Positions 1 through 43,042 of a stretch of DNA of 43,042 bases are shown here, piece by piece. Made by a program: the position numbers and the translations under genes. The stretch comes from a virus. The stretch is taken from IMG/VR virus record IMGVR_UViG_3300029590_000018; one strand, written 5' to 3'. How positions within the stretch are numbered: the first letter of the stretch is position 1; the number at the start of each line of letters is the position of its first letter. The notes under the pieces are model-generated. The model did no database searches, was not told the origin of the DNA, and saw only the letters and a program-made list of their open reading frames with translations.

Positions 1-84
1 TGGTGATGATGGCCCCGGCGGCATCACCGTTGCCCACGATACGAATGAACGCCACACTGAGATCGTTAATGGTAATACTAAAGC
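1..84. repeat. Terminal direct repeat copy 1 (identical to 42959..43042)
   Basis: Exact 84/84 match by direct comparison of both window ends. Consistent with an assembly overlap of a circular or terminally redundant molecule. Confidence 0.95.
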
Positions 85-1927
85 CCTTGCCGTCGCTGTC
101 GAATACTGCGTCGTAGGAGGTCCCGGAGGTGGCTTTGTATGTCACAGCGCCAGTAGAAACCTTCGTGGCGTTGTACTGCACGGCAATGGGCCAGATGGAG
201 CCGCCGCCGCTCTCAAAGGTGCCATCCGGGCAGCGCACCCGGATCACGTCCCCGGCCTTGCACCCGATGTAGCTGCTTGTCCACATGGTGTAGGTCCGCA
301 CGTCCGTGCTTTCTCCGCCGGAGCCATTGAGTCTAGTGTTGGGCTTAAAATCTGGGTCAGCCGTATTTAATGCACTCGTAAAATTCGGCTGCTGCTGGTA
401 TTCGCCCTCGGCAGCCTGGACGAACGAGGTATCCGCCGGGGTGATGGGCGCGGCGACGGGCTGCCACCATCCGGAGCCGGTCCACCACTTGGGCTTGCCC
501 AGGCTGCTGTCCCAGACGGACATGCCCGGGTAATGCTTATCCGCGTCCAGCGTTCCGCCCTGACCGGGCAGGGCAACGGTATCCGCCAGATACTGCCGGT
601 TTCCGCTGGCGTAGCCATCGTAGGGCGCCAGTCCGGAAGGGGTAGGATAGAAGTAACCGTTCAAGCCGTCCGTGGCCAGAAAGATTTTACTGTCCGCGCT
701 GGGGATCGTGGCCAGCAGGTCGGGCAGCTGCCCGGTGCGACCGGCGGACCGGATGATGGAAAACCCGGTCAGAGACAGCGCAATCTGCGCGGTGGGACCG
801 GTTACGTCCACAAGCGCTGTGTTGGTGTAGGTGTCGGCGCTGCGCTCATAGAGCTGGAGCCCGCACACGGTGACCGTTGCGCGGTTGGCCATCATGATGG
901 GCACGCCTGCCGTCTGCCGCCAGCCGTAAAAGCCGTTAATGGTGAGATTGCTGTCTGCCCCGGCGGAGACATACACCGCCGCGTCCTTGGACTCGGCCCC
1001 GCACCCGTTGAGCACCACGCCATTGCCGGTGATGCTGAAAATCGTCCCTGTGCCGCCGTCGCAGCACACCTGCGACAGGGTGCTGTAGGCGGACTGGATG
1101 ATATACGGGTTGGCCGCGCCGCTGCAATAGACCCGTTCCAGGACGGTACTGGTGCCGTAGTCGATGTGGACGGCGTTGGAGGCGCACACAAGATACAGGT
1201 CCGCCAGCCGGTTGAAAAAGCTGTGCAGCCGGATGCCGTGGCTTCCGGTGCGGATATTGCAGTGCTCGATGGTGCAGCGGCTGCGGTCGCCGTAGATGGC
1301 CCAGTGCTCCGCCGCCGTGGAGGCGTTCTTGATGGACAGGTTCCGGAGCACCGGCCCGCTGCCCTTTTCCGCGCCGTCTGTGCGGCCCAGGATGATAGCG
1401 GCGTCAATGGCTCCCCAGCCGCCGGACCAGCTGTCCACCGTGGGCATGGTTTTGGCGGCATTGCCGGTTTTCTTGATGATGGCGGTGGACGGATTCTCGC
1501 CGATCAGCGACGGACTGCGGCCCTCCCACCATTTGACGCCGTCGATGGTGGTCACCGCATCGCTGTAGGTCTGAATGACCAGCGGCGCGGTGATGATGTA
1601 GGTGCCCGCCGGGACATACACGGCCATGGCCAGCGTCGATGCAGCCATGTCAATGGCCGCCTGAATGGCCGCCGTGTCATCCGTGCTGCCGTCGCCCTTG
1701 GCCCCGAAGTCCCGGACATTGAGCATGTCCCGATACTTTTTCCACCAACCGGTGGGCTTGCCGTCTGCATCCACGGCGGACACCATGATCTGGTCATCCG
1801 CCGCCAGACCCGACAGGCCCATGGATTTGTCAGCACTCACCCGTATGATCTCATCCTGGATAGCGTTGAGCTGTGCGGCATCGATAACCGTTACGTTATC
1901 CTCGTACACCACTTTTTCAAGAGCCAT
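1..1927 (-). CDS. Tailspike/depolymerase, pectate-lyase-like beta-helix (first ~642 codons; continues across the junction into 42958..42789; about 698 aa in total)
   Basis: Own translation from the ATG at 1927: MALEKVVYEDNVTVIDAAQLNAIQDE... It contains NVRDFGAKGDGSTDDTAAIQAAID, the hallmark Pectate_lyase_3 motif. The frame is open to nt 1 and in frame with the 42789..43013 ORF. The plus ORF 533..2074 is its antisense shadow. Confidence 0.85.
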   Translation of the reverse strand, partial: MALEKVVYEDNVTVIDAAQLNAIQDEIIRVSADKSMGLSGLAADDQIMVSAVDADGKPTGWWKKYRDMLNVRDFGAKGDGSTDDTAAIQAAIDMAASTLAMAVYVPAGTYIITAPLVIQTYSDAVTTIDGVKWWEGRSPSLIGENPSTAIIKKTGNAAKTMPTVDSWSGGWGAIDAAIILGRTDGAEKGSGPVLRNLSIKNASTAAEHWAIYGDRSRCTIEHCNIRTGSHGIRLHSFFNRLADLYLVCASNAVHIDYGTSTVLERVYCSGAANPYIIQSAYSTLSQVCCDGGTGTIFSITGNGVVLNGCGAESKDAAVYVSAGADSNLTINGFYGWRQTAGVPIMMANRATVTVCGLQLYERSADTYTNTALVDVTGPTAQIALSLTGFSIIRSAGRTGQLPDLLATIPSADSKIFLATDGLNGYFYPTPSGLAPYDGYASGNRQYLADTVALPGQGGTLDADKHYPGMSVWDSSLGKPKWWTGSGWWQPVAAPITPADTSFVQAAEGEYQQQPNFTSALNTADPDFKPNTRLNGSGGESTDVRTYTMWTSSYIGCKAGDVIRVRCPDGTFESGGGSIWPIAVQYNATKVSTGAVTYKATSGTSYDAVFDSDGKGFSITINDLSVAFIRIVGNGDAAGAIIT

Positions 1928-2468
1928 CGCTTACCACCTCCACATACAGCCCCACCAGTGCGCTCAGCGGATGATACACCGGGTTACCGGTATCGCGATT
2001 GCACAGGTACAATACGCCGTCTTGGGTGTAATACTTCCCAGCTTCTAATGCCATGTTCCCGTTGTAGGGGATAGCATCGTATTTCGTCCCCTCATGCTGT
2101 TCACAGATTTCCTCCCAGAGGCTTTCTGTGCCGGTAGAGCCTGGCGCCCAGTCATCCTGGGAGGTATGCTCCTGTCGGAGCTTCCAGAGCTTCCCGGCCC
2201 GGACTACCTTATAGCCCACCGGGCAACCATTTTCAGCAGTGTAGGCCTTCCCGCTTTCCCATTCGGGATAGAATGCTGCCATACGGAGGGCTGTTGCATC
2301 GTCTACGGTTAAGGCGTTGATTTGCAAACGGATGAGCATGTCCTGAACTTCTTCAGTGGAGAGGGGGCGATGCTTTTCTTCCGCCTTGTAGCGAAGACGA
2401 GCTTCCTCCATTTCCGCGATTTCTTCGGAGGTGGCCTCTCGGATTATGCCGTTTTCGTAGATTTTCAT
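1917..2468 (-). CDS. Hypothetical tail-module protein (183 aa)
   Basis: ORF track. Tightly packed between the fibre and tailspike genes, with an 11-nt overlap with the tailspike start. W/Y-rich C-terminal half suggests a carbohydrate-binding-like domain (weak). Confidence 0.6.
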   Translation of the reverse strand: MKIYENGIIREATSEEIAEMEEARLRYKAEEKHRPLSTEEVQDMLIRLQINALTVDDATALRMAAFYPEWESGKAYTAENGCPVGYKVVRAGKLWKLRQEHTSQDDWAPGSTGTESLWEEICEQHEGTKYDAIPYNGNMALEAGKYYTQDGVLYLCNRDTGNPVYHPLSALVGLYVEVVSDGS

Positions 2469-2469
2469 T

Positions 2470-3531
2470 TTATCGCCCCCAAATCTTTACCGTAAAGGCA
2501 GCTCCCACAGAGGCGGATGCTCCAAAAACAATCGTTGATATTTTGTCAATATCGCCATTGCCTCCATAATTATTGGAAAAACCAAGGCTACCGTCTGTGC
2601 GGAATGCAGAAGTGATAGCGAGTTTTTTGCCTAACAAGCCGAGGTGCATTTGAGTATACTTGGAATTTGTTACCCACATCGCAACATTCGCCGATAAATT
2701 CACGCTTTGAGAAGCTCGCACATAAAAATACCCTGCCAAGTTTGGGATTAATTCCAGCATTATCTCGTCATAGGAAAAGGTATTACCGGCATCTGTGGTA
2801 GATACAATCGCCTCAATTGCATCTGGCGTCAATTCCACATCGCGGATGTGTTTCCATGAAAGATTCATTGTCTCGCTCCCGGCTGACGCCATATCCGCCG
2901 GTTCCCACTCCGTAGGCACGCCGTTGTCATCGACGGCGGAGATTCTGGCGATTTGGCCGACGGTTGCACCGGTGATGTCCATCCCTGCGCCCGTGTCGCC
3001 CTTGGGACCTTTCAGATCGGCCAGGGCAATCACGTTTTCCCACGTCTCCCCATCGCCGGAGAACTGGATATAGCCGCCCTCCACCCGCATGGACGCAGAG
3101 GCCGCAGGGTGCTCCGTCAGGTAGTCCTCCACGGCTTTGGCGATATCCTCCGGGGAGACGGTAGAAAGCTCGTTGAGTTTGGCCATGATTTGCGCATATA
3201 CGTCCTCCGCTGGGGCGGCAGGGGAACCCCCGGGAGTCAGCACGGAGGACAGCGCCAGAAGCCGGGAGGCCCGGGACGTGTGGATATCCCCGGCATACAG
3301 GCCCACGGACACCCAGCCGGAAGCAGTCAGCACCGGCAGGGTCGCAGTGTCTCCGGTGAACACCACGTCCTGATAGGTGCCGTCCGCCAGGTTCACCCGC
3401 ATGGTCTTGGCATCGTAAGGCGTCCATTCCTCGTCCAGGTCCCACACCACCGTATAGTCGCTGTTGTTGCAGATTACAACGCCCTCGCCCTCGGCGCATT
3501 TGTCGCGGACATTAATGTTGATTTCGGGCAT
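2470..3531 (-). CDS. Tail fibre-like protein with a short collagen-like triplet stretch
   Basis: 353-aa ORF downstream of the receptor-binding protein. Contains GPKGDTGAG (G-X-Y repeats). Position in the tail module. Confidence 0.6.
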   Translation of the reverse strand: MPEININVRDKCAEGEGVVICNNSDYTVVWDLDEEWTPYDAKTMRVNLADGTYQDVVFTGDTATLPVLTASGWVSVGLYAGDIHTSRASRLLALSSVLTPGGSPAAPAEDVYAQIMAKLNELSTVSPEDIAKAVEDYLTEHPAASASMRVEGGYIQFSGDGETWENVIALADLKGPKGDTGAGMDITGATVGQIARISAVDDNGVPTEWEPADMASAGSETMNLSWKHIRDVELTPDAIEAIVSTTDAGNTFSYDEIMLELIPNLAGYFYVRASQSVNLSANVAMWVTNSKYTQMHLGLLGKKLAITSAFRTDGSLGFSNNYGGNGDIDKISTIVFGASASVGAAFTVKIWGR

Positions 3532-3543
3532 ATACTCCCTCCT

Positions 3544-5271
3544 TTACGCCGTCCTGCGCCATGTGTACACGGCCAGGTACGGCGGCATGTTGTTGTGGGA
3601 CTGCCCCCCGCAATCGGAGGATTGCCCGCCGGAATACGCATTGTATTGATTGTTTGCGGCCTGATACAGGCGGACGGCATTCACACCGGTTGTCACGGAC
3701 TGCCCGGTGTACTTGAAAGTGTGGTTGTGGTCCGGGATTTCCGCCTTGGTCAGTGTGTGGGTCTCCTCGCCGCCTGTAGAGCCAGCCTCGTGGGAGTCGC
3801 CGGCCGCCAGCAGAAACCGGTCCTTGACCTGCTCCCAGGTGCCGCCAAACAGGTCCGCTGGGGACGTGGATTCCGTGGACTGGTAGATGCTGCCGACGGG
3901 GTGGAGGTAGTCCAATAGAGTTTTCCCCAAATACAGGATGGGCCATTTGAACTCTGCCACCTTTTCGTGTTCGGCCACGCCGCCGAAGCATACCCCGGGC
4001 AGGGTAAAACTCATGTTCATGGGCACCGAAACGGTGGGGATGGTGATCTCCCGCGTTACCGTGGTGCCCAGGGAATCCGTAGCTTTGACCTGTACAACGA
4101 TGGTCGTGTCCGTACCAAAGGCAACCAGATACACAGTCTTTGGACCGCTGGTCTGGTCGGCCATCGTGGACGCGCCGGTGATCTCCACAGATGCCTTGTT
4201 CCCGGTCAGCTGGAGGGACAGGGTAAACGTCAGTTTGATATCATCGCCCATGGCGTTATCGGTCCATGTCCCGCCGGAGTAGTCGCCACGTAAAAAGGTC
4301 AAATCCTGGATTCCAGGGCCGCTGTAGGCGTTTACGGTGATATTCTGGGTAACAGATGCCGTGCGTCCTCTGCTGTCCGTGACGGTGGCTACAACGGCCA
4401 TTGTGCCGCTTTCTGTAAGGACATTCGCCCCGTCCGGACTGGCGGCTTTTCCGCCGATGGTCAAAGACTTGGCCTTGATGGTGCTGCCATAAGACCCAAC
4501 GGCAGCAAACGTGGCTTTCAGAGTGCTCTTGCCCTGCACCCAGCCGTATGTGAGCTGATACCCGGAGGTGTCGGACAGGCTCACGGACAGGGTGGGTCTT
4601 ACCGATGCAGGGATGGATGCCGTCAGTGTGGTCGTATTGGTGCCCACCACAGTGTCCCCGTTGTAGGTGGTGATCTCCGCCGTGATGTCTACGGAGGATC
4701 CGGACGTATTCTGCACGGCCCAATCCAAGGGCGGCGTATACGATATGGATGTGGCGCTGGATTTTGTCGCCACAGTTACCTGTGCCGCAGAACCGCACTT
4801 GAGTTTGATGGTGTGCGTAAAAGTGCTCACGGCCCGGGCCACTGTAAGTGTACCGGCAGAACCCAGCACAAGTCCGGATGCCGACACGGATGATGCCCGG
4901 GGGATGTCAGGAAGATTGACTGTGCCGGAGACCGTCAGGCTGGACGGCGTGTAGGATGACGTAAACCCGCTGTGCCAGTCCGCAGAGAGCACCACAGACC
5001 CCTTGCCCATATTGTTATGGGCCACGGTGATGGACTTGCTGCCCAGCTTGTACCATCCCCTGGAATTGTACCGGTACGGGTTATAAACCTTGGTGCCTTG
5101 CAGAGTGTAATAGCAACTATTGGCGTCCAGGTTGTAGCTTTCACCGGTGCCGTCATAGATGTACAGCGTAAGAGACAGTGTGGACTTGTTGTCCGCAATA
5201 CTCTGGGATACGCTGTAATCCAGCCGCAATTGCCAGCCGGTGGAAGACACCGGCCCGTAAATACTCGCCAT
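3544..5271 (-). CDS. Receptor-binding/baseplate protein (DUF859-like N-terminus, conserved HxH C-terminal domain)
   Basis: The ATG at 5271 overlaps the TGA of the upstream gene (TGATG), with the RBS GGGGGTG. C-terminus GGEETHTLTKAEIPDHNHTF...HNNMPPYLAVYTWRRTA is typical of Gram-positive phage tail fibre or RBP ends. Confidence 0.65.
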   Translation of the reverse strand: MASIYGPVSSTGWQLRLDYSVSQSIADNKSTLSLTLYIYDGTGESYNLDANSCYYTLQGTKVYNPYRYNSRGWYKLGSKSITVAHNNMGKGSVVLSADWHSGFTSSYTPSSLTVSGTVNLPDIPRASSVSASGLVLGSAGTLTVARAVSTFTHTIKLKCGSAAQVTVATKSSATSISYTPPLDWAVQNTSGSSVDITAEITTYNGDTVVGTNTTTLTASIPASVRPTLSVSLSDTSGYQLTYGWVQGKSTLKATFAAVGSYGSTIKAKSLTIGGKAASPDGANVLTESGTMAVVATVTDSRGRTASVTQNITVNAYSGPGIQDLTFLRGDYSGGTWTDNAMGDDIKLTFTLSLQLTGNKASVEITGASTMADQTSGPKTVYLVAFGTDTTIVVQVKATDSLGTTVTREITIPTVSVPMNMSFTLPGVCFGGVAEHEKVAEFKWPILYLGKTLLDYLHPVGSIYQSTESTSPADLFGGTWEQVKDRFLLAAGDSHEAGSTGGEETHTLTKAEIPDHNHTFKYTGQSVTTGVNAVRLYQAANNQYNAYSGGQSSDCGGQSHNNMPPYLAVYTWRRTA

Positions 5272-6917
5272 CAATTCACCCCCACGAAGGAAACGGACCC
5301 GTTGGGCTGTACAACAATGCCCATAGGTCCCAGGCGGAACTTGCTCAGTTCCACCAGCTCAAAGCTGTTGTTGTTCCAGTACGCCAGAAGGGTCCCGGAA
5401 GTGTCGTAGAATCCGATTTTGTCGTTGTACTCCTTCAGCACGATTTCCGATGCAGAGGAGCCAATACGCAGCACCGGATGGCCGTCATCGTCGATACTGG
5501 CGTCGATGAAGTCCGAAAGCGTCTGGCCGTTGACGGTGACTCTTTCTGCGGACATTTGCCCGGCGGTGATGACATTTGCGTTGATCTCGCCGTCCATGGT
5601 CAAGGCGACACCGGAAATTGTATTTCCGCCGTCCTTGGAGAATCCCAGCCCACCTGTGGACATAATCCACATCCGGGTATTGGGCGTAATGGTGGGCGTA
5701 TCTCGCAGGGTCCACCCGATGGGAAAGCCCTGTTCGTCCAGAGTCAGTTCATAATACCCGCCCTTTGCCCCGATGATCTTCTGCGTAGCGTTCTGCATGG
5801 CCTTGGTAAGGCCCTCATAAGCCCGCTTAATGCGCTGCTCTGTAGGGCTTTCCATGGCATAACCCGCGTCCTGTGGGGCGTAACTGTGCATCGTAGAGGA
5901 CAGACCGCCGTACAGGTGGATTTCCTGCTGCATAACACACACGTCCAGCCACTCGCCGGTATCACCCTCCACCTGGATAACGTCTCCCACTTCAACAGAC
6001 GGGTCGCAGCGCCATTTTACATCGCAGGGCTGAAAAGATATTTCCACCTCCGGCTGAATCAGGTCCGCAACGGCCTGGTTCATGTATGGGTTTGTTGATG
6101 TAATGCCCAATCCGGTGCCGGATGTAATGGGTTCATCTTCCGTGCCTGTGGTGAGGCTGGATACCGTGTACGGACCGTCTGCCGTGCGAGTCAGGCCGGA
6201 CATGTACTGCTGCTCCCGGCTGACCCGGAAGGCGGTTTTTGCGTACCACTTGAACACCAGATTGCCGTCTCTGTCGAAGTGCGCGGACTGTCCGCACAGT
6301 CCAGCCAGCCACCCCAGCTGCTGTCGGATGGTCCCCTCAAACACAGACTCGATTGTCATATCCGGGAAAGTCACCGTTGGGGGAGTCAGGCCGCTTTGCG
6401 CACACAAGTCCGTCAGCATAGCGTCTGGTGTGGCGGGGAACTCAATTTGCGGGGTGTACTGCTCCGTCAAGGATGCCATCTGGTCATAGCCGGTGATTTC
6501 CCAACCGTACGCCAAATTATCCACGCCGTCTGCGGGGATGTAGTATCGGCCCAGGGGGACATATTCCACCCCAGACGCTGCGGTGCTTACACCAGCGATT
6601 GCCTTACCGGCCACAGCCTGACCGGCAATGGCTGTCGTGCCTGTATCACCACCAGGAACGTAGATGCCGATATACGGAACAAAGTACCCACCGGACAATT
6701 GCAACGGCTCGTCCGGCTTGTAAATACGGATTTTGCACCGCCCGGAACAGGCGGAGCCGACGGAGATTCCGTCTGAAGAATCAAACGCCGGTGTTGCGGT
6801 GATCTCCTGAACGTAGTTCCCGTCAAGCTCTGTCTGCCCGTTAAAAATCACCTTTGCCTTGATTTCGCGGCCATAATCCGCAAAAGCGGCGTGAAACGCG
6901 GTGGAGACATTGTACAT
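5271..6917 (-). CDS. Tail-associated protein Tal / prophage tail endopeptidase-like
   Basis: 548-aa ORF two genes after the tape measure, the canonical Dit-Tal position. RBS GGAGAGGTGA. Confidence 0.65.
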   Translation of the reverse strand: MYNVSTAFHAAFADYGREIKAKVIFNGQTELDGNYVQEITATPAFDSSDGISVGSACSGRCKIRIYKPDEPLQLSGGYFVPYIGIYVPGGDTGTTAIAGQAVAGKAIAGVSTAASGVEYVPLGRYYIPADGVDNLAYGWEITGYDQMASLTEQYTPQIEFPATPDAMLTDLCAQSGLTPPTVTFPDMTIESVFEGTIRQQLGWLAGLCGQSAHFDRDGNLVFKWYAKTAFRVSREQQYMSGLTRTADGPYTVSSLTTGTEDEPITSGTGLGITSTNPYMNQAVADLIQPEVEISFQPCDVKWRCDPSVEVGDVIQVEGDTGEWLDVCVMQQEIHLYGGLSSTMHSYAPQDAGYAMESPTEQRIKRAYEGLTKAMQNATQKIIGAKGGYYELTLDEQGFPIGWTLRDTPTITPNTRMWIMSTGGLGFSKDGGNTISGVALTMDGEINANVITAGQMSAERVTVNGQTLSDFIDASIDDDGHPVLRIGSSASEIVLKEYNDKIGFYDTSGTLLAYWNNNSFELVELSKFRLGPMGIVVQPNGSVSFVGVN

Positions 6918-6921
6918 GGCG

Positions 6922-7296
6922 TCACCTCTCCACGAAGTTCATGGACAGCCCGCCCCACAGCCATTTCCCATCGGTTTCGGGCCGCATGATCGGCGATGAC
7001 CGGTCGCCTACGTAGCACATCATAGTGCGGTCGGTGCCGGTCATCGCGTCGGGGTATGTAAGGCTGAAAAACACATCGTCCACGGCTTGCAAAAGCTTGG
7101 CCATTTCAGCAGAGACGAGTGGCCGCCAGGAGCATTCCAGCTTGCGCTTCACGGCCACGCGGTCGCGGAACATATCGCCGTTCTGGTTTCTGCCGGTCCC
7201 ATCTGCGTCTAGGTCGGAAATGTTCCATTTCAGTTCATCCGGGGCCGGGAGAGATACCACCGCCCCGGATTTCTTTGTTACCTTAAGTACTTCCAT
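6922..7296 (-). CDS. Putative distal tail protein (small Dit-like)
   Basis: 124-aa ORF immediately downstream of the tape measure. RBS GAGGTGA. Function inferred from synteny only. Confidence 0.45.
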   Translation of the reverse strand: MEVLKVTKKSGAVVSLPAPDELKWNISDLDADGTGRNQNGDMFRDRVAVKRKLECSWRPLVSAEMAKLLQAVDDVFFSLTYPDAMTGTDRTMMCYVGDRSSPIMRPETDGKWLWGGLSMNFVER

Positions 7297-7304
7297 GCGT
7301 CACC

Positions 7305-9539
7305 TCACGTCAGCAGCGGGCTTTTGCCGTTCATGCGCACCTGGGAGTTGTTTTCCCGCACCATCTGCCGGAACATCTCCTTGCCGTCCATTTGGACAAT
7401 GATGGTAATGGGCCGGTCGCTGCCTTGCCCTAGCACCTCCGCAACGGCCTGTTTGATGGTGTCCAGGGGGGCCTCAATGTTGGTTCCGTGCTTCTGGTCG
7501 CCCAGTACGGCCATAAACTCGCGGTTAGGCGGGATGACCGCACCCTGGGCCAGTTTGGGGATTTGAAGTTCGTTGATTTTCGGGATGTTGACGCCAATAT
7601 GCTTGCCACCAAGCCCCGGCACCCAGCCTGGGACTGTGAAGCTGATTTTATTCGCCTTGTCGATCAGCCAGTTCAATGCACGGATAATTGCATTGATGGC
7701 TGATGCCCACGTCCCCTTGATGGCTGTTGATATGCCGTCAAAGATATCTTTGATACCCTCCCACGCTTTGTCCCAGTCGCTCGTAAACGCACCGGAGAGG
7801 AATTTAACGATTCCCGTGAATATCTTCTTAATGGCTGCCATGGCGTTGCCGATAAAATCCTTGATGAAAGTGAATGCTCCCGTGACCGAGCTTTTGATGA
7901 ACTCGATGATCCCATGGAGCTTCCCGCCAGTCTTCTCATCCAGCCAATCCAAGAACGACAGGAACATGTTTTTGAGCGCATCCACAATGGAAAACAGAAC
8001 GTTTTGCAAGCCCTTGAAGATTTTTTCGATGCCGCCGATGGCACGGTCAATATCCCCGGTGAAAATACCCGCGAAGAAGGCCACAAACCCATCCAGCATG
8101 GTTTTGATTCCGTCGACGAACTGCTCTGTATCGCCGTAGGCGTTCACCACAGCCACAAGCAGGGAGGCGATTGCGGCAATCAGGAGCGGAATCCAGGACC
8201 CTGTGAGCACAGCAATTCCCAAGCCACCAATCATCAGACCGGCGACGCTCATCAGCGTGTTTTCCAGGTTCATGCCGTCCTCCATCATGTCGTGCAATGC
8301 AGCGACCAGCAGGGCCGCCCCGGATACTACCAGTCCAATGCCAGCGCCCACCTTGCCAAACGCAAGAGCGAGGCCTCCGGCAAGTGCCGCTGCGCCCGCA
8401 AGAGATCCGAGTAAGTTTTTCCAGTTAACGCCGTCGTTCCATGCGTCAGACAGGCTTTCCCACAAAATGATTAAACCGCCAACAGCAATGAGAATGCCGC
8501 CGAGTTTTGTTAAAATCTTTCCCAACGTTCCGGGGAGAGAGCTGCCAAGTTTCCACAGGGCCAACCCTGCGGCAATTAGCATGACCGCATCAGCAATTTT
8601 CTTGAGCTTGTCGTTGATCTCGTCCATGTAGCTAAAGTCAGGCGTGATCGCGTCAGCGGATGCACCGCCGCCCGCGTTATCCGCGGTATCGGTGGAAATC
8701 TGGTTGATCTCATCAAACGCCGCAAGCTGTCCAGCAGCTTTTTTTGCTGCATTTCCGGTTCCCTTTAAAGCATTTGTTTGCTTATTAAGAGCCTTTGCGG
8801 AATCTGCTGTTGCTTTGACGCTCTTGCCAGAAATAAGCGCCACAAGGCGCGTGATCTGCAAGACTACTGCCGTAATTACTTTTACAAGCAGTGTAAAGGC
8901 GGGGACAATTACGCTTACAAGAGGCTGTGCCAGTGTCAAAAGCGCTCCTTTAAGCTGCGCAATGGATTCTCTTGCATCGGAGTTTACCATTACGACATTT
9001 TTTGCCCAGTCGCGCACTTTTGTTAATGCTTGGGTAATAACCGTAAAAACAAGGGCACTGCGGACAACAGATTTTACTCGCTGTCCAAAAACTTTCATGG
9101 AATCTGCCGCCGCTTCGGTTGCGTTGCGCAGTCCAGCACCTTTGGATCGTCCATCGATTTGTCGTGATAATTCAACCGCCTGCGTTTTCGCGTCGGAAAT
9201 CTTATCGCCGGTTTTGTTGAGCTTTTCGTTGAGCTTGTCAATGCTATTTGCAGTTTTGTTGAATTCGCTTTGCAGCATTCGCACGCGCTCGGCCTGCTCG
9301 GACACGTCGATTTTTTCATACGTGCCTTTTGGCGCTGTGCGCATATCGGCAAGCACCTGTTTTGCCGCATCCAGCTCTGCGCCGATGTTGCGCAGCCGGT
9401 CTTCCATCGGCGTTTTTTGGGCGCCGAGCCGGTTAAATTCCTTTTGCAGGGATTCGATGTTGCTTTTTACTTTGTTCAGCTCCTGATGGAGTTTTTTATC
9501 GCTAATAGTCGCTTCGAATACGATTTCACCGTCAGCCAA
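7305..9539 (-). CDS. Tail tape measure protein
   Basis: 744 aa. Coiled-coil N-terminus, central block of Gly/Ala-rich TM-like helices, repetitive F/W-containing segments. TTG start with RBS GGAGGTG. Located after the chaperone genes. Confidence 0.9.
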   Translation of the reverse strand: MADGEIVFEATISDKKLHQELNKVKSNIESLQKEFNRLGAQKTPMEDRLRNIGAELDAAKQVLADMRTAPKGTYEKIDVSEQAERVRMLQSEFNKTANSIDKLNEKLNKTGDKISDAKTQAVELSRQIDGRSKGAGLRNATEAAADSMKVFGQRVKSVVRSALVFTVITQALTKVRDWAKNVVMVNSDARESIAQLKGALLTLAQPLVSVIVPAFTLLVKVITAVVLQITRLVALISGKSVKATADSAKALNKQTNALKGTGNAAKKAAGQLAAFDEINQISTDTADNAGGGASADAITPDFSYMDEINDKLKKIADAVMLIAAGLALWKLGSSLPGTLGKILTKLGGILIAVGGLIILWESLSDAWNDGVNWKNLLGSLAGAAALAGGLALAFGKVGAGIGLVVSGAALLVAALHDMMEDGMNLENTLMSVAGLMIGGLGIAVLTGSWIPLLIAAIASLLVAVVNAYGDTEQFVDGIKTMLDGFVAFFAGIFTGDIDRAIGGIEKIFKGLQNVLFSIVDALKNMFLSFLDWLDEKTGGKLHGIIEFIKSSVTGAFTFIKDFIGNAMAAIKKIFTGIVKFLSGAFTSDWDKAWEGIKDIFDGISTAIKGTWASAINAIIRALNWLIDKANKISFTVPGWVPGLGGKHIGVNIPKINELQIPKLAQGAVIPPNREFMAVLGDQKHGTNIEAPLDTIKQAVAEVLGQGSDRPITIIVQMDGKEMFRQMVRENNSQVRMNGKSPLLT

Positions 9540-9554
9540 AAAATCACCTCCGTA

Positions 9555-10124
9555 TTATGGGCTTTTGTTGGCGTTTTTGCCTAACCACACATTGATGGTA
9601 TTGGTCTCTTCCTCGGCCAGCGTCCGCTTTAAGTCAATAATGCGCCGATTTTCGCGGTAAAACTCACGGTCGGCTTTGTCAAGTGTTTTCCCTTTGGCCT
9701 TTAGACTTCGGATGCGGACGATATTCGCAAACAGACAATCTCCCAGCTCGTAGTACGCCGAAACGAAAGACCACCAGTGGAAATAGGACATTGCCCGCAC
9801 TTCCCGCCCAACAACACGATTGATGGGGGAAACGATGTATTGAAAATCCTGCTCCCAGTCCATCAATTTAGGTCGCTTGCGATTATCGCCCTCGTCACCG
9901 CAGTCGAGAAACCATGTCATCTGCTTCATGGCTTCTGGAATGTGCTCATCTGGCATTTTTAAGAAGTCCGGATAAAAGATATCCAGAGCCGCAAGCGCTT
10001 TCTGCTCGTTGGTCAGATCGGCCGCAGCAAATACCGCCAGCACGTCCAGTGCCGCGCGATAGTCCGAGCGAATTTCATAGTCAACGCCGCAGACGTTCAG
10101 CGACGTTGGAAGATCGTACATCAT
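9555..10124 (-). CDS. Gp15-family phage protein (tail assembly region)
   Basis: 189-aa ORF between the tail chaperone and the tape measure. N-terminal pattern (VCGVDYEIRSDYRAALDVL...) resembles the bacteriophage Gp15 family. Confidence 0.55.
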   Translation of the reverse strand: MMYDLPTSLNVCGVDYEIRSDYRAALDVLAVFAAADLTNEQKALAALDIFYPDFLKMPDEHIPEAMKQMTWFLDCGDEGDNRKRPKLMDWEQDFQYIVSPINRVVGREVRAMSYFHWWSFVSAYYELGDCLFANIVRIRSLKAKGKTLDKADREFYRENRRIIDLKRTLAEEETNTINVWLGKNANKSP

Positions 10125-10546
10125 TTACGGTATTTCTGTGTATACTTGCGGATTTTCTCATCGGCAAGCGCCTGTTCGCGCTTTACTGCCTCGTCAAACT
10201 GTTCGATAATGGCGGTCATAAAGTTCTGCCAAACCGGCGCACCGTTGGCCGCGGAATAGGCGTTGACGCTGCCAAAAAGCGTATCGGCAATGTCCTGCCC
10301 GAACAGGTCATTGATGATGCTGCGCATTTCCTTGTCAAGAGAATCAACCATGTCGAAAAGCTCATCATTGGGGATATCCTTTTCAAGCGTCTTTGCGCGG
10401 GTCTCCTGCTTCTTGCGCAGATCATCAAACGTTTTGTATGCTTTCTTTGCGAAGTTGACATCCGCAGGGTTAAAGTACACCGTTACAACGCCGTTTACGC
10501 CGCGAATGGTATATTCCTTTACACCGGAATCAAAAGTGAGTTCCAT
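10121..10546 (-). CDS. Tail assembly chaperone (gpG-like)
   Basis: Acidic 141-aa protein directly after the major tail protein. ATG at 10546 preceded by GGAGGA. The TTG at 10558 used in the ORF track is less likely. Confidence 0.6.
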   Translation of the reverse strand: MELTFDSGVKEYTIRGVNGVVTVYFNPADVNFAKKAYKTFDDLRKKQETRAKTLEKDIPNDELFDMVDSLDKEMRSIINDLFGQDIADTLFGSVNAYSAANGAPVWQNFMTAIIEQFDEAVKREQALADEKIRKYTQKYRK

Positions 10547-10591
10547 ATATTCCTCCAAAATGAGGGCTGACAGACGCCATCCCTCTATTTG

Positions 10592-11116
10592 TTATTCGCC
10601 CTCGGTAAAAGTGACCGTATTGCCAGAGACAGCGGCGGTGCCGACCGTGCGCGTGCCGCCAAGCGTCACGTCGATAGGCATACCGACAAAGCCGCCGCCC
10701 TCGCCGCCGAGGGAAGAAGGCTTAACCATGCAGGACGAATAACGCTCCGCAAATACCGCAGTCTTTGCCGTGCCTGCATAAGCATGGACAATCAGCACGT
10801 CCTGATTCGCCAGCGCCGCCGCGTTCTGCTCCTTGACCGCAAGGTTCCAAACCTTGACGATGGCAGGGTCGCCAGCGTCCAGATTAGACGGGTCAAAGGT
10901 CTGCGTGATAATGGGTTTCTTCATGGTCGTGCGCGTCGTTCCAAGAATATCTTTCGAGGAATCCTCCTGCCAATCATATTCCATGCTGGAATCCGTGACG
11001 CGCGTACCGAGGGGAGACCACGTAGGGGTTCCAGTTTCGCCCGTGTTGAGATACGCAATCAGAAGTTCGCGGTCTACGGTCTGCCCCGCCGTGGTGTTAA
11101 AGGTCATATCAGCCAT
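10592..11116 (-). CDS. Major tail protein
   Basis: 174 aa. Synteny: follows the head-tail joining genes and precedes the chaperone. T/G-rich beta-type composition. RBS GAGGTGA. Confidence 0.75.
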   Translation of the reverse strand: MADMTFNTTAGQTVDRELLIAYLNTGETGTPTWSPLGTRVTDSSMEYDWQEDSSKDILGTTRTTMKKPIITQTFDPSNLDAGDPAIVKVWNLAVKEQNAAALANQDVLIVHAYAGTAKTAVFAERYSSCMVKPSSLGGEGGGFVGMPIDVTLGGTRTVGTAAVSGNTVTFTEGE

Positions 11117-11507
11117 TTTTAATCACCTCGTAGTTCATTTTCATAAGGATTTGATGATCCTCGTCACCGTTTTCATACACGGCAAAAAGAGAGGATCGCG
11201 TTGTAGGCTCAATACGGATGACGCGGCGACCGTCGCCAATGTCAGGCGGCGTTTCGCTTGTTGCCCAATCGCCCAAGGCGTTAAGCAGCTCGTCAGCTTT
11301 GAGCCGTTTGTCGTTGCTATTCCCCGGTTTCATGCGGTAAATAACCTTGAATTGGTATTCCGCCTGATATCCGCCGAGGATGTATTTCCTGACGATATAC
11401 GCCGCCTGAATCGTGGACAGCGCCATCGCCGGAGTATCGGCGGGAAGAAATTCGAACCGGATTAAATCAACCGGCTTGTCAGGGAACGTGTTTAACCACG
11501 CAAGCAA
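11109..11507 (-). CDS. Head-tail joining / tail terminator-like protein
   Basis: 132-aa ORF upstream of the major tail protein. The start is uncertain: a TTG without a clear RBS, and the frame is open further upstream without a canonical start. Confidence 0.5.
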   Translation of the reverse strand: MLAWLNTFPDKPVDLIRFEFLPADTPAMALSTIQAAYIVRKYILGGYQAEYQFKVIYRMKPGNSNDKRLKADELLNALGDWATSETPPDIGDGRRVIRIEPTTRSSLFAVYENGDEDHQILMKMNYEVIKNG

Positions 11508-11568
11508 CTTTCGGGAGACTTGATCCTCTTCCGCTGCCGATACCGTTTTTTTAACCTGCTCCGTCTTT

Positions 11569-11988
11569 TTAACCTGTTCCGTACTTCTTCACCGCCTTTT
11601 CTGCTACACGCAACCACTTATCGAGGTTCTGCGCTTTTGATGCTTCACACCAATGGGCTTGTGCCTGTGGATGCGCCGTGTGGTTGAACACTAAATTGCG
11701 GTCAGTCACGACCTTTGTACCGCCTTTTGGCGCGTATGTGCTGCCGGTATTCTGGTCAACCATGACTTTCCCGTAATACAAGAATCTCGCGTAAGGGCCG
11801 GGGTAGATGATGTCGTTGCCAACTACCCTTGTGCGCTGCGTTAACGAGCCTGTGAGCATCGGCACAAAAGGCTGAGTATCTTTCTCCATCTGCTCGGCTA
11901 AAACGTGTTCAGCGCGCGCACAAGCCTTTGCAACGGCAGTTCTTACAGCGTCCATTCCATCGGTATGCACGGAAAACTTGATGCCCAT
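11569..11988 (-). CDS. HK97 gp10-like head-tail joining protein
   Basis: 139 aa. RBS GGAGGTG. Motifs such as PFVPMLTGSL and PYARFLYYG are typical of the gp10/minor capsid family. Confidence 0.6.
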   Translation of the reverse strand: MGIKFSVHTDGMDAVRTAVAKACARAEHVLAEQMEKDTQPFVPMLTGSLTQRTRVVGNDIIYPGPYARFLYYGKVMVDQNTGSTYAPKGGTKVVTDRNLVFNHTAHPQAQAHWCEASKAQNLDKWLRVAEKAVKKYGTG

Positions 11989-12437
11989 TACGCACCTCCA
12001 ACTTCCCAGTGTTGCATATCGGGGCTACCGTAGTCCATCGCATCAACCTTGGTCACGTTGTAGCAATCGTCATGGCTCAGTACGACGGTCATGTTGTCCG
12101 AAACGAATTCGCCCTTTACAAAGCACGTCATGCCGCCGTTGCCATTGTATGAGAGCGTCCACAGTCCAGACTTATCCGCCGCTTTGAAAAACGATTGCGG
12201 CCCGATGTAAGTTTTCGGCTTCCCTGTTACCCAGTCCACCGCTTTCACGGAAAACGGGATATACAGATTTACAGCGTCGGCACTTTCAAGGCCGCTTTCG
12301 CGCACGTTGACCGCCTTGCTGGCCTGCAGCATAACCCCGCGCAGGATTGTGGTATAAACTTTCTCGACCTCGTCAAGCGTTGTCGGGTCGATCTCCTGCA
12401 CGACGTTGTAAATTGTTACAGTGTGGGGAGCGTACAT
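11988..12437 (-). CDS. Head closure / head-tail adaptor protein
   Basis: 149-aa ORF in the connector block. RBS GGAGGTG. Call is synteny-based. Confidence 0.5.
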   Translation of the reverse strand: MYAPHTVTIYNVVQEIDPTTLDEVEKVYTTILRGVMLQASKAVNVRESGLESADAVNLYIPFSVKAVDWVTGKPKTYIGPQSFFKAADKSGLWTLSYNGNGGMTCFVKGEFVSDNMTVVLSHDDCYNVTKVDAMDYGSPDMQHWEVGGA

Positions 12438-12853
12438 CTATACACACCTCCGCGATACAGCAGCCCGGTATGGGCAAGGTATTCCATGCACGTTTCCGCA
12501 AGCAGTTTCCTTACCCCGTCCGTCGTATTGAGTGCAGACAGGGCGGATTCCCCGCCCGTTGCAAGTGTTCTGGAATAGCTGCCTACTGTTTCGCTTTTGA
12601 CTTCCGCGTCATTTTCCGCAGCGTTTGCAAGGTTTTTCACGGCAAGCGTCTGCGCCGCTTCGATGACCGCATACTTGTCAACCAGCGCACAGCAGCACAT
12701 CTTTACCGCGTCCAGATCGGCGTGGCCTTTAGCTTTGTTGCGCGTGTAGTAATCGAGGAAAGAGCTGGCGCGGACAACAAGACGCGGGAAGTCATTTTCG
12801 CTCACAGCGCCCATATAAGTGCCGAAGTAGTATTCAAAGTCTGCGTAAGTCAT
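12416..12853 (-). CDS. gp6-like head-tail connector (DNA packaging) protein
   Basis: 145 aa immediately after the major capsid gene. RBS AAAGGAG. The N-terminal YADFEYY...F.R...ASSFLD pattern is typical of gp6-like connectors. Confidence 0.6.
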   Translation of the reverse strand: MTYADFEYYFGTYMGAVSENDFPRLVVRASSFLDYYTRNKAKGHADLDAVKMCCCALVDKYAVIEAAQTLAVKNLANAAENDAEVKSETVGSYSRTLATGGESALSALNTTDGVRKLLAETCMEYLAHTGLLYRGGVYRCTLPTL

Positions 12854-12873
12854 ACGGGTCAGCTCCTTTCAAA

Positions 12874-14088
12874 TCAGCCAGAAACGGTAACAGTGGCAGT
12901 GCCGGTCTTGGTCCCGTCCTGCTTGGACTTCGCGGTAACGGTGATGCTGCTCTTGGTTTCGGTAGCGGAAACGGTCAGAACGCCCTCATCGCTGATATTG
13001 CTCTTCGTACCGTCCTGAGACCATTCGACCTCACCGTTGATAATGCCCTCGCCGTCAACCTGGGCCGTAAACAGCTTGCTCTCACCCTTCTTTACGGTAG
13101 CAGTAGCAGGGGTCACGGCGACGGTGGAAATATCGCCGCCCTTGCCATAAACGGCGAAGGGGAAGGGATTGGCCTTGTCCACGTTGTAGGCGTTGACGGG
13201 GTTGGCAATCTCCCAGCCCAGACGCATGACGGCGCGGAGAGCAACCATGTCGTTCTGCATGAGGTTGTAGGTGATGGCCTTGGTGCTGGGGTCCTGAATG
13301 ACGCCCTCGGTGAAGATCTTGAAGGTCATGTCCTGGCGAATGGCGTACACCAGCTGGCTCCAATCACCAACGATCATCTGAGCCTGAGCGGGGTCAAACG
13401 CGCCGTTCATGGGGAAATACATATCCATGCCGTCGAGGCCGTAGCGGGTGGCACCCTGCATATCGGACTTGAAGATGGGCTGACCGGTGGTGTCCTTCAG
13501 GCCGCGCAGCTTACCGCGCATCTGGATAGCGGACATCACGCCGTTGGGGTTGAAGCCGTCCAGCTCAACCTTGGAGATCAGGCCATTCTCGCCCATGATG
13601 TCGTCAAACACGCTGGTGCCGACGGGAACGCCGTTACCGGCAGCGATAGCAGCGGGAACAACGCCAGTGCGCCATGTGGTGGGCTTGTTGGTGCCGAACA
13701 GGATAGCCGCATCGATGACCTTGCCGAAAGCCTCGGTCAGACGGGGCTTGACCTCGCCCCAAATGTCATAGTCCGCATCATCGAGAGCAGCCTCGGGGAT
13801 GGGGACGATAACCGCAATTTCCTCGGCGTACAGCTTCTTCTTGTCCCACGCCATCTTGGTGGTCTGCTTGAATGCCTCGCCTGCGCCACTGTCAGTGGCT
13901 TCGCCATTGACAAAGTACGCAGAGGGCAGGGCATCCAGCACGTTGATGGTCTGCGTCTTGCTGGACATATTCGCCAGACGGCGGCCCATGCGCAGGACAG
14001 CGGATTCGGCGATAGCGCCCTGCATGATTTCGCGGGTTACGGGTTCCGGGATAAGTCCGGAAAGTGCGGAACGATCAATAGTTGCCAT
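12874..14088 (-). CDS. Major capsid protein with C-terminal Ig-like (Big_2-type) domain
   Basis: 404 aa after the scaffold gene. C-terminus VAVTPATATVKKGESKLFTAQV...LTVSATETKSSITVTAKS matches the bacterial Ig-like group 2 pattern. Confidence 0.85.
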   Translation of the reverse strand: MATIDRSALSGLIPEPVTREIMQGAIAESAVLRMGRRLANMSSKTQTINVLDALPSAYFVNGEATDSGAGEAFKQTTKMAWDKKKLYAEEIAVIVPIPEAALDDADYDIWGEVKPRLTEAFGKVIDAAILFGTNKPTTWRTGVVPAAIAAGNGVPVGTSVFDDIMGENGLISKVELDGFNPNGVMSAIQMRGKLRGLKDTTGQPIFKSDMQGATRYGLDGMDMYFPMNGAFDPAQAQMIVGDWSQLVYAIRQDMTFKIFTEGVIQDPSTKAITYNLMQNDMVALRAVMRLGWEIANPVNAYNVDKANPFPFAVYGKGGDISTVAVTPATATVKKGESKLFTAQVDGEGIINGEVEWSQDGTKSNISDEGVLTVSATETKSSITVTAKSKQDGTKTGTATVTVSG

Positions 14089-14106
14089 GTTGTAATCTCC
14101 TTTTCG

Positions 14107-14604
14107 TTACTTGAGTGCGCCGCGGATCAGATTGTTCATCGCGGCATTGGTATCTATTTTCTTTTCGCCGCCGCCAACAGCGGCAGACCAGTCGATTTTT
14201 ACGCCGTCTTGGAACGCGGACGGATCAGCGCTGACTTGCGCCTTGTGCCATTCGTCAAACCCATCAAGCGCACCGTCCTTGATTTCAAGGTGCTTTGCTT
14301 TCAGGTCTGCCAAATATGCTTTTTCAGCAGCTTTAGAGCTGAATTTTACGCCCTTTTCAGCAAGCGTCTTACGGATCACATCTGCGTAGTCATAATCGGC
14401 AATCTTGGACTTGTAGCCCTCGATTTCCTTTTTGAGCGCTTCCGTTTCCGCGCTGCCGTTCGCTGCAAACTGCTTGTTCTTCTCCACTTCCGCGTCCAGT
14501 TTGCTCTGGACAGTCGAAAGCGCCTTTGTGATTCGCCTGTCAAACTCCGCCTTGTAGGTCGGGTCAGCCAGTATTTCATCAAAAGTCATAATTTCGTCTG
14601 CCAT
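14107..14604 (-). CDS. Capsid scaffolding protein (DUF4355-like)
   Basis: Charged coiled-coil protein upstream of the capsid gene. ATG at 14604 with RBS AAAAGGAGAG. The ORF-track start at 14631 is less likely. Confidence 0.75.
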   Translation of the reverse strand: MADEIMTFDEILADPTYKAEFDRRITKALSTVQSKLDAEVEKNKQFAANGSAETEALKKEIEGYKSKIADYDYADVIRKTLAEKGVKFSSKAAEKAYLADLKAKHLEIKDGALDGFDEWHKAQVSADPSAFQDGVKIDWSAAVGGGEKKIDTNAAMNNLIRGALK

Positions 14605-14656
14605 TTTTACTCTCCTTTTATTTATTTCCACAGCGTCATTCCCCGCTGCGTATTAC

Positions 14657-14702
14657 AAAAAAAGAGCCGAACAATGCGCAAAATCTGCGTACTGTTCGGC
14701 TC
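14657..14702 (-). terminator. Rho-independent terminator
   Basis: Minus strand: GAGCCGAACA(N19)TGTTCGGCTC, a 10-bp stem, followed by TTTTTTT. Lies between the small ORF and the scaffold gene. Confidence 0.75.
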
Positions 14703-14722
14703 CTATTGCCCTTTCCCGCGCC

Positions 14723-14860
14723 CTATTGCGCGGAAGTGCTGTATTTGATTGTTTTCTTGACCTCTAAGACGATGTACCCGTCACCTTTGCGCCGGATTTC
14801 TACATCGTTTCCACGTTTGAGAATGGCTTGCACGGCCTTGATTGCTTCGTCAAAGTTCAA
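14723..14860 (-). CDS. Small hypothetical protein (about 45 aa), candidate immunity partner of the MuF toxin domain
   Basis: The C-terminal part of the 97-aa ORF looks protein-like (NFDEAIKAVQAILKRGNDVEIRRKGDGYIVLEVKK). TTG at 14860 follows AAAGGCGGA. The upstream part of the ORF covers a terminator-like hairpin and looks non-coding. Confidence 0.35.
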   Translation of the reverse strand: MNFDEAIKAVQAILKRGNDVEIRRKGDGYIVLEVKKTIKYSTSAQ

Positions 14861-14884
14861 GTCATATCCGCCTTTCAAAACACA

Positions 14885-14918
14885 AGAAGGAGAACCACAT
14901 CGCTGCGGCTCTCCTTCT
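14885..14918 (-). terminator. Hairpin / weak intrinsic terminator after the MuF gene
   Basis: AGAAGGAGA(N16)TCTCCTTCT, a 9-bp stem, followed on the minus strand by TGTGTTTTG. Confidence 0.45.
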
Positions 14919-15051
14919 TCGTTGGCGCTTTGGCAGGCGTGGCGTTCCCCTGCATCTCTCGGGTTTCCCCTATCAATACCATCGGCGTGTGGCTGCCACG
15001 AAATTGACCACCTCAAAGCACCTTGCTTATCCTATAACAAGTATAGCCGCT

Positions 15052-16695
15052 TTATTCAGATTTGTAAAGTATTTTTTTCGTCCGTAGATACCGCTTGTAT
15101 CGCTTTTCTTCCACTCGCAAAAATGTAATCACAGAGTTTTTATACTCTGGATTGTCTGCATTTGTCGCAAGCCGCAAAATGAGCTGGAAGCGTTCCCCTG
15201 CGTCTTCAAACGCTTTAAGAACAAACGCGGTGTTCGGTTTGTTTGCTTCTAAAATATAATCGGGAGCCTCTACAATTTGCGATAAATAGTTTTTGTACCG
15301 TTCAAAATCCCGCGGATGTCGTTTTTTTATGTGCTGTATGCGTTCATCCGTTATGACTACTTCATCCGTGCGGATGTCTTCTGTTACTACTCTGTACTTT
15401 TCAGTATCAATTTGCCCAATGTGATGCACTGCTCCGCCGCCACTCGCCTTATTTGCGTTTATTATAGTAGATTTCGTTGAAGCAGACAAGCCATTTACTT
15501 TTTGTTGCGGCAAATTATCTACATACAGCACCTTCATTCTCTCCCGCTGCTCCGGCAGCCCTGCAGCCGCACTGAACGCATTGTATTTGGCGTTTAACCG
15601 CCGTAGCCGTATGTTTACCGCAGTCTCATCTTCATGCAATCCTGCGGACTTGTAGGCGGCTTTTTCGCGCTTTAACTTTCTAGCCGTCCGCTCAATACGG
15701 CGCTGCATCTGGGTTGCCTCGTATGCCGTGTAATCCTTGCCATCAAACGTGCATCCATGGCCGTCATCGATGTGTTCCAACTGTTCATCCGTGTAGGTGC
15801 GCTCGGACACGCCCTCAACCCACGGGAACCGCCTGTGGCGGCAGTTGGCCCCTTCCAGACCGTCAACTGCGCCCAGGCCGCAAACGTCATAAATGCTCGG
15901 GTAAATGTCCCCAGCTCGTACGCTGTAAACGCGACCTTGCCAATCCTTATGCGATGACCACGGTGACGGTCCCGGCTTATCTCGTGCGCCAACATGGGCC
16001 GAAACTTCAAAATATGGTGTATCCAGATATTCTGCGGATTGCTCCGTATACTTGGCGCAGATTTGAGATACGCCGGTCATTACGGCTCTTCGAACGGCAA
16101 CATCGACATGATCTCGATGGCCGCTTTCGTAGTCAACCACTTTTAAACCGCTGTCCGCAAGTTCCTTCACAGCCGTTTTAATCGCCTGATTGTAGTTGAT
16201 TGCACCGCTTTGCACCTGCAACGCTGCGCTGTCAAGTGCCCATTGGTACGCTTTGGCAGGTGGGAGCATTGTACGCCCACCGTCCACCAGGAAGCCCATG
16301 GATGCAGTCAGATTGTGGGATGTATCAAGTGTCTGCGTCCTGATCGCCGCCACTTCCGCAGCGTCAACCAGTGTCTCAGGCTGGTTGATATGCGCAAGGT
16401 CAATCATATCAGTGTAATACTGTTGGTTCCTTGCGACCACATCGCCCAGCAGCTTGTCCAGCTTAGTTTTACTGATGCCGGAAGTCTCGCGGATTGCTTT
16501 CTTGATTTCCTTTAGGTTGATGCCGTGGGACCGCAATGCGCGAATATCCTGCACCGTTACCTCGTTCAGCTCGTCTGCAGCTTTGAGCCGGGAACAGATT
16601 TCTTCCAGCAGCGTGATTTCAAGCGCCCGGAACAGCTCTGCCAGCTCTTCCGGCAGCGCATCCAAAACAGGAGGGGAGAATGGGTATTTCGGCAC
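15052..16695 (-). CDS. Head morphogenesis protein (SPP1 gp7 / Mu F family) fused to a C-terminal PBECR-type nuclease toxin domain
   Basis: 547 aa after the portal gene. GTG start with RBS GAGGTGA. MuF core present (DHVDVAVRRA..., CRHRRFPW). After a Gly linker, the C-terminal ~125 aa (ITDERIQHIKKRHP...PDYILE...KNSVITFLRV) resemble Barnase-EndoU-ColicinE5/D-RelE-like phage nuclease domains. Confidence 0.8.
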   Translation of the reverse strand: MPKYPFSPPVLDALPEELAELFRALEITLLEEICSRLKAADELNEVTVQDIRALRSHGINLKEIKKAIRETSGISKTKLDKLLGDVVARNQQYYTDMIDLAHINQPETLVDAAEVAAIRTQTLDTSHNLTASMGFLVDGGRTMLPPAKAYQWALDSAALQVQSGAINYNQAIKTAVKELADSGLKVVDYESGHRDHVDVAVRRAVMTGVSQICAKYTEQSAEYLDTPYFEVSAHVGARDKPGPSPWSSHKDWQGRVYSVRAGDIYPSIYDVCGLGAVDGLEGANCRHRRFPWVEGVSERTYTDEQLEHIDDGHGCTFDGKDYTAYEATQMQRRIERTARKLKREKAAYKSAGLHEDETAVNIRLRRLNAKYNAFSAAAGLPEQRERMKVLYVDNLPQQKVNGLSASTKSTIINANKASGGGAVHHIGQIDTEKYRVVTEDIRTDEVVITDERIQHIKKRHPRDFERYKNYLSQIVEAPDYILEANKPNTAFVLKAFEDAGERFQLILRLATNADNPEYKNSVITFLRVEEKRYKRYLRTKKILYKSE

Positions 16696-16706
16696 TGCCA
16701 GTCACC

Positions 16707-18131
16707 TCATTCCACTTCGTTCTGCTGCTCCGTGGTCATATCCTGCATCTTCGGCAACGCCGCCTTTGCGGTCTCCTCGTCCTCGTTCATCCACTTCATG
16801 CGAAACTCCCAATCGTTCATGATGCCCGCCTGCAAGAGCTGCATATCACGGGAAAAATCGGTCTGCTTGTCCTCAATGATGCTGTCATCAAAATCGATAG
16901 AAATCTCCACGTCCTCATTTAGCCCAGCGTTCATGGCTGTGTTGCCGAGCCGAAGCAGGATGCGGCACAGCTCCACCAGCGCTTGCTCGAGGATAATTTC
17001 ATGCTTCTTGATCGTGCGGAACATGGTGGAGTTCTCGCTAATGACCTGCGTTGCTGTCGCGACGCTGCCACCGTCGAAACGGTAATAGGTCTCGCCGAAA
17101 CCGCACTTACTGGACAGTACGTTAAGTTGGTCTTGCAGTCCTACATTCAGCTGCTCGGTTCTTAGCGTCGGGGAAATTGTCTCTACGACGTTTCCTTGCT
17201 GCGTATCCTCTGGAAGCATATAGAAACGCCGGTCGTTGTCGTCAAGCGTCGGTTCGTCGTCTTCCCACCTTGTGGCGGGCATTTTGACCATCATCATCAT
17301 AGGCCCGTTCTCAAACTCGTTCACATAGCAGTCATAGGCACAGTCAACGCCGCGCAGAACGTCGATTGCATTTGCATACACAGGGATACCAACCGGAAGC
17401 AGGTGGTCAAGATTGTTTGCGATGTTCGGTCTGTCGATGACGAACTGCCTCTTGTCGCTTCCCGTATGTACCACAGGTGGGATTCGCTCAAAGCCCGGAA
17501 CATCGGTGAGTAGCGCGTCGGCAAGCGTCTCGTTTTCGTATCTGTAAATACTATTCTCGATGACGTAAAGACCGTTTTCGTCTTTCCGGTGAATCTGCAA
17601 ATACAGATAATTCTTTCCGGCTCGTGTGACTACGCTGTCAAACGCGCATTCTGTGATAAATCCATTCTGCCAAGCCAGCGGAAAGATGTGCTCAATCGTC
17701 ACATAGTCCAGCTCGATGCCAGAAACATCACCCGGCACGATCTCGCCGCTTTCATTAACGGCCTGCCCCACCACACGCGGAATGTACGCCACGGTTCCGA
17801 GCGCTGATTTCATTTCCTGCATTTCGTTTGCCTTGACCGTGAAGTTGTTCGCCGTCAGAACCCTGTCAATAAACTCCTGCTCCTTCTGGCCTTCAAGCGT
17901 GATCTGAACCTTCTCATTCATCAAGAGGTTTGCCCAGTCCTCACAAACCTTTTTCGCCATACCGAGGCTTGCACGGTTGCACTTTGTCCACTTATGCCCG
18001 TTATATCGCCGGTATTGATGGAAGCCCTTGACTTTGCCGACGTACCACGACTTCCAAAGGGACACGTATGTATAGAATTCCTCTGGGATCGTCGTATACC
18101 CGAATTCCTTTAATTTATCGATAACCGTCAT
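16707..18131 (-). CDS. Portal protein (SPP1 Gp6-like)
   Basis: 474 aa between terL and MuF. The size and acidic C-terminus are typical of portal proteins. Confidence 0.85.
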   Translation of the reverse strand: MTVIDKLKEFGYTTIPEEFYTYVSLWKSWYVGKVKGFHQYRRYNGHKWTKCNRASLGMAKKVCEDWANLLMNEKVQITLEGQKEQEFIDRVLTANNFTVKANEMQEMKSALGTVAYIPRVVGQAVNESGEIVPGDVSGIELDYVTIEHIFPLAWQNGFITECAFDSVVTRAGKNYLYLQIHRKDENGLYVIENSIYRYENETLADALLTDVPGFERIPPVVHTGSDKRQFVIDRPNIANNLDHLLPVGIPVYANAIDVLRGVDCAYDCYVNEFENGPMMMMVKMPATRWEDDEPTLDDNDRRFYMLPEDTQQGNVVETISPTLRTEQLNVGLQDQLNVLSSKCGFGETYYRFDGGSVATATQVISENSTMFRTIKKHEIILEQALVELCRILLRLGNTAMNAGLNEDVEISIDFDDSIIEDKQTDFSRDMQLLQAGIMNDWEFRMKWMNEDEETAKAALPKMQDMTTEQQNEVE

Positions 18132-19366
18132 GCAATAACTCCCATTCTGCGGCTGACAGGCTCTAACGCATATCTCGTCGCGTCAATCAGGTGGTTGTTC
18201 GCGTCAGGGTAGCCGCTAATAATGTCGCCGTCTTTGTTTCGTTCGTATTCGTATCCAACAAATTCATCGTAAGCGTGCGGTGTGCGTCGCCTGTCAATGA
18301 CGATTGTTCTTCTCTGCAAAAACTTCATGCCGTATTCCACCGAACCGGGGCCTTTTACCGCTTCATACGCAGGTAGCCCCATTGCCCGAAGGTCAGCAAC
18401 GCTCTTCGGTTCTGCGCTGTCGCAGATTGTTCGCACGTTGTTATATCCACGCTGCTTTATCATAACCGCGCTCTGCTCGTTGGACAGCTTGTTTTGATAA
18501 ATCTCGTCCAGTAGATAGATCGTCTCTCTCGCTCGATCATAATGCAGCCGAATAAAAGCGAACGGGTCGGGGAACCAGCCAAAGTCCACTCCCTGATAGA
18601 TGCGGTCAAAACTTTTGACTTCTTCATCTGTGATCTCCCGCAGCACAAGCTTGTCAAACACATTGCCGCCCGTGCCGACCGGGATACCGAGATATTCGTG
18701 CTGATACGCGCGCTCGTCTGTCTCTTTGAGGTGTTCCGCTTCTGCAAGAAACTGTTCTCCCAGCCACTCGGGCGGTGCTTGCAGATACGTGGACTTATGA
18801 CACAGCCGGTCAGCGCGTTCTTCCAAACTGTCCTTGTTTGCCCAGTTGTCACGCGAAATAGGCGGGTTGTAGCTTTCAAAGTTCCAGAACACCGAGCCAC
18901 CGCGCATGGTCGACTGCAAAATGTTTCGGATTTCCGCACGTCCGGCAAACTGGTCTTTCTCCTCAAAGTGCGTCACGGCAATATAGCCAAACGGCACCTT
19001 AATAGACTTGATCTTCATGGGGTCGTCAGCGCCGCGAAACATGATCTTTTGGCCTGTCGGCTTGTAGATCAGCTCCATTGGGGATACTTTCGCGTCCCAA
19101 TACGCCGCCATGCCCAACTCGCCGATTGCCCAGATATACTGTGCATAAACGCTATCGCGGATTGTATTTGCCACCTTGCGCAACACAAGCGCATGCGTTC
19201 CCGGATTGCCAACCAGCAAAAGCGGTACAAGAATTGATACTGTGGAGGATTTCAGTGAGCCACGACCGCCGCTAAAATCGTAGTGCGTGTGGCCGTGGTG
19301 GAACACGTCATGTGCCACGTCGTAGAATGCAGAGCCGATTTTTTCAGACAGGCGAATGTCAGACAT
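18128..19366 (-). CDS. terL: Terminase large subunit (PBSX family)
   Basis: Walker A-like GGRGSLKSS, with nuclease-domain acidic motifs. ATG at 19366 with RBS AAGGTGG. Overlaps the terS stop. Confidence 0.9.
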   Translation of the reverse strand: MSDIRLSEKIGSAFYDVAHDVFHHGHTHYDFSGGRGSLKSSTVSILVPLLLVGNPGTHALVLRKVANTIRDSVYAQYIWAIGELGMAAYWDAKVSPMELIYKPTGQKIMFRGADDPMKIKSIKVPFGYIAVTHFEEKDQFAGRAEIRNILQSTMRGGSVFWNFESYNPPISRDNWANKDSLEERADRLCHKSTYLQAPPEWLGEQFLAEAEHLKETDERAYQHEYLGIPVGTGGNVFDKLVLREITDEEVKSFDRIYQGVDFGWFPDPFAFIRLHYDRARETIYLLDEIYQNKLSNEQSAVMIKQRGYNNVRTICDSAEPKSVADLRAMGLPAYEAVKGPGSVEYGMKFLQRRTIVIDRRRTPHAYDEFVGYEYERNKDGDIISGYPDANNHLIDATRYALEPVSRRMGVIA

Positions 19367-19772
19367 CAATAACCACCTTGACGGAATCCGTTCTTATTTT
19401 TGTCTCGTTCACTTCCCGCCAACCAAAATTGCAGCCAAGCGAGAATTTTGCGCCGTTCGCACCGTCTTTGTCGTAGAGCCGAGATTCGGCATATTCTTCA
19501 CATCTGGACTTTGCGCGCGTAACCGTGTCCGCAAACTCCGGCCTTGCTTGATAATCCAGCAGCGCTTGTCTCCCTGTGAATCCAAGCGCCAATGCAAGCC
19601 CCGTGATTGTCGGCGGCTTTGCGTTGATGATGATCGGCACTCCGTACTTATCGCGCACGGCACAGCCGTCATCTCCGATAAACGGTTCACCTTCGCACTC
19701 TTTGAAGTAAGCGTCAATGGCCTCCTGCATTGCCTTTACGCTTTTCCATTTTCTTGGCGCTCCACCCGCCAT
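19359..19772 (-). CDS. terS: Terminase small subunit
   Basis: 137 aa directly upstream of terL. The PTITGLALALGF HTH segment is typical of Terminase_2-type small subunits. RBS AAGGGAG. Confidence 0.8.
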   Translation of the reverse strand: MAGGAPRKWKSVKAMQEAIDAYFKECEGEPFIGDDGCAVRDKYGVPIIINAKPPTITGLALALGFTGRQALLDYQARPEFADTVTRAKSRCEEYAESRLYDKDGANGAKFSLGCNFGWREVNETKIRTDSVKVVIDV

Positions 19773-19866
19773 ACGCTCACTCCCTTTCGTTTTGCTACCG
19801 GCCCCCGCCCCTTGGCCTTACATAGCAGACTTACCCGCCCAATTGGGCACTCCTACTATTTTTTTG

Positions 19867-19956
19867 AACGGACGGCTGGAGTCGAACCAGCGACCAAGGG
19901 TATTCAATCGCATATCCCTTCACGCGATAAAGCTCTGCCGACTGAGCTACGCCCGC
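19867..19956 (-). tRNA. Aberrant tRNA-like element (canonical acceptor, D and T arms; 40-nt non-canonical anticodon/variable region)
   Basis: Minus strand: GCGGGCG-TA-GCTCAGTCGGCAGAGC ... GCTGG-TTCGACT-CCAGC-CGTCCGT. There are 40 nt between the D and T stems instead of about 23, and I could not fold a 5-bp/7-nt anticodon arm. Confidence 0.55.
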
Positions 19957-20426
19957 ATTTGCTCGGCTTGCCGCTTAGATTGTCACGCCTCATGCGCGCT
20001 TGAAGCCCCGCAAGCATTTCAAGCGGCCACACATTGGCTATCGCAAGGGGGACGCATCCCCACGGCAGTTTTCAGCGGCCATTGTCATTTGCATGTGAGC
20101 CATGCCGGACGGTCTCACATTGTCCGGGCGCTACCCGGCCTCTAATACCACACCGCGCTGCGCCTTTTCATCAGCCACGCACTGTTTTTGCGGATTAACT
20201 GTCCGCCGCTATCCGGATAGCTTGTGCGTACTTAACTTCTCGCGCTTCCTCGCCCGCTTGTGTGGTTGGTGCGGCATTGCAGTCCTGCCCTGCTTTAGCG
20301 CTTCAGGGAAAGCCCCTGTCACTCGCTGTGGTCTCCTCACACTACGGGGTACCTATGCCGCATATATGTCCGGTTTCCACGGTTACCCCACTTGTTTATA
20401 CTCCGTTGGTGACTCCGTTTAGAGTT
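19957..20426 (-). ncRNA. Candidate large structured non-coding RNA between the two tRNA-type elements
   Basis: 470 nt with no minus-strand ORF of 60 aa or more. Many GC-rich local helices paired by eye, for example 19998-20004/20018-20024, 20048-52/20057-61, 20094-99/20114-19, 20124-28/20134-38, 20190-94/20202-06, 20304-08/20314-18 and 20346-51/20384-89. Confidence 0.45.
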
Positions 20427-20501
20427 TGGCGCAGGCGGCTGGAATCGAACCAGCACATACGGGAGTCAAAGTCCCGTGCCTTACCTTTTGGCTACACCCG
20501 C
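20427..20501 (-). tRNA. tRNA-Gln: tRNA-Gln (anticodon UUG), CCA encoded
   Basis: 75 nt: GCGGGTG-TA-GCC-AAAAGGTAA-GGC-A-CGGGA-CTTTGAC-TCCCG-TATGT-GCTGG-TTCGATT-CCAGC-CGCCTGC-G-CCA. Cloverleaf folded by hand, with a D-arm like bacterial tRNA-Gln. Confidence 0.9.
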
Positions 20502-20503
20502 AT

Positions 20504-20540
20504 AAAAACAGACACCCGCGAGATATCCCGTGAGTGTCTG
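20504..20540 (-). terminator. Hairpin plus U-tract (terminator or structural element) immediately 5' of tRNA-Gln
   Basis: Minus strand: CAGACAC(N18)GTGTCTG followed by TTTTT, ending 3 nt before the tRNA. Confidence 0.45.
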
Positions 20541-20678
20541 CATGCCGGTAACGCCCTTGCGAGGCCGCTTGCGCGGAGGCACCCATTACCGGCTGTGCCT
20601 TAACCTATGGAGGGAAGAAAGAGGAGAAAAATGAAATTTCGGGTTGTGGGCTGACTGGTTCCACTCTCCGATGATACT

Positions 20679-20687
20679 ATTTTAGCA
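20679..20687 (-). promoter_or_regulatory. Possible extended -10 promoter (TGCTAAAAT) for the non-coding/tRNA block
   Basis: The minus strand reads TGCTAAAAT. No good -35 element. Lies just downstream of the late-activator gene stop. Confidence 0.25.
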
Positions 20688-20715
20688 CGTTTTTATGTGC
20701 CTAATGGGCCAACTT

Positions 20716-21159
20716 TTAGGAAACCAGGCCCAAATAATCTGCTACGTGCCACAAAAATGCAGCTTTGCGGCGCTTCATGGTTCTCTCGCTGAATCCGCAT
20801 CCGTCCATGATTCTAAGCGGGTATCTGTCCCGGTTCTCGCAATTCCGCATGATCACCCACACCAGCTTGCGCCGCACGTTCTCATTGGCAATATCCCGGC
20901 CCACGTTGTCCATGGCGTATTCCACGGCCCGCATTTTCTTTGTCTCCGGCCAGTTCTCTATGGTTGCCAGCCGTTCCGCCTTGCGCTCGGCTATCCTGCT
21001 GTTACCGGGGCTATGCGGCATACCAGACATGGCAAATGATGATGCTTCCAGCACTTCTTCTCGGGCCGCATTGTACGCGCGGACCCGGCGGGGATAGCCC
21101 CTGACGTAGGCGATACACTCCATGCGGATATCGTAGGGGAGCGAGTATTTGTTGCTCAT
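20716..21159 (-). CDS. Putative late-gene transcriptional activator (RinA/ArpU-like)
   Basis: 147-aa basic protein in the position typical of late activators, as the last gene before the packaging module. RBS GGAGGTG. Family assignment not verified. Confidence 0.45.
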   Translation of the reverse strand: MSNKYSLPYDIRMECIAYVRGYPRRVRAYNAAREEVLEASSFAMSGMPHSPGNSRIAERKAERLATIENWPETKKMRAVEYAMDNVGRDIANENVRRKLVWVIMRNCENRDRYPLRIMDGCGFSERTMKRRKAAFLWHVADYLGLVS

Positions 21160-21437
21160 GTAGCACCTCCAGGAGTGTCATAGAACCCCTCCGGTTCCGT
21201 GCCCTTTATAATCAACGTGTTTGGTCTGTTTCCCTGATACACCGTCACGTCCCGCCCAAACACATGCGCCTTGGCGAACGTATGGCGGAATGGTTTCACG
21301 GCGCCATGTACATGAATTTTCAAGCACGCGCCGCAAAAGGAACCATCAGAGCTCCCTACAAAGTGCTCTTCCACATCCGCAATAGCAAGCTTGGGCTCTT
21401 CGCACAAGATTATTGGGACCCCTCTGTAAACGTTCAT
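21156..21437 (-). CDS. Hypothetical protein (93 aa)
   Basis: ORF with RBS AGGAGGT. 4-nt overlap with the downstream gene. Confidence 0.6.
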   Translation of the reverse strand: MNVYRGVPIILCEEPKLAIADVEEHFVGSSDGSFCGACLKIHVHGAVKPFRHTFAKAHVFGRDVTVYQGNRPNTLIIKGTEPEGFYDTPGGAT

Positions 21438-21445
21438 CGTACCTC

Positions 21446-21718
21446 CTATTCCAGCGCCGTCTCAACGCCGTACTCTTTGAGCATCTGCCGGATATCTGCC
21501 CAGGTAACGTACCCTTCCGCCACGCACTGAGCGGCGTGGTTTAGCTCCCAGGCAAGCTGCTGCACATCGTCCATCGGCGCGTCGTGCTTATCGATCAGGA
21601 CATACAGCATCAGATCTATGCCCCGGTTCAAGCCCTCCACAATGCCGTTGCTGTAGGCTTTGTCTACGTCGGCCTGTGTGCGGGGTATTCTGCGGGGGTT
21701 AGTCTTGGGCATGGGCAT
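21446..21718 (-). CDS. Hypothetical protein (about 90 aa)
   Basis: ATG at 21718 preceded by GAGGAGGGAGG. The upstream part of the 108-aa ORF overlaps the preceding gene. Confidence 0.55.
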   Translation of the reverse strand: MPMPKTNPRRIPRTQADVDKAYSNGIVEGLNRGIDLMLYVLIDKHDAPMDDVQQLAWELNHAAQCVAEGYVTWADIRQMLKEYGVETALE

Positions 21719-22010
21719 CCTCCCTCCTCTTGCCGTAAGCGCACCAGAATTCCGGTGGCACATGGCATTCAAGGCACGGGCCGTATGAGCATATCAGACC
21801 ATCCACTACGTAGTAGCTGTTCTCGCAATCTTTGCACCGCACCACCGGGGCCACGTCGGCGGCTGGGGCCACGCGAAGCAGTCCTGCCGCAATATCCAAG
21901 CCATCACAGCGCCCGACTAAATATTGGCTGCTCGCACTGTTATAATACCTGTTTCTGCTGTCAACAATCGCCTTAATCGTTGCTTCCCGCTCAATGTATT
22001 CAGCCATCAT
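21699..22010 (-). CDS. Hypothetical Cys-rich protein (about 103 aa)
   Basis: ATGATG at 22010 overlaps the TGA of the upstream gene, with RBS AAGGAGGA. CxxC pairs (RCKDCENS, CLECH) suggest a zinc ribbon. Confidence 0.55.
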   Translation of the reverse strand: MMAEYIEREATIKAIVDSRNRYYNSASSQYLVGRCDGLDIAAGLLRVAPAADVAPVVRCKDCENSYYVVDGLICSYGPCLECHVPPEFWCAYGKRREDAHAQD

Positions 22011-22312
22011 CAATCCTCCTTGAACGCATTGTAGTGGCACCCCATACACTTGGGGAACACATCGTCAGGGTTTTCTTCCTGATACTCTGCAAATTTTTGT
22101 GCCTTTTCTCTGGACTCGAAAACAGAAGAATAGTGAACGACCGGATTTGTATTCCGTCTGTAAGATGGGCTGTAAATGCCGCAGTAGAGTGCGCCCTGAT
22201 AGTCGCAGCATACAATTTCTTTGATTGTCCCCTTGTACACTTTGTTGGAGCAATTCACCCACCAAACGGTATCTCCAACATTCAGTTTTGTCTTAATGTC
22301 AGACATCTTCAT
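22010..22312 (-). CDS. Hypothetical protein (about 100 aa)
   Basis: RBS GGAGGGG, then ATGAAGATG. The start is at 22312 or 22306. Confidence 0.55.
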   Translation of the reverse strand: MKMSDIKTKLNVGDTVWWVNCSNKVYKGTIKEIVCCDYQGALYCGIYSPSYRRNTNPVVHYSSVFESREKAQKFAEYQEENPDDVFPKCMGCHYNAFKED

Positions 22313-22523
22313 CCCCTCCAAATTCCGCCTCGTACTGCTCCGGCGTGATAATCTCAATGTCCTTTGCGGAATAGCCCAAGGTGTCGAGGCACATCAACCG
22401 GACCAGCTTTTCCTTGTCAATAGACGCCGCAGCGTCCTCATAGGATACGCCGGGTTTTGCCTCAAAGCTGATTTGAGCGCCGAACGCCCCAGCCACGCTA
22501 AAGCAGATTTTGTATTCAGCCAT
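22299..22523 (-). CDS. Hypothetical protein (74 aa)
   Basis: ORF with RBS GGAGGAG. Packed in the operon. Confidence 0.55.
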   Translation of the reverse strand: MAEYKICFSVAGAFGAQISFEAKPGVSYEDAAASIDKEKLVRLMCLDTLGYSAKDIEIITPEQYEAEFGGDEDV

Positions 22524-23061
22524 CCTTCATCTCCTCCACATAGCACCAACTCTGCGGCGCGCGCTTGATATGACCGCCATTTTCGCATGATGCACACCCA
22601 AATTCATCACACACTTTGTCTATGCAGTTTTCAAACGGGCGCGAAAACTTGCTCAGCTCCTTCGGCGTATCGTAGATTTTTAGGCCGGAGATATGCCAAC
22701 CGTAACAACGCCCCTTATCGCCGATATAAGCTATAATTTCTGCCTGAGATAAGCACGTCGCAGGGGAAAAGGCGGCATTTGTTGGACACCATAGCCTGCC
22801 GCCATCGTATGTGATCGGGACAATCCGCTCACAGGCAAACTCCCCAATGACCTTGCCGTTAGCCTTGCGGATTTTCCCGTCTGCACCGTGCAGCTCAAGA
22901 ATGTTGTGCGGGTCCTTCGCGTCAGGCATCGTACAGTAGATGTACGCCTTGAACGGCGTTTCCAGCTTTGGCCTGGTCTTTCTGACTTCGATGGTCTTTT
23001 CACCGCTGGCGATCTTCTCCACCCACTTGGGGCGGATGCTCAGCATAACAGCCTTACTCAT
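22516..23061 (-). CDS. ASCH (PUA-like) domain protein
   Basis: The N-terminus MLSIRPKWVEKIASGEKTIEVRK matches the typical ASCH-domain start. C-terminal Cys cluster. Confidence 0.6.
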   Translation of the reverse strand: MSKAVMLSIRPKWVEKIASGEKTIEVRKTRPKLETPFKAYIYCTMPDAKDPHNILELHGADGKIRKANGKVIGEFACERIVPITYDGGRLWCPTNAAFSPATCLSQAEIIAYIGDKGRCYGWHISGLKIYDTPKELSKFSRPFENCIDKVCDEFGCASCENGGHIKRAPQSWCYVEEMKDG

Positions 23062-23558
23062 TTCTTCATCGCCCCCAATGCGTTCTCCGCCTCCTCGCGG
23101 GTGAGAAATACGGTCTTGCCAAATCCGTTTAGCGCTACGCCATACTCCCGCCCTCTGGCGTCTATTGGCTCAAGGCCAATAAAGCCGATTTTATTGCCCA
23201 TACCAATCTGCTTGACCTCGCACTCGCTTATATGCTTATCCGTGTCCAACAAGGCAAACACCCGCTGTCCCACCTTGCACGGCAGCACCACCAGCCGCCC
23301 GTCCTTGTCGGCCTCGGCCAGCACCCTTACTCGGCTAATGCCACCGCACTCTCCGACAATAGTGCAAAGGTCGCTCCAGTCTTTAACCAGCGCAGCCACT
23401 TCCTCCGGCGTCAGCCCCGTGTCCTCGTAGGCGGCGAGGCGTTCAACCAGACAGTCAAACGATGGGCAATCTATGCAATCCATGTCCACATTGCAGCTAC
23501 CAGAACACTTCATGTAATGGTCGGTGCCAAGATAATGCTTTTCCGTCAGTCGTTCCAT
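23058..23558 (-). CDS. Hypothetical protein (about 166 aa)
   Basis: ATG at 23558 overlaps the upstream TGA, with RBS GGAGGCGGAG. N-terminal Cys-rich segment. Confidence 0.55.
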   Translation of the reverse strand: MERLTEKHYLGTDHYMKCSGSCNVDMDCIDCPSFDCLVERLAAYEDTGLTPEEVAALVKDWSDLCTIVGECGGISRVRVLAEADKDGRLVVLPCKVGQRVFALLDTDKHISECEVKQIGMGNKIGFIGLEPIDARGREYGVALNGFGKTVFLTREEAENALGAMKK

Positions 23559-23851
23559 CACTCCGCCTCCCGCATCCAAAACTCACGGCGGCAATCGAGG
23601 CATCCAGTGTAACGATTCAATTCGCAGATATAATTTTTGTCAACATTTCTTGGGCACATCCCAACAGTACCATCACGGTCCACCATGCAGTTTGGCCACT
23701 GCTCCAAAAACACACTCTGCCGCGTCTTGCGCGGGTGTGCGGCAGACCATTCCTCGGTGTTCTTCACAATTTGCGCCGCATCAACGCCCCACACCTCACT
23801 CATGGTGCCGCACATTCTGTTCCGCTCCTCAATAAACTTCACAGCATCCAT
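23558..23851 (-). CDS. Hypothetical protein (about 97 aa)
   Basis: ATG at 23851 overlaps the upstream TGA, with RBS GGAGGGA. Confidence 0.55.
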   Translation of the reverse strand: MDAVKFIEERNRMCGTMSEVWGVDAAQIVKNTEEWSAAHPRKTRQSVFLEQWPNCMVDRDGTVGMCPRNVDKNYICELNRYTGCLDCRREFWMREAE

Positions 23852-24225
23852 CACATATCCCTCCATCTGCACCCGTCACAGGCGCCCTCGTGTGCTTGTT
23901 TGTACTTCCCGCAGTATTGGCACAGCTCGTTTTTCGTGGCGTGCAGTTCGCTTTGCTCCTCCTCCACCGCCACGGCCTTGGCAAACTGCGCCAGTCCCTC
24001 GCTCATCTTCTCGATCTTCGCATCCCGCCGCATGATGGTGTCCCGCAGGGCGTCGTTGGCCTGCAACAGCTCATCGATGTGCCGCTGCTGGTTCTCAATC
24101 AGGTCAGCGGCGTATCCCATCGCTTTTTCGATACATCCAAACTCGGCAATCAATGGACACGCTCCTTCGCATTTCTTATGCTGCTCGCAGCTCCGCAGCG
24201 CGGTCACGATTTCCTTTTGTGTCAT
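23851..24225 (-). CDS. Hypothetical coiled-coil / Cys-motif protein (about 124 aa)
   Basis: ATG at 24225 with RBS GGAGGA embedded in the end of the Dam gene. Confidence 0.55.
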   Translation of the reverse strand: MTQKEIVTALRSCEQHKKCEGACPLIAEFGCIEKAMGYAADLIENQQRHIDELLQANDALRDTIMRRDAKIEKMSEGLAQFAKAVAVEEEQSELHATKNELCQYCGKYKQAHEGACDGCRWRDM

Positions 24226-24668
24226 GTCATTCCTCCTCGCCAAATGGCAATCATGCTGGGAAACGGTGCCGTTCCCATCGGCTTTCCGTCCATCTCGAAT
24301 TTCAGCCGACCGCGCAGGAATCGGATCTCCGCCTTGCCCAGAATGTAGTCGTGAAAACTGGCACGGTCAGTCCGCGCCGGAATCAACAGCACCACCGTTG
24401 TCCCTGGTTTCTGTCCTTCGCGGTAACACTTCTCCGTCCACAGCCCGGTTTCCTTGCTTCCGTAGGGCGGGTTACAAAACACTGTTTCGCCCCCCCAATT
24501 TTGCCGCAAACCATCATCGTTTTGCGTGAAATACCGCGCACACTTGTGGTTTTCGTCACTGGATGCGACGTCCAGCGTGAAATGGAACTCCGCGTCCAGC
24601 TCATCAAAGAGCCTTTGCGGTGTTTCCCAGAAATTCTTATCGCTGGAAAACAAAGCGTCGTTCACCAT
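24222..24668 (-). CDS. Phage N6-adenine DNA methyltransferase (Dam-like)
   Basis: 148 aa with the catalytic NPPY motif (FCNPPYG) and the WETPQRLFDELD start typical of phage N-6-adenine methyltransferases. Confidence 0.85.
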   Translation of the reverse strand: MVNDALFSSDKNFWETPQRLFDELDAEFHFTLDVASSDENHKCARYFTQNDDGLRQNWGGETVFCNPPYGSKETGLWTEKCYREGQKPGTTVVLLIPARTDRASFHDYILGKAEIRFLRGRLKFEMDGKPMGTAPFPSMIAIWRGGMT

Positions 24669-24669
24669 G

Positions 24670-26328
24670 TTATTCCTCCTCCGGAAAATGTTTCTTCGTC
24701 ACCGCGATGGGGAACGGCTCGATCTCGCTTGCCCAGCGCGCCGTGCCTTTGCCGTGTATGCGTTCCCAAATCAGCGGATAGCCCGCGATGCCATCAAATA
24801 AGCTCCCCAGCGTTGCGCCCTCCGGCAGATACCGCGCCATGCGCCGCAGCATCCAGTTCCAGAAGGGCAGGCCAATGGAGTTACCCAGTGCCTTGTACTT
24901 TGGGCTGTCCGCGTCCTTGTGTTTCTTGCCCTTCTCATCCGTCCAGTCGCCAATGTCCACCCATCCGTCCGGGAACCCTTGCAGCCGTTCGCATTCCATC
25001 GGTGTCAATCGGCGCACCACCATGTTCTGCACCGGGTATGTCTCCGCGTCCTCCCGATAAGCGCAGTTCGCCTTTGCCCGCAGCGCGTGGCTCACGTCCT
25101 CACAAACCACCGCGTGGCTTACCTTGCTTTCTCCTGCGCGTAATGCGTTCTTCGTTTCGCTTTCTGCCCAGTTTTCTTCCATCGCGCTTTTGGGCTGGTA
25201 TAAAATCGCCCGCGCCGCGTCAGGGGTTACACCGCACACCAGCATATCGTTGTAGGCGTCCTGCCCATTGTAGCTCCCGGCATGAGCGCCTGGGGAAAGC
25301 GTACCCGTCACATCTTGGTATGTCAGCGGCACTTGATTTCCGCACATTACCCCGTGGCGGTCGCCGGCGGTCAGTGTAGGAGACGGGTCGCCCTCTTTGC
25401 CGATGCCAAGACCGTTGCCGCTGCCATCGTGGTTGCGGCTCTCTCCGCCGCCCTGCCATCTGGTGGCTTTGTCGTTGATGGGGATAGCCACAACCGGCTG
25501 GTTGCTCCCGCTCATGCCCGCCGCTGCGGTCAATGTGGGCACTCGGTCGTCTGTCCGCAGTTCTGCGCCGCCCTGCTGTGTAGCCATGCAGAAAATCGTC
25601 TGATCGTTCCCCGTGCCCAGCGTTCCGCTTTTCTCCGTCTGCACTAACGCACCTTTTCCTCCGCCGTCACACCCCCCCGGATGCGGACTGCATACGATGT
25701 TGGGAACTCTGTCGGCGCAGGGGCTTCCGTCCGCTCTTGCGGTGAGGCTCCTTGCGACTGCCGGATTAGCACCGCTTTCAGACGCGCCGGCAAATCCTTC
25801 CCCCGCCTCTCTGCTCTCCGCAATATCCCCTGACACGCTTTCGCGGTCAAATTGTATTTCGGATGCGGTGTCTCCTCCAAAATCTGCGACAACCGAGATA
25901 CGACGACGGCGTTGGGGCGCTCCCCAGTGTTGCGCGTCGTGAGTTCGCCACACCACGCTCCATCGTCCTCCCACTTCATCGTGATACCCTCCCCAGGTAG
26001 GCCAGCCCTTTTCAGGCACTTCAATACCGGGGGCTTCCGGCTCGACGATTTTGATGATCTCTTCGAGCACGGCTGCGAAGTCTTTTCCTTGGTTGCTGCT
26101 AAAGGCTCCGACCACGTTTTCCCACACGAGATACCGAGGTCTAACCATGTCACCTGTCCGTCCATTCCTTTTGTCCGCCTCCCTCATTTCTTTTACGATG
26201 CGTACCTGCTCCATAAACAGGCCGCTTCGCGCTCCCGCCAAACCGGCGCGTTTCCCGGCGATGGATAGATCCTGTCTAACAAGGTGAACCACCTGTAATA
26301 CACCAAACGGGTTCAATCTCTGCCCCAT
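24670..26328 (-). CDS. DNA (cytosine-5) methyltransferase, main ORF. Motif order (IV remnant)-VI-VIII-TRD-IX-X-I-II. Lacks the catalytic Pro-Cys.
   Basis: Motifs read directly: QDLSIAGKRAGL (post-PCQ), LVWENV (VI), PQRRRR (VIII), RRLTPMECERLQGFP (IX), ALGNSIGLP (X), then a C-terminal LGSLFDGIAGY (I) and ASEIEPFP (II). Confidence 0.8.
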   Translation of the reverse strand: MGQRLNPFGVLQVVHLVRQDLSIAGKRAGLAGARSGLFMEQVRIVKEMREADKRNGRTGDMVRPRYLVWENVVGAFSSNQGKDFAAVLEEIIKIVEPEAPGIEVPEKGWPTWGGYHDEVGGRWSVVWRTHDAQHWGAPQRRRRISVVADFGGDTASEIQFDRESVSGDIAESREAGEGFAGASESGANPAVARSLTARADGSPCADRVPNIVCSPHPGGCDGGGKGALVQTEKSGTLGTGNDQTIFCMATQQGGAELRTDDRVPTLTAAAGMSGSNQPVVAIPINDKATRWQGGGESRNHDGSGNGLGIGKEGDPSPTLTAGDRHGVMCGNQVPLTYQDVTGTLSPGAHAGSYNGQDAYNDMLVCGVTPDAARAILYQPKSAMEENWAESETKNALRAGESKVSHAVVCEDVSHALRAKANCAYREDAETYPVQNMVVRRLTPMECERLQGFPDGWVDIGDWTDEKGKKHKDADSPKYKALGNSIGLPFWNWMLRRMARYLPEGATLGSLFDGIAGYPLIWERIHGKGTARWASEIEPFPIAVTKKHFPEEE

Positions 26329-26359
26329 TTATTTTCGTAATATCGCCTAAATGTTTCAC
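26276..26359 (-). pseudogene. Out-of-frame 5' fragment of the C5-methyltransferase (motif III/IV up to the catalytic Cys), ending in TAG
   Basis: RBS AGGAGGTG, then GTG at 26359: VKHLGDITKINGAEIEPVWCITGGSPC-TAG. Removing TAGA (26278..26275) would fuse it in frame to QDLSIAG of the main ORF. Confidence 0.7.
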
Positions 26360-26371
26360 CTAAATCACCTC

Positions 26372-26647
26372 CTAATCTCCAAACACAACGCCGCACTCGT
26401 CTTTCAGCACATCCTTGATGTGCTTCCGCTTGATGCGGCCTTCGTTTATCTCCTCCGCCAGGTTCTCCAGGCACTCGTACAGATACGCGATGCTCTGCGT
26501 GTCACGGCTGTCCGCCGTCTCCTCTTGGACGTGCCAGCCGCATTTGTCCATCAGCACCATCGCCACCATGTCCATGTTCTCCCGTGTGCCTTGCAGCTTG
26601 CCACGCATAAAGATGCGGTCGTCCCTGCTCAAATGCTGCTTTGCCAT
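26372..26647 (-). CDS. Hypothetical protein (91 aa)
   Basis: ORF with RBS GGTGAGGT, in the operon between the PAPS-reductase-like gene and the methyltransferase. Confidence 0.6.
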   Translation of the reverse strand: MAKQHLSRDDRIFMRGKLQGTRENMDMVAMVLMDKCGWHVQEETADSRDTQSIAYLYECLENLAEEINEGRIKRKHIKDVLKDECGVVFGD

Positions 26648-26648
26648 G

Positions 26649-27722
26649 TCAATACCTCACCCCGATGTAGTCCAGCACCCGCGCATAACCAAGACCGTCT
26701 TTCGTGGGCTTCCACAGCCCGTCCGTGTCAAATGCCCCACCGCCGATGCAGAACGCATAGTGCTTCGGGTGCGTCAGTTTCATGCGTTCAAAACGGTTGA
26801 CGCCTTTTTCGAGGTGCGCTCCGAACGCGCAGAACATACAGCCCGTCCTCTGGCATCCCGTGCAGTGCAGTTTGCAGTCGATCAGCGTTTCCGCATAGTC
26901 GTTATCACCGTCACTGGCTACGATATCGCCGTAGACACTTGCGATAGGTAGCTCTCGGTCTACAATGAATCGCAGCACATCCTGTTCCGTCCAGAAACTC
27001 ATGGGCTTAGATAAGGGACGCCTTCCTTCAAAAGCGTTGCAGCCGGTGGCAGTCCACTTAATCATCCGAAGCCGACTTTCTTCCGCCATTATCGCTGTAG
27101 TTGGCACACGCTTTTCTTGATGATCATATCTGTGCATAGGCGATTTTTTCATCACCTTGCAGCAAGAATCGGAAATCAAAAATGGTGCAGCCAGCAAGAA
27201 GACCCACTTCTCGCAATTATAGGGAGACTTATTTCCGTCCTTGTCCAAGTATTCACCCCGTAGCCGTTGTGCGGATTTCCCGCCCGGATTTATTCTTGCG
27301 TTGCCGATATACGCGGCCACCTCTTTGCTCACGATGCTGTACCCGTACTTCGTCACCACCTGCCGAATGTTCATCTTCGGGCGCAGGCGTACAAGATTTA
27401 CAGTCACGCGGGGAAACTCCCTCCGCAGCCAGTCGGTGTACTCATTGACGAACTTCTGTATCTCCGGGTACTCCAACCCAGTGTTCACGAACACCAGATT
27501 CAACTCCCACGGCGGCGTCCTGAAGCTCGCCAGATACCGCGCCGCCAGATACGCCAGCACCGTGCTGTCCTTGCCGCCGGAGAAGCTGACGTAGCACTGC
27601 CCGCCCCATGCGGTGTACCATTCGTCCAGCTTTTCGTAGGTCAGTATCTCCTTGTCCTGCACGTCCAGCGCCATCAGTTTCTTCGCCGCCTCATTCGTCA
27701 GCGGCTGGTTTGTCGGCATCAT
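26649..27722 (-). CDS. PAPS reductase / PP-loop ATP-pyrophosphatase family protein (DndC/IbrA-like) with C-terminal Cys cluster
   Basis: SFSGGKDS PP-loop motif. C-terminal CTGCQRTGCMFC cluster. ATGATG at 27722 overlaps the upstream TGA. The 403-aa ORF-track extension overlaps the previous gene. Confidence 0.8.
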   Translation of the reverse strand: MMPTNQPLTNEAAKKLMALDVQDKEILTYEKLDEWYTAWGGQCYVSFSGGKDSTVLAYLAARYLASFRTPPWELNLVFVNTGLEYPEIQKFVNEYTDWLRREFPRVTVNLVRLRPKMNIRQVVTKYGYSIVSKEVAAYIGNARINPGGKSAQRLRGEYLDKDGNKSPYNCEKWVFLLAAPFLISDSCCKVMKKSPMHRYDHQEKRVPTTAIMAEESRLRMIKWTATGCNAFEGRRPLSKPMSFWTEQDVLRFIVDRELPIASVYGDIVASDGDNDYAETLIDCKLHCTGCQRTGCMFCAFGAHLEKGVNRFERMKLTHPKHYAFCIGGGAFDTDGLWKPTKDGLGYARVLDYIGVRY

Positions 27723-27913
27723 CACTCGCCATCCTCCAGACGCACAACCTCGTAGCAGCTGTAGCTGCCGCCGTTGCGGAAAGCGTGGCAGATCGCCGCA
27801 CGGACATTCTGATACTTCCGACCGGACAGCTGCGCCAACTCCGCCGTGGTCGTGCCCCACCAGCGGGGCAGACGGTATTTGTCCTGCGTCACGATCATGT
27901 ACACGGTGGTCAT
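27722..27913 (-). CDS. Hypothetical small protein, possible HTH (63 aa)
   Basis: ATG at 27913 with RBS GGGAGGTG. The TTAELAQLSGRKYQNVRAAI segment is HTH-like. Confidence 0.5.
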   Translation of the reverse strand: MTTVYMIVTQDKYRLPRWWGTTTAELAQLSGRKYQNVRAAICHAFRNGGSYSCYEVVRLEDGE

Positions 27914-27915
27914 GC

Positions 27916-28347
27916 TCACACCTCCCGGATGGCGAACCCGTACCGATTGCGGAACAGCTTTGCTTTCATGGCATACTCGCTGGTACGCATCCCCTTCACG
28001 TCCTCCACAACCGGAAGCCAGTACCGCTGGCCGTAGCTGTCAGGAGCCGTTCTGCTCTCGTACACGAAGTCCGCGATGTAGTCGATACTTTTCACGCGGT
28101 CGCCCTCAAACGTCGTGTACGCCTCTTGCAAGCAGTACCGCACCTGCAATTTTAGCCCCCGTATCTCCCCGGCATTTTGCAGCAGCAACAAAGCGTCATA
28201 GCGCTCCGCCTCCTTCTTGCTGTCGAAAGTCAGCTTGCCGCGCCGCGTCTTCTGCGCCTTGTACTTTCCGGGCTTGCGCATCTTCTCCATGACCTGCTTC
28301 TGCGCCGCAGGACTAAGCCGCGCCAGGTCGTCACTCTTTAAGCCCAT
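27916..28347 (-). CDS. DUF1064-family protein (putative endonuclease / resolvase-like)
   Basis: 143 aa. The pattern KKEAERYDALLLLQNAGEI..L..Q and the C-terminal EDVKG...T....K are typical of DUF1064 proteins next to phage replication genes. Confidence 0.6.
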   Translation of the reverse strand: MGLKSDDLARLSPAAQKQVMEKMRKPGKYKAQKTRRGKLTFDSKKEAERYDALLLLQNAGEIRGLKLQVRYCLQEAYTTFEGDRVKSIDYIADFVYESRTAPDSYGQRYWLPVVEDVKGMRTSEYAMKAKLFRNRYGFAIREV

Positions 28348-28380
28348 CCTCTAATCCTCTTTTCTCCAACCCTCGTTTGT

Positions 28381-29106
28381 TCATCTCAACCTCCAGTTTT
28401 TTCCGCTGCCCGTCACGCTCATGGTAAAGCCATTCGCGCGCTCCGCAATGCGGGATCCTATCGCCTCGTCCCAGTCCAATATCTGTCCTATCGTCCGCTC
28501 AGAACTGATGATCGTAGAACACTCAGGCTTTATGTACCGTGCGTTGAGTATTTCAAACGCAATGTTCCGGTCAGCCTCCGTCACGTTGCCCTTGAGAAAG
28601 TCGTCGATGTAAAGCACGCGGATCGTTTTCAGCTTTCCCACGGCATCTGCGTACAGCTCCGCATCGTTTACCTTTGCCTTGATGGATGGAATGTCCGACC
28701 GCCACTGCATATACCGTACCGGCAAGCCTGCCTCCATCAACTTCCCGCAGATCGCCGTGCACAGGTGCGTCTTTCCGCTGCCGGGGGTCCCACCGGCATA
28801 AAACCACTTCCCGCGCCAATCCGTGATATACGCCTCGGCCATCTGCTTTGCCTGCTTTTGCCACGGCTCCGCCGTCTGGTACGTCTCCAGCGTACAGCTT
28901 TCCAGCAGACCGGACAGACCGCTACGCTCAATGCGCCGCTGGTTGTCCTTGCGTATTTGGCAAGGGCAACTACGGGTTATAAGCTCCCCGGTGGCACTGC
29001 GTGTGACCGTATAGCCCCTGTCCTCGCAGTCCGGGCACTCAAAGTACGACTTCTCCTGGGATATTCCATTTTTTTGCAGGTGCTCCAGCACCGCCGTTAT
29101 GTCCAC
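28381..29106 (-). CDS. DnaC/IstB-like AAA+ helicase loader
   Basis: Walker A GTPGSGKTH and Walker B LYIDDF, with an N-terminal zinc-ribbon-like CPDC...CPC. GTG start with RBS AGGAGGA. Confidence 0.8.
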   Translation of the reverse strand: MDITAVLEHLQKNGISQEKSYFECPDCEDRGYTVTRSATGELITRSCPCQIRKDNQRRIERSGLSGLLESCTLETYQTAEPWQKQAKQMAEAYITDWRGKWFYAGGTPGSGKTHLCTAICGKLMEAGLPVRYMQWRSDIPSIKAKVNDAELYADAVGKLKTIRVLYIDDFLKGNVTEADRNIAFEILNARYIKPECSTIISSERTIGQILDWDEAIGSRIAERANGFTMSVTGSGKNWRLR

Positions 29107-29686
29107 CGTCGTGTTCCTCCTTCCACCTCGTCTCCCAATTCCGCACGGCGGCTTTCCAGTCCTTCATGCGGTTCTTGCCTACCATCCAGCCCTTTTGCTC
29201 GTAAAAGGCGACAAAACGATCTGCGTTGACGTGATAGCCCTGCGCTTGAACATAGGCGGATACATCATCAACGGATGGCGGTGTGAAGCGCTTCGCGCGC
29301 GTATCACTCACACCGTTAGGTGGGAGTGTATTATCTTTGGTTTTGTCTTTGGTTTTGTCTTTGGTTTTGTCTTTGGTTTGGCACGTTTCGCATGCGGTCG
29401 CATCCGTTCGTATGCAATCGTATACGGTCGTACCATCATGCCGTGCATATCGCTTTTTGGCGTTGCGCTGGTTCTTTGCGCATCTCTCGTCATACGCCGC
29501 TTTTGCCCTATTTATATCGTCCGCAATAAAATCAAATGCGATCGACTCCCGTCCCGTAAGTTCCTCCGTCTCTCCGGTCTCGCCATATTCCAGCAAGGCC
29601 CGTACAAGCCGACCTACCTCTTGATCTGAGAGTTTCTCCAATTTTTTGCGATAGCTGAAATAAAAGGGAATGTACTCAAGAGCCAC
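29039..29686 (-). CDS. Replisome organizer / DnaD-like replication initiation protein
   Basis: 215 aa upstream of the loader. Two domains joined by a (KDKT)n linker. The C-terminal DRFVAFYEQKGWMVGKN...W pattern is typical of phage DnaD-like proteins. Confidence 0.65.
   Translation of the reverse strand: MALEYIPFYFSYRKKLEKLSDQEVGRLVRALLEYGETGETEELTGRESIAFDFIADDINRAKAAYDERCAKNQRNAKKRYARHDGTTVYDCIRTDATACETCQTKDKTKDKTKDKTKDNTLPPNGVSDTRAKRFTPPSVDDVSAYVQAQGYHVNADRFVAFYEQKGWMVGKNRMKDWKAAVRNWETRWKEEHDGGHNGGAGAPAKKWNIPGEVVL
29334..29380. repeat. Tandem 12-bp repeat TCTTTGGTTTTG, 3 perfect copies plus one partial
   Basis: Read directly. Encodes KDKTKDKTKDKTKD in the organizer protein linker. Candidate origin iterons. 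Confidence 0.9.
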
Positions 29687-29719
29687 TATGCACCGCCTCT
29701 CACTCCTTCGGCGATACGC

Positions 29720-29935
29720 CTATTTCCCATTCTTTTCTCCCTGCCTCTCGTACTCGTCCGTCAGGTGCCGTGCGATGGTGCAATGCTCCCACGCCCCGGC
29801 ACAGAATTGATTCATGAAGCGGGATGCCGCGCCGCCCGTCTCAAAGCTGACGCGGCTACCGCCCTCGCAGCAGACCCGCCGTTTCTCGCTGCTGGTAAAG
29901 TATGGGCAGGTGTACCGCTTGTACCAGTAATCCAT
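29720..29935 (-). CDS. Hypothetical Cys-rich protein (71 aa)
   Basis: ORF with RBS AGGAGGT. Confidence 0.55.
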   Translation of the reverse strand: MDYWYKRYTCPYFTSSEKRRVCCEGGSRVSFETGGAASRFMNQFCAGAWEHCTIARHLTDEYERQGEKNGK

Positions 29936-29951
29936 GCCGCCTTACCTCCTA

Positions 29952-30362
29952 TCAGAATGGCATATCGCCGTCCGCGTCGAAGTCCTCGTCCACCTCCACG
30001 AACTGTCCGCCCGCGTATCTATTGGCGCCGCTGTCCACGTCCTTCTTGGCATCGCCAAAGTAGATGTTGTCCGCCAGCACCTCGGCGTTCCGGCGCTTGT
30101 TTCCGTCCTTGTCCGTCCAGTCACGGATCTGAAGCCGGCCCTCCACCACGGCCATACGGCCCTTGGTGAAGTATTTGGCCACGAACTCGGCCGTGCTGCG
30201 CCAAGCCACCACATCGATGAAATCCGTTTCCTTCTCGCCGCTCTGGGACTTAAAGTCCCGGTCCACGGCCATGGTGAAGCTGGTGACGGCGGTGCCGCTC
30301 TGGGTGCGGCGCAGTTCAGGATCCCTGGTCAACCGGCCCATGATTATGACGTTGTTCAGCAT
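29952..30362 (-). CDS. ssb: Single-stranded DNA-binding protein
   Basis: MLNNVIIMGRLTRDPELRRTQSG OB-fold start and an acidic C-terminal tail ending DGDMPF. Confidence 0.95.
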   Translation of the reverse strand: MLNNVIIMGRLTRDPELRRTQSGTAVTSFTMAVDRDFKSQSGEKETDFIDVVAWRSTAEFVAKYFTKGRMAVVEGRLQIRDWTDKDGNKRRNAEVLADNIYFGDAKKDVDSGANRYAGGQFVEVDEDFDADGDMPF

Positions 30363-30547
30363 TCTGCTACCTCCAGTCGCTCCATGAACTTCTCCAGATC
30401 TTTGGCCTTAAAGTAGATACGAGGGTTCCATCGGGCCACATGATAGCCCTGGATAACGCAGTCGTTCCGCAGGGCGTCCAGCGTGTCAACGCTTACGCTC
30501 AACAGCCTGGCCGTCTCGCTTCTTGTGTACAGCAGTTTCTTTTCCAT
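30356..30547 (-). CDS. Helix-turn-helix (MerR/excisionase-type, HTH_17-like) DNA-binding protein
   Basis: 63 aa. LYTRSETARLLSVSVDTLDALR is a typical Xis/MerR-type HTH. Confidence 0.6.
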   Translation of the reverse strand: MEKKLLYTRSETARLLSVSVDTLDALRNDCVIQGYHVARWNPRIYFKAKDLEKFMERLEVAEC

Positions 30548-30556
30548 CTCTACCTC

Positions 30557-30835
30557 CTATAAATATGACTTTCCAAACTCGCGCCGGAAATCGGATTCTG
30601 ACCAGCCCTCGTTCTTCATGATCGTGAGCTGTCCGTACCGACGCAATCGGCGCATCTGGTCGCCGTTCCGGTGTACGGCGGACTTCCCGTTCCTGTGGCA
30701 GCGATTGCCGCACAGATACACCACAACGCCGTACTTCTCGCTTTTCTTCCGATTCGCGCCGCCAAAAATGTGGTGACGCTCCAGCGGGTCACCGGAGTCA
30801 TTCCGGCCGCACAAAAAGCATCTTTTGTCGTTCAT
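30557..30835 (-). CDS. HNH-type (beta-beta-alpha-Me) nuclease-like protein
   Basis: CFLCG...LERHHIFGGANR...LCGNRCH...AVH matches the HNH Cys/His pattern. Confidence 0.55.
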   Translation of the reverse strand: MNDKRCFLCGRNDSGDPLERHHIFGGANRKKSEKYGVVVYLCGNRCHRNGKSAVHRNGDQMRRLRRYGQLTIMKNEGWSESDFRREFGKSYL

Positions 30836-31389
30836 ACGCTAACCTCTCCACACCGGCTAACGAGGGCATCCAGTTCTCGCGGCGGCAGGGTCTCAACGCC
30901 CTGCGCCTTGCATTCCTGGATGATGATCTCGATCAGTCGGCTCATCTGGGCGGTATCGTAGTCGCTGGACCCTATATATGTCCGAATATTGTGATATCCG
31001 GGGATAGAGCGGCATGGCCCCAGGTCCTCCGTAAAGCGCCCGATGTGCCCGGCACACCAAATACGGTTCCAGTACTCAATCCGGTCCTCTTTCACCGGGA
31101 TCACGTCGTAGTTGTCGCCCACGTCCCGGATGCAGTCCCGGTAAACGTTGTCCGGCGTGACTGGTGCTTCCTTAGTGCTCAGCACCGCCGCCAGCTTTCC
31201 AATCAGCGTCCAAGCGTATGCATTGGCGTCCAGACTCCGCTTTTTACGGTATTCCTTGATCTCCACGGCGTACTTCCGCGGTTTCATTTCTCCGACGAAC
31301 TTGGCGGCGTCCCGGCGGGGGATGGAGAGGCAGAGATAGGTGTCCTCTCCATCCACGATCACCTTGGCCCGCTCAAAAACGGCCTTCAT
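30832..31389 (-). CDS. NinB/Orf-like recombination mediator (putative)
   Basis: KKRSLDANAYAWTLIGKLA parallels lambda NinB ...RSLDQNRKLWACLGDVS. Located next to RecT. Confidence 0.5.
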   Translation of the reverse strand: MKAVFERAKVIVDGEDTYLCLSIPRRDAAKFVGEMKPRKYAVEIKEYRKKRSLDANAYAWTLIGKLAAVLSTKEAPVTPDNVYRDCIRDVGDNYDVIPVKEDRIEYWNRIWCAGHIGRFTEDLGPCRSIPGYHNIRTYIGSSDYDTAQMSRLIEIIIQECKAQGVETLPPRELDALVSRCGEVSV

Positions 31390-31392
31390 GGC

Positions 31393-32136
31393 TTAAAAGC
31401 CCTCCGGCTCTTCCGTCGGCTGCGGAGCCTCCGGCGCTGAGGATGCGAAATCTTCCGATCTGGGTTCGATTGCCTGCTGCGGAGCATCCATGTCCACCGG
31501 AGCGGACGCCAGATCGCTCACGTCAATATTCATCTCCGTGGGGTCATACATGCCCTCCAAGTCCTCGGGGAAGGCCTCACGCAAGGCCTGGACCAACGCC
31601 ACCTTGCGGATCATGGTGGCCGGTTTCTTGGTCCACTGTTCGTTGACCTCTCCGGTTTTCTTCAGACCGACGTATTCTTCAAATGCCACAGAAATCTCGA
31701 TGGGCTCCTGGTATCCGCGGACGAAAACCTTGGCCCAGCCGCCCACCAGCTCCTCGCCTTTCAAGACGATGGCGCCGATCCGGTTCTCCATGACTCCGGT
31801 TTCTGTGTTCAGAACCACCACTCCCGCCTGCTGCCCGCAAAATGCGGTGTTCCGCATGGCCCGCTTCGTGATGGCATCCTTGCCCACCACAATGGTGGCC
31901 GGGCTGTTCCCGTACTTAATCAGGTAAGCCTCCCGCAGGAACGGGTTCAAATGCTGGAACCGGCAGAGGTTCAGGAACATCACGATCTCCTGGTCCGTCA
32001 CGGCGCCGTTTCCGTTCACCAGATACTTCCGGATGATATTCGGGGAGAGCCTGACGACCTCCTCACCGCACTTAAAATCCACAACCTTGTCGTTGGCTGT
32101 CTTTTTCGTCGCTGCAATGCTGTTATTCAATGCCAT
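31393..32136 (-). CDS. recT: RecT-family single-strand annealing protein
   Basis: 247 aa. Conserved segments (NPFLREAYLIKYG, TMIRKVALVQALREAFP) are typical of RecT. Confidence 0.85.
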   Translation of the reverse strand: MALNNSIAATKKTANDKVVDFKCGEEVVRLSPNIIRKYLVNGNGAVTDQEIVMFLNLCRFQHLNPFLREAYLIKYGNSPATIVVGKDAITKRAMRNTAFCGQQAGVVVLNTETGVMENRIGAIVLKGEELVGGWAKVFVRGYQEPIEISVAFEEYVGLKKTGEVNEQWTKKPATMIRKVALVQALREAFPEDLEGMYDPTEMNIDVSDLASAPVDMDAPQQAIEPRSEDFASSAPEAPQPTEEPEGF

Positions 32137-32149
32137 GGTATTCTCCTCC

Positions 32150-32944
32150 TCAAATCTTCGTGTATTGGATGCCGTTGCTGGAAAGGAACTGCTTCAGCGC
32201 CGTTGCCTGTGGTTGTGTCAGATGGAATTCCAGCCGCAGCAGGTACAGCTTTTCCTGAACCCGGGGCTGCTCCACAATTTTTTCGTTATCCACTGCCATG
32301 GATGCCTCCCGCTTTTTGGCGGCCTCTGCGGCATCCTGAAGGGCCTTCTTGTGGCGCAACGCTGCGCCGATGTCCAGCGTCTCCATGTACTTTGCCCGGA
32401 CGGCGGTGGAAAACTCCGGTTCGATGGTGTCCAGCACGGTCAGATCGTCGTCGATCTTATCCGCCAGGTTTCCGATGGCCTCGCCCACGGCCTCAATCTT
32501 GAATGTGGTATTCAGCCATCGCTGGTCAAAAATACGATCCAAAGGCATGATGGCTTTGATCTCGTCCGGCACAATCTCGTCGTAAACAGTTTCAATGGCC
32601 TTCCGCTTCTCCTCCCGGCACTGTTCCTCGAAAACCTTTAGCTGCCCGTCGATGGCGGCCACCGGGGCGTCGATCATGGCCACCAGCTCCTTGACCTTGG
32701 CCTCAAAATCGGTGTAGGGCGCCATGCACTCCTTCTTGATCTCCTTGCGCTTGGACTCCACGGCCTCCCGCAGTTTGTTCAGTTTGGCCTTTTCGGCCTT
32801 GCCCTCCTTGATGGTGTCCTCCGTGACCACCAGGTTGTTGTAATAGTCCAGCTTCTCAGCCAGCTCCGCCTTCAGCTCCTCAAAGTTGAAGCCGATTTCC
32901 TTCGGCAGTGCGGTGGTCAAATCCGTGCTCATGATAAATTCCAT
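32150..32944 (-). CDS. DUF1351-family protein (RecT-associated)
   Basis: ATG at 32944 with RBS AAAAGGAGAAAAG. N-terminus ...ALPKEIGFNFEELKAELAEKLDYY is typical of DUF1351. The 360-aa extension in the ORF track overlaps the exonuclease gene. Confidence 0.7.
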   Translation of the reverse strand: MEFIMSTDLTTALPKEIGFNFEELKAELAEKLDYYNNLVVTEDTIKEGKAEKAKLNKLREAVESKRKEIKKECMAPYTDFEAKVKELVAMIDAPVAAIDGQLKVFEEQCREEKRKAIETVYDEIVPDEIKAIMPLDRIFDQRWLNTTFKIEAVGEAIGNLADKIDDDLTVLDTIEPEFSTAVRAKYMETLDIGAALRHKKALQDAAEAAKKREASMAVDNEKIVEQPRVQEKLYLLRLEFHLTQPQATALKQFLSSNGIQYTKI

Positions 32945-32964
32945 GGTCTTTTCTCCTTTTCTCG

Positions 32965-33678
32965 TTAAATCTCCGGGAGCTTCAGGTTTGGGCGCTTTTT
33001 TGCTTCCACAGAACGCCAAAATCTGATTCCCTCCGCCTTGGTGCTTTGGATATCGTCCAAAACCTCTTCCCGCTCGATCAGATACTCCCTGGTGTCCTTC
33101 CGGTGATTCCCCTCCCGGTCGGTCCACTTGATCTGCGCCAGCAGCCATACAAATTCCCATCCGGCGGCGATCATCTGCCAGATGACTTGGCAGTAATACT
33201 GGTCCGGGATGCGGCCATTCCAATGGTCCCACTGCCCGGGGTTCTTGATCTCCGTTGTCTTAATCTCCATCCCGCCATGGCGGCCCGTCTCCCGCTCCGT
33301 CAGCTCTCCGTCCGGGGTGCAGAAGATGAACGGGTACTCACTGTTGCGGATGATCTTGTATGGGCTGTCGTATGTAACCTCCATCTCAGGATGGTCCAAG
33401 GAGAACAGCGCCCGCAGGTGCGGCTCCGCGTCATGCCCATACTGGACGAATGGCTTCCCGGAAATATCCTCCGGCTCCCGGAGCCCGGTTTTTTCCAGCC
33501 AAAGCTCTTCATTGCTTTTCCAGTTGCTCATCCCCAGCATGGCCCCGGCGTCGGATGCGCCGATGCCGTACTTCCGCTCTTCTTTCCATGCTTCAAGGGT
33601 CTCCGGAAGGACAATGATGCTCATTCCTCGTCCTCCTCCATATACCGGTCGCCCCGCCGCTTTCAGCACGTCCCGCAT
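32965..33678 (-). CDS. YqaJ-like (lambda Exo-type) recombination exonuclease
   Basis: WKEERKYGIGASDAGAMLG and the later EIKT motif are typical of YqaJ exonucleases. An alternative start at 33624 (RBS GGAGGAGGA) is equally plausible. Confidence 0.8.
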   Translation of the reverse strand: MRDVLKAAGRPVYGGGRGMSIIVLPETLEAWKEERKYGIGASDAGAMLGMSNWKSNEELWLEKTGLREPEDISGKPFVQYGHDAEPHLRALFSLDHPEMEVTYDSPYKIIRNSEYPFIFCTPDGELTERETGRHGGMEIKTTEIKNPGQWDHWNGRIPDQYYCQVIWQMIAAGWEFVWLLAQIKWTDREGNHRKDTREYLIEREEVLDDIQSTKAEGIRFWRSVEAKKRPNLKLPEI

Positions 33679-33697
33679 CGTCTTTCCCTCCCGTTAT

Positions 33698-33796
33698 TTA
33701 CTTCCCCGGCCTGTCCAGTTTGTCCAGCAGCCGCATAAACAGATAACTCACCGTAGCCGCGCCGATATACGTCAGCGCCCATGCAAACACGCTCAT
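33698..33796 (-). CDS. Small membrane peptide (32 aa)
   Basis: Own translation: MSVFAWALTYIGAATVSYLFMRLLDKLDRPGK. RBS GGAGGTG. ATGA overlap with the upstream small ORF. Confidence 0.4.
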   Translation of the reverse strand: MSVFAWALTYIGAATVSYLFMRLLDKLDRPGK

Positions 33797-33945
33797 TTCG
33801 CACCTCCGCTATCCTTTCCGTTCGGCACAAGGCCGACAAACTCAAGCCCTCTGCCGCGCGCGTAAATCTCGCCCATGATCGTCCCCAACTTTACAGGGTC
33901 GGGGGGCGTGACCCAAATGATTTTGTATTCCGGCTTTTTACTCAT
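33793..33945 (-). CDS. Small hypothetical protein (50 aa)
   Basis: Own translation: MSKKPEYKIIWVTPPDPVKLGTIMGEIYARGRGLEFVGLVPNGKDSGGAK. RBS GGAAAGGAAAAGG. Confidence 0.4.
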   Translation of the reverse strand: MSKKPEYKIIWVTPPDPVKLGTIMGEIYARGRGLEFVGLVPNGKDSGGAK

Positions 33946-34059
33946 TGCCTTTTCCTTTCCCCTGTGCTAAAATAGCCACAGGACACATATCTAAGCCTAA
34001 GATTTGTTCCGCCGTCCCGCCGTCCCGCTCAATGCTGCAACATTGGGCGGGGCATTTTT

Positions 34060-34266
34060 TTACTGCCCATCGCTGGATTCCAGCAGCTCGTCCACGGGCA
34101 CGCCGAAGTGATTCGCCAGTTTCTTGATTTGACGCGGGTGCGGGCGGCGCGCGCCGTCCTTCCAGTTTTTGATTGATGTCTGAGATACATCAATTTCTTT
34201 GGCAAGACGGTAATTCGTCTCGCCACGCTCGGCTTGCAGTCGAGCCAGATTTTCCGGTAAGCTCAC
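34060..34266 (-). CDS. Cro-like XRE-family HTH regulator (first gene of the leftward early operon)
   Basis: GTG at 34266 preceded by GGAGGTG. HTH TNYRLAKEIDVSQTSIKNW. Paralogous to the divergent repressor. The ORF-track TTG at 34302 lacks an RBS. Confidence 0.75.
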   Translation of the reverse strand: MSLPENLARLQAERGETNYRLAKEIDVSQTSIKNWKDGARRPHPRQIKKLANHFGVPVDELLESSDGQ

Positions 34267-34294
34267 CTTTTCACCTCCAAATTTAGAGTATTCT

Positions 34295-34323
34295 ATTGAC
34301 AAATTGGAGCATTGGTGGTACTC
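34295..34323 (+). promoter_or_regulatory. Candidate rightward (lysogenic) promoter: TTGACA, 17 nt, TGgTACTCT
   Basis: Consensus -35, 17-nt spacer, extended -10 with the TG motif. Read directly. Confidence 0.45.
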
Positions 34324-34404
34324 TAAGTTTGCGACAACTATATGTTTCTCACCAGCTCGATTTGTCGGGGTGGTTCGGTTTCTTATTGCCTATCCACGAA
34401 AAAG

Positions 34405-34433
34405 ATTATACTTTAAGTTGAAGCATAAGTCAA
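34405..34433 (-). promoter_or_regulatory. Candidate leftward (early lytic) promoter: TTGACT, 17 nt, TATAAT
   Basis: The minus strand reads TTGACTtatgcttcaacttaaagTATAAT, near-perfect sigma-70/SigA consensus. Confidence 0.6.
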
Positions 34434-34467
34434 TATAGGTTGAAGTATTATTGTGACGAAGTTGAAG
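34417..34467. promoter_or_regulatory. Three direct GTTGAAG repeats spaced exactly 22 bp apart (candidate operators)
   Basis: GTTGAAG at 34417, 34439 and 34461. The repeats bracket the -35 of the leftward promoter and reach the repressor RBS. Confidence 0.5.
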
Positions 34468-34477
34468 GGATATTTTT

Positions 34478-34843
34478 ATGAGCTTTGCACAAAACTTGAA
34501 GTATATAAAAGAAAAAGAGAATCTAACCAACTACCGACTTGCAAAACTTTTCGGTTGCAGTCAGTCGTCTCTTATTAACTGGCTTGATAACGGTGTTGTT
34601 CCGCATCCAAAGACCCGCCAGAAGATCGCCGACCATTTCGGCATCACCCTTGCCGAGCTGGACGGTGACGAGCTTCCCGTTCTGCCGGAAAAAGGCGCAA
34701 AAAAAAGCGCCCTCGATCCGAAGACCGAGGGCGAGGGCTTAAGCGCAGCAAAGAAAGCGCTATTGGTAGCTATTGATGATTTGTCCGACGCTCAGTGTGA
34801 AAAACTCCTTCCGATTGTATTGAGCGCAAAACAAGTACTATGA
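34478..34843 (+). CDS. CI-like XRE-family repressor
   Basis: 121 aa. N-terminal HTH TNYRLAKLFGCSQSSLINW plus a C-terminal extension. Divergent from the early operon. Confidence 0.75.
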   Translation: MSFAQNLKYIKEKENLTNYRLAKLFGCSQSSLINWLDNGVVPHPKTRQKIADHFGITLAELDGDELPVLPEKGAKKSALDPKTEGEGLSAAKKALLVAIDDLSDAQCEKLLPIVLSAKQVL

Positions 34844-35238
34844 GTAATGTTTTTATTCCGACTAATCCGCATGATAAGATATTGACCGATGCAGAGCGGC
34901 AAAAGTGGGAAAGCGATCTTGATAACAAGAAAGATGACTTCCCGTATATCGCTTTGACAAAGGCGCAGCTAAAGCTTTTAAAGCAAGCGCGAACCGATGC
35001 CGTATTGATAACCGCGCATAATGAAAATGATGCTGATGTACTCTGCGGTCATAGCTTTGCATATTGCCTTGTAAATGGCGAAAAGCGAGGGCTTATTGCT
35101 CGCCAAAGAGGGGCTAATTATCTTGCATATGCGCAGAAAGAAAACTCCCAAGCGTGGTCTATAACGGCGAGGGATTGCCTCGTTGCTGCAATAGGTGCTG
35201 TTTTCGGGTTTCTGCTGAATTGCTTGTTCTCTGGTTAA
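34840..35238 (+). CDS. Hypothetical C-tail-anchored membrane protein co-transcribed with the repressor
   Basis: ATGA overlap with the repressor stop. Single C-terminal hydrophobic helix (CLVAAIGAVFGFLLNCLF). Confidence 0.6.
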   Translation: MSNVFIPTNPHDKILTDAERQKWESDLDNKKDDFPYIALTKAQLKLLKQARTDAVLITAHNENDADVLCGHSFAYCLVNGEKRGLIARQRGANYLAYAQKENSQAWSITARDCLVAAIGAVFGFLLNCLFSG

Positions 35239-35555
35239 TTATATTGCCACTGAATGTTCAGCGCTTCTCGGATAGCTTCAGCTTTTTCGGGGGTAATGTC
35301 TGTCGGCTCGTAGTCTTTGCAGGGATTGTCTTTCCCGCAGCCAAGAACGTACCAACCACCCCAAGTAGTATAGCGGACCACAACATGCTTGCACCCAGAG
35401 CACGCGATGCTTTTGCATTTCGGAAGCGCCGCTTTGTCAATGATGGCAGATCGGCGGTTGTATTCTCGCTCCGCTTCCTGCGCCTCTGCAAGCTGCAATT
35501 TAAGTTTGCGGTTTTCTTCCCGCAGATTATTTAATTCTCTTCTTGCAATAAACAT
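35235..35555 (-). CDS. Hypothetical coiled-coil / Cys-rich protein (about 106 aa)
   Basis: ATG at 35555 after GGAGGTTGGA. Convergent with the repressor operon. Confidence 0.5.
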   Translation of the reverse strand: MFIARRELNNLREENRKLKLQLAEAQEAEREYNRRSAIIDKAALPKCKSIACSGCKHVVVRYTTWGGWYVLGCGKDNPCKDYEPTDITPEKAEAIREALNIQWQYN

Positions 35556-35662
35556 TCCAACCTCCATAAAACATATTCCGCCTGGCTGTCAGTAAGTGAT
35601 AGCACCTCAGATTTTAGGCGCTCTCTAATAAGAATAGCATGGTTTTCTTCTTCGCGCAACAT
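35531..35662 (-). CDS. Small hypothetical protein (43 aa)
   Basis: Own translation: MLREEENHAILIRERLKSEVLSLTDSQAEYVLWRLECLLQEEN. RBS GGAGGG 7 nt upstream. Overlaps the next ORF start. Confidence 0.3.
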   Translation of the reverse strand: MLREEENHAILIRERLKSEVLSLTDSQAEYVLWRLECLLQEEN

Positions 35663-35710
35663 TTTGTGTCCCTCCAAATAATTGATAGTAACGGGGCTAT
35701 GTGTCGATTA

Positions 35711-35739
35711 TTGCACAAAAGTTCGGGAGAAAATACAAA
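35711..35739 (+). promoter_or_regulatory. Possible promoter TTGCAC, 17 nt, TACAAA for the small-ORF/XRE/integrase operon
   Basis: Read directly. Moderate match to consensus only. Confidence 0.3.
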
Positions 35740-35759
35740 AATAAAAGGTGGTGTGCCAA

Positions 35760-35912
35760 ATGTCAAAAAGCAAAATCCCCGGCCTGTCCTTTAGCTGGAA
35801 ACGCGCGCTCGGAATCACGAAGATGAAAAGAAAAATTTCAAAAGCAACTGGGATTCCCACGACCAAAGCGGGGCGGCAAAGAAAACTTGGCAAACTCCTT
35901 GGTATGAAGTAA
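35760..35912 (+). CDS. Small basic protein (50 aa)
   Basis: Own translation: MSKSKIPGLSFSWKRALGITKMKRKISKATGIPTTKAGRQRKLGKLLGMK. RBS AAAAGGTGG. Below the ORF-track size cutoff. Confidence 0.45.
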   Translation: MSKSKIPGLSFSWKRALGITKMKRKISKATGIPTTKAGRQRKLGKLLGMK

Positions 35913-36121
35913 GCGAAAAGCCCCCGCCGTCTCCGCAACAACGGCAGAGGGCTTTGTGCAGACAGCGCGGAGCGGTCGCTGTTGCATGATTTGACCATAC
36001 TCCGCGTTGCTTGACTACTTCAAGGCCAAAACCTTGCAACAAGACAGCGTTCAACGAGGTTCGGCAAGCCCTCATCTTGTGACTTCGCGGCGTGAAAATC
36101 GAAGAAATTAAGGTGGTATAA

Positions 36122-36538
36122 ATGAACATCCAAGAGGTGTGCAAAATCCGCAAGGCAGAATTGAAACTGACCTATCAGGAAATTTCAGACACTTCCGGCG
36201 TGCCGCTGTCCACCGTGCAGAACTTCTTTTCAAAGTTTTCCAAAGCCCCGTCTATTTACACCGTCGCGCCTATCTGCAAGGCGCTTGGGATCTCACTTGA
36301 CGAGGTGTTCGGAATTTCCGAACGGCTGACAAGGAACGAAGAGACCTTGCAGGCGCGAAATGACGAGCTGGAGCGCCATGTTGACGCAAAGGAAGACATG
36401 ATCGAGATTATGCGGCGTGGTGTCCATATCCGCAACGCCGTGATTTTTATTTTATTTGTGGTGGTGGTGTTACTGACCGCGTGGTGCGTGTATGTCGATT
36501 TGCATTGCGCAGATTACGGATTTTGGAGGGGGCGGTGA
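36122..36538 (+). CDS. Membrane-anchored XRE-family HTH protein
   Basis: N-terminal HTH (LTYQEISDTSGVPLSTVQNF), a coiled segment, and a C-terminal TM helix (AVIFILFVVVVLLTAWCVYV). The stop overlaps the integrase ATG. Confidence 0.65.
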   Translation: MNIQEVCKIRKAELKLTYQEISDTSGVPLSTVQNFFSKFSKAPSIYTVAPICKALGISLDEVFGISERLTRNEETLQARNDELERHVDAKEDMIEIMRRGVHIRNAVIFILFVVVVLLTAWCVYVDLHCADYGFWRGR

Positions 36539-37836
36539 TGAGAGCAGCACTGTATATCCGCGTGTCGAGCGACGAACAGGCGCGGCATGGCCTGTCATTG
36601 CAAGAGCAAAGAGATGCGCTGACAAGATATGCCCAAGAACACAAAATGACCGTGGCGGGTATCTATGAGGACGCGGGAATATCCGCGCGAAAGCCGTATA
36701 AAAAACGTCCGGCGCTCCTGCGGCTGCTGGGCGATTGCAAAGTGGGGAAGGTAGACACGATCTTATTTATTAAGCTCGACCGATGGTTTCGAAATGTCGC
36801 GGGGTATTACGATGTGCAAACGCAACTCGACCAGTACGGCGTGACCTGGCAAGCGACGGAAGAGGACTACGAGACGCGAACCGCGTCCGGGCGATTAAAG
36901 GTTAATATCATGCTCTCCGTTGCGCAGGACGAAGCAGACCGCACAAGCGAACGAATCAAATTTATAAACGACGGCAAACGGGCAAAAGGGCAACCGGCAG
37001 GCTCAAAAGCGCCTTTAGGGTATGCCATCAAGGACAGGCAATACCAGATTGATAACGGCACGGTAGATGCGGCGCGAGATATGTTTGCCGCGTTTATCCG
37101 GCTAAAAAGTGTCCTTGCCGTAAAGCGATATATGCTTGATACATGGGGCATTGACCGAGCGTATAGCAAGTATGTAAACTATTTCCGTAACCGTCTTTAC
37201 ATCGGGGAGGTGTACGGAATCGAAAACGCCTGTCCCGCGCTGGTAAGCAAGCAGGACTTTGACCTTGTAACTGATATTATTCAGCATCGGTCACAACGCT
37301 GTGCGGGAGTTGACACAGATCGCGTGTATCTGTTTTCCGGGATATTGCGCTGCAAAGAGTGCGGGAAAACGATGCAATCGGAAACCGTAAAAAAAACATA
37401 TACATACTACCGATGCCGGACGCGGATGCTTGACAACTCCGCTTGCCCGCATACAAAAAGGATCCGAGAAGATGCGCTGGAAGACTACCTACTACACGAG
37501 ATGGAGGGAATCGCAGAACGGAACAATCGGTACTATAAAAAGGCAGATAAAAAGCCCACGCAAAGCGCGGACTCAATACGAAAGAAAATGGGCAAGCTAA
37601 AAACGCTATACCTAAACGATCTGATTGAGTTGGACGAATACAAGCGGGAGTATGCGAGCTTGAAAAAAGCACTTGAAGCTACGGAAGAAAGGCCAGAAAT
37701 CAATTTGGACGCGCTAAAAAAGGAGCTGCAAGAATACGAAACCTATTCCCGCGATGAAAAAAAGGAATTTTGGACGCGCTTCATCAGGCGGATTGATGCA
37801 GACAACGATGGCGCGTTTTTCGTAACGCCCCGTTAG
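36538..37836 (+). CDS. int: Large serine recombinase (phage integrase)
   Basis: MRAALYIRVSSDEQ catalytic-Ser N-terminus, recombinase domain, zinc-ribbon CKECG...C and C-terminal coiled coil. ATG at 36538 after GGAGGGGG. The ORF-track start at 36481 is upstream of the RBS. Confidence 0.9.
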   Translation: MRAALYIRVSSDEQARHGLSLQEQRDALTRYAQEHKMTVAGIYEDAGISARKPYKKRPALLRLLGDCKVGKVDTILFIKLDRWFRNVAGYYDVQTQLDQYGVTWQATEEDYETRTASGRLKVNIMLSVAQDEADRTSERIKFINDGKRAKGQPAGSKAPLGYAIKDRQYQIDNGTVDAARDMFAAFIRLKSVLAVKRYMLDTWGIDRAYSKYVNYFRNRLYIGEVYGIENACPALVSKQDFDLVTDIIQHRSQRCAGVDTDRVYLFSGILRCKECGKTMQSETVKKTYTYYRCRTRMLDNSACPHTKRIREDALEDYLLHEMEGIAERNNRYYKKADKKPTQSADSIRKKMGKLKTLYLNDLIELDEYKREYASLKKALEATEERPEINLDALKKELQEYETYSRDEKKEFWTRFIRRIDADNDGAFFVTPR

Positions 37837-37876
37837 GCATATTTTACCTTCACGGACATAAAGGACAAATATGCCT
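37835..37876. repeat. Inverted repeat AGGCATATTT-N22-AAATATGCCT abutting the integrase stop (attP candidate)
   Basis: Perfect 10-bp arms, read directly. Confidence 0.35.
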
Positions 37877-37911
37877 AAAAAATCCCCCGCCGTAAATGAC
37901 GGGGGATTTTT
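37877..37911. terminator. Bidirectional Rho-independent terminator
   Basis: AAAAAATCCCCCG(ccgtaaatga)CGGGGGATTTTT between the convergent integrase and the last accessory gene. Confidence 0.8.
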
Positions 37912-38231
37912 CACTTTTCCAGCTTGCGCATAACGCTGTTATACACTCGCTCGTTGACGACCTTCAAGCTGTCCATCAGCTCGTCCATGATCTCCCATGC
38001 CTTGTCCGGTGAAACATCTGCCACTGCGCGCAGGAAATCGCTGTCGCCGTATGTTTCGACGTTGACCGGCGCGGGCGCCGCGGAGTATGCCATTGGCAAA
38101 GCCCTCTCTCCGCTGCCGCTTTGCTGGCCACGGATGGCATACAGCACGGCAAGGCGCTCATAGTTTTTCCAGCTCGATTCTTCTGTCTCGAGGCGAGCTA
38201 TCCAGCGATTGACCTCATTCTCGTCGACCAT
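37911..38231 (-). CDS. Hypothetical protein (106 aa), accessory cassette gene 8
   Basis: ORF with RBS AAGGGGGTG. Confidence 0.6.
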   Translation of the reverse strand: MVDENEVNRWIARLETEESSWKNYERLAVLYAIRGQQSGSGERALPMAYSAAPAPVNVETYGDSDFLRAVADVSPDKAWEIMDELMDSLKVVNERVYNSVMRKLEK

Positions 38232-38246
38232 AGGGGCGCACCCCCT

Positions 38247-38600
38247 TTAGCCCTCGATCGTGTCCATGCAGCGCTGGATAGCTCTGCGGATGCTTTCATC
38301 GTCGGCGTTGTCCAGCATTTCCTGCAACTGGCGTTTCATGTTGTCGATTGCGCCGTCGCGGCTGTAGTGGCCGCGAACATAGTGCGTGCCGCGTCTGCTT
38401 CTACCGCGCATGTCGTACTCATCGCGGCGGCTGGAATAGCCGTCATCTTCCATCGCTTCGATTTTGTCGATGTTCTTGATGGTGCTCGCCAGCTTATGCA
38501 CGATGTCAAGATCGCCCGCGCCAAGCTCGCCCTTGCGAGTGATTTCTTCCAGCTCCTTGCAGAGCATGTCGCGCAGATCATACATAGATTTCATTCCCAT
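38247..38600 (-). CDS. Hypothetical charged protein (117 aa), accessory cassette gene 7
   Basis: ATG at 38600 after GAAAGGAG. Arg/Asp/Tyr-rich centre (RRDEYDMRGRSRRGTHYVRGHYSRD). Confidence 0.55.
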   Translation of the reverse strand: MGMKSMYDLRDMLCKELEEITRKGELGAGDLDIVHKLASTIKNIDKIEAMEDDGYSSRRDEYDMRGRSRRGTHYVRGHYSRDGAIDNMKRQLQEMLDNADDESIRRAIQRCMDTIEG

Positions 38601-38614
38601 TGTGTTCTCCTTTC

Positions 38615-39040
38615 TCAGCAAACTCTGGTAATGATAAGGTTCGCGTTTCTCACGTCAATGGCTTCGCCGCTCACGTTGCGGATGGACAGCGACGCGCAGC
38701 AGCCCTTTGTAACGTCAACGTACTCGGATGCCGCTGCGTTAAAAAACGCCTCCGCAGCCGTGGGCGTAACCGTCGCAACGGAGGACAGCAGGGGTTCACC
38801 GTCAACCGCAATGGCAACGGAGATGGGGCCTGGGGTCCCGCCGGTGCTTACGGCAATGTTGCCGATAAAGTCCACCTTGTAGCGGGCGCGGCACTGAGAG
38901 CAGTTGCCGCGAAGGTTAAACAGGCCGGAGCCTACCCGGTGAGTGATAAGGCCCTTTGTGCAGGGGATCGGTGCCTCGGTAAAAAGCACATTCTGATTTG
39001 CCGCCACAGTCTGCGTGGCAATCGCAGTGTATTCAGGCAT
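38615..39040 (-). CDS. C1q/TNF-like jelly-roll protein (BclA C-terminal-domain-like), accessory cassette gene 6
   Basis: 141 aa. The pattern TQTVAANQNVLF...ITHRVGSGLFNL.G...Y.V.F.GNIA...NANLIITRV resembles exosporium BclA C-terminal domain proteins. Assignment is from memory, not searched. Confidence 0.5.
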   Translation of the reverse strand: MPEYTAIATQTVAANQNVLFTEAPIPCTKGLITHRVGSGLFNLRGNCSQCRARYKVDFIGNIAVSTGGTPGPISVAIAVDGEPLLSSVATVTPTAAEAFFNAAASEYVDVTKGCCASLSIRNVSGEAIDVRNANLIITRVC

Positions 39041-39056
39041 AGAAAACTCCTTTCAT

Positions 39057-39088
39057 AAAATCAGCGGCAGGGCTATTGCCCCGCCGCT
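39057..39088 (-). terminator. Hairpin/terminator between cassette genes 5 and 6
   Basis: AGCGGCGGGGC(aata)GCCCTGCCGCT, an 11-bp stem with one G-U pair, then GATTTT on the minus strand. Lies immediately before the RBS of 38615..39040. Confidence 0.55.
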
Positions 39089-39169
39089 TTGGTTTAGTAT
39101 CGGCACGGGGCCGAACATTTTGTTGACGTTAACAAAACATTGCCAACAAAAAGCTATGCTATGCAGTTA

Positions 39170-39916
39170 TCAGCAGCCGCAACCGGATCCACATCCACCA
39201 TAGCCGCTACCCGCCCACGGGTTGCAGGTAATGTAAGCGGGAGAAGGGCACGGGCGAAGCTGCGAAATAAGATAGTTGTTCTGCGCAGACTGAGACGCCG
39301 CCAGACGCAGCTCCTGATTTGCACTCTCCAGATCGCGCATCTTGGAGTTGGTCAGGAAGTCCAGAATGGCGCGGCTGTTGGCGTTCTGATTCTCCACGAT
39401 GTCGCGGGTCGCGTTCTGCACCGTGTTGCGCGTGTCGCACGCCTGCGCGGCCATGTCGTAGCGCACGCCCTCGATGCTGCGCTGGGTGTTGCAGCAGCAC
39501 TCGGCGGCCTGCATCTGCATGGCGTTGAGCTGCTGCATCAGTGCGGCCTGCTGGTTGGCGCGGGACAGCTCCGCGGTCTGGAAACCGTTGTTCATGTTTT
39601 GGTTGACACCGGCAAAGCCGTTCAGCAGCGTGGTGTTCGCGGCATAGAAGCCATCGCACAGCCCACCGTTGATGAGATCCATCTTGCGCTCAATGTTGGC
39701 AAAATCGGAAGACAGCACATAGCCGTCTACCACGCCGCCGGAATTGCCGCCGTTGTTGCCCCAGCCGTTATTACCCCAGCCAAGGAAGGCAAACAGGAAC
39801 AGGATGATGATGAACCAACTGCCATTACCATCCCATCCAAAACCGCCGTTGCCGCCGGAGTTAGTGGGTGCCACGGGCATTGTCAGCATGGGAGCGCCGT
39901 CAGAAGAAAGAGACAT
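39170..39916 (-). CDS. Gly/Asn-rich membrane protein with Q/N-rich coiled coil and Cys-rich C-terminus, accessory cassette gene 5
   Basis: 248 aa. GGNGGFGWDGNGSWFIIILFLFAFLGWGNNGWGNNGG, central Q/N-rich region with an internal CCC, C-terminal GYGGCGSGCGC. Confidence 0.6.
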   Translation of the reverse strand: MSLSSDGAPMLTMPVAPTNSGGNGGFGWDGNGSWFIIILFLFAFLGWGNNGWGNNGGNSGGVVDGYVLSSDFANIERKMDLINGGLCDGFYAANTTLLNGFAGVNQNMNNGFQTAELSRANQQAALMQQLNAMQMQAAECCCNTQRSIEGVRYDMAAQACDTRNTVQNATRDIVENQNANSRAILDFLTNSKMRDLESANQELRLAASQSAQNNYLISQLRPCPSPAYITCNPWAGSGYGGCGSGCGC

Positions 39917-39947
39917 AGAAAAACTCCTTTCAGTTTTTTATTATCAA

Positions 39948-39961
39948 ATCGTGGCCACGAT
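39948..39961. promoter_or_regulatory. Perfect 14-bp palindrome ATCGTGGCCACGAT upstream of 39170..39916
   Basis: Read directly. Lies just upstream of a GATAAT -10-like hexamer on the minus strand. Confidence 0.4.
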
Positions 39962-39989
39962 ATTGATTAACCTAACAATTTAGCAAACA

Positions 39990-40040
39990 CTTTGCTTAAA
40001 CTTTGCTTAAACTTGCTTAAACTTGCTTAAACTTGCTTAC
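39990..40040. repeat. Five tandem 10-11-bp repeats (CTTTGCTTAAA x2, CTTGCTTAAA x2, CTTGCTTAC)
   Basis: Read directly. The period matches the helical repeat, and the last unit contains the stop codon of 40037..40237. Confidence 0.9.
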
Positions 40041-40237
40041 TGCATCAGGCTTTGGAACTGCTTCGCCATCTGCTGCAACTGGTTCAGCTGAGCTTGTGAG
40101 AGTTTCCCGCTCTGCAAGAGCTTTTCGACCTCTGCTTTGGGGTCTCCATGAAAATTTGCCTTGAACTGCTGGAACTGCTGCACCATCTGCATAAAGCCGT
40201 TGCCGCCGCCCATTGCACCGAAAAACGGATTATTCAT
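40037..40237 (-). CDS. Small Q-rich protein (66 aa), accessory cassette gene 4
   Basis: ORF with RBS AAGGAGGA. Sequence includes QMVQQFQQFKANFHGDPKAEVEKLLQSGKLSQAQLNQLQQMAKQFQ. Confidence 0.55.
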   Translation of the reverse strand: MNNPFFGAMGGGNGFMQMVQQFQQFKANFHGDPKAEVEKLLQSGKLSQAQLNQLQQMAKQFQSLMQ

Positions 40238-40640
40238 CGCTCTTTTCCTCCTTGTGCTTCTTGCCCTTCATTTCGCTCACAAGCGCCGCCAGCGCGTCGA
40301 ACTCTTTACGGGTCACATATTCCGCAGCGGGCGCTTTCTGCGCGTCAGGGGCGCTTGCAAGCCGCTCTACAAGGTCGTATACTTTGAGCGTCGGCTTGCC
40401 GCTTGCATCGGCCTGTTTCAGGTACACCGTGGGAGCCGTAGAATCCCACAGCGCCACCGCCGCATTGGGCGCGACCATCCAGCTTCTTGCCTCCTGTTCG
40501 CCGGATACCCACTGCACGCCGCTCTGCGGCAGAGGATTTTGCGGCATCGGCGGAATGGCCTGCATCTGCTGCTGCCTCAGCTGGGCAAGGTTGTCCTGCA
40601 TCGGCGGCATATAGGGGTTTCCGTAGTAAGGATAGTTCAT
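40230..40640 (-). CDS. P/Q-rich N-terminus protein with a globular C-terminal domain (136 aa), accessory cassette gene 3
   Basis: ORF with an ATGA overlap with the upstream gene. Confidence 0.55.
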   Translation of the reverse strand: MNYPYYGNPYMPPMQDNLAQLRQQQMQAIPPMPQNPLPQSGVQWVSGEQEARSWMVAPNAAVALWDSTAPTVYLKQADASGKPTLKVYDLVERLASAPDAQKAPAAEYVTRKEFDALAALVSEMKGKKHKEEKSDE

Positions 40641-41020
40641 GCTTCATCCGTCCTTTCCCAGTAATACAATACGTTCTCATTGCTGCTGTCCCAGCTGTCC
40701 CAGATCGTGCCATTTTGCACGCAGACCACATGACCGGACAGGGCCAGAATATAGGTGCCTACCGGGTGATCCTCCGCAAACTGTCCCACCGTGTAGCAAT
40801 CAGGGCAAGTGTCCGGCACGATGTACCGCCGGTATCCGATGCTGCGGAGATACCGGCCCCAGCAAGCATTTGCAGACGGCATATCGCCATCCAAATACCC
40901 TTCTATTGCAAGTGCAAGATACGTTGCGCCCCAGTCCATACCGGTGGCTTTCGATATGGCTCTGACGGTACAATCGCCTACATTTTTACCTCGTGGATTT
41001 CCATTGTAATAGCTATACAT
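40637..41020 (-). CDS. Hypothetical protein with possible papain-like Cys...His...Asp arrangement (127 aa), accessory cassette gene 2
   Basis: NVGDCTVRAIS (Cys), LSGHVVCV (His), WDSWDS (Asp). Fold assignment is speculative. Confidence 0.5.
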   Translation of the reverse strand: MYSYYNGNPRGKNVGDCTVRAISKATGMDWGATYLALAIEGYLDGDMPSANACWGRYLRSIGYRRYIVPDTCPDCYTVGQFAEDHPVGTYILALSGHVVCVQNGTIWDSWDSSNENVLYYWERTDEA

Positions 41021-41162
41021 ATTCGCGCCTATCGTCGTGGAAAAGCTCTACAATTCGCGCAAGGGAACGCAATCCAGCGGCGTCATCTTCGTATTGATTG
41101 CATATATCACGTGCCATATCCGCCGTATACCCACACATCAACAGCCGTTCCATTACGCTCAT
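41013..41162 (-). CDS. Small hypothetical protein (49 aa), accessory cassette gene 1
   Basis: Own translation: MSVMERLLMCGYTADMARDICNQYEDDAAGLRSLARIVELFHDDRREYV. RBS AAGGGGGTG. Overlaps the next start. Confidence 0.4.
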   Translation of the reverse strand: MSVMERLLMCGYTADMARDICNQYEDDAAGLRSLARIVELFHDDRREYV

Positions 41163-41198
41163 TTCGCCGCACCCCCTTGTATATCTATAAAATACAGC

Positions 41199-41242
41199 AA
41201 AAAAGACCCAACAAAGACCTTTTTCAGGCTCTTTGTTGGGTC
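41199..41242 (-). terminator. Rho-independent terminator after the lysis/regulator genes
   Basis: GACCCAACAAAGA(N12)TCTTTGTTGGGTC followed by TTTTTT on the minus strand. Confidence 0.8.
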
Positions 41243-41248
41243 TTTACT

Positions 41249-41488
41249 TTATGGGTTTTTGATATGGTCGGCAATCTTTTGGTAACCGTTGCGGCGGCGC
41301 TTCTTGACATACTCGACCGACGCAAACAGGCTGTTTGCCACCTGCTGTCTGGATTGTTGCTTGACGTCGCACGCGATGATGCAAAACGCCTCGTCTCCCG
41401 GAAGATCAAGCGCGGCGATGTAATCAATGGCACGCTGAGGGGCCATACTGCGCAGCTTTGCGCGGATGTCTCGGTAAGTTGTATTCAT
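41249..41488 (-). CDS. Small sigma-70 region-4-like HTH protein (79 aa)
   Basis: ...QVANSLFASVEYVKKRRRNGYQKIA resembles a region-4 / LuxR-type HTH. No obvious RBS; a TATAAT lies 4 nt upstream of the ATG. Confidence 0.45.
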   Translation of the reverse strand: MNTTYRDIRAKLRSMAPQRAIDYIAALDLPGDEAFCIIACDVKQQSRQQVANSLFASVEYVKKRRRNGYQKIADHIKNP

Positions 41489-41602
41489 GGCGATTATATT
41501 CGCCGTGGACTTGCGGAGCTTTGGCGGAAACAGGGGGTCGGCGCATCGTTGCCCCGGTTTCGTCCAGATTTTTAAACCCGTTACTTTGACGCTCTCTTCA
41601 CA

Positions 41603-42286
41603 TCATCTTGAACCTTCCCGGATAAAACCGTCAAACCCGGCGTCCTTCAAACGCTGGAGCATCTTCTCGGCGTTGGCGCGGACTGCGAAGGCCCCCACCT
41701 GGACCCGATACAGGGTATCGCCCTGGGCAGGCTCGGAGGGCTTGGGGGTCTCCTGCCTGGCCGGGACGTAGGTCACGCCCAGGTACTTGCACAGGCCCTT
41801 GGCGATGGCCTCACCGATGGCCGTGGTGTGCTCCACGATCCACTTGGCGCCCTCGGCGGTGTCGTGGAACTCGCACTCGCAGTACACCGACGGCGCATTA
41901 GGTACACGCACCTCGTAGTAACTGGCCTTCTGGATGTTTTCGGAGGTGCCGGGGGACAGCGGGGCCAGCTCCGCGAACACCGCCTTGCAGGCGTCGTAGC
42001 CCTTGCCGGGGATAGCAAAGCAGAACATCCGGGTGCCCATGACCTTGCCGTTAAAGGCGTTGGTGTGGACGCAGTTGTGGATGTCCGCGTGCCAGGCGTC
42101 GGACTCGGCGCATCGCTGGGCCATGGTGGTGCCGAAGGCAGCCAGCTTCACCTCCACGCCGCTGCGGCGCAGAGCGGCAGCCTCCGCTTCGGCGATCTTC
42201 TGGCACTGGACGTGCTCATTGGTATTGCCCCAGGCATAGCGGTTTTCCGTCTGGTCGCTGGGGCTGATGTACACTCGCTTACTCAT
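41603..42286 (-). CDS. Endolysin: N-acetylmuramoyl-L-alanine amidase (Amidase_3-like) with C-terminal SPOR domain
   Basis: Amidase-type VHTNAFNG motif. C-terminal YRVQVGAFAVRANAEKMLQRLKDAGFDGFI is a SPOR signature. Follows the holin. Confidence 0.8.
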   Translation of the reverse strand: MSKRVYISPSDQTENRYAWGNTNEHVQCQKIAEAEAAALRRSGVEVKLAAFGTTMAQRCAESDAWHADIHNCVHTNAFNGKVMGTRMFCFAIPGKGYDACKAVFAELAPLSPGTSENIQKASYYEVRVPNAPSVYCECEFHDTAEGAKWIVEHTTAIGEAIAKGLCKYLGVTYVPARQETPKPSEPAQGDTLYRVQVGAFAVRANAEKMLQRLKDAGFDGFIREGSR

Positions 42287-42752
42287 CGTTGTCGTCCTCC
42301 TCTCCCGGCAGCTTGTCTGCCGCCGTGTCCTCAGTGTGTACTTTCAACTTCTTGAGCAGGGTCTGGAGGAAACCAGGCACCGGTGCACCAATGGCAGACA
42401 CATTCTCCAGGATGGACAGCAGCTCGTTGATCACCAGCCAGATAATGACAATGCTGGCAAACAGGAACTCCACCGGCCAGTCCCAGCCCAGGGTGTCGGC
42501 TCCGTAGCGCAGCAGCCAGTCTACCACAGCAGCTACCGCGACGATGACCAGGTATCCAACCTTCTTTAGGATGCCCCGCAGGCCCACCCGGGAGGACAGT
42601 TCCCCGGCGTTCCATGCCTTGGTCATGCCCGTGGCGTAGTCCAGCAGCATCACCACCACCAGCACCAGCACCGGCACCAGCAGCTGCACCCCGTAGGCAC
42701 ACAGCGCCCCCAGGGCTGCCGCCAGCGCGGCCTTGATCGTGTTTTCTTTCAT
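42279..42752 (-). CDS. Holin (LL-H / Phage_holin_4-type)
   Basis: 157 aa, multiple TM helices, LDYATGMTKAW...GILKKVGYL motif, acidic C-terminus. Immediately upstream of the endolysin. Confidence 0.8.
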   Translation of the reverse strand: MKENTIKAALAAALGALCAYGVQLLVPVLVLVVVMLLDYATGMTKAWNAGELSSRVGLRGILKKVGYLVIVAVAAVVDWLLRYGADTLGWDWPVEFLFASIVIIWLVINELLSILENVSAIGAPVPGFLQTLLKKLKVHTEDTAADKLPGEEDDNDE

Positions 42753-42788
42753 GTAAAATCTCCTTTCCTGCCGCTCTGGGCGGCGTGA

Positions 42789-43042
42789 TTACTGCGTGAA
42801 TGCCTTGGCCGACAGATTGCCGCTGTTGTCCACGGCGATGGTGTACAGGGTGCCGTTGGGGGCCTGCACAAATACGTTGGCCATGTTCTGCTTGACCTCG
42901 TCCCCGAACTGCATGGGGGTGCCCACCCACACCTGCTTATAGGTGATCTCCTGGTTCTTGGTGATGATGGCCCCGGCGGCATCACCGTTGCCCACGATAC
43001 GAATGAACGCCACACTGAGATCGTTAATGGTAATACTAAAGC
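42789..43042 (-). CDS. C-terminal end of the tailspike gene that starts at 1927 (wraps the contig junction)
   Basis: The reading frame of the 74-aa ORF stays open upstream to the window end and is contiguous, through the 84-bp overlap, with the frame of 1..1927. Confidence 0.8.
   Translation of the reverse strand, partial: FSITINDLSVAFIRIVGNGDAAGAIITKNQEITYKQVWVGTPMQFGDEVKQNMANVFVQAPNGTLYTIAVDNSGNLSAKAFTQ
42959..43042. repeat. Terminal direct repeat copy 2 (identical to 1..84)
   Basis: Exact match to nt 1-84. Confidence 0.95.

Follow-up and report, generated by a model that had tools for sequence, protein, structure and literature searches.

The 943 noncoding bases that lie before the DNA-packaging genes of this phage genome probably make up the noncoding 5′ portion of the late (packaging) transcription unit, assembled from independent pieces and cut into a set of small RNAs. 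"The window" denotes the whole stretch of viral DNA that was analyzed, 43,042 nucleotides (IMG/VR record IMGVR_UViG_3300029590_000018). The gap occupies positions 19773–20715, contains no credible open reading frame (ORF), and on the minus strand is read in the order promoter-like element, leader, tRNA-Gln, B, B2, C, C2, D, E, and then terS. Its parts and neighbors are as follows.

20716–21159, minus strand: upstream gene (context) for a 147-aa protein, putative late transcriptional activator; phrog_248 "transcriptional activator," E = 1e-5
20671–20687, minus strand: promoter-like element read from the sequence, an extended −10 TGcTAAAAT (20687–20679) followed by a −10-like hexamer TATCAT (20676–20671)
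20502–20670, minus strand: structured leader, approximately 170–175 nt; minimum free energy (MFE) z = −2.19; conserved in 54 variants
20427–20501, minus strand: tRNA-Gln(UUG), canonical, with encoded CCA; found by ARAGORN and by the Rfam tRNA model (RF00005; 65.8 bits, cut-off 29)
20362–20426, minus strand: spacer S1, 65 nt, leading into module B; eight variants known
20267–20361, minus strand: module B, a 95-nt tRNA-shaped RNA; covariation, and 104 bits with covariance model (CM) R1
20143–20266, minus strand: module B2, a rod-like RNA of approximately 124 nt; MFE z = −2.68; seven pairs changed on both sides
20065–20143, minus strand: module C, 79 nt; four pairs changed on both sides
19957–20064, minus strand: module C2, 108 nt; one compensatory change per hairpin, 15 variants
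19866–19956, minus strand: module D, a noncanonical tRNA-like gene of 91 nt; Rfam tRNA model 39.2 bits, cut-off 29
19790–19848, minus strand: element E; conserved in more than 100 distinct variants
19359–19772, minus strand: terS (context), the first late ORF in the window; PF16677 GP3_package, 2.5e-20; phrog_606
18128–19369: TerL

The original prediction, made from the letters of the window, described the gap as free of minus-strand ORFs of 60 aa or more, and so it is: the longest there encode 55, 43, 42, and 39 aa. It dismissed the plus-strand ORFs as junk, and none of them matches Pfam or PHROGs; across the block ORFs of both strands the searches returned no match, the sole hit being 17 residues long (E = 0.017). 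The tRNAs do stand just ahead of the packaging operon, on the strand of the late genes, as had been noticed. The gap was also held to be unusual for this genome, and its 943 bases are real, although a second noncoding gap of approximately 420 nt, containing the skipping-rope RNA (RF02924), lies at 14632–15051. The name "late activator" given to the upstream gene agrees weakly with its PHROG assignment but not with Pfam or NCBIfam, neither of which yields a match to the 147-aa protein; in related loci, homologues with 50%–100% identity to it are encoded upstream of module B. On the other side of the gap, the terS ribosome-binding site (AAAGGGAG) is 8 nt before the ATG. There is no close relative among cultured phages, the named phages reaching at most approximately 55% TerL identity (the best is Blautia phage Montmirail), and one GenBank record alone spans the block, the unannotated fecal contig MT836871.

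When the region was compared by blastn with 154 IMG/VR loci, anchored on terS or on the activator, modules proved to be present or absent independently of one another across approximately 150 related loci. Twenty-one architectures were found, with gaps of 384–1796 nt, and they are composed of five or six separately bounded modules, 80–125 nt in length, that occur alone, recombined, or reordered. C precedes B in most loci and follows it in this window. Many relatives with the same terS have a gap of only 384–600 nt and lack B, B2, C, C2, and D, whereas the closest relatives keep the entire block colinear, at 90%–99% identity. ARAGORN detects variable same-strand tRNAs at this position, some of which abut with zero spacer (e.g., Gln|Trp). 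The drum RNA (RF02958), a type that Rfam classes as an sRNA gene, is found in the homologous arrays of loci L078, L080, and L210, adjoining B in L078 and L210 (77–82 bits); the drum model has no hit in the window. The modules are thus separately bounded and separately inherited.

Module B is tRNA in shape, yet it is no tRNA. It is a four-way junction of cloverleaf topology in which helices P1–P4 are all supported, and MFE folding of the window copy gives the same structure. P1 is a 7-bp acceptor-like stem (GCGGCAU/AUGCCGC), all seven pairs of which covary; P2 is a hairpin that in most relatives carries a GNRA cap; P3 contains a conserved internal loop (AGUGA/AAG) and a terminal loop of 3–5 nt; and P4 consists of 4 bp closed by the 7-nt loop GGCAGGA. 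At the 3′ end, A73 precedes an encoded CCA. In an alignment of 34 diverse copies (A1), 95.9% of the cells are paired and 20 of the 28 pairs show changes on both sides; none of 500 shuffles attains the observed values, and slid controls give 31%–43%. Among 100 distinct variants, 82 end in N-CCA (73 of them in ACCA) and 96 have a pyrimidine at position −1. The boundaries of B are sharp, the flanks being unrelated from locus to locus. B has no T-loop or D-loop consensus and no 7-nt anticodon loop, and the tRNA model finds nothing over 20267–20361 even at E ≤ 10.

Since no Rfam model matches module B in a scan to E ≤ 10, B is, judged by its absence from Rfam, a previously uncatalogued RNA. The suggestion that the gap might hold a new RNA therefore stands in this respect, but the RNA is not a giant one. 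CM R1 finds a single copy of B in the window. Elsewhere B is present in at least 120 viral contigs, as well as in metagenome-assembled genomes (MAGs) of Oscillospiraceae, Lachnospiraceae, and Clostridia, and it always lies between an activator homologue and terS or TerL, on the same strand. A pattern scan for further copies yielded 93 hits, 87 of which were chance matches in unrelated GC-rich genomes; the six that the CM confirmed were already in its training set. A K-turn or sarcin-ricin motif was considered for the internal loop of B, and no convincing fit was seen by eye. Spacer S1 is seen only with B, in a few lineages, where the unit before it is tRNA-Gln, tRNA-Trp, or of D type; a structure for S1 is unsupported (z = +1.1).

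The remaining modules differ in how closely they resemble B. B2 begins right behind the CCA of B with a 7-bp closing stem (ACCACAC/GUGUGGU) and carries a distal three-way junction with the hairpins GCUAUCCGGAUAGC and GCGGA-CAGUUAA-UCCGC; its changes include the replacement of CCACAC/GUGUGG by CCCGGC/GCCGGG in locus L264 and the exchange of the palindromic hairpin. Its 3′ end reads A-UUA in the window and N-CCA in several relatives. C is made up of two hairpins, H1 (20138–20124) and H2 (20119–20094), and an invariant tail ending in CGCUGAAAACUGC, and its two-sided changes arose in independent lineages (L080/L184, the L015 group, and L262). The start of C is always at, or overlaps, the last A of the preceding CCA end; in related loci the unit that ends there may be tRNA-Thr, tRNA-Gln, tRNA-Trp, D, B, or B2. 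A reading of C itself as a tRNA-like unit with an AGAGGCC/GGCC... closing stem was rejected: the positions vary uncompensated, and C8–C9 pair inside H1. C2, which accompanies C in some loci only, has the hairpins GGGGA-UGCG-UCCCC (20061–20048) and GCUUGAA...UUCAAGC (20024–19998), with compensatory changes of G:C to A:U and of A:U to G:C; its MFE is not above chance. Neither C nor C2 has tRNA-like ends, so these two may be trailers or cis elements and not separate RNAs.

Of the two tRNA genes, tRNA-Gln(UUG) is exactly where the original prediction placed it, and the identification is solid; CAA codons make up approximately 27%–31% of Gln codons in a crude ORF set of the phage, a share that would be informative only alongside host codon usage. 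The element noticed as an aberrant tRNA at 19867–19956 is also genuine, one base longer, and corresponds to module D. The acceptor, D, and T arms of D are normal, the acceptor with two G·U pairs and the T arm reading GGUUCGACUCC, but a canonical anticodon arm (5-bp stem, 7-nt loop) is absent; in its place are 34 nt, against an expected 17, folded into the hairpin AAGGG(A)UAU / AUACCCUU. ARAGORN draws this arm as a mismatched anticodon stem with G·U and A·G pairs, whereas comparative data give a different hairpin of 8–9 bp with an 8-nt loop. With its anticodon arm noncanonical, D should not be filed as a decoding tRNA. Relatives have U-CCA at the 3′ end, where the window has U-CAA, and G5:C68 where the window has G5·U68; a compensatory change of G:C to U:A is seen in L021/L263. 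In a putative pseudoknot of D, AUCGC/GCGAU, the bases are invariant in 12 of 12 variants.

Element E, just upstream of the first late ORF, consists of a hairpin GCCC-NNNN-GGGC (19848–19837), the tetraloop of which varies (AAUU, UUCG, CUCG, and others), and then approximately 45 nearly invariant nucleotides. It lies either 18 nt ahead of terS or ahead of a 750–940-nt insert that precedes terS. An alternative is that E could be the real late promoter and the array a separate unit.

At the other end of the block, the promoter-like element recurs at the same site in divergent leader clades as TGcTACAAT or TGgTAAAAT; upstream of it the sequence varies with the activator clade, and downstream it is nearly identical. 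A −35/−10 scan did not list the TGcTAAAAT site, which has no recognizable −35, and the promoter activity that we assign to the extended −10 element is putative. The leader that follows has a 5′ hairpin, a CU-rich tract (UUUCUCCUCUUUCUUCCCUCC), a long stem (CCGGUAA/UUACCGG) around GNRA-capped hairpins, and a terminal hairpin (20541–20508) with a run of five U residues (20508–20504) that stops 2 nt short of tRNA-Gln. That hairpin has the form of an intrinsic terminator, with a GC-rich stem of 10 + 4 bp followed by UUUUUAU, and termination is predicted there; the terminator scan tool, which scores only loops of 3–8 nt, missed it. In clades in which the activator is 55%–59% identical, the leader has the same architecture in a different sequence, and a wholly different 13-bp hairpin with a U-rich tail stands directly before the first tRNA-like gene. 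The succession of extended −10, hairpin, CU tract, junction, and hairpin with U-rich tail is thus kept across unrelated sequence.

Two observations bear on the block as a whole. In the helices, G·U and A·C counts are 53/12, 73/5, and 35/1; G·U is far in excess of A·C, so the selected molecule is the transcript of the late-gene strand. Together with compensatory pairs in B, B2, C, C2, and D, the covariation among relatives that the original prediction proposed to look for, this indicates that the modules are under selection for RNA pairing on that strand, with the covariation for B2, C, C2, and D resting on a few lineages. Folding energies are less telling, since those of most modules are no better than those of shuffles (most z from −1.3 to +1.1). 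The second observation concerns the ends. N-CCA after a 7-bp stem is found in tRNA-Gln and B here and in B2 and D in relatives, and the very next base opens the following unit (B2 directly behind B in the window; C directly behind the CCA of B2 in relatives). In the window, mutation has altered two of these four ends (to UUA in B2 and CAA in D), and CCA is missing from 18% of B variants, so an encoded CCA cannot be an absolute requirement.

The original prediction took the 470-nt stretch, or the whole 943 nt, for one large RNA belonging to ROOL or GOLLD or to a new giant class. The features that suggested this are real: a long noncoding block in a phage, adjacent to tRNAs and in late-gene orientation as for GOLLD and ROOL (PMC5737381), with many genuine helices and colinear in the closest relatives. 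ROOL and GOLLD have a phage or prophage context, often beside tRNAs and possibly cotranscribed (PMC5737381, PMC12286853), and the block, which belongs to a phage genome and encloses tRNA-Gln and a tRNA-like gene, shares this typical, nondefining context. ROOL and GOLLD, however, are single RNAs of approximately 580–800 nt with a conserved multijunction, pseudoknotted structure, and no covariance model of either family hits, on either strand, the whole window at gathering score or positions 19400–21100 at E ≤ 10. The HEARO, OLE, and raiA models likewise have no match at gathering score or at E ≤ 10, nor does any large RNA of Rfam at E ≤ 10; within the block the Rfam scans found only the two tRNAs. 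(Hits to SAM-II, permuted tmRNA, and plastid ycf2, with E of 0.9–6, were weak and were judged to be chance.) The longest tRNA-free stretch, the 470 nt in question, is four modules and a short spacer, with a folding energy not above chance (z = −0.27 for the minus strand and −1.04 for the plus). All 10 helices drawn by hand in the original prediction are true complementarities, and eight match helices that show compensatory changes in relatives. Of the other two, 20577–20582/20595–20600 is a putative pseudoknot in the leader, and 20346–20351/20384–20389 reaches from one module into its neighbor and lacks conservation. All supported helices stay inside a single module, each module being closed by its own stem, and no intermodule helix is conserved. 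As the modules occur alone, recombined, or reordered in relatives, there is no conserved large architecture beyond close relatives, and we regard a single giant RNA as very improbable.

Of the other explanations, the one with most to recommend it is a purely cis-acting leader that, the true tRNA aside, contains no separate functional RNAs and acts through attenuation or antitermination at the hairpin, mRNA stabilization, or control of terS translation. The conserved promoter-leader-terminator layout right after the activator gene, like the Q-PR′-6S-tR′ arrangement of lambda, is what such a leader predicts, as are the invariance of E immediately before the first late ORF, a CU-rich tract that could pair with Shine-Dalgarno-like sequences, and modules such as C and C2 without tRNA-like ends. 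Yet B, B2, C, C2, and D are dispensable, being absent from many relatives with the same terS; module order differs among loci; the same arrays house drum, an Rfam sRNA gene; and a cis element does not need the acceptor-like stems and N-CCA ends of B and B2. On balance we think this reading rather unlikely for the block as a whole. That the block might be devoid of RNA function, made up of protein-binding or pac sites, recombination scars of tRNA genes, or decaying sequence, is suggested by the perfect palindromes GCTATCCGGATAGC and GCCCAATTGGGC, the position beside terS, the extreme sequence conservation of E, and the point mutations that destroyed the CCA of B2 and D in the window. A DNA-level element does not explain why imperfect hairpins are kept paired by compensatory changes, why the G·U excess betrays a strand-specific RNA constraint, or why B is retained with 20 covarying pairs in phages of different bacterial families, and we give this possibility little weight. 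A hidden or degraded protein-coding gene, such as an HNH endonuclease remnant or a group of small ORFs, is scarcely credible. The block has several short ORFs, and the insert between E and terS in some relatives is probably a gene; the block itself matches no Pfam or PHROG family on either strand, its ORFs overlap the tRNA genes, and in the homologues, where the original prediction allowed for a conserved coding frame, the substitutions are paired-compensatory and not codon-wise.

The explanation that we favor, a late transcription unit that opens with a string of independent RNAs, can be put as a working model. Transcription would start at the extended −10 after the activator gene, and the first approximately 170 nt would fold into the conserved leader, which would end in the strong hairpin and U-run facing tRNA-Gln. 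Until the 147-aa protein acts, by activation or by Q-like antitermination, this hairpin may limit late transcription. Transcripts that pass it would carry tRNA-Gln, B, B2, C, C2, and D, and then E and terS. An acceptor-like stem with CCA makes non-tRNA RNAs substrates for RNase P, as in 4.5S RNA, tmRNA, and the C4 RNA of phages P1 and P7. We suspect that the precursor is cut at its tRNA-like ends by the tRNA-processing enzymes of the host, each RNase P cut creating both the 5′ end of one unit and the 3′ end of its upstream neighbor, and that a set of discrete, small, stable RNAs results. The function of these RNAs may be tRNA supply or tRNA mimicry. tRNA-Gln presumably acts as a tRNA. B, B2, and D would be unable to decode because they have no canonical anticodon loop; most likely they act as tRNA mimics, occupying or diverting a tRNA-binding factor in the conflict between phage and host, for example, a tRNA-cleaving defense nuclease.

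A bolder version, which we advance tentatively and hold to be less probable than not, is that in this group of gut Clostridia phages the space between activator and terS is a hypervariable "RNA cassette island" of RNase P–delimited units, swapped between phages at their CCA/+1 junctions and serving RNA-based counterdefense as tRNA decoys or as partners of phage RNases. Such an island would combine genuine tRNAs with tRNAs whose anticodon arm has been replaced, with drum RNA, and with new classes like B.

The late transcription unit that we favor resembles several known systems in part. T4 RNAC and RNAD sit in the tRNA cluster of T4 and are matured together with the tRNAs. They have been described as late RNAs "of yet unknown functions" (PMC9697503). 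There, as here, a single phage transcription unit combines tRNA genes with small RNAs of other kinds. The present array, however, belongs to a temperate-type gut siphovirus, in which it occupies the leader of the terS/terL operon, and is hypervariable between close relatives, and several of its members have tRNA bodies or tRNA-like ends and no anticodon loop; the likeness drawn here is one of layout. Drum (RF02958) and skipping-rope (RF02924), both orphan RNAs of Firmicutes and gut phages, are small, structured, and highly conserved (Weinberg et al. 2017, PMC5737381). Both touch the present phages, drum lying inside the same activator-to-terS arrays and skipping-rope elsewhere in this window, but the block contains no drum; B, B2, and C match no Rfam model; and the published motifs end in terminators, whereas the array units here abut.

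The beginning of the block invites comparison with lambda, whose late leader has the order Q gene, PR′ promoter, 6S RNA, tR′ terminator, and late genes including terminase. A regulator gene, a promoter, a leader of approximately 170–190 nt with an intrinsic terminator, and the late genes are common to both, as is a second −10-like hexamer. The regulator of the present phage shows no similarity to Q that could be detected and belongs, weakly, to an "activator" PHROG; its antitermination is hypothetical; and lambda has no tRNA/sRNA array after tR′. Finally, phage tRNAs with altered anticodon loops have been proposed or shown to evade or neutralize anticodon nucleases, PARIS, and retron effectors (PMC10264068, PMC11464382, PMC11555353). 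B, B2, and D differ from those tRNAs in having lost the anticodon loop altogether, so they could not replace a cleaved tRNA in translation, and the role that we suggest for them is that of decoys.

Recent work links phage tRNA genes to the evasion of tRNA-cleaving immunity, and the RNAs that accompany them are poorly known. The locus described here is a conserved slot before the packaging genes in which related gut phages swap small structured RNAs, and such gaps are best annotated as small-RNA arrays, neither as single giant RNAs nor as empty intergenic space. If the cassette-island reading is correct, drum RNA and a new class of tRNA mimics would gain a biological context and a testable function. 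If the units are processed and are tRNA mimics, these phages would possess a natural, RNA-only toolkit for counterdefense or regulation, and a route would open to the function of at least one orphan RNA class of long standing.

The 943 bases that separate the stop codon of the 147-aa gene from the ATG of terS (19772), both genes lying on the minus strand, are non-coding, as the original prediction held: the longest same-strand ORFs inside the gap are 55, 43, 42 and 39 aa, and neither these nor three plus-strand ORFs of 106-142 aa have a match in Pfam or PHROGs. The terS product matches PF16677 and phrog_606, and TerL matches PF04466. The upstream 147-aa protein (20716-21159, minus strand), here called the activator, has a weak match to a "transcriptional activator" family (phrog_248, E=1e-5) and nothing in Pfam or NCBIfam. 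A gap of this length is real but not quite unique in the genome, since a second non-coding stretch of about 420 nt lies at 14632-15051.

Both tRNA genes proposed for the block were confirmed by ARAGORN and Rfam: a tRNA-Gln(UUG) at 20427-20501 (65.8 bits) and a tRNA-like element of 91 nt (19866-19956, 39.2 bits), in which 34 nt stand in place of the anticodon arm. The suggestion that the block is a known giant RNA such as ROOL or GOLLD did not hold. At gathering score, a cmscan search with the full set of 4227 families in Rfam 15 found nothing in the window except the two tRNAs and, outside the block, a skipping-rope RNA, and a permissive scan of 19400-21100 (E<=10) added three matches, all at chance level; neither search matched ROOL, GOLLD or any other known large RNA. 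The folding energy of the 470-nt spacer on the sense strand is not above chance (z=-0.27). The helices paired by eye are all true complementarities, and 8 of the 10 fall within pairs supported by changes in relatives. Comparison of relatives did reveal covarying, conserved RNA helices, but as independent modules in differing arrangements.

This mosaic emerged when the region was compared by blastn with 153 IMG/VR loci retrieved with terS and the activator as anchors. The segments, independent and bounded, are as follows in the window.

A, 20715-20502, minus strand: promoter-like element and leader
S1, 20426-20362, minus strand: spacer before B
B, 20361-20267, minus strand: tRNA-shaped RNA
B2, 20266-20143, minus strand: rod-like RNA
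C, 20143-20065, minus strand: two hairpins and an invariant tail
C2, 20064-19957, minus strand: two hairpins
D, 19956-19866, minus strand: odd tRNA
E, about 19848-19790, minus strand: hairpin and invariant stretch before terS

Among loci with both anchors visible there are 21 distinct arrangements, and the activator-terS gap spans 384-1796 nt. Relatives most often run tRNA, C, (C2), B, (B2), E, an order from which the window deviates in having B and B2 ahead of C and C2. At this position in relatives ARAGORN finds tRNA genes, all on one strand, whose set varies from locus to locus (Gln, Trp, Thr, Cys, Ile, Asn, Gly and Ser); the units frequently adjoin with zero spacer. UViG_3300045988_011203 (43,508 nt) carries a 100% identical terS and activator, one at each end, and its ends fall inside the block: the alignment of its terS locus begins at window position 20282, and module B and the activator lie at the opposite end. 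The window is probably a circular permutation of that genome.

Module B is the best-defined unit. It has sharp boundaries, with unrelated flanks from locus to locus, and a scan with its most conserved stretch as the pattern recovered at least 120 IMG/VR contigs and, among genomes, six MAGs (Oscillospiraceae, Lachnospiraceae and Clostridia) that carry it; 87 other genome matches were rejected as chance. In every locus with visible anchors it has an activator homologue (50-100% identity) on one side and terS/TerL on the other, all on one strand, and the position and orientation of the block in front of terS are constant. In an alignment of 34 diverse copies it folds as a four-way junction with 95.9% of cells paired: P1 of 7 bp, a GNRA-capped P2, P3 with a conserved internal loop (AGUGA/AAG), and P4 of 4 bp with the loop GGCAGGA. 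Two-sided changes occur in 20 of 28 pairs, including all seven of P1; none of 500 shuffles reached the observed values, and slid controls gave 31-43% pairing. The covariance model built from it has a single hit in the window (104 bits). Because P1 is 7 bp long and is followed by one unpaired base and CCA (82 of 100 distinct variants), because the base ahead of G1 is U or C (96 of 100), and because the fold is a four-way junction, its termini and topology are tRNA-like. An anticodon loop is absent, as is any T- or D-loop consensus, and neither the tRNA model nor any other Rfam model matches it. Module B is tRNA-shaped, but it is not a tRNA.

Units of the array adjoin one another at tRNA-like ends. 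B2 has its first base directly after the CCA of B and a 7-bp closing stem; the first base of C always coincides with the terminal A of the CCA that closes the unit before it, irrespective of the unit. Across few lineages, B2 shows two-sided changes in seven pairs (e.g., CCACAC/GUGUGG to CCCGGC/GCCGGG), C four covarying pairs across its two hairpins together with an invariant tail, C2 one compensatory change in each of two hairpins, and the central hairpin of D a single supporting change (G:C to U:A). Selection on the block is at the RNA level and strand-specific: G.U pairs far exceed A.C in the helices of B (53/12), B2 (73/5) and C (35/1), and the selected molecule is therefore the late-gene-strand RNA. 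The 3′ end of B2 is N-CCA in several relatives and A-UUA in the window (20143-20146), and D has U-CAA (19866-19868) and G5.U68 where close relatives have CCA and G5:C68; constraint on these ends may have loosened in the window's lineage, as such point changes could indicate. Relatives carry many "tRNAs" with normal acceptor, D and T arms and non-canonical anticodon arms (L076 3438-3515, L077 3542-3619, L034 2407-2490, L032 2680-2759, L078 2101-2184 and L028 2295-2379). One type has a CCGG/CCGG stem and a 10-nt loop, ACUUCGUGAG; another has an 8-nt loop that ARAGORN calls anticodon "tcga", and such anticodon names are unreliable for these genes.

Upstream of the array, the layout of putative promoter, leader and hairpin is conserved. 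An extended -10 element (TGcTAAAAT, 20687-20679, minus strand) is followed by a leader of about 170 nt (fold z=-2.19) that opens with a 5′ hairpin and a CU-rich tract, continues with a long stem around GNRA hairpins, and closes with a hairpin of 10+4 bp with U5 that ends 2 nt short of tRNA-Gln. From TAAAAT onward 54 variants are nearly identical in sequence, and the roughly 30 nt between TAAAAT and the activator stop codon (20688-20715, minus strand) exist in three versions according to activator clade; this segment could be a regulator binding site travelling with its gene. Clades with a 55-59% identical activator keep the order of elements with different sequences: TGcTACAAT or TGgTAAAAT, then hairpin, CU tract and junction, and an unrelated 13-bp hairpin with a U-rich tail immediately ahead of the first tRNA-like gene. 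In layout this is a putative late promoter whose leader runs into a terminator-like hairpin, on the lines of lambda Q-PR′-6S-tR′. The CUCC/UCCC-rich pyrimidine tract (20603-20630, minus strand; UUUCUCCUCUUUCUUCCCUCC), a feature kept in the divergent clades, could by its complementarity pair with Shine-Dalgarno-like GGAGG sequences, like the C-rich seed regions of Firmicutes sRNAs. At the other end, element E consists of the hairpin GCCC-NNNN-GGGC, whose tetraloop varies, and then about 45 nt that hardly change across more than 100 variants. It always immediately precedes the first late ORF, be it terS or an inserted gene. Many relatives (L014, L032, L034, L038, L053, L054, L058 and L060) have 750-940 nt between E and terS, probably an extra gene, which the window lacks.

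Two orphan RNAs, described as highly conserved, with an unknown, possibly sophisticated function and links to particular nearby proteins (Weinberg et al., PMC5737381), also occur in these phages. Rfam scans of 17 related loci placed drum RNA (RF02958, 77-82 bits) within activator-to-terS arrays (L078 2436-2541; L210 1618-1723, minus strand; L080 1813-1918), with the 2-nt leader of module B following directly on its last base in L078 and L210. In the window, skipping-rope RNA (RF02924, 14925-15021, minus strand, 48 bits) is followed by a hairpin and U-run. Directly upstream lies a MuF/minor capsid protein 2 gene (PF06152, 15052-16695, minus strand) whose low-GC 3′ end encodes a C-terminal PBECR2 RNase domain (PF18810, 1.3e-14). 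Such domains are predicted to be injected RNases (Aravind's group, PMC5512222), and the pairing of RNA and predicted RNase may be functional.

We suggest that a single transcript begins after TGcTAAAAT and is partly halted at the leader hairpin, and that read-through RNA would be cut by tRNA-processing enzymes at every acceptor-like stem, RNase P generating the 5′ ends and thereby also freeing the CCA of the preceding unit. This account of architecture and processing seems to us reasonably probable. Among known systems the nearest is the phage tRNA cluster that also encodes small stable RNAs, as with T4 RNAC and RNAD, whose function is still unknown (PMC9697503). The present array differs in sitting in a late-operon leader, in the cassette-like shuffling of its units, in having tRNA bodies with replaced anticodon arms, and in containing module B, for which Rfam has no match. 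Fremin and Bhatt have listed 10,006 unnamed viral candidate RNAs (PMC10690425). In our reading tRNA-Gln would be used in translation, and B, B2 and D, being unable to decode, would mimic tRNAs. In the light of recent studies that connect phage tRNAs with immunity by tRNA cleavage (PMC10264068, PMC11464382, PMC11555353), the most plausible role for these mimics would be as decoys or competitors; that they serve in counter-defence is a tentative idea.

Follow-up and report, generated by a model that had tools for sequence, protein, structure and literature searches.

A circularly permuted C5 cytosine methyltransferase of gut phages with a conserved UAG interruption, a putative recoding site, in its catalytic motif

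Sequence comparisons support the assignment of a minus-strand gene between positions 24670 and 26359 of the window (the whole stretch of viral DNA analysed, 43,042 nucleotides, IMG/VR record IMGVR_UViG_3300029590_000018) as a circularly permuted C5 cytosine methyltransferase, whose break falls exactly between motifs II and III. Motifs I and II come after motif X, so that the order is III-IV-VI-VIII-TRD-IX-X-I-II instead of the canonical linear order from I to X, as found with BLASTP against a canonical relative and with phmmer against M.HhaI. From this order it follows that the first β-α-β unit of the AdoMet-binding fold would be supplied from the C-terminus. The catalytic PCQ motif is interrupted by TAG plus one nucleotide, and this interruption is conserved among relatives. 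The reading that we favor, and consider somewhat probable, is a large family of permuted phage C5 methyltransferases in which the window gene and a sizeable sub-group carry a designed UGU UAG N CAR interruption, the two frames being joined by recoding.

The two BLASTP blocks obtained with the canonical 615-aa relative are statistically solid and in swapped order: residues 19-500 of the window protein correspond to residues 78-609 of the relative (E 1e-65), and residues 506-550 correspond to its residues 8-50 (60% identity, E 5e-11). With phmmer, residues 16-55 of M.HhaI were matched by the tail of the window protein, and residues 58-136 by its N-terminus. The tail ends at the counterpart of M.HhaI residue 55 and the leader begins at that of residue 58, which places the break between motifs II and III. 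The new termini lie between these motifs, and the native C-terminus is joined to the native N-terminus, as in the Class B topology, which is defined on the engineered cp62M.MpeI; the X-to-I junction reads …RRMARYLPEGATLGSLFDG…. The zeta class and topology F, as defined in PMC5944983 and bioRxiv 10.1101/2023.12.13.571470, do not describe this protein, since its N-terminus is motif III and motifs IX-X follow the TRD.

The assignment of the individual motifs is as follows (all coordinates in this text are on the minus strand). Motifs VI (ENV), VIII (QxRxR), IX (RxLTxxE), and X (GN[SA]) are represented by WENV (26124-26113), PQRRRR (25917-25900), RRLTPMECERLQGFP (25014-24970), and ALGNSIGLP (24891-24865), respectively, and all four are invariant in the alignments. 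The relocated AdoMet-binding module, delimited by BLASTP and phmmer, occupies 24697-24810, with motif I (FxGxG), LGSLFDGIAGYP, at 24810-24775 and motif II, WASEIEPFPIAVT, at 24735-24697. Its LFDGIAG…WASEIEPFP aligns with both M.HhaI and the canonical relative, and the last Gly of FDGIGG in relatives is replaced by Ala. The module is tied to the helix following motif X by approximately six residues (YLPEGA). In addition, Pfam PF00145 scored 74.5 bits on the window ORF (cut-off 22), and TIGR00675 scored 106.4 bits on P0005, an in-frame homologue (cut-off 100.65). The AlphaFold2 model of P0005 (mean pLDDT 36, from a shallow alignment of 37 sequences) was uninformative on docking of the C-terminal unit.

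An earlier note on this DNA had reported the displaced module, identified the C-terminal tail as motifs I and II, put the break between motifs II and III, and proposed the comparison with a canonical homologue; the alignments above bear out each of these points. The LVWENV, PQRRRR, RRLTPMECERLQGFP, ALGNSIGLP, and C-terminal I-II segments that it listed are all present, at the coordinates above. Its TRD of about 250 aa was too short, the gap between motifs VIII and IX being approximately 300 aa, and its reading of the gene as one uninterrupted GTG ORF, discussed below, did not stand. The long TRD may, as the note proposed, serve more than one specificity.

The permuted order is not confined to the window. 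The I-II tail is at the C-terminus in 120/120 best homologues, and the order is common to approximately 240 related loci. At E <= 1e-30, matches were found in 716 clusters at 50% identity, and a IX-X-I-II query was matched in one stretch in the best 150 of the 716 representative clusters. Intact single-ORF permuted versions exist (590 aa in L002, 591 aa in L004, and 120 further clusters), and in-frame relatives read GGSPCQDLS at the catalytic motif. The order is also present in two cultured Faecalibacterium phages, FP_Toutatis and Lelie, and in hundreds of independent assemblies; a search of related loci for the same order, as the note had recommended, thus found it in every close homologue. 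In canonical relatives, motifs I-II are N-terminal and ...WSSEIEPFPIRVTTKRMPEVKHLGDV... is one unbroken stretch, in agreement with the contiguous I-II-III segment that the note had described for related phage enzymes. The BssHII/Eco31I type is the only permutation known among natural C5 enzymes (PMC5944983; bioRxiv 10.1101/2023.12.13.571470), which likewise matches the note. Published REBASE surveys did not find the Type B permutation in nature, and engineered permutants with the break between motifs II and III were the most active ones tested (PMC5944983); a weaker binding of the cofactor is suggested there for this topology. For natural C5 methyltransferases, the Type B permutation of this gut-phage family appears to be new, as does the conserved interruption after the catalytic Cys.

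The gene consists of two frames. A Shine-Dalgarno sequence, GGAGGTG (26366-26372), is read 6 nt upstream of a GTG start at 26359, both as reported in the earlier note, and the GGAGGTGATTTAG-GTG element is kept in related loci. The leader ORF (26279-26359, frame F1, 27 codons) extends from this GTG to the TGT ending at 26279, and its translation is VKHLGDITKINGAEIEPVWCITGGSPC. It contains motif III (HLGDITKI) and motif IV as far as the catalytic Cys (GGSPC). The putative recoding site, GGT GGT TCA CCT TGT TAG A CAG, occupies 26272-26293, within a surrounding sequence (26300-26260) that includes GGTGGTTCACCTTGTTAGACAGGATC. The TGT occupies 26281-26279 and is followed by the TAG that closes the leader (26278-26276), the additional base A (26275), and the CAG for the Gln of PCQ (26274-26272). 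The 4-nt insert TAG+A therefore sits between PC and Q (cct tgt [taga] cag gat), and the body resumes in the +1 frame. The methyltransferase body (24673-26274, frame F2) comprises 534 codons counted from the Q of PCQ and runs through QDLSIAG, VI ENV, VIII QRRRR, a linker, TRD, IX, X, I, and II to a TAA stop at 24672-24670. Motif IV is thus divided between two frames, P-C being encoded by that of the leader and Q-DLSIAG by the +1 frame, and one polypeptide can result only if the site is recoded. The earlier note had let the GTG ORF run on through QDLSIAGKRAGL and, assuming a single ORF, had overlooked the interruption at the catalytic motif. The sole long ORF is that at 24670-26328 (552 aa), in which residues 1-18 come from reading the leader out of frame. 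A gene for a Dam-type N6-adenine methyltransferase (24222-24668; Pfam PF05869, E 1.8e-27) begins 2 nt past the stop of the C5 gene.

The same TGT-TAG-N site was found in 32/84 protein-selected loci, in at least 120 viral contigs, and in 8 GTDB genomes, among them that of the isolate Oscillibacter sp. 1-3. Overall, more than 150 viral contigs carry the insert. In the copy of this isolate (L248), the site is present and the gene is broken after ENV within the 8 kb examined. The codon before TAG is TGT in all 52 distinct leaders, and the fourth base of the insert is A in 29, C in 18, and T in 4 of them, never G in genuine sites. A scan of 2.9 million contigs for TAA or TGA in place of TAG gave 0 matches each. 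The leader frame is open with a GTG start in 51/52 leaders, and its 27-codon length is kept although the 52 leaders are widely diverged. Furthermore, GTG is the start in 86/86 genes with TAG+N, whereas in-frame genes mostly start with ATG. The pN/pS value of the leader is 0.32 in F1, compared with 1.3-1.5 in the other two frames; in the bodies of TAG+N genes, it is 0.24 for the N-domain, 0.18 for motif IX, and 0.28 for the I-II tail. Purifying selection acts on the leader, the body, and the tail alike (0.18-0.32). The codons before TAG are also frozen at synonymous positions, as GGT GGT TCA CCT TGT, whereas in-frame relatives use GGC GGC/GGA AGC/TCG CCG TGY there (Fisher p = 1e-7 and 0.006). 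CCC and CCG also occur as the Pro codon before TGT. Judged by these sequences, the 4-nt insert does not result from an error. On the N-domain tree, genes with TAG+N are mixed with in-frame ones, with 14 changes over 126 tips; this scatter might stem from recombination of a 5' cassette and not from maintenance over long periods.

The site probably directs programmed recoding at UGU_UAG_N, either as a +1 shift or as a 4-nt bypass. We infer the following course from the sequence. Translation would begin at the GTG, read the 27-codon leader to ...GGSPC, and meet the UAG, where a fraction of the ribosomes would change frame and the rest would terminate. A +1 shift would produce PC-(R/S)-QDLS, with the junction peptide …GGSPCRQDLSIAGK, and a bypass of the four bases UAGN would produce PCQDLS, with the junction peptide …GGSPCQDLSIAGK. 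The outcome of the frame change would be the full-length enzyme. By analogy with prfB, such an arrangement might serve to keep the expression of a broadly acting and potentially toxic methylase low and fixed.

Several features of the site speak against recoding. UGU in the P-site cannot re-pair in the +1 frame (GUU; tRNA-Cys GCA), and a +1 shift would put Arg or Ser into the near-invariant PCQ. To our knowledge, a 4-nt bypass lacking matched take-off and landing codons has no precedent. A Shine-Dalgarno-like GGUGG (GGAGG in two lineages) is conserved 7 nt from the UGU, as against 3 nt in prfB. No downstream stimulatory RNA structure was conserved among 18 diverse sites analysed with RNAalifold. 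The single conserved structure was a weak 4-bp hairpin, GGUG-GUU-CACC, just upstream, with one compensatory change and two breaks; this hairpin would be inside the ribosome at the moment of the shift. A +1 slip at CCU_U, in the prfB geometry with UCA as the 3-nt spacer, was also considered and rejected, because the catalytic Cys would be deleted and because of the CCC and CCG variants of the Pro codon.

Since 49/52 leaders contain an F2 start between the last F2 stop and Q, mostly a GTG inside GGTGGT, termination followed by re-initiation is conceivable. The 27-residue leader would then be released at the UAG, the body would start from an F2 GTG or TTG a few codons before Q, with the N-terminus (M)VHLVRQDLS…, and the two parts would assemble non-covalently into an active enzyme. 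The first Gly codon is GGT, which creates the GTG, in 46/52 leaders. C5 methyltransferases tolerate splitting, and M.AquI is naturally split. Engineered fragment pairs, including pairs from the same permutant class, complement each other (PMC5944983). We nevertheless regard such a split enzyme as unlikely. Two lineages (L163/L122 and L230) keep the site and have no F2 start before Q; their Gly codons read GGAGG, a Shine-Dalgarno core. The internal GTG has no Shine-Dalgarno sequence at a usable distance, and a plain split would tolerate TAA or TGA, although only TAG is seen. A break just after the nucleophilic Cys, in the catalytic loop, would also seem to be structurally unfavourable.

The insert might instead be a frameshift mutation in a successful lineage, so that the gene is inactivated or repurposed. 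The product would be the 552-aa protein from ATG 26328, which lacks the catalytic Cys and would be non-functional or bind only DNA or AdoMet. Gene callers do annotate exactly this truncated product in 85/120 best clusters, other frameshifts occur in the family (L003, FP_Toutatis), and the scatter of the TAG+N state on the tree fits such a history. A leader without function should decay, yet its start, length, and motif III/IV residues are kept over the 52 versions with the low pN/pS value given above, the synonymous sites before the stop are frozen, and the stop is invariably TAG. Moreover, ATG 26328 has no Shine-Dalgarno sequence and is missing in the L059 subclade, in which F2 has TGA TAG just upstream. 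Inactivation is therefore less plausible still than a split enzyme, and we consider it doubtful.

It is very improbable that TAG encodes glutamine in this phage (code 15), which would turn PC-TAG into PCQ. Three related contigs do have an in-frame TAG for the CAG of PCQ in an otherwise intact ORF, and in at least one of these contigs (L254), other genes also contain several in-frame TAGs. In the window, such a reading is contradicted, since TAG as Gln leaves the frame unrepaired and F1 reaches a TGA 44 codons later. TAG functions as a normal stop codon in this phage: it terminates the upstream gene, and no in-frame TAG was found in the long minus-strand genes of the window, including those for the terminase, portal, capsid, and tape measure. 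Neither the window nor any of 60 related loci contained a suppressor or frameshift-suppressor tRNA; the window tRNAs are only Thr(CGT) and Gln(TTG), and tRNA-Gln(TTG) genes had no consistent association with the TAG+N site in this set. An artefact, i.e. misassembly, chimera, or sequencing error behind both the swapped order and the frameshift, has a negligible probability and found no support beyond the window being a single assembly, because the order recurs in every close homologue, in two cultured phages, and, together with the insert, in assemblies in GenBank, IMG/VR, ENA/Logan, and GTDB that derive from many different samples and laboratories, the insert being present in an isolate genome as well.

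The body overlaps a second reading frame. A nested ORF of 173 aa lies in the +1 frame at 25644-26165, and its conserved C-terminal part includes LSQILE (25892-25875) and KYNLTAKACQGILRRAERRGKDLPARLKAVL (25859-25767). The pN/pS value of the nested frame is 0.22-0.31 where that of the main frame is >1. Its motifs are found at fixed offsets in approximately 238 loci and also in canonical-order relatives. The ORF matches 5648 database proteins, among which no known family was identified with Pfam, NCBIfam, and PDB profile searches. In the AlphaFold2 model, residues 86-137 form three confident helices, and a Foldseek search of this model against the PDB gave nothing at E below 5. The LSQILE…KYYLS segment may resemble the region after motif VIII in SPR-type methyltransferases; profile support for this likeness was not found. 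At a tract of seven G (25672-25678), which reads G_GGG_GGU in the nested frame, the nested frame (…SYAVRIRGG) meets the main frame (CDGGGKGALVQTEK…); among relatives, the tract has 4-9 G, and in approximately 20 loci, e.g. L003, the C-terminal half is in the nested frame. A single chain that enters the nested frame downstream of motif VIII and returns to the main frame at the poly-G tract was not supported, because the main frame has no forcing stop and LSQILE overlaps the needed strand β7 (ISVVADFGG). The nested ORF makes this widespread enzyme gene a clear example of dual coding. That UGU-UAG-N within PCQ constitutes a bacterial or phage recoding signal not described before (an RF1-dependent +1 shift without re-pairing, or a 4-nt bypass), accompanied by a second, independently selected protein in the +1 frame, seems to us an evenly balanced proposition.

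A permutation that performed best in the laboratory and was thought to be absent from nature is thus common in gut phages of Oscillospiraceae and Faecalibacterium. The abundance of this Type B family bears on the evolution of Rossmann-fold enzymes by duplication and truncation, and its members are natural scaffolds for split or permuted methyltransferase tools. If UGU_UAG_N is decoded as proposed, it would represent a new type of recoding, with a site of approximately 20 nt that is UAG-dependent and has no slippery P-site codon. Because automatic annotation truncates these genes and loses the catalytic Cys, phage methylome predictions that rely on such annotations are wrong.

Among known systems, the closest in topology are the engineered class B permutants (cp62M.MpeI), in which the chain likewise begins between motifs II and III and the native termini are joined directly. 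These permutants were built in the laboratory from CG-specific mollicute enzymes whose TRDs are short, whereas the window family is natural and abundant in phages and has a long modular TRD and a putative recoding site. M.BssHII, M.Alw26I, M2.Eco31I, M.Esp3I, and M2.BsaI are likewise permuted C5 enzymes and fit a duplication-and-truncation model. In enzymes of the M.BssHII type, however, the break is in the variable region and motifs IX-X precede I-VIII; in the window protein, only I-II are displaced, and the cuts through the two structural domains differ. Plant DRM2 is a eukaryotic C5 methyltransferase whose motif order is also rearranged, and it gave weak phmmer matches to the N-terminal block of the window protein. 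In DRM2, VI-X come before I-V, which is another break point; its lineage is unrelated, and its setting is eukaryotic and RNA-directed. Phage and ICE relatives with canonical order are those of Streptococcus phage Javan191, phage NatCom_9291, and a Catenibacterium mitsuokai prophage (33-36% identity over motifs IV-X). They share the modular TRD (…LKIRSGCEGGGKG…, …GGNNQP…) and the nested +1-frame ORF, whereas their motifs I-II are N-terminal and contiguous with III (…SEIEPFPIRVTTKR.P.VKH.GD…), and the TAG+N site is absent from all three. M.AquI consists of alpha and beta parts encoded by two overlapping ORFs and is not permuted. Relatives such as L003 and L087 resemble it, in that the catalytic half and the TRD-IX-X(-I-II) half are two overlapping ORFs; in the window, one body ORF spans that junction.

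The interruption may be compared with that of prfB. Both have a leader ORF of approximately 25 codons (27 in the window), closed in frame by a stop codon that only one release factor recognises, a body in the +1 frame, an upstream Shine-Dalgarno-like element, a P-site codon ending in a weak wobble U, and conservation at the nucleotide level; in the window family, the frozen synonymous positions, the invariant TGT, and the exclusive use of TAG go beyond coding need. The differences lie in the site itself: prfB has CUU_UGA_C, re-pairing to UUU, and a 3-nt spacer, whereas the window has UGU_UAG_N, no re-pairing of the CUU_U type, a 7-nt spacer, and no obvious RF1 autoregulatory logic. Translational bypassing, as in T4 gene 60 and in the short stop hops of E. 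coli, offers the other comparison, since the take-off codon is right before UAG, and a skip in the window would restore the ancestral PCQ. Known bypasses span 5-50 nt between matched take-off and landing codons; we know of no description of a 4-nt bypass from UGU to AGN, which is the step that this route would require.

On the minus strand of the window, a Shine-Dalgarno sequence GGAGGTG (26372-26366) lies upstream of the GTG codon at 26359, from which a leader of 27 codons reading VKHLGDITKINGAEIEPVWCITGGSPC extends to a TAG (26278-26276). The body, which begins with QDLSIAGKRAGL…, lies one base further on after this TAG, in the +1 frame. The DNA at the junction is cct tgt TAG A cag gat cta; the in-frame relatives have ccg tgc cag gat cta. 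ORF finders report a long ORF of 552 aa with an ATG start (24670-26328, minus strand). Because the body sits one base beyond the leader frame, the first 18 residues of this ORF, MGQRLNPFGVLQVVHLVR, are the leader read out of frame. In the body frame, WENV (26124-26113), PQRRRR (25917-25900), a TRD-containing stretch of about 300 residues, RRLTPMECERLQGFP (25014-24970), ALGNSIGLP (24891-24865), LGSLFDGIAGYP (24810-24775) and WASEIEPFPIAVT (24735-24697) follow one another to the TAA stop (24672-24670), all on the minus strand. With the motifs located in this way, the inventory of the earlier note, which recognized a permuted C5 methyltransferase, is correct; its single continuous ORF does not hold, since the leader stops at the TAG and the body is one base further on. 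It should be mentioned that an upstream ORF of 91 aa (26357-26647, minus strand) shares the leader frame, with TAG-GAG-GTG-ATT-TAG alone between them, and that the second TAG of this spacer is CAG in one relative, L249 (…EVIQVEH…). The shared frame is probably no more than a reflection of the ribosome-binding region.

The interruption is found in many relatives. TAG plus one base follows GGSPC in 32 of the 84 loci found by protein similarity, and 52 are in frame; in DNA pattern scans, at least 120 viral contigs carried it. It is also present in eight species-representative genomes (Oscillospiraceae, Dysosmobacter and the isolate Oscillibacter sp. 1-3). The site was found in permuted genes only, 27 codons from the start. 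All 52 distinct leaders, for example VKHLGDITKINGAEIEPVWCITGGSPC, VKHYGDVTKIHGNEVEPVDCVIGGSPC, VIHLGDICKINGAEIEPVDCIIGGSPC and VEHKGDITKLNGYELPAVDVVIGGSPC, have 27 open codons. The catalytic Cys is encoded in the leader half and everything else in the body half. The pairwise pN/pS of the leaders is 0.32 in their own frame versus 1.3-1.5 in the other two, and the insert-carrying genes have values of 0.24 in the N-domain, 0.18 in the motif IX block and 0.28 in the relocated I-II tail. Leader and body alike are functional coding sequence.

In the interrupted genes, the last five codons ahead of the stop are GGT GGT TCA CCT TGT; in-frame relatives use GGC, GGC/GGA, AGC/TCG, CCG, and then TGC or TGT about equally. 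TGT precedes TAG in 52 of 52 leaders, with a search pattern that permitted TGC as well. The stop is always TAG: the TAA and TGA versions of the pattern had no match in 2.9 million viral contigs. The following base is A, C or T, with G in no genuine site. The start codon is GTG in 86 of 86 interrupted genes and mostly ATG in the in-frame genes. A Shine-Dalgarno-like GGTGG is located 7 nt before UGU, replaced by GGAGG in two lineages without GTG there. We are highly confident that the interruption is a selected feature. Both this conserved UAG+1 at the catalytic Cys and a nested gene, described below, make the gene more unusual than the earlier note reported.

The two coding segments, one in frame 0 and the other in frame +1, are both under selection and meet at a nucleotide-frozen site containing UAG; translational recoding is the moderately favoured explanation of how the interruption is overcome. 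The serious rival is a split enzyme, in which termination at UAG would be followed by re-initiation in the body frame. GGTGGT makes a body-frame GTG in most leaders, and splitting is tolerated by the family; however, two lineages are without such a start codon, the internal start would have no Shine-Dalgarno sequence, a plain split would have no need of TAG specifically, and a break directly after the nucleophile would be awkward. Reassignment of TAG to Gln is suggested by three related contigs with an in-frame TAG replacing the CAG of PCQ in an otherwise intact ORF (L254 4937-4971, L255 12147-12181 and L256 256-290). L254 (36% G+C) carries several in-frame TAGs in its methyltransferase gene and other genes, and looks from its sequence like a TAG-to-Gln recoded phage. 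In the window, however, such reading would leave the frame unrepaired. TAG is an ordinary stop in the window phage, where it closes the gene immediately upstream, and no in-frame TAG was found in the terminase, portal, capsid, tape-measure and tail genes. The selection acting on the leader contradicts a pseudogene or Cys-less binding protein, as does the frozen site.

In the recoding model, the ribosome would pause when its P site holds tRNA-Cys paired to UGU and its A site holds UAG, and would then change frame. By one route, a +1 shift through A-site occlusion, as in antizyme or Ty3, AGA, AGC or AGU would be read to give PC-(R/S)-Q. By the other, peptidyl-tRNA-Cys would slide 4 nt onto AGN and restore PCQ; the central G:C pair would be retained, with a second pair if N is C or U. 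This slide would account for both the TAG-only stop and the ancestral length of the remaining catalytic loop. The +1 shift has more precedent, and we cannot decide between the two. The layout resembles that of prfB in its short leader, stop codon of one release factor, upstream Shine-Dalgarno-like element (7 nt from the shift codon here, 3 nt in prfB) and P-site codon with a terminal wobble U. Recoding would probably serve to keep the output of this methylase, with its long modular TRD, low and fixed, a purpose that fits the weak GTG start.

In addition, a nested ORF of 173 aa in the +1 frame (26165-25644, minus strand) overlaps motifs VI-VIII and the linker. It recurs in the +1 frame of relatives (L004 2598-3020, L243 3001-3393, also L241 and L242) with the conserved pattern …LSQILE…KYYLS.KAC.GILRRA.RRGK.LP..L..AL. 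The offsets of LSQILE and RRGK.LP are fixed in nearly every one of about 238 family loci, and both motifs are also found in canonical-order relatives (Streptococcus phage Javan191, phage NatCom_9291 and Catenibacterium). At 60 to 150 nt past PQRR, pN/pS is 0.22-0.31 in the nested frame (pS about 0.5) and 1.3-2.1 in the main frame; upstream of this zone the pattern is inverted. The ATG start is retained in 144 of 151 versions. The ORF matches 5648 database proteins, all unnamed, and profile and structure searches gave no match to any family or structure. In an AlphaFold2 model, the N-terminal part is disordered and three confident helices are predicted at residues 86-137. Our reading is that the nested ORF is a true overlapping gene.

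The junction of the nested frame (…SYAVRIRGG) with the main frame (CDGGGKG…) coincides with a tract of seven G (25678-25672, minus strand), the length of which is 4-9 G among relatives. Single-base differences and a 70-nt insert are observed here; because of these, the TRD-IX-X-I-II half continues the nested ORF in about 20 loci, and the enzyme is encoded by two overlapping ORFs (junction at about 3160-3200 in L003; also L106). The window has the 70-nt insert and a compensating 1-nt loss, so that the single body ORF is restored. Judging from sequence, the tract may be a site of phase variation or of -1 slippage (G_GGG_GGU, nested frame). In the phages FP_Toutatis (L001; MG711466, 2495-3906) and Lelie (PP479942), a G-rich run ahead of motif VIII differs by 1 nt, with the result that III-VI are fused to the nested-frame domain while VIII-TRD-IX-X-I-II form a second ORF; both are annotated in the record as 'DNA-cytosine methyltransferase' genes. 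P0099, a close homologue of 907 aa, carries a putative intein in its catalytic domain, as indicated by Hint, intein-splicing and LAGLIDADG domains that lie between its motifs VI and VIII. In L248, the Oscillibacter sp. 1-3 copy, the gene is likewise interrupted just past ENV.

The window (55% G+C) represents a siphovirus-like phage whose genes all lie on the minus strand, and its close relatives are from human faecal viromes. It encodes tail proteins, tape measure, major head, portal and terminase, together with a DnaC-like loader. The C5 gene and its neighbours, a PAPS-reductase/PP-loop family gene upstream (26649-27860) and a Dam-type N6-adenine methylase directly downstream (24222-24668), both on the minus strand, form a small DNA-modification cluster. 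Of the two tRNAs, tRNA-Thr(CGT) (19866-19956, minus strand; 39 bits, Rfam tRNA model) is 91 nt, about 16 nt over the usual length, and is separated from tRNA-Gln(TTG) (20427-20501) by about 470 nt of apparently non-coding DNA (19957-20426). A skipping-rope RNA (RF02924; 14925-15021, minus strand; 48.3 bits, above the gathering score of 36.7) sits among the head genes.

The permutation, with motifs I-II after motif X, is real almost beyond doubt. The match to PF00145 is well over threshold. BLASTP against a canonical-order enzyme of 615 aa from a Catenibacterium mitsuokai genome gave two blocks in exchanged order: residues 19-500 of the window ORF correspond to 78-609 (E 1e-65), and 506-550 to 8-50 (60% identity, E 5e-11). 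In a phmmer search of PDB sequences with an intact relative, residues 549-590, 4-89, 127-149 and 446-497 aligned with 16-55, 58-136, 148-170 and 237-290 of M.HhaI, respectively. The break is therefore at residues 56/57 of M.HhaI, between motifs II and III, where the earlier note had placed it; the contiguous N-terminal string given there is also borne out, as canonical relatives read …WSSEIEPFPIRVTTKRMPEVKHLGDV… uninterrupted at the N-terminus. The C-terminal unit is predicted to complete the Rossmann-like sheet, on the basis of the alignment, the degree to which it is conserved (pN/pS 0.28) and the activity published for engineered enzymes of the same topology; an AlphaFold2 model of P0005, an in-frame homologue, from an alignment of low diversity, had a pLDDT of 36.

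The same order is widespread. Motifs I-II are C-terminal in all of the best 120 homologues, with canonical order in none, and the cultured Faecalibacterium phages FP_Toutatis and Lelie share the permuted order. MT835513 and MT836051 encode the enzyme as one intact ORF, of 590 and 591 aa, and the MT836051 version has 120 clusters around it. A query of 114 residues covering IX-X-I-II matched 716 clusters at 50% identity (E <= 1e-30), and the best 150 of the 716 all match as one C-terminal stretch. Misassembly as the source of the motif order is excluded, since the best homologues and the cultured phages all share the order. The interpretation of the earlier note is supported, and the permuted enzymes form a natural class that is large and had gone unrecognised.

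In a 2018 study of engineered permutants, fourteen of M.MpeI and seven of M.SssI, activity was highest by a wide margin in the "Class B" permutants, whose new N-terminus falls between motifs II and III (PMC5944983). The natural permuted C5 enzymes found in a REBASE search were cut in the variable region in 27 of 27 cases (PMC5944983). For m5C enzymes, a classification preprint updated in December 2025 recognizes no topologies other than C (canonical) and F (Eco31I type) (bioRxiv 10.1101/2023.12.13.571470). The window family has the II/III cut of the engineered Class B, whereas the natural variable-region enzymes are cut elsewhere; the family found here, missing from published surveys, is a natural Type B.

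Follow-up and report, generated by a model that had tools for sequence, protein, structure and literature searches.

What do eight genes lying between the lysis genes and the attachment site of a phage do, when none of the libraries searched gives a named function to any of them? The window, by which we mean the whole 43,042-nucleotide stretch of viral DNA analysed (IMG/VR record IMGVR_UViG_3300029590_000018), carries such a cassette, and a sequence-only reading had taken it for a moron-type lysogenic-conversion block that remodels the spore surface. The eight co-oriented genes it described are all present as minus-strand open reading frames, every peptide string it quoted occurs in the translations, and the two terminators it placed on the flanks are both strong minus-strand hairpins. 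Its starting point needs to be moved: the eight genes stand, but the unit begins one gene earlier, with a small HTH gene (g0) that follows the lysin and precedes the module. The features are as follows.

41249-41488, minus: g0, 79-aa sigma-70 region 4-like HTH protein, from weak NCBIfam alignments to the sigma factor C-terminal region
41199-41243 (about), minus: intrinsic terminator in the g0/g1 gap, stem of about 19 bp and U-run, -29.0 kcal/mol
41013-41162, minus: g1, ORF of 49 aa
40637-41020, minus: g2, ORF of 127 aa
40230-40640, minus: g3, ORF of 136 aa
40037-40237, minus: g4, ORF of 66 aa
39988-40038, no strand given: tandem 10-bp repeat AAGCAAGTTT, beginning inside the g4 stop codon, five units here
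39948-39961, no strand given: conserved palindrome ATCGTGGCCACGAT, then TTGATAAT, just upstream of the g5 ribosome-binding site
39170-39916, minus: g5, ORF of 248 aa
39057-39151, minus: conserved three-hairpin RNA element in the g5-g6 gap, from pairing and covariation
38615-39040, minus: g6, ORF of 141 aa
38247-38621, minus: g7, ORF as listed, start probably the ATG at 38600 (117 aa)
37911-38231, minus: g8, ORF of 106 aa
37877-37910, both strands: bidirectional terminator hairpin 3' of g8, 15-bp perfect stem with A/T runs on both sides, -24.3 kcal/mol
37835-37876, no strand given: attP of the serine integrase, 42 bp with 10-bp perfect inverted-repeat arms AGGCATATTT ... AAATATGCCT

The proteins had been called rich in Gln, Asn and Cys, and counting bears this out. 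Gln and Asn together make up 28.8% of g4, 18.1% of g5 and 12.5% of g3, against 6.9 ± 1.65% (maximum 11.0%) in 34 other genes of the genome, and Cys about 4% of g1, g2, g5 and g6 against 1.6 ± 1.4% in the other genes. Such a composition is beyond chance for this genome; the GC content of the cassette is no different from that of the rest of the phage. Reading of the sequences revealed no signal peptide in any module member.

The signature protein of the module is g5 (phrog_16490). Its single hydrophobic span, with Gly, Asn and Trp in the flanks, scores 2.36 on the Kyte-Doolittle scale over 15 residues; nothing else in the cassette is strongly hydrophobic, and only two other genes of the genome exceed it in hydropathy. 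The middle of the protein is Q/N-rich and helical as judged by eye, an invariant CCC lies within it, and the protein also has an RPxPxPAY motif and a C-terminal Cys cluster of CGC type. The membrane segment, CCC and C-terminal Cys motif of the earlier description are thus all there, the coiled coil being a judgement by eye. The span and its GWGNNGWGNNGG flank are the best-conserved features of g5 across phyla; since charged residues are nearly absent from both sides of the span, membrane topology is ambiguous. Database relatives number 7865 at E <= 0.001, and the identical protein is found on at least 1000 contigs; searches of PDB and Pfam gave zero matches, and crAss-like phages have full-length relatives that bear the annotation 'spike protein/glycoprotein'.

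For g6 (phrog_20016) the suggested likeness to C1q and BclA is strengthened by structure prediction. Its AF2 model (pLDDT 92.5) is a jelly-roll of TNF/C1q type, for which Foldseek against PDB returned as top matches the F-BclA C-terminal domain, ExsF/ExsFA/BxpB and BclA (E 1.6e-7 to 1.5e-5, query-normalised TM 0.66-0.76), and the homologue at one other locus, L015, matches Pfam BclA_C (E 8e-9). The prediction of a stand-alone jelly-roll of the BclA_C kind is therefore well supported as to fold. Cys50 and Cys114-Cys115 are invariant. Relatives form 887 representative clusters at E <= 0.001, with lengths of 83-196 aa among the 150 matches listed; in BFVD the fold makes up the C-terminal part of larger proteins annotated as collagen-like, tail fibre or neck whisker. 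Some lineages have a different small Cys-rich protein in place of this core member.

The Cys...His...Asp arrangement pointed out in g2 (phrog_3754) also holds, Cys17, His97 and Asp108 being invariant across 82 homologues. In the AF2 model (pLDDT 92.9) the Cys opens a helix, the His opens a strand and the Asp closes the next strand, and the protein has a CPxC knuckle; we predict a minimal papain-like Cys-His-Asp enzyme. Foldseek found no significant structural neighbour (best match E 0.23), and some homologues are annotated 'putative peptidase'. Membership of g2 in the module is facultative, and homologues stand outside it, on their own, in the Tsamsa-like, GBK2 and Lak phages. The g1 peptide, helical and variable, is missing from many module versions.

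Both g3 and g4 are core members. The g3 protein (phrog_21718) has a P/Q/Y-rich N-terminus; by eye, its conserved central segment is beta-rich and its C-terminal one (EYVTRxEFDAL) helical. Its family profile had zero matches in PDB and Pfam, and it co-occurs with g5 in 103 of 107 loci. Small, Q/M-rich g4 (phrog_22984) has equivalents between the g3-like and g5-like genes at all the distant loci read. The AAGCAAGTTT repeat at its end varies in copy number among near-identical phages (5 here, 4 in L025, 3 in L031, 2 in L037), and another clade has a different repeat unit at this site 3' of g4. Palindrome ATCGTGGCCACGAT, which might act as an operator/promoter or form a small RNA hairpin, is kept in most window-type loci; a third clade has a different GC-rich palindrome there. 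Further on, the three-hairpin element matched nothing in Rfam. In its alignment 93.3% of cells are paired, against 38-52% with slid partners, and 28 cells carry double changes, against 4-10 in the slid controls; all 6 of the 6 pairs of hairpin 1 covary. The last hairpin with its U-run resembles an intrinsic terminator or attenuator.

In charged g7 (phrog_28802) the middle is rich in Arg, Tyr, Ser and Asp, and both terminal segments are helical by eye; gene callers in related contigs make the protein 117 aa, and the ATG at 38600 is most likely its start. Acidic g8 is, in other module versions, exchanged for or fused to a DUF7841 domain: DUF7841 proteins occupy its position in L013, L015, L143 and cr115_1, and in the L090 variant its N-terminus is fused to sequence in which the NADGTTGPHW motif of DUF7841 proteins can be recognized by eye.

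Many gut and rumen phages carry this module, a widespread, mosaic and accessory block of phage genes of which the cassette is one copy. Conservation as a block had been named as a test of the original proposal, and g2-g3-g4-g5-g6-g7 are collinear in all 80 of the 80 IMG/VR loci found with g5. The core, g3-g4-g5-g6 with g7/g8 or a DUF7841 protein after it, keeps the same order in every relative examined, often with a sigma-region-4-like HTH gene before it and sometimes with g2 and g1. Identity is mosaic from gene to gene—g5 at 100% beside g6 at 50%, g6 at 91-96% beside g5 at 72-76%, and g7 alleles of 40-70% identity adjoining identical g5. The core is also found in low-GC Clostridium, Lachnospiraceae and Selenomonas contigs, in C. 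perfringens phages including CPD1, and in three subfamilies of crAss-like Suoliviridae; Butyrivibrio virus Ceridwen, for which only a lytic cycle has been seen and which was judged virulent (PMC7372960), has all seven families g2-g8 (E 1e-14 to 1e-53). Wherever flanks were read (L011, L014, L017 and L018 left out), the neighbours of g5 are always module or phage genes. The module directly follows the lysin here and in L015, L143 and Ceridwen, and just as directly a holin and LysB-like gene in Suoliviridae; in L008 it has the tail fibre on one side and the holin-lysin pair on the other, and in CPD1 it lies about 3 kb beyond the holin, before replication genes. In crAss-like cr115_1, a sampling of genes showed in-frame TAG in most of those for structure and lysis and in no early one; such codons number 2 in the g5-like gene, 1 in the next gene and 6 in the one after that, so that the g5-like gene and two of its three module neighbours carry them. 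Among close relatives, L168, L171 and L179 have no module and L124 has a version with a deletion, so the module is dispensable; relatives with a 76-77% identical lysin lack it, and the slot between lysin and integrase holds some version of it in roughly 85-90% of lineage relatives, whatever the integrase type.

The other end of the cassette bears on its host. The right arm of attP overlaps the integrase stop codon, and identity between the window and integrated copies ends inside this site; integrated contigs have host DNA on one side and on the other the integrase end abutting spo0A. The prophage thus integrates inside spo0A, replacing the last 27 Spo0A residues (Spo0A_C profile positions about 90-104), and since integration splits the gene the lysogen probably cannot start sporulation. 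The position claimed for a moron is real, the block lying at the extreme end of the prophage next to the attachment site. The term 'integrase-proximal' is right for the circular form only: with attP between g8 and int, cassette and integrase are at opposite ends of the prophage.

We consider the most plausible role to be a lytic-cycle complex at the cytoplasmic membrane, to which we give a probability of only about 0.4. Production of the module proteins would fall in the lytic cycle, alongside the lysis genes or close to them. The g5 protein would be anchored by its one hydrophobic span, with a long helical stalk rich in Q/N and with ends rich in Cys, and g6 would be a trimeric TNF/C1q-type head or adaptor, either binding the g5 tail as ExsF/BxpB binds fibre peptides or capping g5 as the BclA C-terminal domain caps its collagen stalk. 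Alleles of g5 recombine independently of those of g6, which means that a contact between the two proteins, if there is one, does not depend on the allele. Without signal peptides, g3, g4, g7 and g8 may be cytoplasmic assembly or scaffold partners; g2 might trim or cross-link a component as a small papain-like enzyme, and the terminator-like element after g5 could set the ratio of g5 to g6-g8 expression. Firmicutes keep cysteine out of exported proteins, and the high Cys content of the module therefore fits cytoplasmic assembly in these bacteria. In this phage, however, a strong terminator parts the module from the late operon, and a position at the prophage end together with a putative regulator of its own would equally suit expression in the lysogen. 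The candidate regulator is g0: a sigma-region-4-like HTH gene precedes the module at 61 of the 107 loci, with analogous small HTH ORFs in L010, L013, L143 and Ceridwen.

Such expression would be expected if the module served lysogenic conversion or superinfection exclusion, g5 and g6 forming, under the small HTH regulator, an envelope structure that blocks incoming phages or alters adhesion. The site beside attP, bracketed by two strong terminators, the accessory nature of the module, its absence beside similar lysins, the prevalence of some version of it in the lysin-integrase slot and the allelic diversity of g6, g7 and g8 all suit this role; we find it rather doubtful nonetheless, for the full cassette occurs in a phage reported virulent (Ceridwen, PMC7372960), most module genes of the crAss-like phages carry in-frame TAG as structural and lysis genes do, gene order is fixed across phyla, unlike that of sporadic morons, base composition is that of the phage, and PADLOC defence families gave zero matches to the module. 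The TAG codons, and the virion structural genes that adjoin these crAss-like homologues, speak instead for an accessory fibre or decoration of the virion, in which a trimeric g5 stalk with a g6 head would stand on capsid, neck or tail and the other genes would encode assembly chaperones. A dispensable adhesion fibre of this sort, comparable with the phi29 head fibre or T4 fibritin, would account for the dispensability of the module, for the tail-fibre, neck-whisker and collagen-like proteins that end in the g6 fold, and for deeply divergent g6, g7 and g8 alleles in near-identical phages, reminiscent of receptor-binding protein turnover. It too is rather doubtful: what g5 conserves best is a hydrophobic span of membrane type, which one would not usually expect in a fibre shaft, and the module never lies within head or tail gene blocks in the Firmicutes phages examined, being here beyond the lysis genes and a strong terminator.

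Proximity to holin or lysin in several unrelated lineages raises the further idea that the module is an accessory devoted to lysis, with g5 working in the manner of an i-spanin or lysis regulator to complete or time the disruption of the envelope. In architecture g5, its ectodomain helical by eye, resembles Rz, which combines an N-terminal anchor and conserved cysteines with a helical ectodomain. But most of the hosts are monoderm, with no outer membrane to fuse; the module has no lipoprotein partner, the crAss-like phages already have a LysB-like gene beside it, close relatives keep the same lysin yet dispense with it, and the TNF-like head and four soluble partners would be left unexplained. 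We regard this role as plainly unlikely. There remains the spore surface, where g6 would play the part of an exosporium protein like BclA or BxpB and g5 that of a lattice protein rich in Cys. Among solved structures, those nearest to g6 do belong to exosporium and spore-appendage proteins (F-BclA, ExsFA/BxpB, BclA), the Cys-, Gly-, Asn- and Gln-rich composition resembles that of coat proteins, the absence of signal peptides recalls proteins assembled in the mother cell, and the host of this phage encodes Spo0A. Against this, the same module is carried by phages of Butyrivibrio, Selenomonas and Bacteroidota, hosts that are not known to form spores, and by an apparently virulent phage; g5 always has module or phage genes around it where flanks were read, no cassette member matches the Pfam or NCBIfam sporulation families, and the loss of the Spo0A C-terminus makes sporulation by the lysogen unlikely. 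With the module in apparently virulent Ceridwen, crAss-like Suoliviridae and Selenomonas, spo0A split and GC content unchanged, moron-type remodelling of the spore surface is not upheld, and a spore-coat conversion cassette is very unlikely.

The module belongs to the phage, not to sporulation. If it does encode a lytic-cycle complex at the cytoplasmic membrane, that complex may take part in lysis or in what follows it, mask the envelope, or help debris or particles to adhere.

The cassette of eight minus-strand genes, g1 to g8, between the lysin gene and the attachment site is a co-inherited phage module. The genes occupy 37911-41162, as the open reading frame listing confirmed together with the protein sequences quoted in the sequence-only reading, and folding recovered both of the terminators which that reading had proposed, a hairpin with a U-run and a perfect hairpin after g8. 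The preceding gene g0, encoding a 79-aa sigma-region-4-like helix-turn-helix (HTH) protein at 41249-41488, is part of the unit, and g7 probably starts at 38600. The position had been called integrase-proximal, which is true of the circular form of the genome only. Genes nearby are of ordinary kinds, encoding an Amidase_3+SPOR endolysin, a holin and a large serine recombinase. The non-coding features are as follows.

about 41199-41243, minus strand: terminator after g0, long hairpin plus U-run, -29.0 kcal/mol
39988-40038: 10-bp tandem repeat AAGCAAGTTT, starting in the g4 stop codon, upstream of g5
39948-39961: perfect 14-bp palindrome ATCGTGGCCACGAT, then TTGATAAT, ~25 nt upstream of the g5 start
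39057-39151, minus strand: three-hairpin RNA element between g5 and g6, the last hairpin GC-rich with a U-run, terminator-like
37877-37910, minus-strand terminator after g8: perfect 15-bp hairpin with runs of A and T on either side, -24.3 kcal/mol
37835-37876: attP, a 42-bp site with 10-bp perfect inverted arms, after the g8 terminator and overlapping the integrase stop codon

The low-complexity, Cys-rich composition claimed for these proteins stands out against the phage's own proteome: Gln plus Asn make up 28.8% of g4, 18.1% of g5 and 12.5% of g3 (34 other phage genes, 6.9 +/- 1.65%, maximum 11.0%), and Cys makes up ~4% of g1, g2, g5 and g6 (1.6 +/- 1.4% elsewhere). Within the cassette only g5 has a membrane-grade hydrophobic stretch, and reading of the sequences by eye found no signal peptide on any member. 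Matches to promoter consensus sequences are weak; a perfect TATAAT hexamer is present at 41490-41500 on the minus strand, 4 nt before the g0 ATG (start 41488), with no Shine-Dalgarno sequence, and g0 may be translated from a leaderless transcript.

Library searches said little of function. Pfam and NCBIfam gave nothing meaningful for g1-g8, and g2-g7 fall into six PHROGs families, each labelled "unknown function". Single-sequence searches of solved structures with g2, g5 and g6 returned chance matches only (antibody light chains, LHCI), a PDB search with the g3 family profile returned nothing, and Pfam scans run on each member of the g5 and g3 families produced isolated weak matches. Two candidates were dropped: g3 as a GerQ/YppG-like coat protein, its sole YppG match being at E 0.57, and a RiPP or bacteriocin precursor system with g2 as C39-type leader peptidase, there being neither a double-glycine leader consensus nor modification enzymes.

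The sequence-only reading had made its interpretation depend on conservation of the cassette as a block, and such conservation was found: the order g2-g3-g4-g5-g6-g7 is kept in all 80 of the 80 IMG/VR loci found with g5, and a fixed order recurs in distant contigs. Identity at the IMG/VR loci is mosaic from gene to gene, g5 at 100% standing beside g6 at 50%, and g6 at 91-96% beside g5 at 72-76%, with g7/g8 alleles at 40-70%. Iterative searches and reading of open reading frames revealed the distant core (a g3-like protein, a small g4-like protein, g5, a small Cys-bearing beta protein and a charged or DUF7841 protein) in low-GC Clostridium, Lachnospiraceae, other Clostridia and Selenomonas. Two cultured phages carry it. 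Ceridwen, a Butyrivibrio virus for which only lytic growth has been seen and which its authors judged virulent (PMC7372960), has the order lysin, small membrane protein, small HTH, terminator, g2-g6, c6, g7, g8; all seven families g2-g8 were confirmed with local HMMs, and the inserted gene c6 matches no module family. The C. perfringens phage CPD1 has g3-, g4-, g5-, g6b- and g8-like genes.

Full-length g5 homologues also occur in three subfamilies of the crAss-like Suoliviridae, always in the order holin, LysB-like gene, DUF7841 protein, g5-like protein (annotated "spike protein/glycoprotein"), small protein. One of these phages, cr115_1, carries in-frame TAG in most of its sampled structural and lysis genes, and the sampled early or replication genes have none; there are 2 in the g5-like gene and, in the two genes that follow it, 1 and then 6. 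Recoded phages read TAG through only late, and if this holds for cr115_1 its TAG-bearing module genes would therefore be late genes. The cr115_1 major head gene and DUF7841 gene (L108 / L121, NC_055898.1; L-numbers denote homologous loci or contigs fetched from databases) are without in-frame TAG.

The DUF7841 protein (PF25223), with the motif (N/E)ADG(T/S)xGPHW, takes the place of g7/g8 in many versions of the module, for example at these loci.

L013:11135-11530
L015:11151-11720
L143:9807-10283
L108:2741-3376

In the g8 variant of L090 a DUF7841 domain is, by eye, apparently fused to a g8-like N-terminus, and in crAss-like phages the DUF7841 protein is annotated 'RNA polymerase sigma factor/ubiquitin-like protein'. 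A literature search on DUF7841 found no papers.

Retention of the module was gauged by searching IMG/VR with the lysin instead of g5 and keeping relatives with a lysin at least 76% identical and enough downstream sequence. About 22 have a window-type cassette. In about 25 the same slot has a second version, made up of small HTH, g3-like, g4-like, 199-aa g5-like and 146-aa g6-like proteins with a DUF7841 protein last, and a tyrosine integrase comes next. Two more are truncated; five lack the module and have a recombinase or other cargo immediately behind the lysin. On these counts the module, which frequently adjoins lysis genes, is accessory and replaceable by its own alleles, yet strongly retained; close relatives can dispense with it. 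Among the module-less loci, L179:8022-11063 has a 1013-aa protein in the post-lysin slot and L168:7867-9444 a 525-aa serine recombinase directly after the lysin. Upstream of the holin, the last tail genes of L020-L027 are swapped among near-identical phages, the variants including a Pect-lyase protein, a GDSL lipase, a Y_phosphatase3 protein, a collagen-like 803-aa protein and an inserted RHH antitoxin-like pair, which suggests that receptor-binding genes turn over rapidly.

The signature protein of the module is g5 (248 aa). The identical protein is present on at least 1000 contigs, and at E <= 0.001 it has at least 7865 database relatives; the first homologue search yielded near-identical sequences only, and diversity was obtained by querying with alignments built from the loci. 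Neither solved structures nor known families include a detectable relative of g5, even when searched with the family profile. Invariant across distant members are the hydrophobic span, followed by GWGNNGWGNNGG, then GLCDGFYAxNT, a CCC triplet with one more Cys, AASQxxQN, RPxPxPAY and a terminal CGC-type cluster. Matches of the g5 and g3 profiles to coronavirus spike HR1 and to HEF2 are weak (E 0.35-0.5) and were not taken as evidence; they probably explain the crAss-like "spike protein/glycoprotein" annotation. Likeness of the g5 N-terminus to a YjcZ-type sporulation peptide was discarded, NCBIfam giving no match.

For g6 (141 aa) the guess of a C1q/BclA-like domain proved right at the level of fold, as judged from its structural neighbours and from a BclA_C match of a homologue. 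The AF2 monomer model is all-beta (pLDDT 92.5, pTM 0.86), and model and Foldseek together point to a ten-strand TNF-type jelly-roll beta-sandwich. Of 111 PDB matches at E <= 0.001 the first is the C-terminal domain of F-BclA (9h38; E 1.6e-7, query-normalised TM 0.68-0.74), joined in the top group (E 1.6e-7 to 1.5e-5, query-normalised TM 0.66-0.76) by ExsF/ExsFA/BxpB (9h3d, 7r1m, 8d02) and BclA (1wck, 2r6q); TNF ligands (EDA, 4-1BBL) and C1q heads follow, EDA being the best non-spore match. The g6 sequence itself gives no match to PF18573 (BclA_C) at E <= 1; its module homologue in L015 scores 35.8 bits (E 8e-9), just below the 38-bit gathering score, and both match phrog_20016. To obtain diverse alignments of g6, as of g2, homologues from the fetched loci were aligned and the alignments used to search the protein database. 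The g6 profile found 887 clusters (50% identity) among 1.84 billion representatives, the best 150 of the 887 ranging from 83 to 196 aa. When g6 was compared with viral models, the leading matches were free-standing proteins of 130-145 aa, two with the name "BclA protein", whose source phages are uncultured and labelled Siphoviridae, Podoviridae and Myoviridae. The family is a phage family of free-standing heads. The g6b proteins of L012, L013 and CPD1 were considered as Ena/DUF3992 subunits and dropped for want of a Pfam match.

Comparison with the spore proteins and with EDA brings out both the likeness and its extent. The jelly-roll of g6 is that of the BclA_C family (B. anthracis BclA, B. 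thuringiensis F-BclA), whose "...ERVA"-type C-terminal ending is, by eye, common to many g6 relatives, g6 itself ending in ITRVC; unlike BclA and F-BclA, however, g6 stands alone without collagen-like stalk or exosporium-targeting N-terminal domain, has invariant cysteines, is phage-encoded and occurs also with non-spore-forming hosts. The g6 protein has no repeats, and tandem-repeat analysis and sequence inspection of g5 found no collagen-like GXY repeats. ExsFA/BxpB (ExsF), the basal-layer anchor of the B. cereus group exosporium, is likewise a stand-alone TNF-like protein of ~150 aa, but the likeness found to g6 is one of structure, and g6 belongs to a phage module, not to a sporulation regulon; no ExsY/CotY-type partner was detected in the module. 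In 9h3d the ligand of ExsF is an N-terminal peptide of the fibre protein F-Anchor, and this complex offers a working model, by analogy, of how g6 might bind the g5 tail. The anchor, stalk and C-terminal TNF trimer of EDA-A1, a type II membrane TNF ligand, are matched in layout by g5 and g6 jointly, whereas in the module two genes divide this layout between them, g6 lacks an export signal, and the stalk and topology of g5 are putative.

The 127-aa g2 protein, in which a Cys-His-Asp arrangement had been noticed, has no match in Pfam, NCBIfam or PDB sequences. All of 82 sequences keep Cys17, His97 and Asp108, and likewise Asn6 and Pro9; Asn8 is at least 90% conserved. In the AF2 model (pLDDT 92.9) a helix begins at Cys17 and strands run from 97 to 102 and from 105 to 108, His97 opening and Asp108 closing them, which is the order and topology of papain-like (clan CA-type) and transglutaminase-like enzymes. 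No structural match to a characterised member is significant (best Foldseek PDB E 0.23); the weak list includes Josephin-2, PLpro, CHAP, PaTox, TssM and a USP-like DUB. Relatives, some annotated "putative peptidase", stand by themselves in Tsamsa-like Bacillus phages, Geobacillus GBK2 and Lak megaphages; g2 is thus a widespread small phage protein, predicted from its model to be an enzyme, which only sometimes rides with the module.

Non-coding elements lie on either side of g5. In the three-hairpin element 93.3% of cells are paired, against 38-52% with slid partners, and 28 are double-change cells, against 4-10 in slid controls, with covariation at all six pairs of hairpin 1; an Rfam search of the region left the element unmatched, the terminator hairpin alone being matched, as a spurious miRNA. 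It probably attenuates transcription, or stabilises the transcript end, after g5. The element is more conserved than the genes flanking it, and may therefore also mark a recombination boundary for the shuffling of alleles. The 10-bp repeat upstream of g5, in 5 copies in the window and 2-4 in near-identical phages, may tune g5 expression; another clade has a different repeat unit at the same place. The palindrome with its TTGATAAT is conserved across window-type loci and is a candidate operator or promoter, perhaps for the small HTH protein g0.

Identity with integrated copies stops inside the 42-bp attP site, host DNA (uncultured Oscillospiraceae bacterium) beginning 60 bp after the g8 stop codon. 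At the cassette-side junction the host sequence continues from S into AKGKPTNSEFIAMIADRLQLQRKQQRA and a stop codon (L020, L021, L023, L024, L026, L027); at the integrase-side junction of the same contigs (L115, L116, L118, L119, L120) a Response_reg+Spo0A_C gene runs into the phage arm. The truncated Spo0A covers positions 1-90 of the 104 of the Spo0A_C profile, at 127 bits, and the two parts re-joined cover 1-104, at 158 bits. Databases hold both forms, an intact Spo0A of 274 aa ending in AKGKPTNSEFIAMIADRLQLQRKQQRA and, on 225 contigs, one of 253 aa ending ...VNSVKVKYA. Junctions, profile coverage and both database forms together place integration inside spo0A, where the last 27 Spo0A residues, after VNS, are exchanged for six phage-encoded ones, VKVKYA. 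The Spo0A of Bacillus depends on its C-terminal helix for function; lysogens therefore probably cannot initiate sporulation. Two loci differ: in L025:12006-12740 the cassette end stands head-to-head with the 5' part of spo0A (...VNS joined to IKDKYA and a stop codon), in opposite orientation and with a junction 4 nt shorter than simple inverted integration predicts, and in L117:7300-9850 the integrase end abuts a MalT/GerE-type gene, not spo0A.

In its integration site, as distinct from its cassette, the phage recalls skin (sigK), SPbeta (spsM) and the yin element (yabG), likewise serine-recombinase elements inside sporulation genes whose excision, as here, would restore the gene exactly. It differs in that the element is apparently a complete phage and the target is spo0A, the entry regulator, so that mother-cell-specific excision could not rescue sporulation in the usual way. 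A phage-controlled, reversible switch on sporulation capacity, in an abundant gut-commensal prophage, is suggested.

The sequence-only reading had proposed a moron-type cassette that remodels the spore surface or cell envelope. Spore-surface remodelling is now scarcely credible. The cassette proteins match no Pfam or NCBIfam sporulation family; every genome locus whose flanks were read is a phage context, not a chromosomal sporulation locus; and the module is carried by phages of Butyrivibrio, Selenomonas and Bacteroidota, a virulent phage and hosts without spores among them. The cassette is, moreover, present in a lysogen only while spo0A is broken, which argues against such a role in spite of the BclA-like fold. 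The moron part of the proposal fared better, keeping the prophage-end position and bracketing terminators. The morons of streptococcal and staphylococcal prophages, such as toxin genes, share this lysin-attachment slot, the terminators and the status of accessory in the lineage; the module, by contrast, is multi-gene, holds its order in 80/80 loci and across phyla instead of occurring sporadically, has the GC of the remaining genome (0.55-0.58) with no compositional anomaly, and is found beyond temperate phages, in Ceridwen and, in the crAss-like cr115_1, within the set of structural and lysis genes that contain TAG. That the module acts from the prophage, at the cell surface or in exclusion, is accordingly unlikely; none of g0-g8 matches a PADLOC defence model at E <= 0.01.

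Lysis and the virion offer other roles. Like the i-spanins (lambda Rz, P2 LysB), g5 has an N-terminal anchor, a putative helical domain, conserved cysteines and a gene adjacent to holin or endolysin, but no lipobox protein or o-spanin lipoprotein accompanies it, the hosts are mostly monoderm, crAss-like relatives have a separate LysB-like gene, and relatives keeping the same lysin can lack the module; a spanin-like lysis accessory is thus rather improbable. An accessory fibre of the virion would suit those viral-model matches of g6 that come next after the free-standing heads, proteins of larger size with the annotation collagen-like, tail fibre or neck whisker; we consider it, too, an unlikely role.

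The reading we prefer, at a probability of about 0.4, is of a membrane complex acting in the lytic cycle. The module proteins would assemble at the inner face of the cytoplasmic membrane, or across it, late in infection, with g5 as anchor and putative stalk and g6 as putative trimeric head or adaptor. Working analogies come nearest in the ExsF-peptide complex 9h3d and the stalk-head arrangement of BclA. By its predicted catalysis g2 might mature or cross-link a component, and the Cys-rich parts may become cross-linked only after release, by analogy with ExsY and the Ena proteins, which the mother cell makes before its own lysis. A fuller version, possible though on balance doubtful, is of an undescribed multi-protein late phage envelope system: a membrane-anchored, Cys-cross-linkable fibre or lattice with a TNF/C1q head, acting at or after lysis, for example in coating or tethering debris or particles or in controlling release. 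It would be common to phages of strictly anaerobic gut and rumen bacteria of two phyla, from Firmicutes siphophages to Suoliviridae, and would be their counterpart to the exosporium nap, assembled in cells that are bound to lyse. If so, the BclA-type heads of spores and the g6-type proteins of phages may have a common ancestry. We file the module as kin to those fibre or anchor assemblies, known from spores and viruses, that have a C1q/TNF head.

The g6 fold is known, as is the enzyme type to which g2 appears to belong, whereas nothing described appears to match either the g5 family or the module taken as a whole; a literature search on prophages with BclA or exosporium found nothing concerning the module. 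Its families, carried in PHROGs as "unknown function", make up one co-inherited unit that is very common in the human gut, and knowing its function would bring annotation to a sizeable part of the dark matter of the gut virome, from the phages of Firmicutes to the crAss-like phages. With two cultured carriers, Ceridwen and CPD1, the question is directly testable, and the occurrence of a BclA-C/ExsF-like fold in a phage-only context bears on the origin of spore-surface fibre heads.
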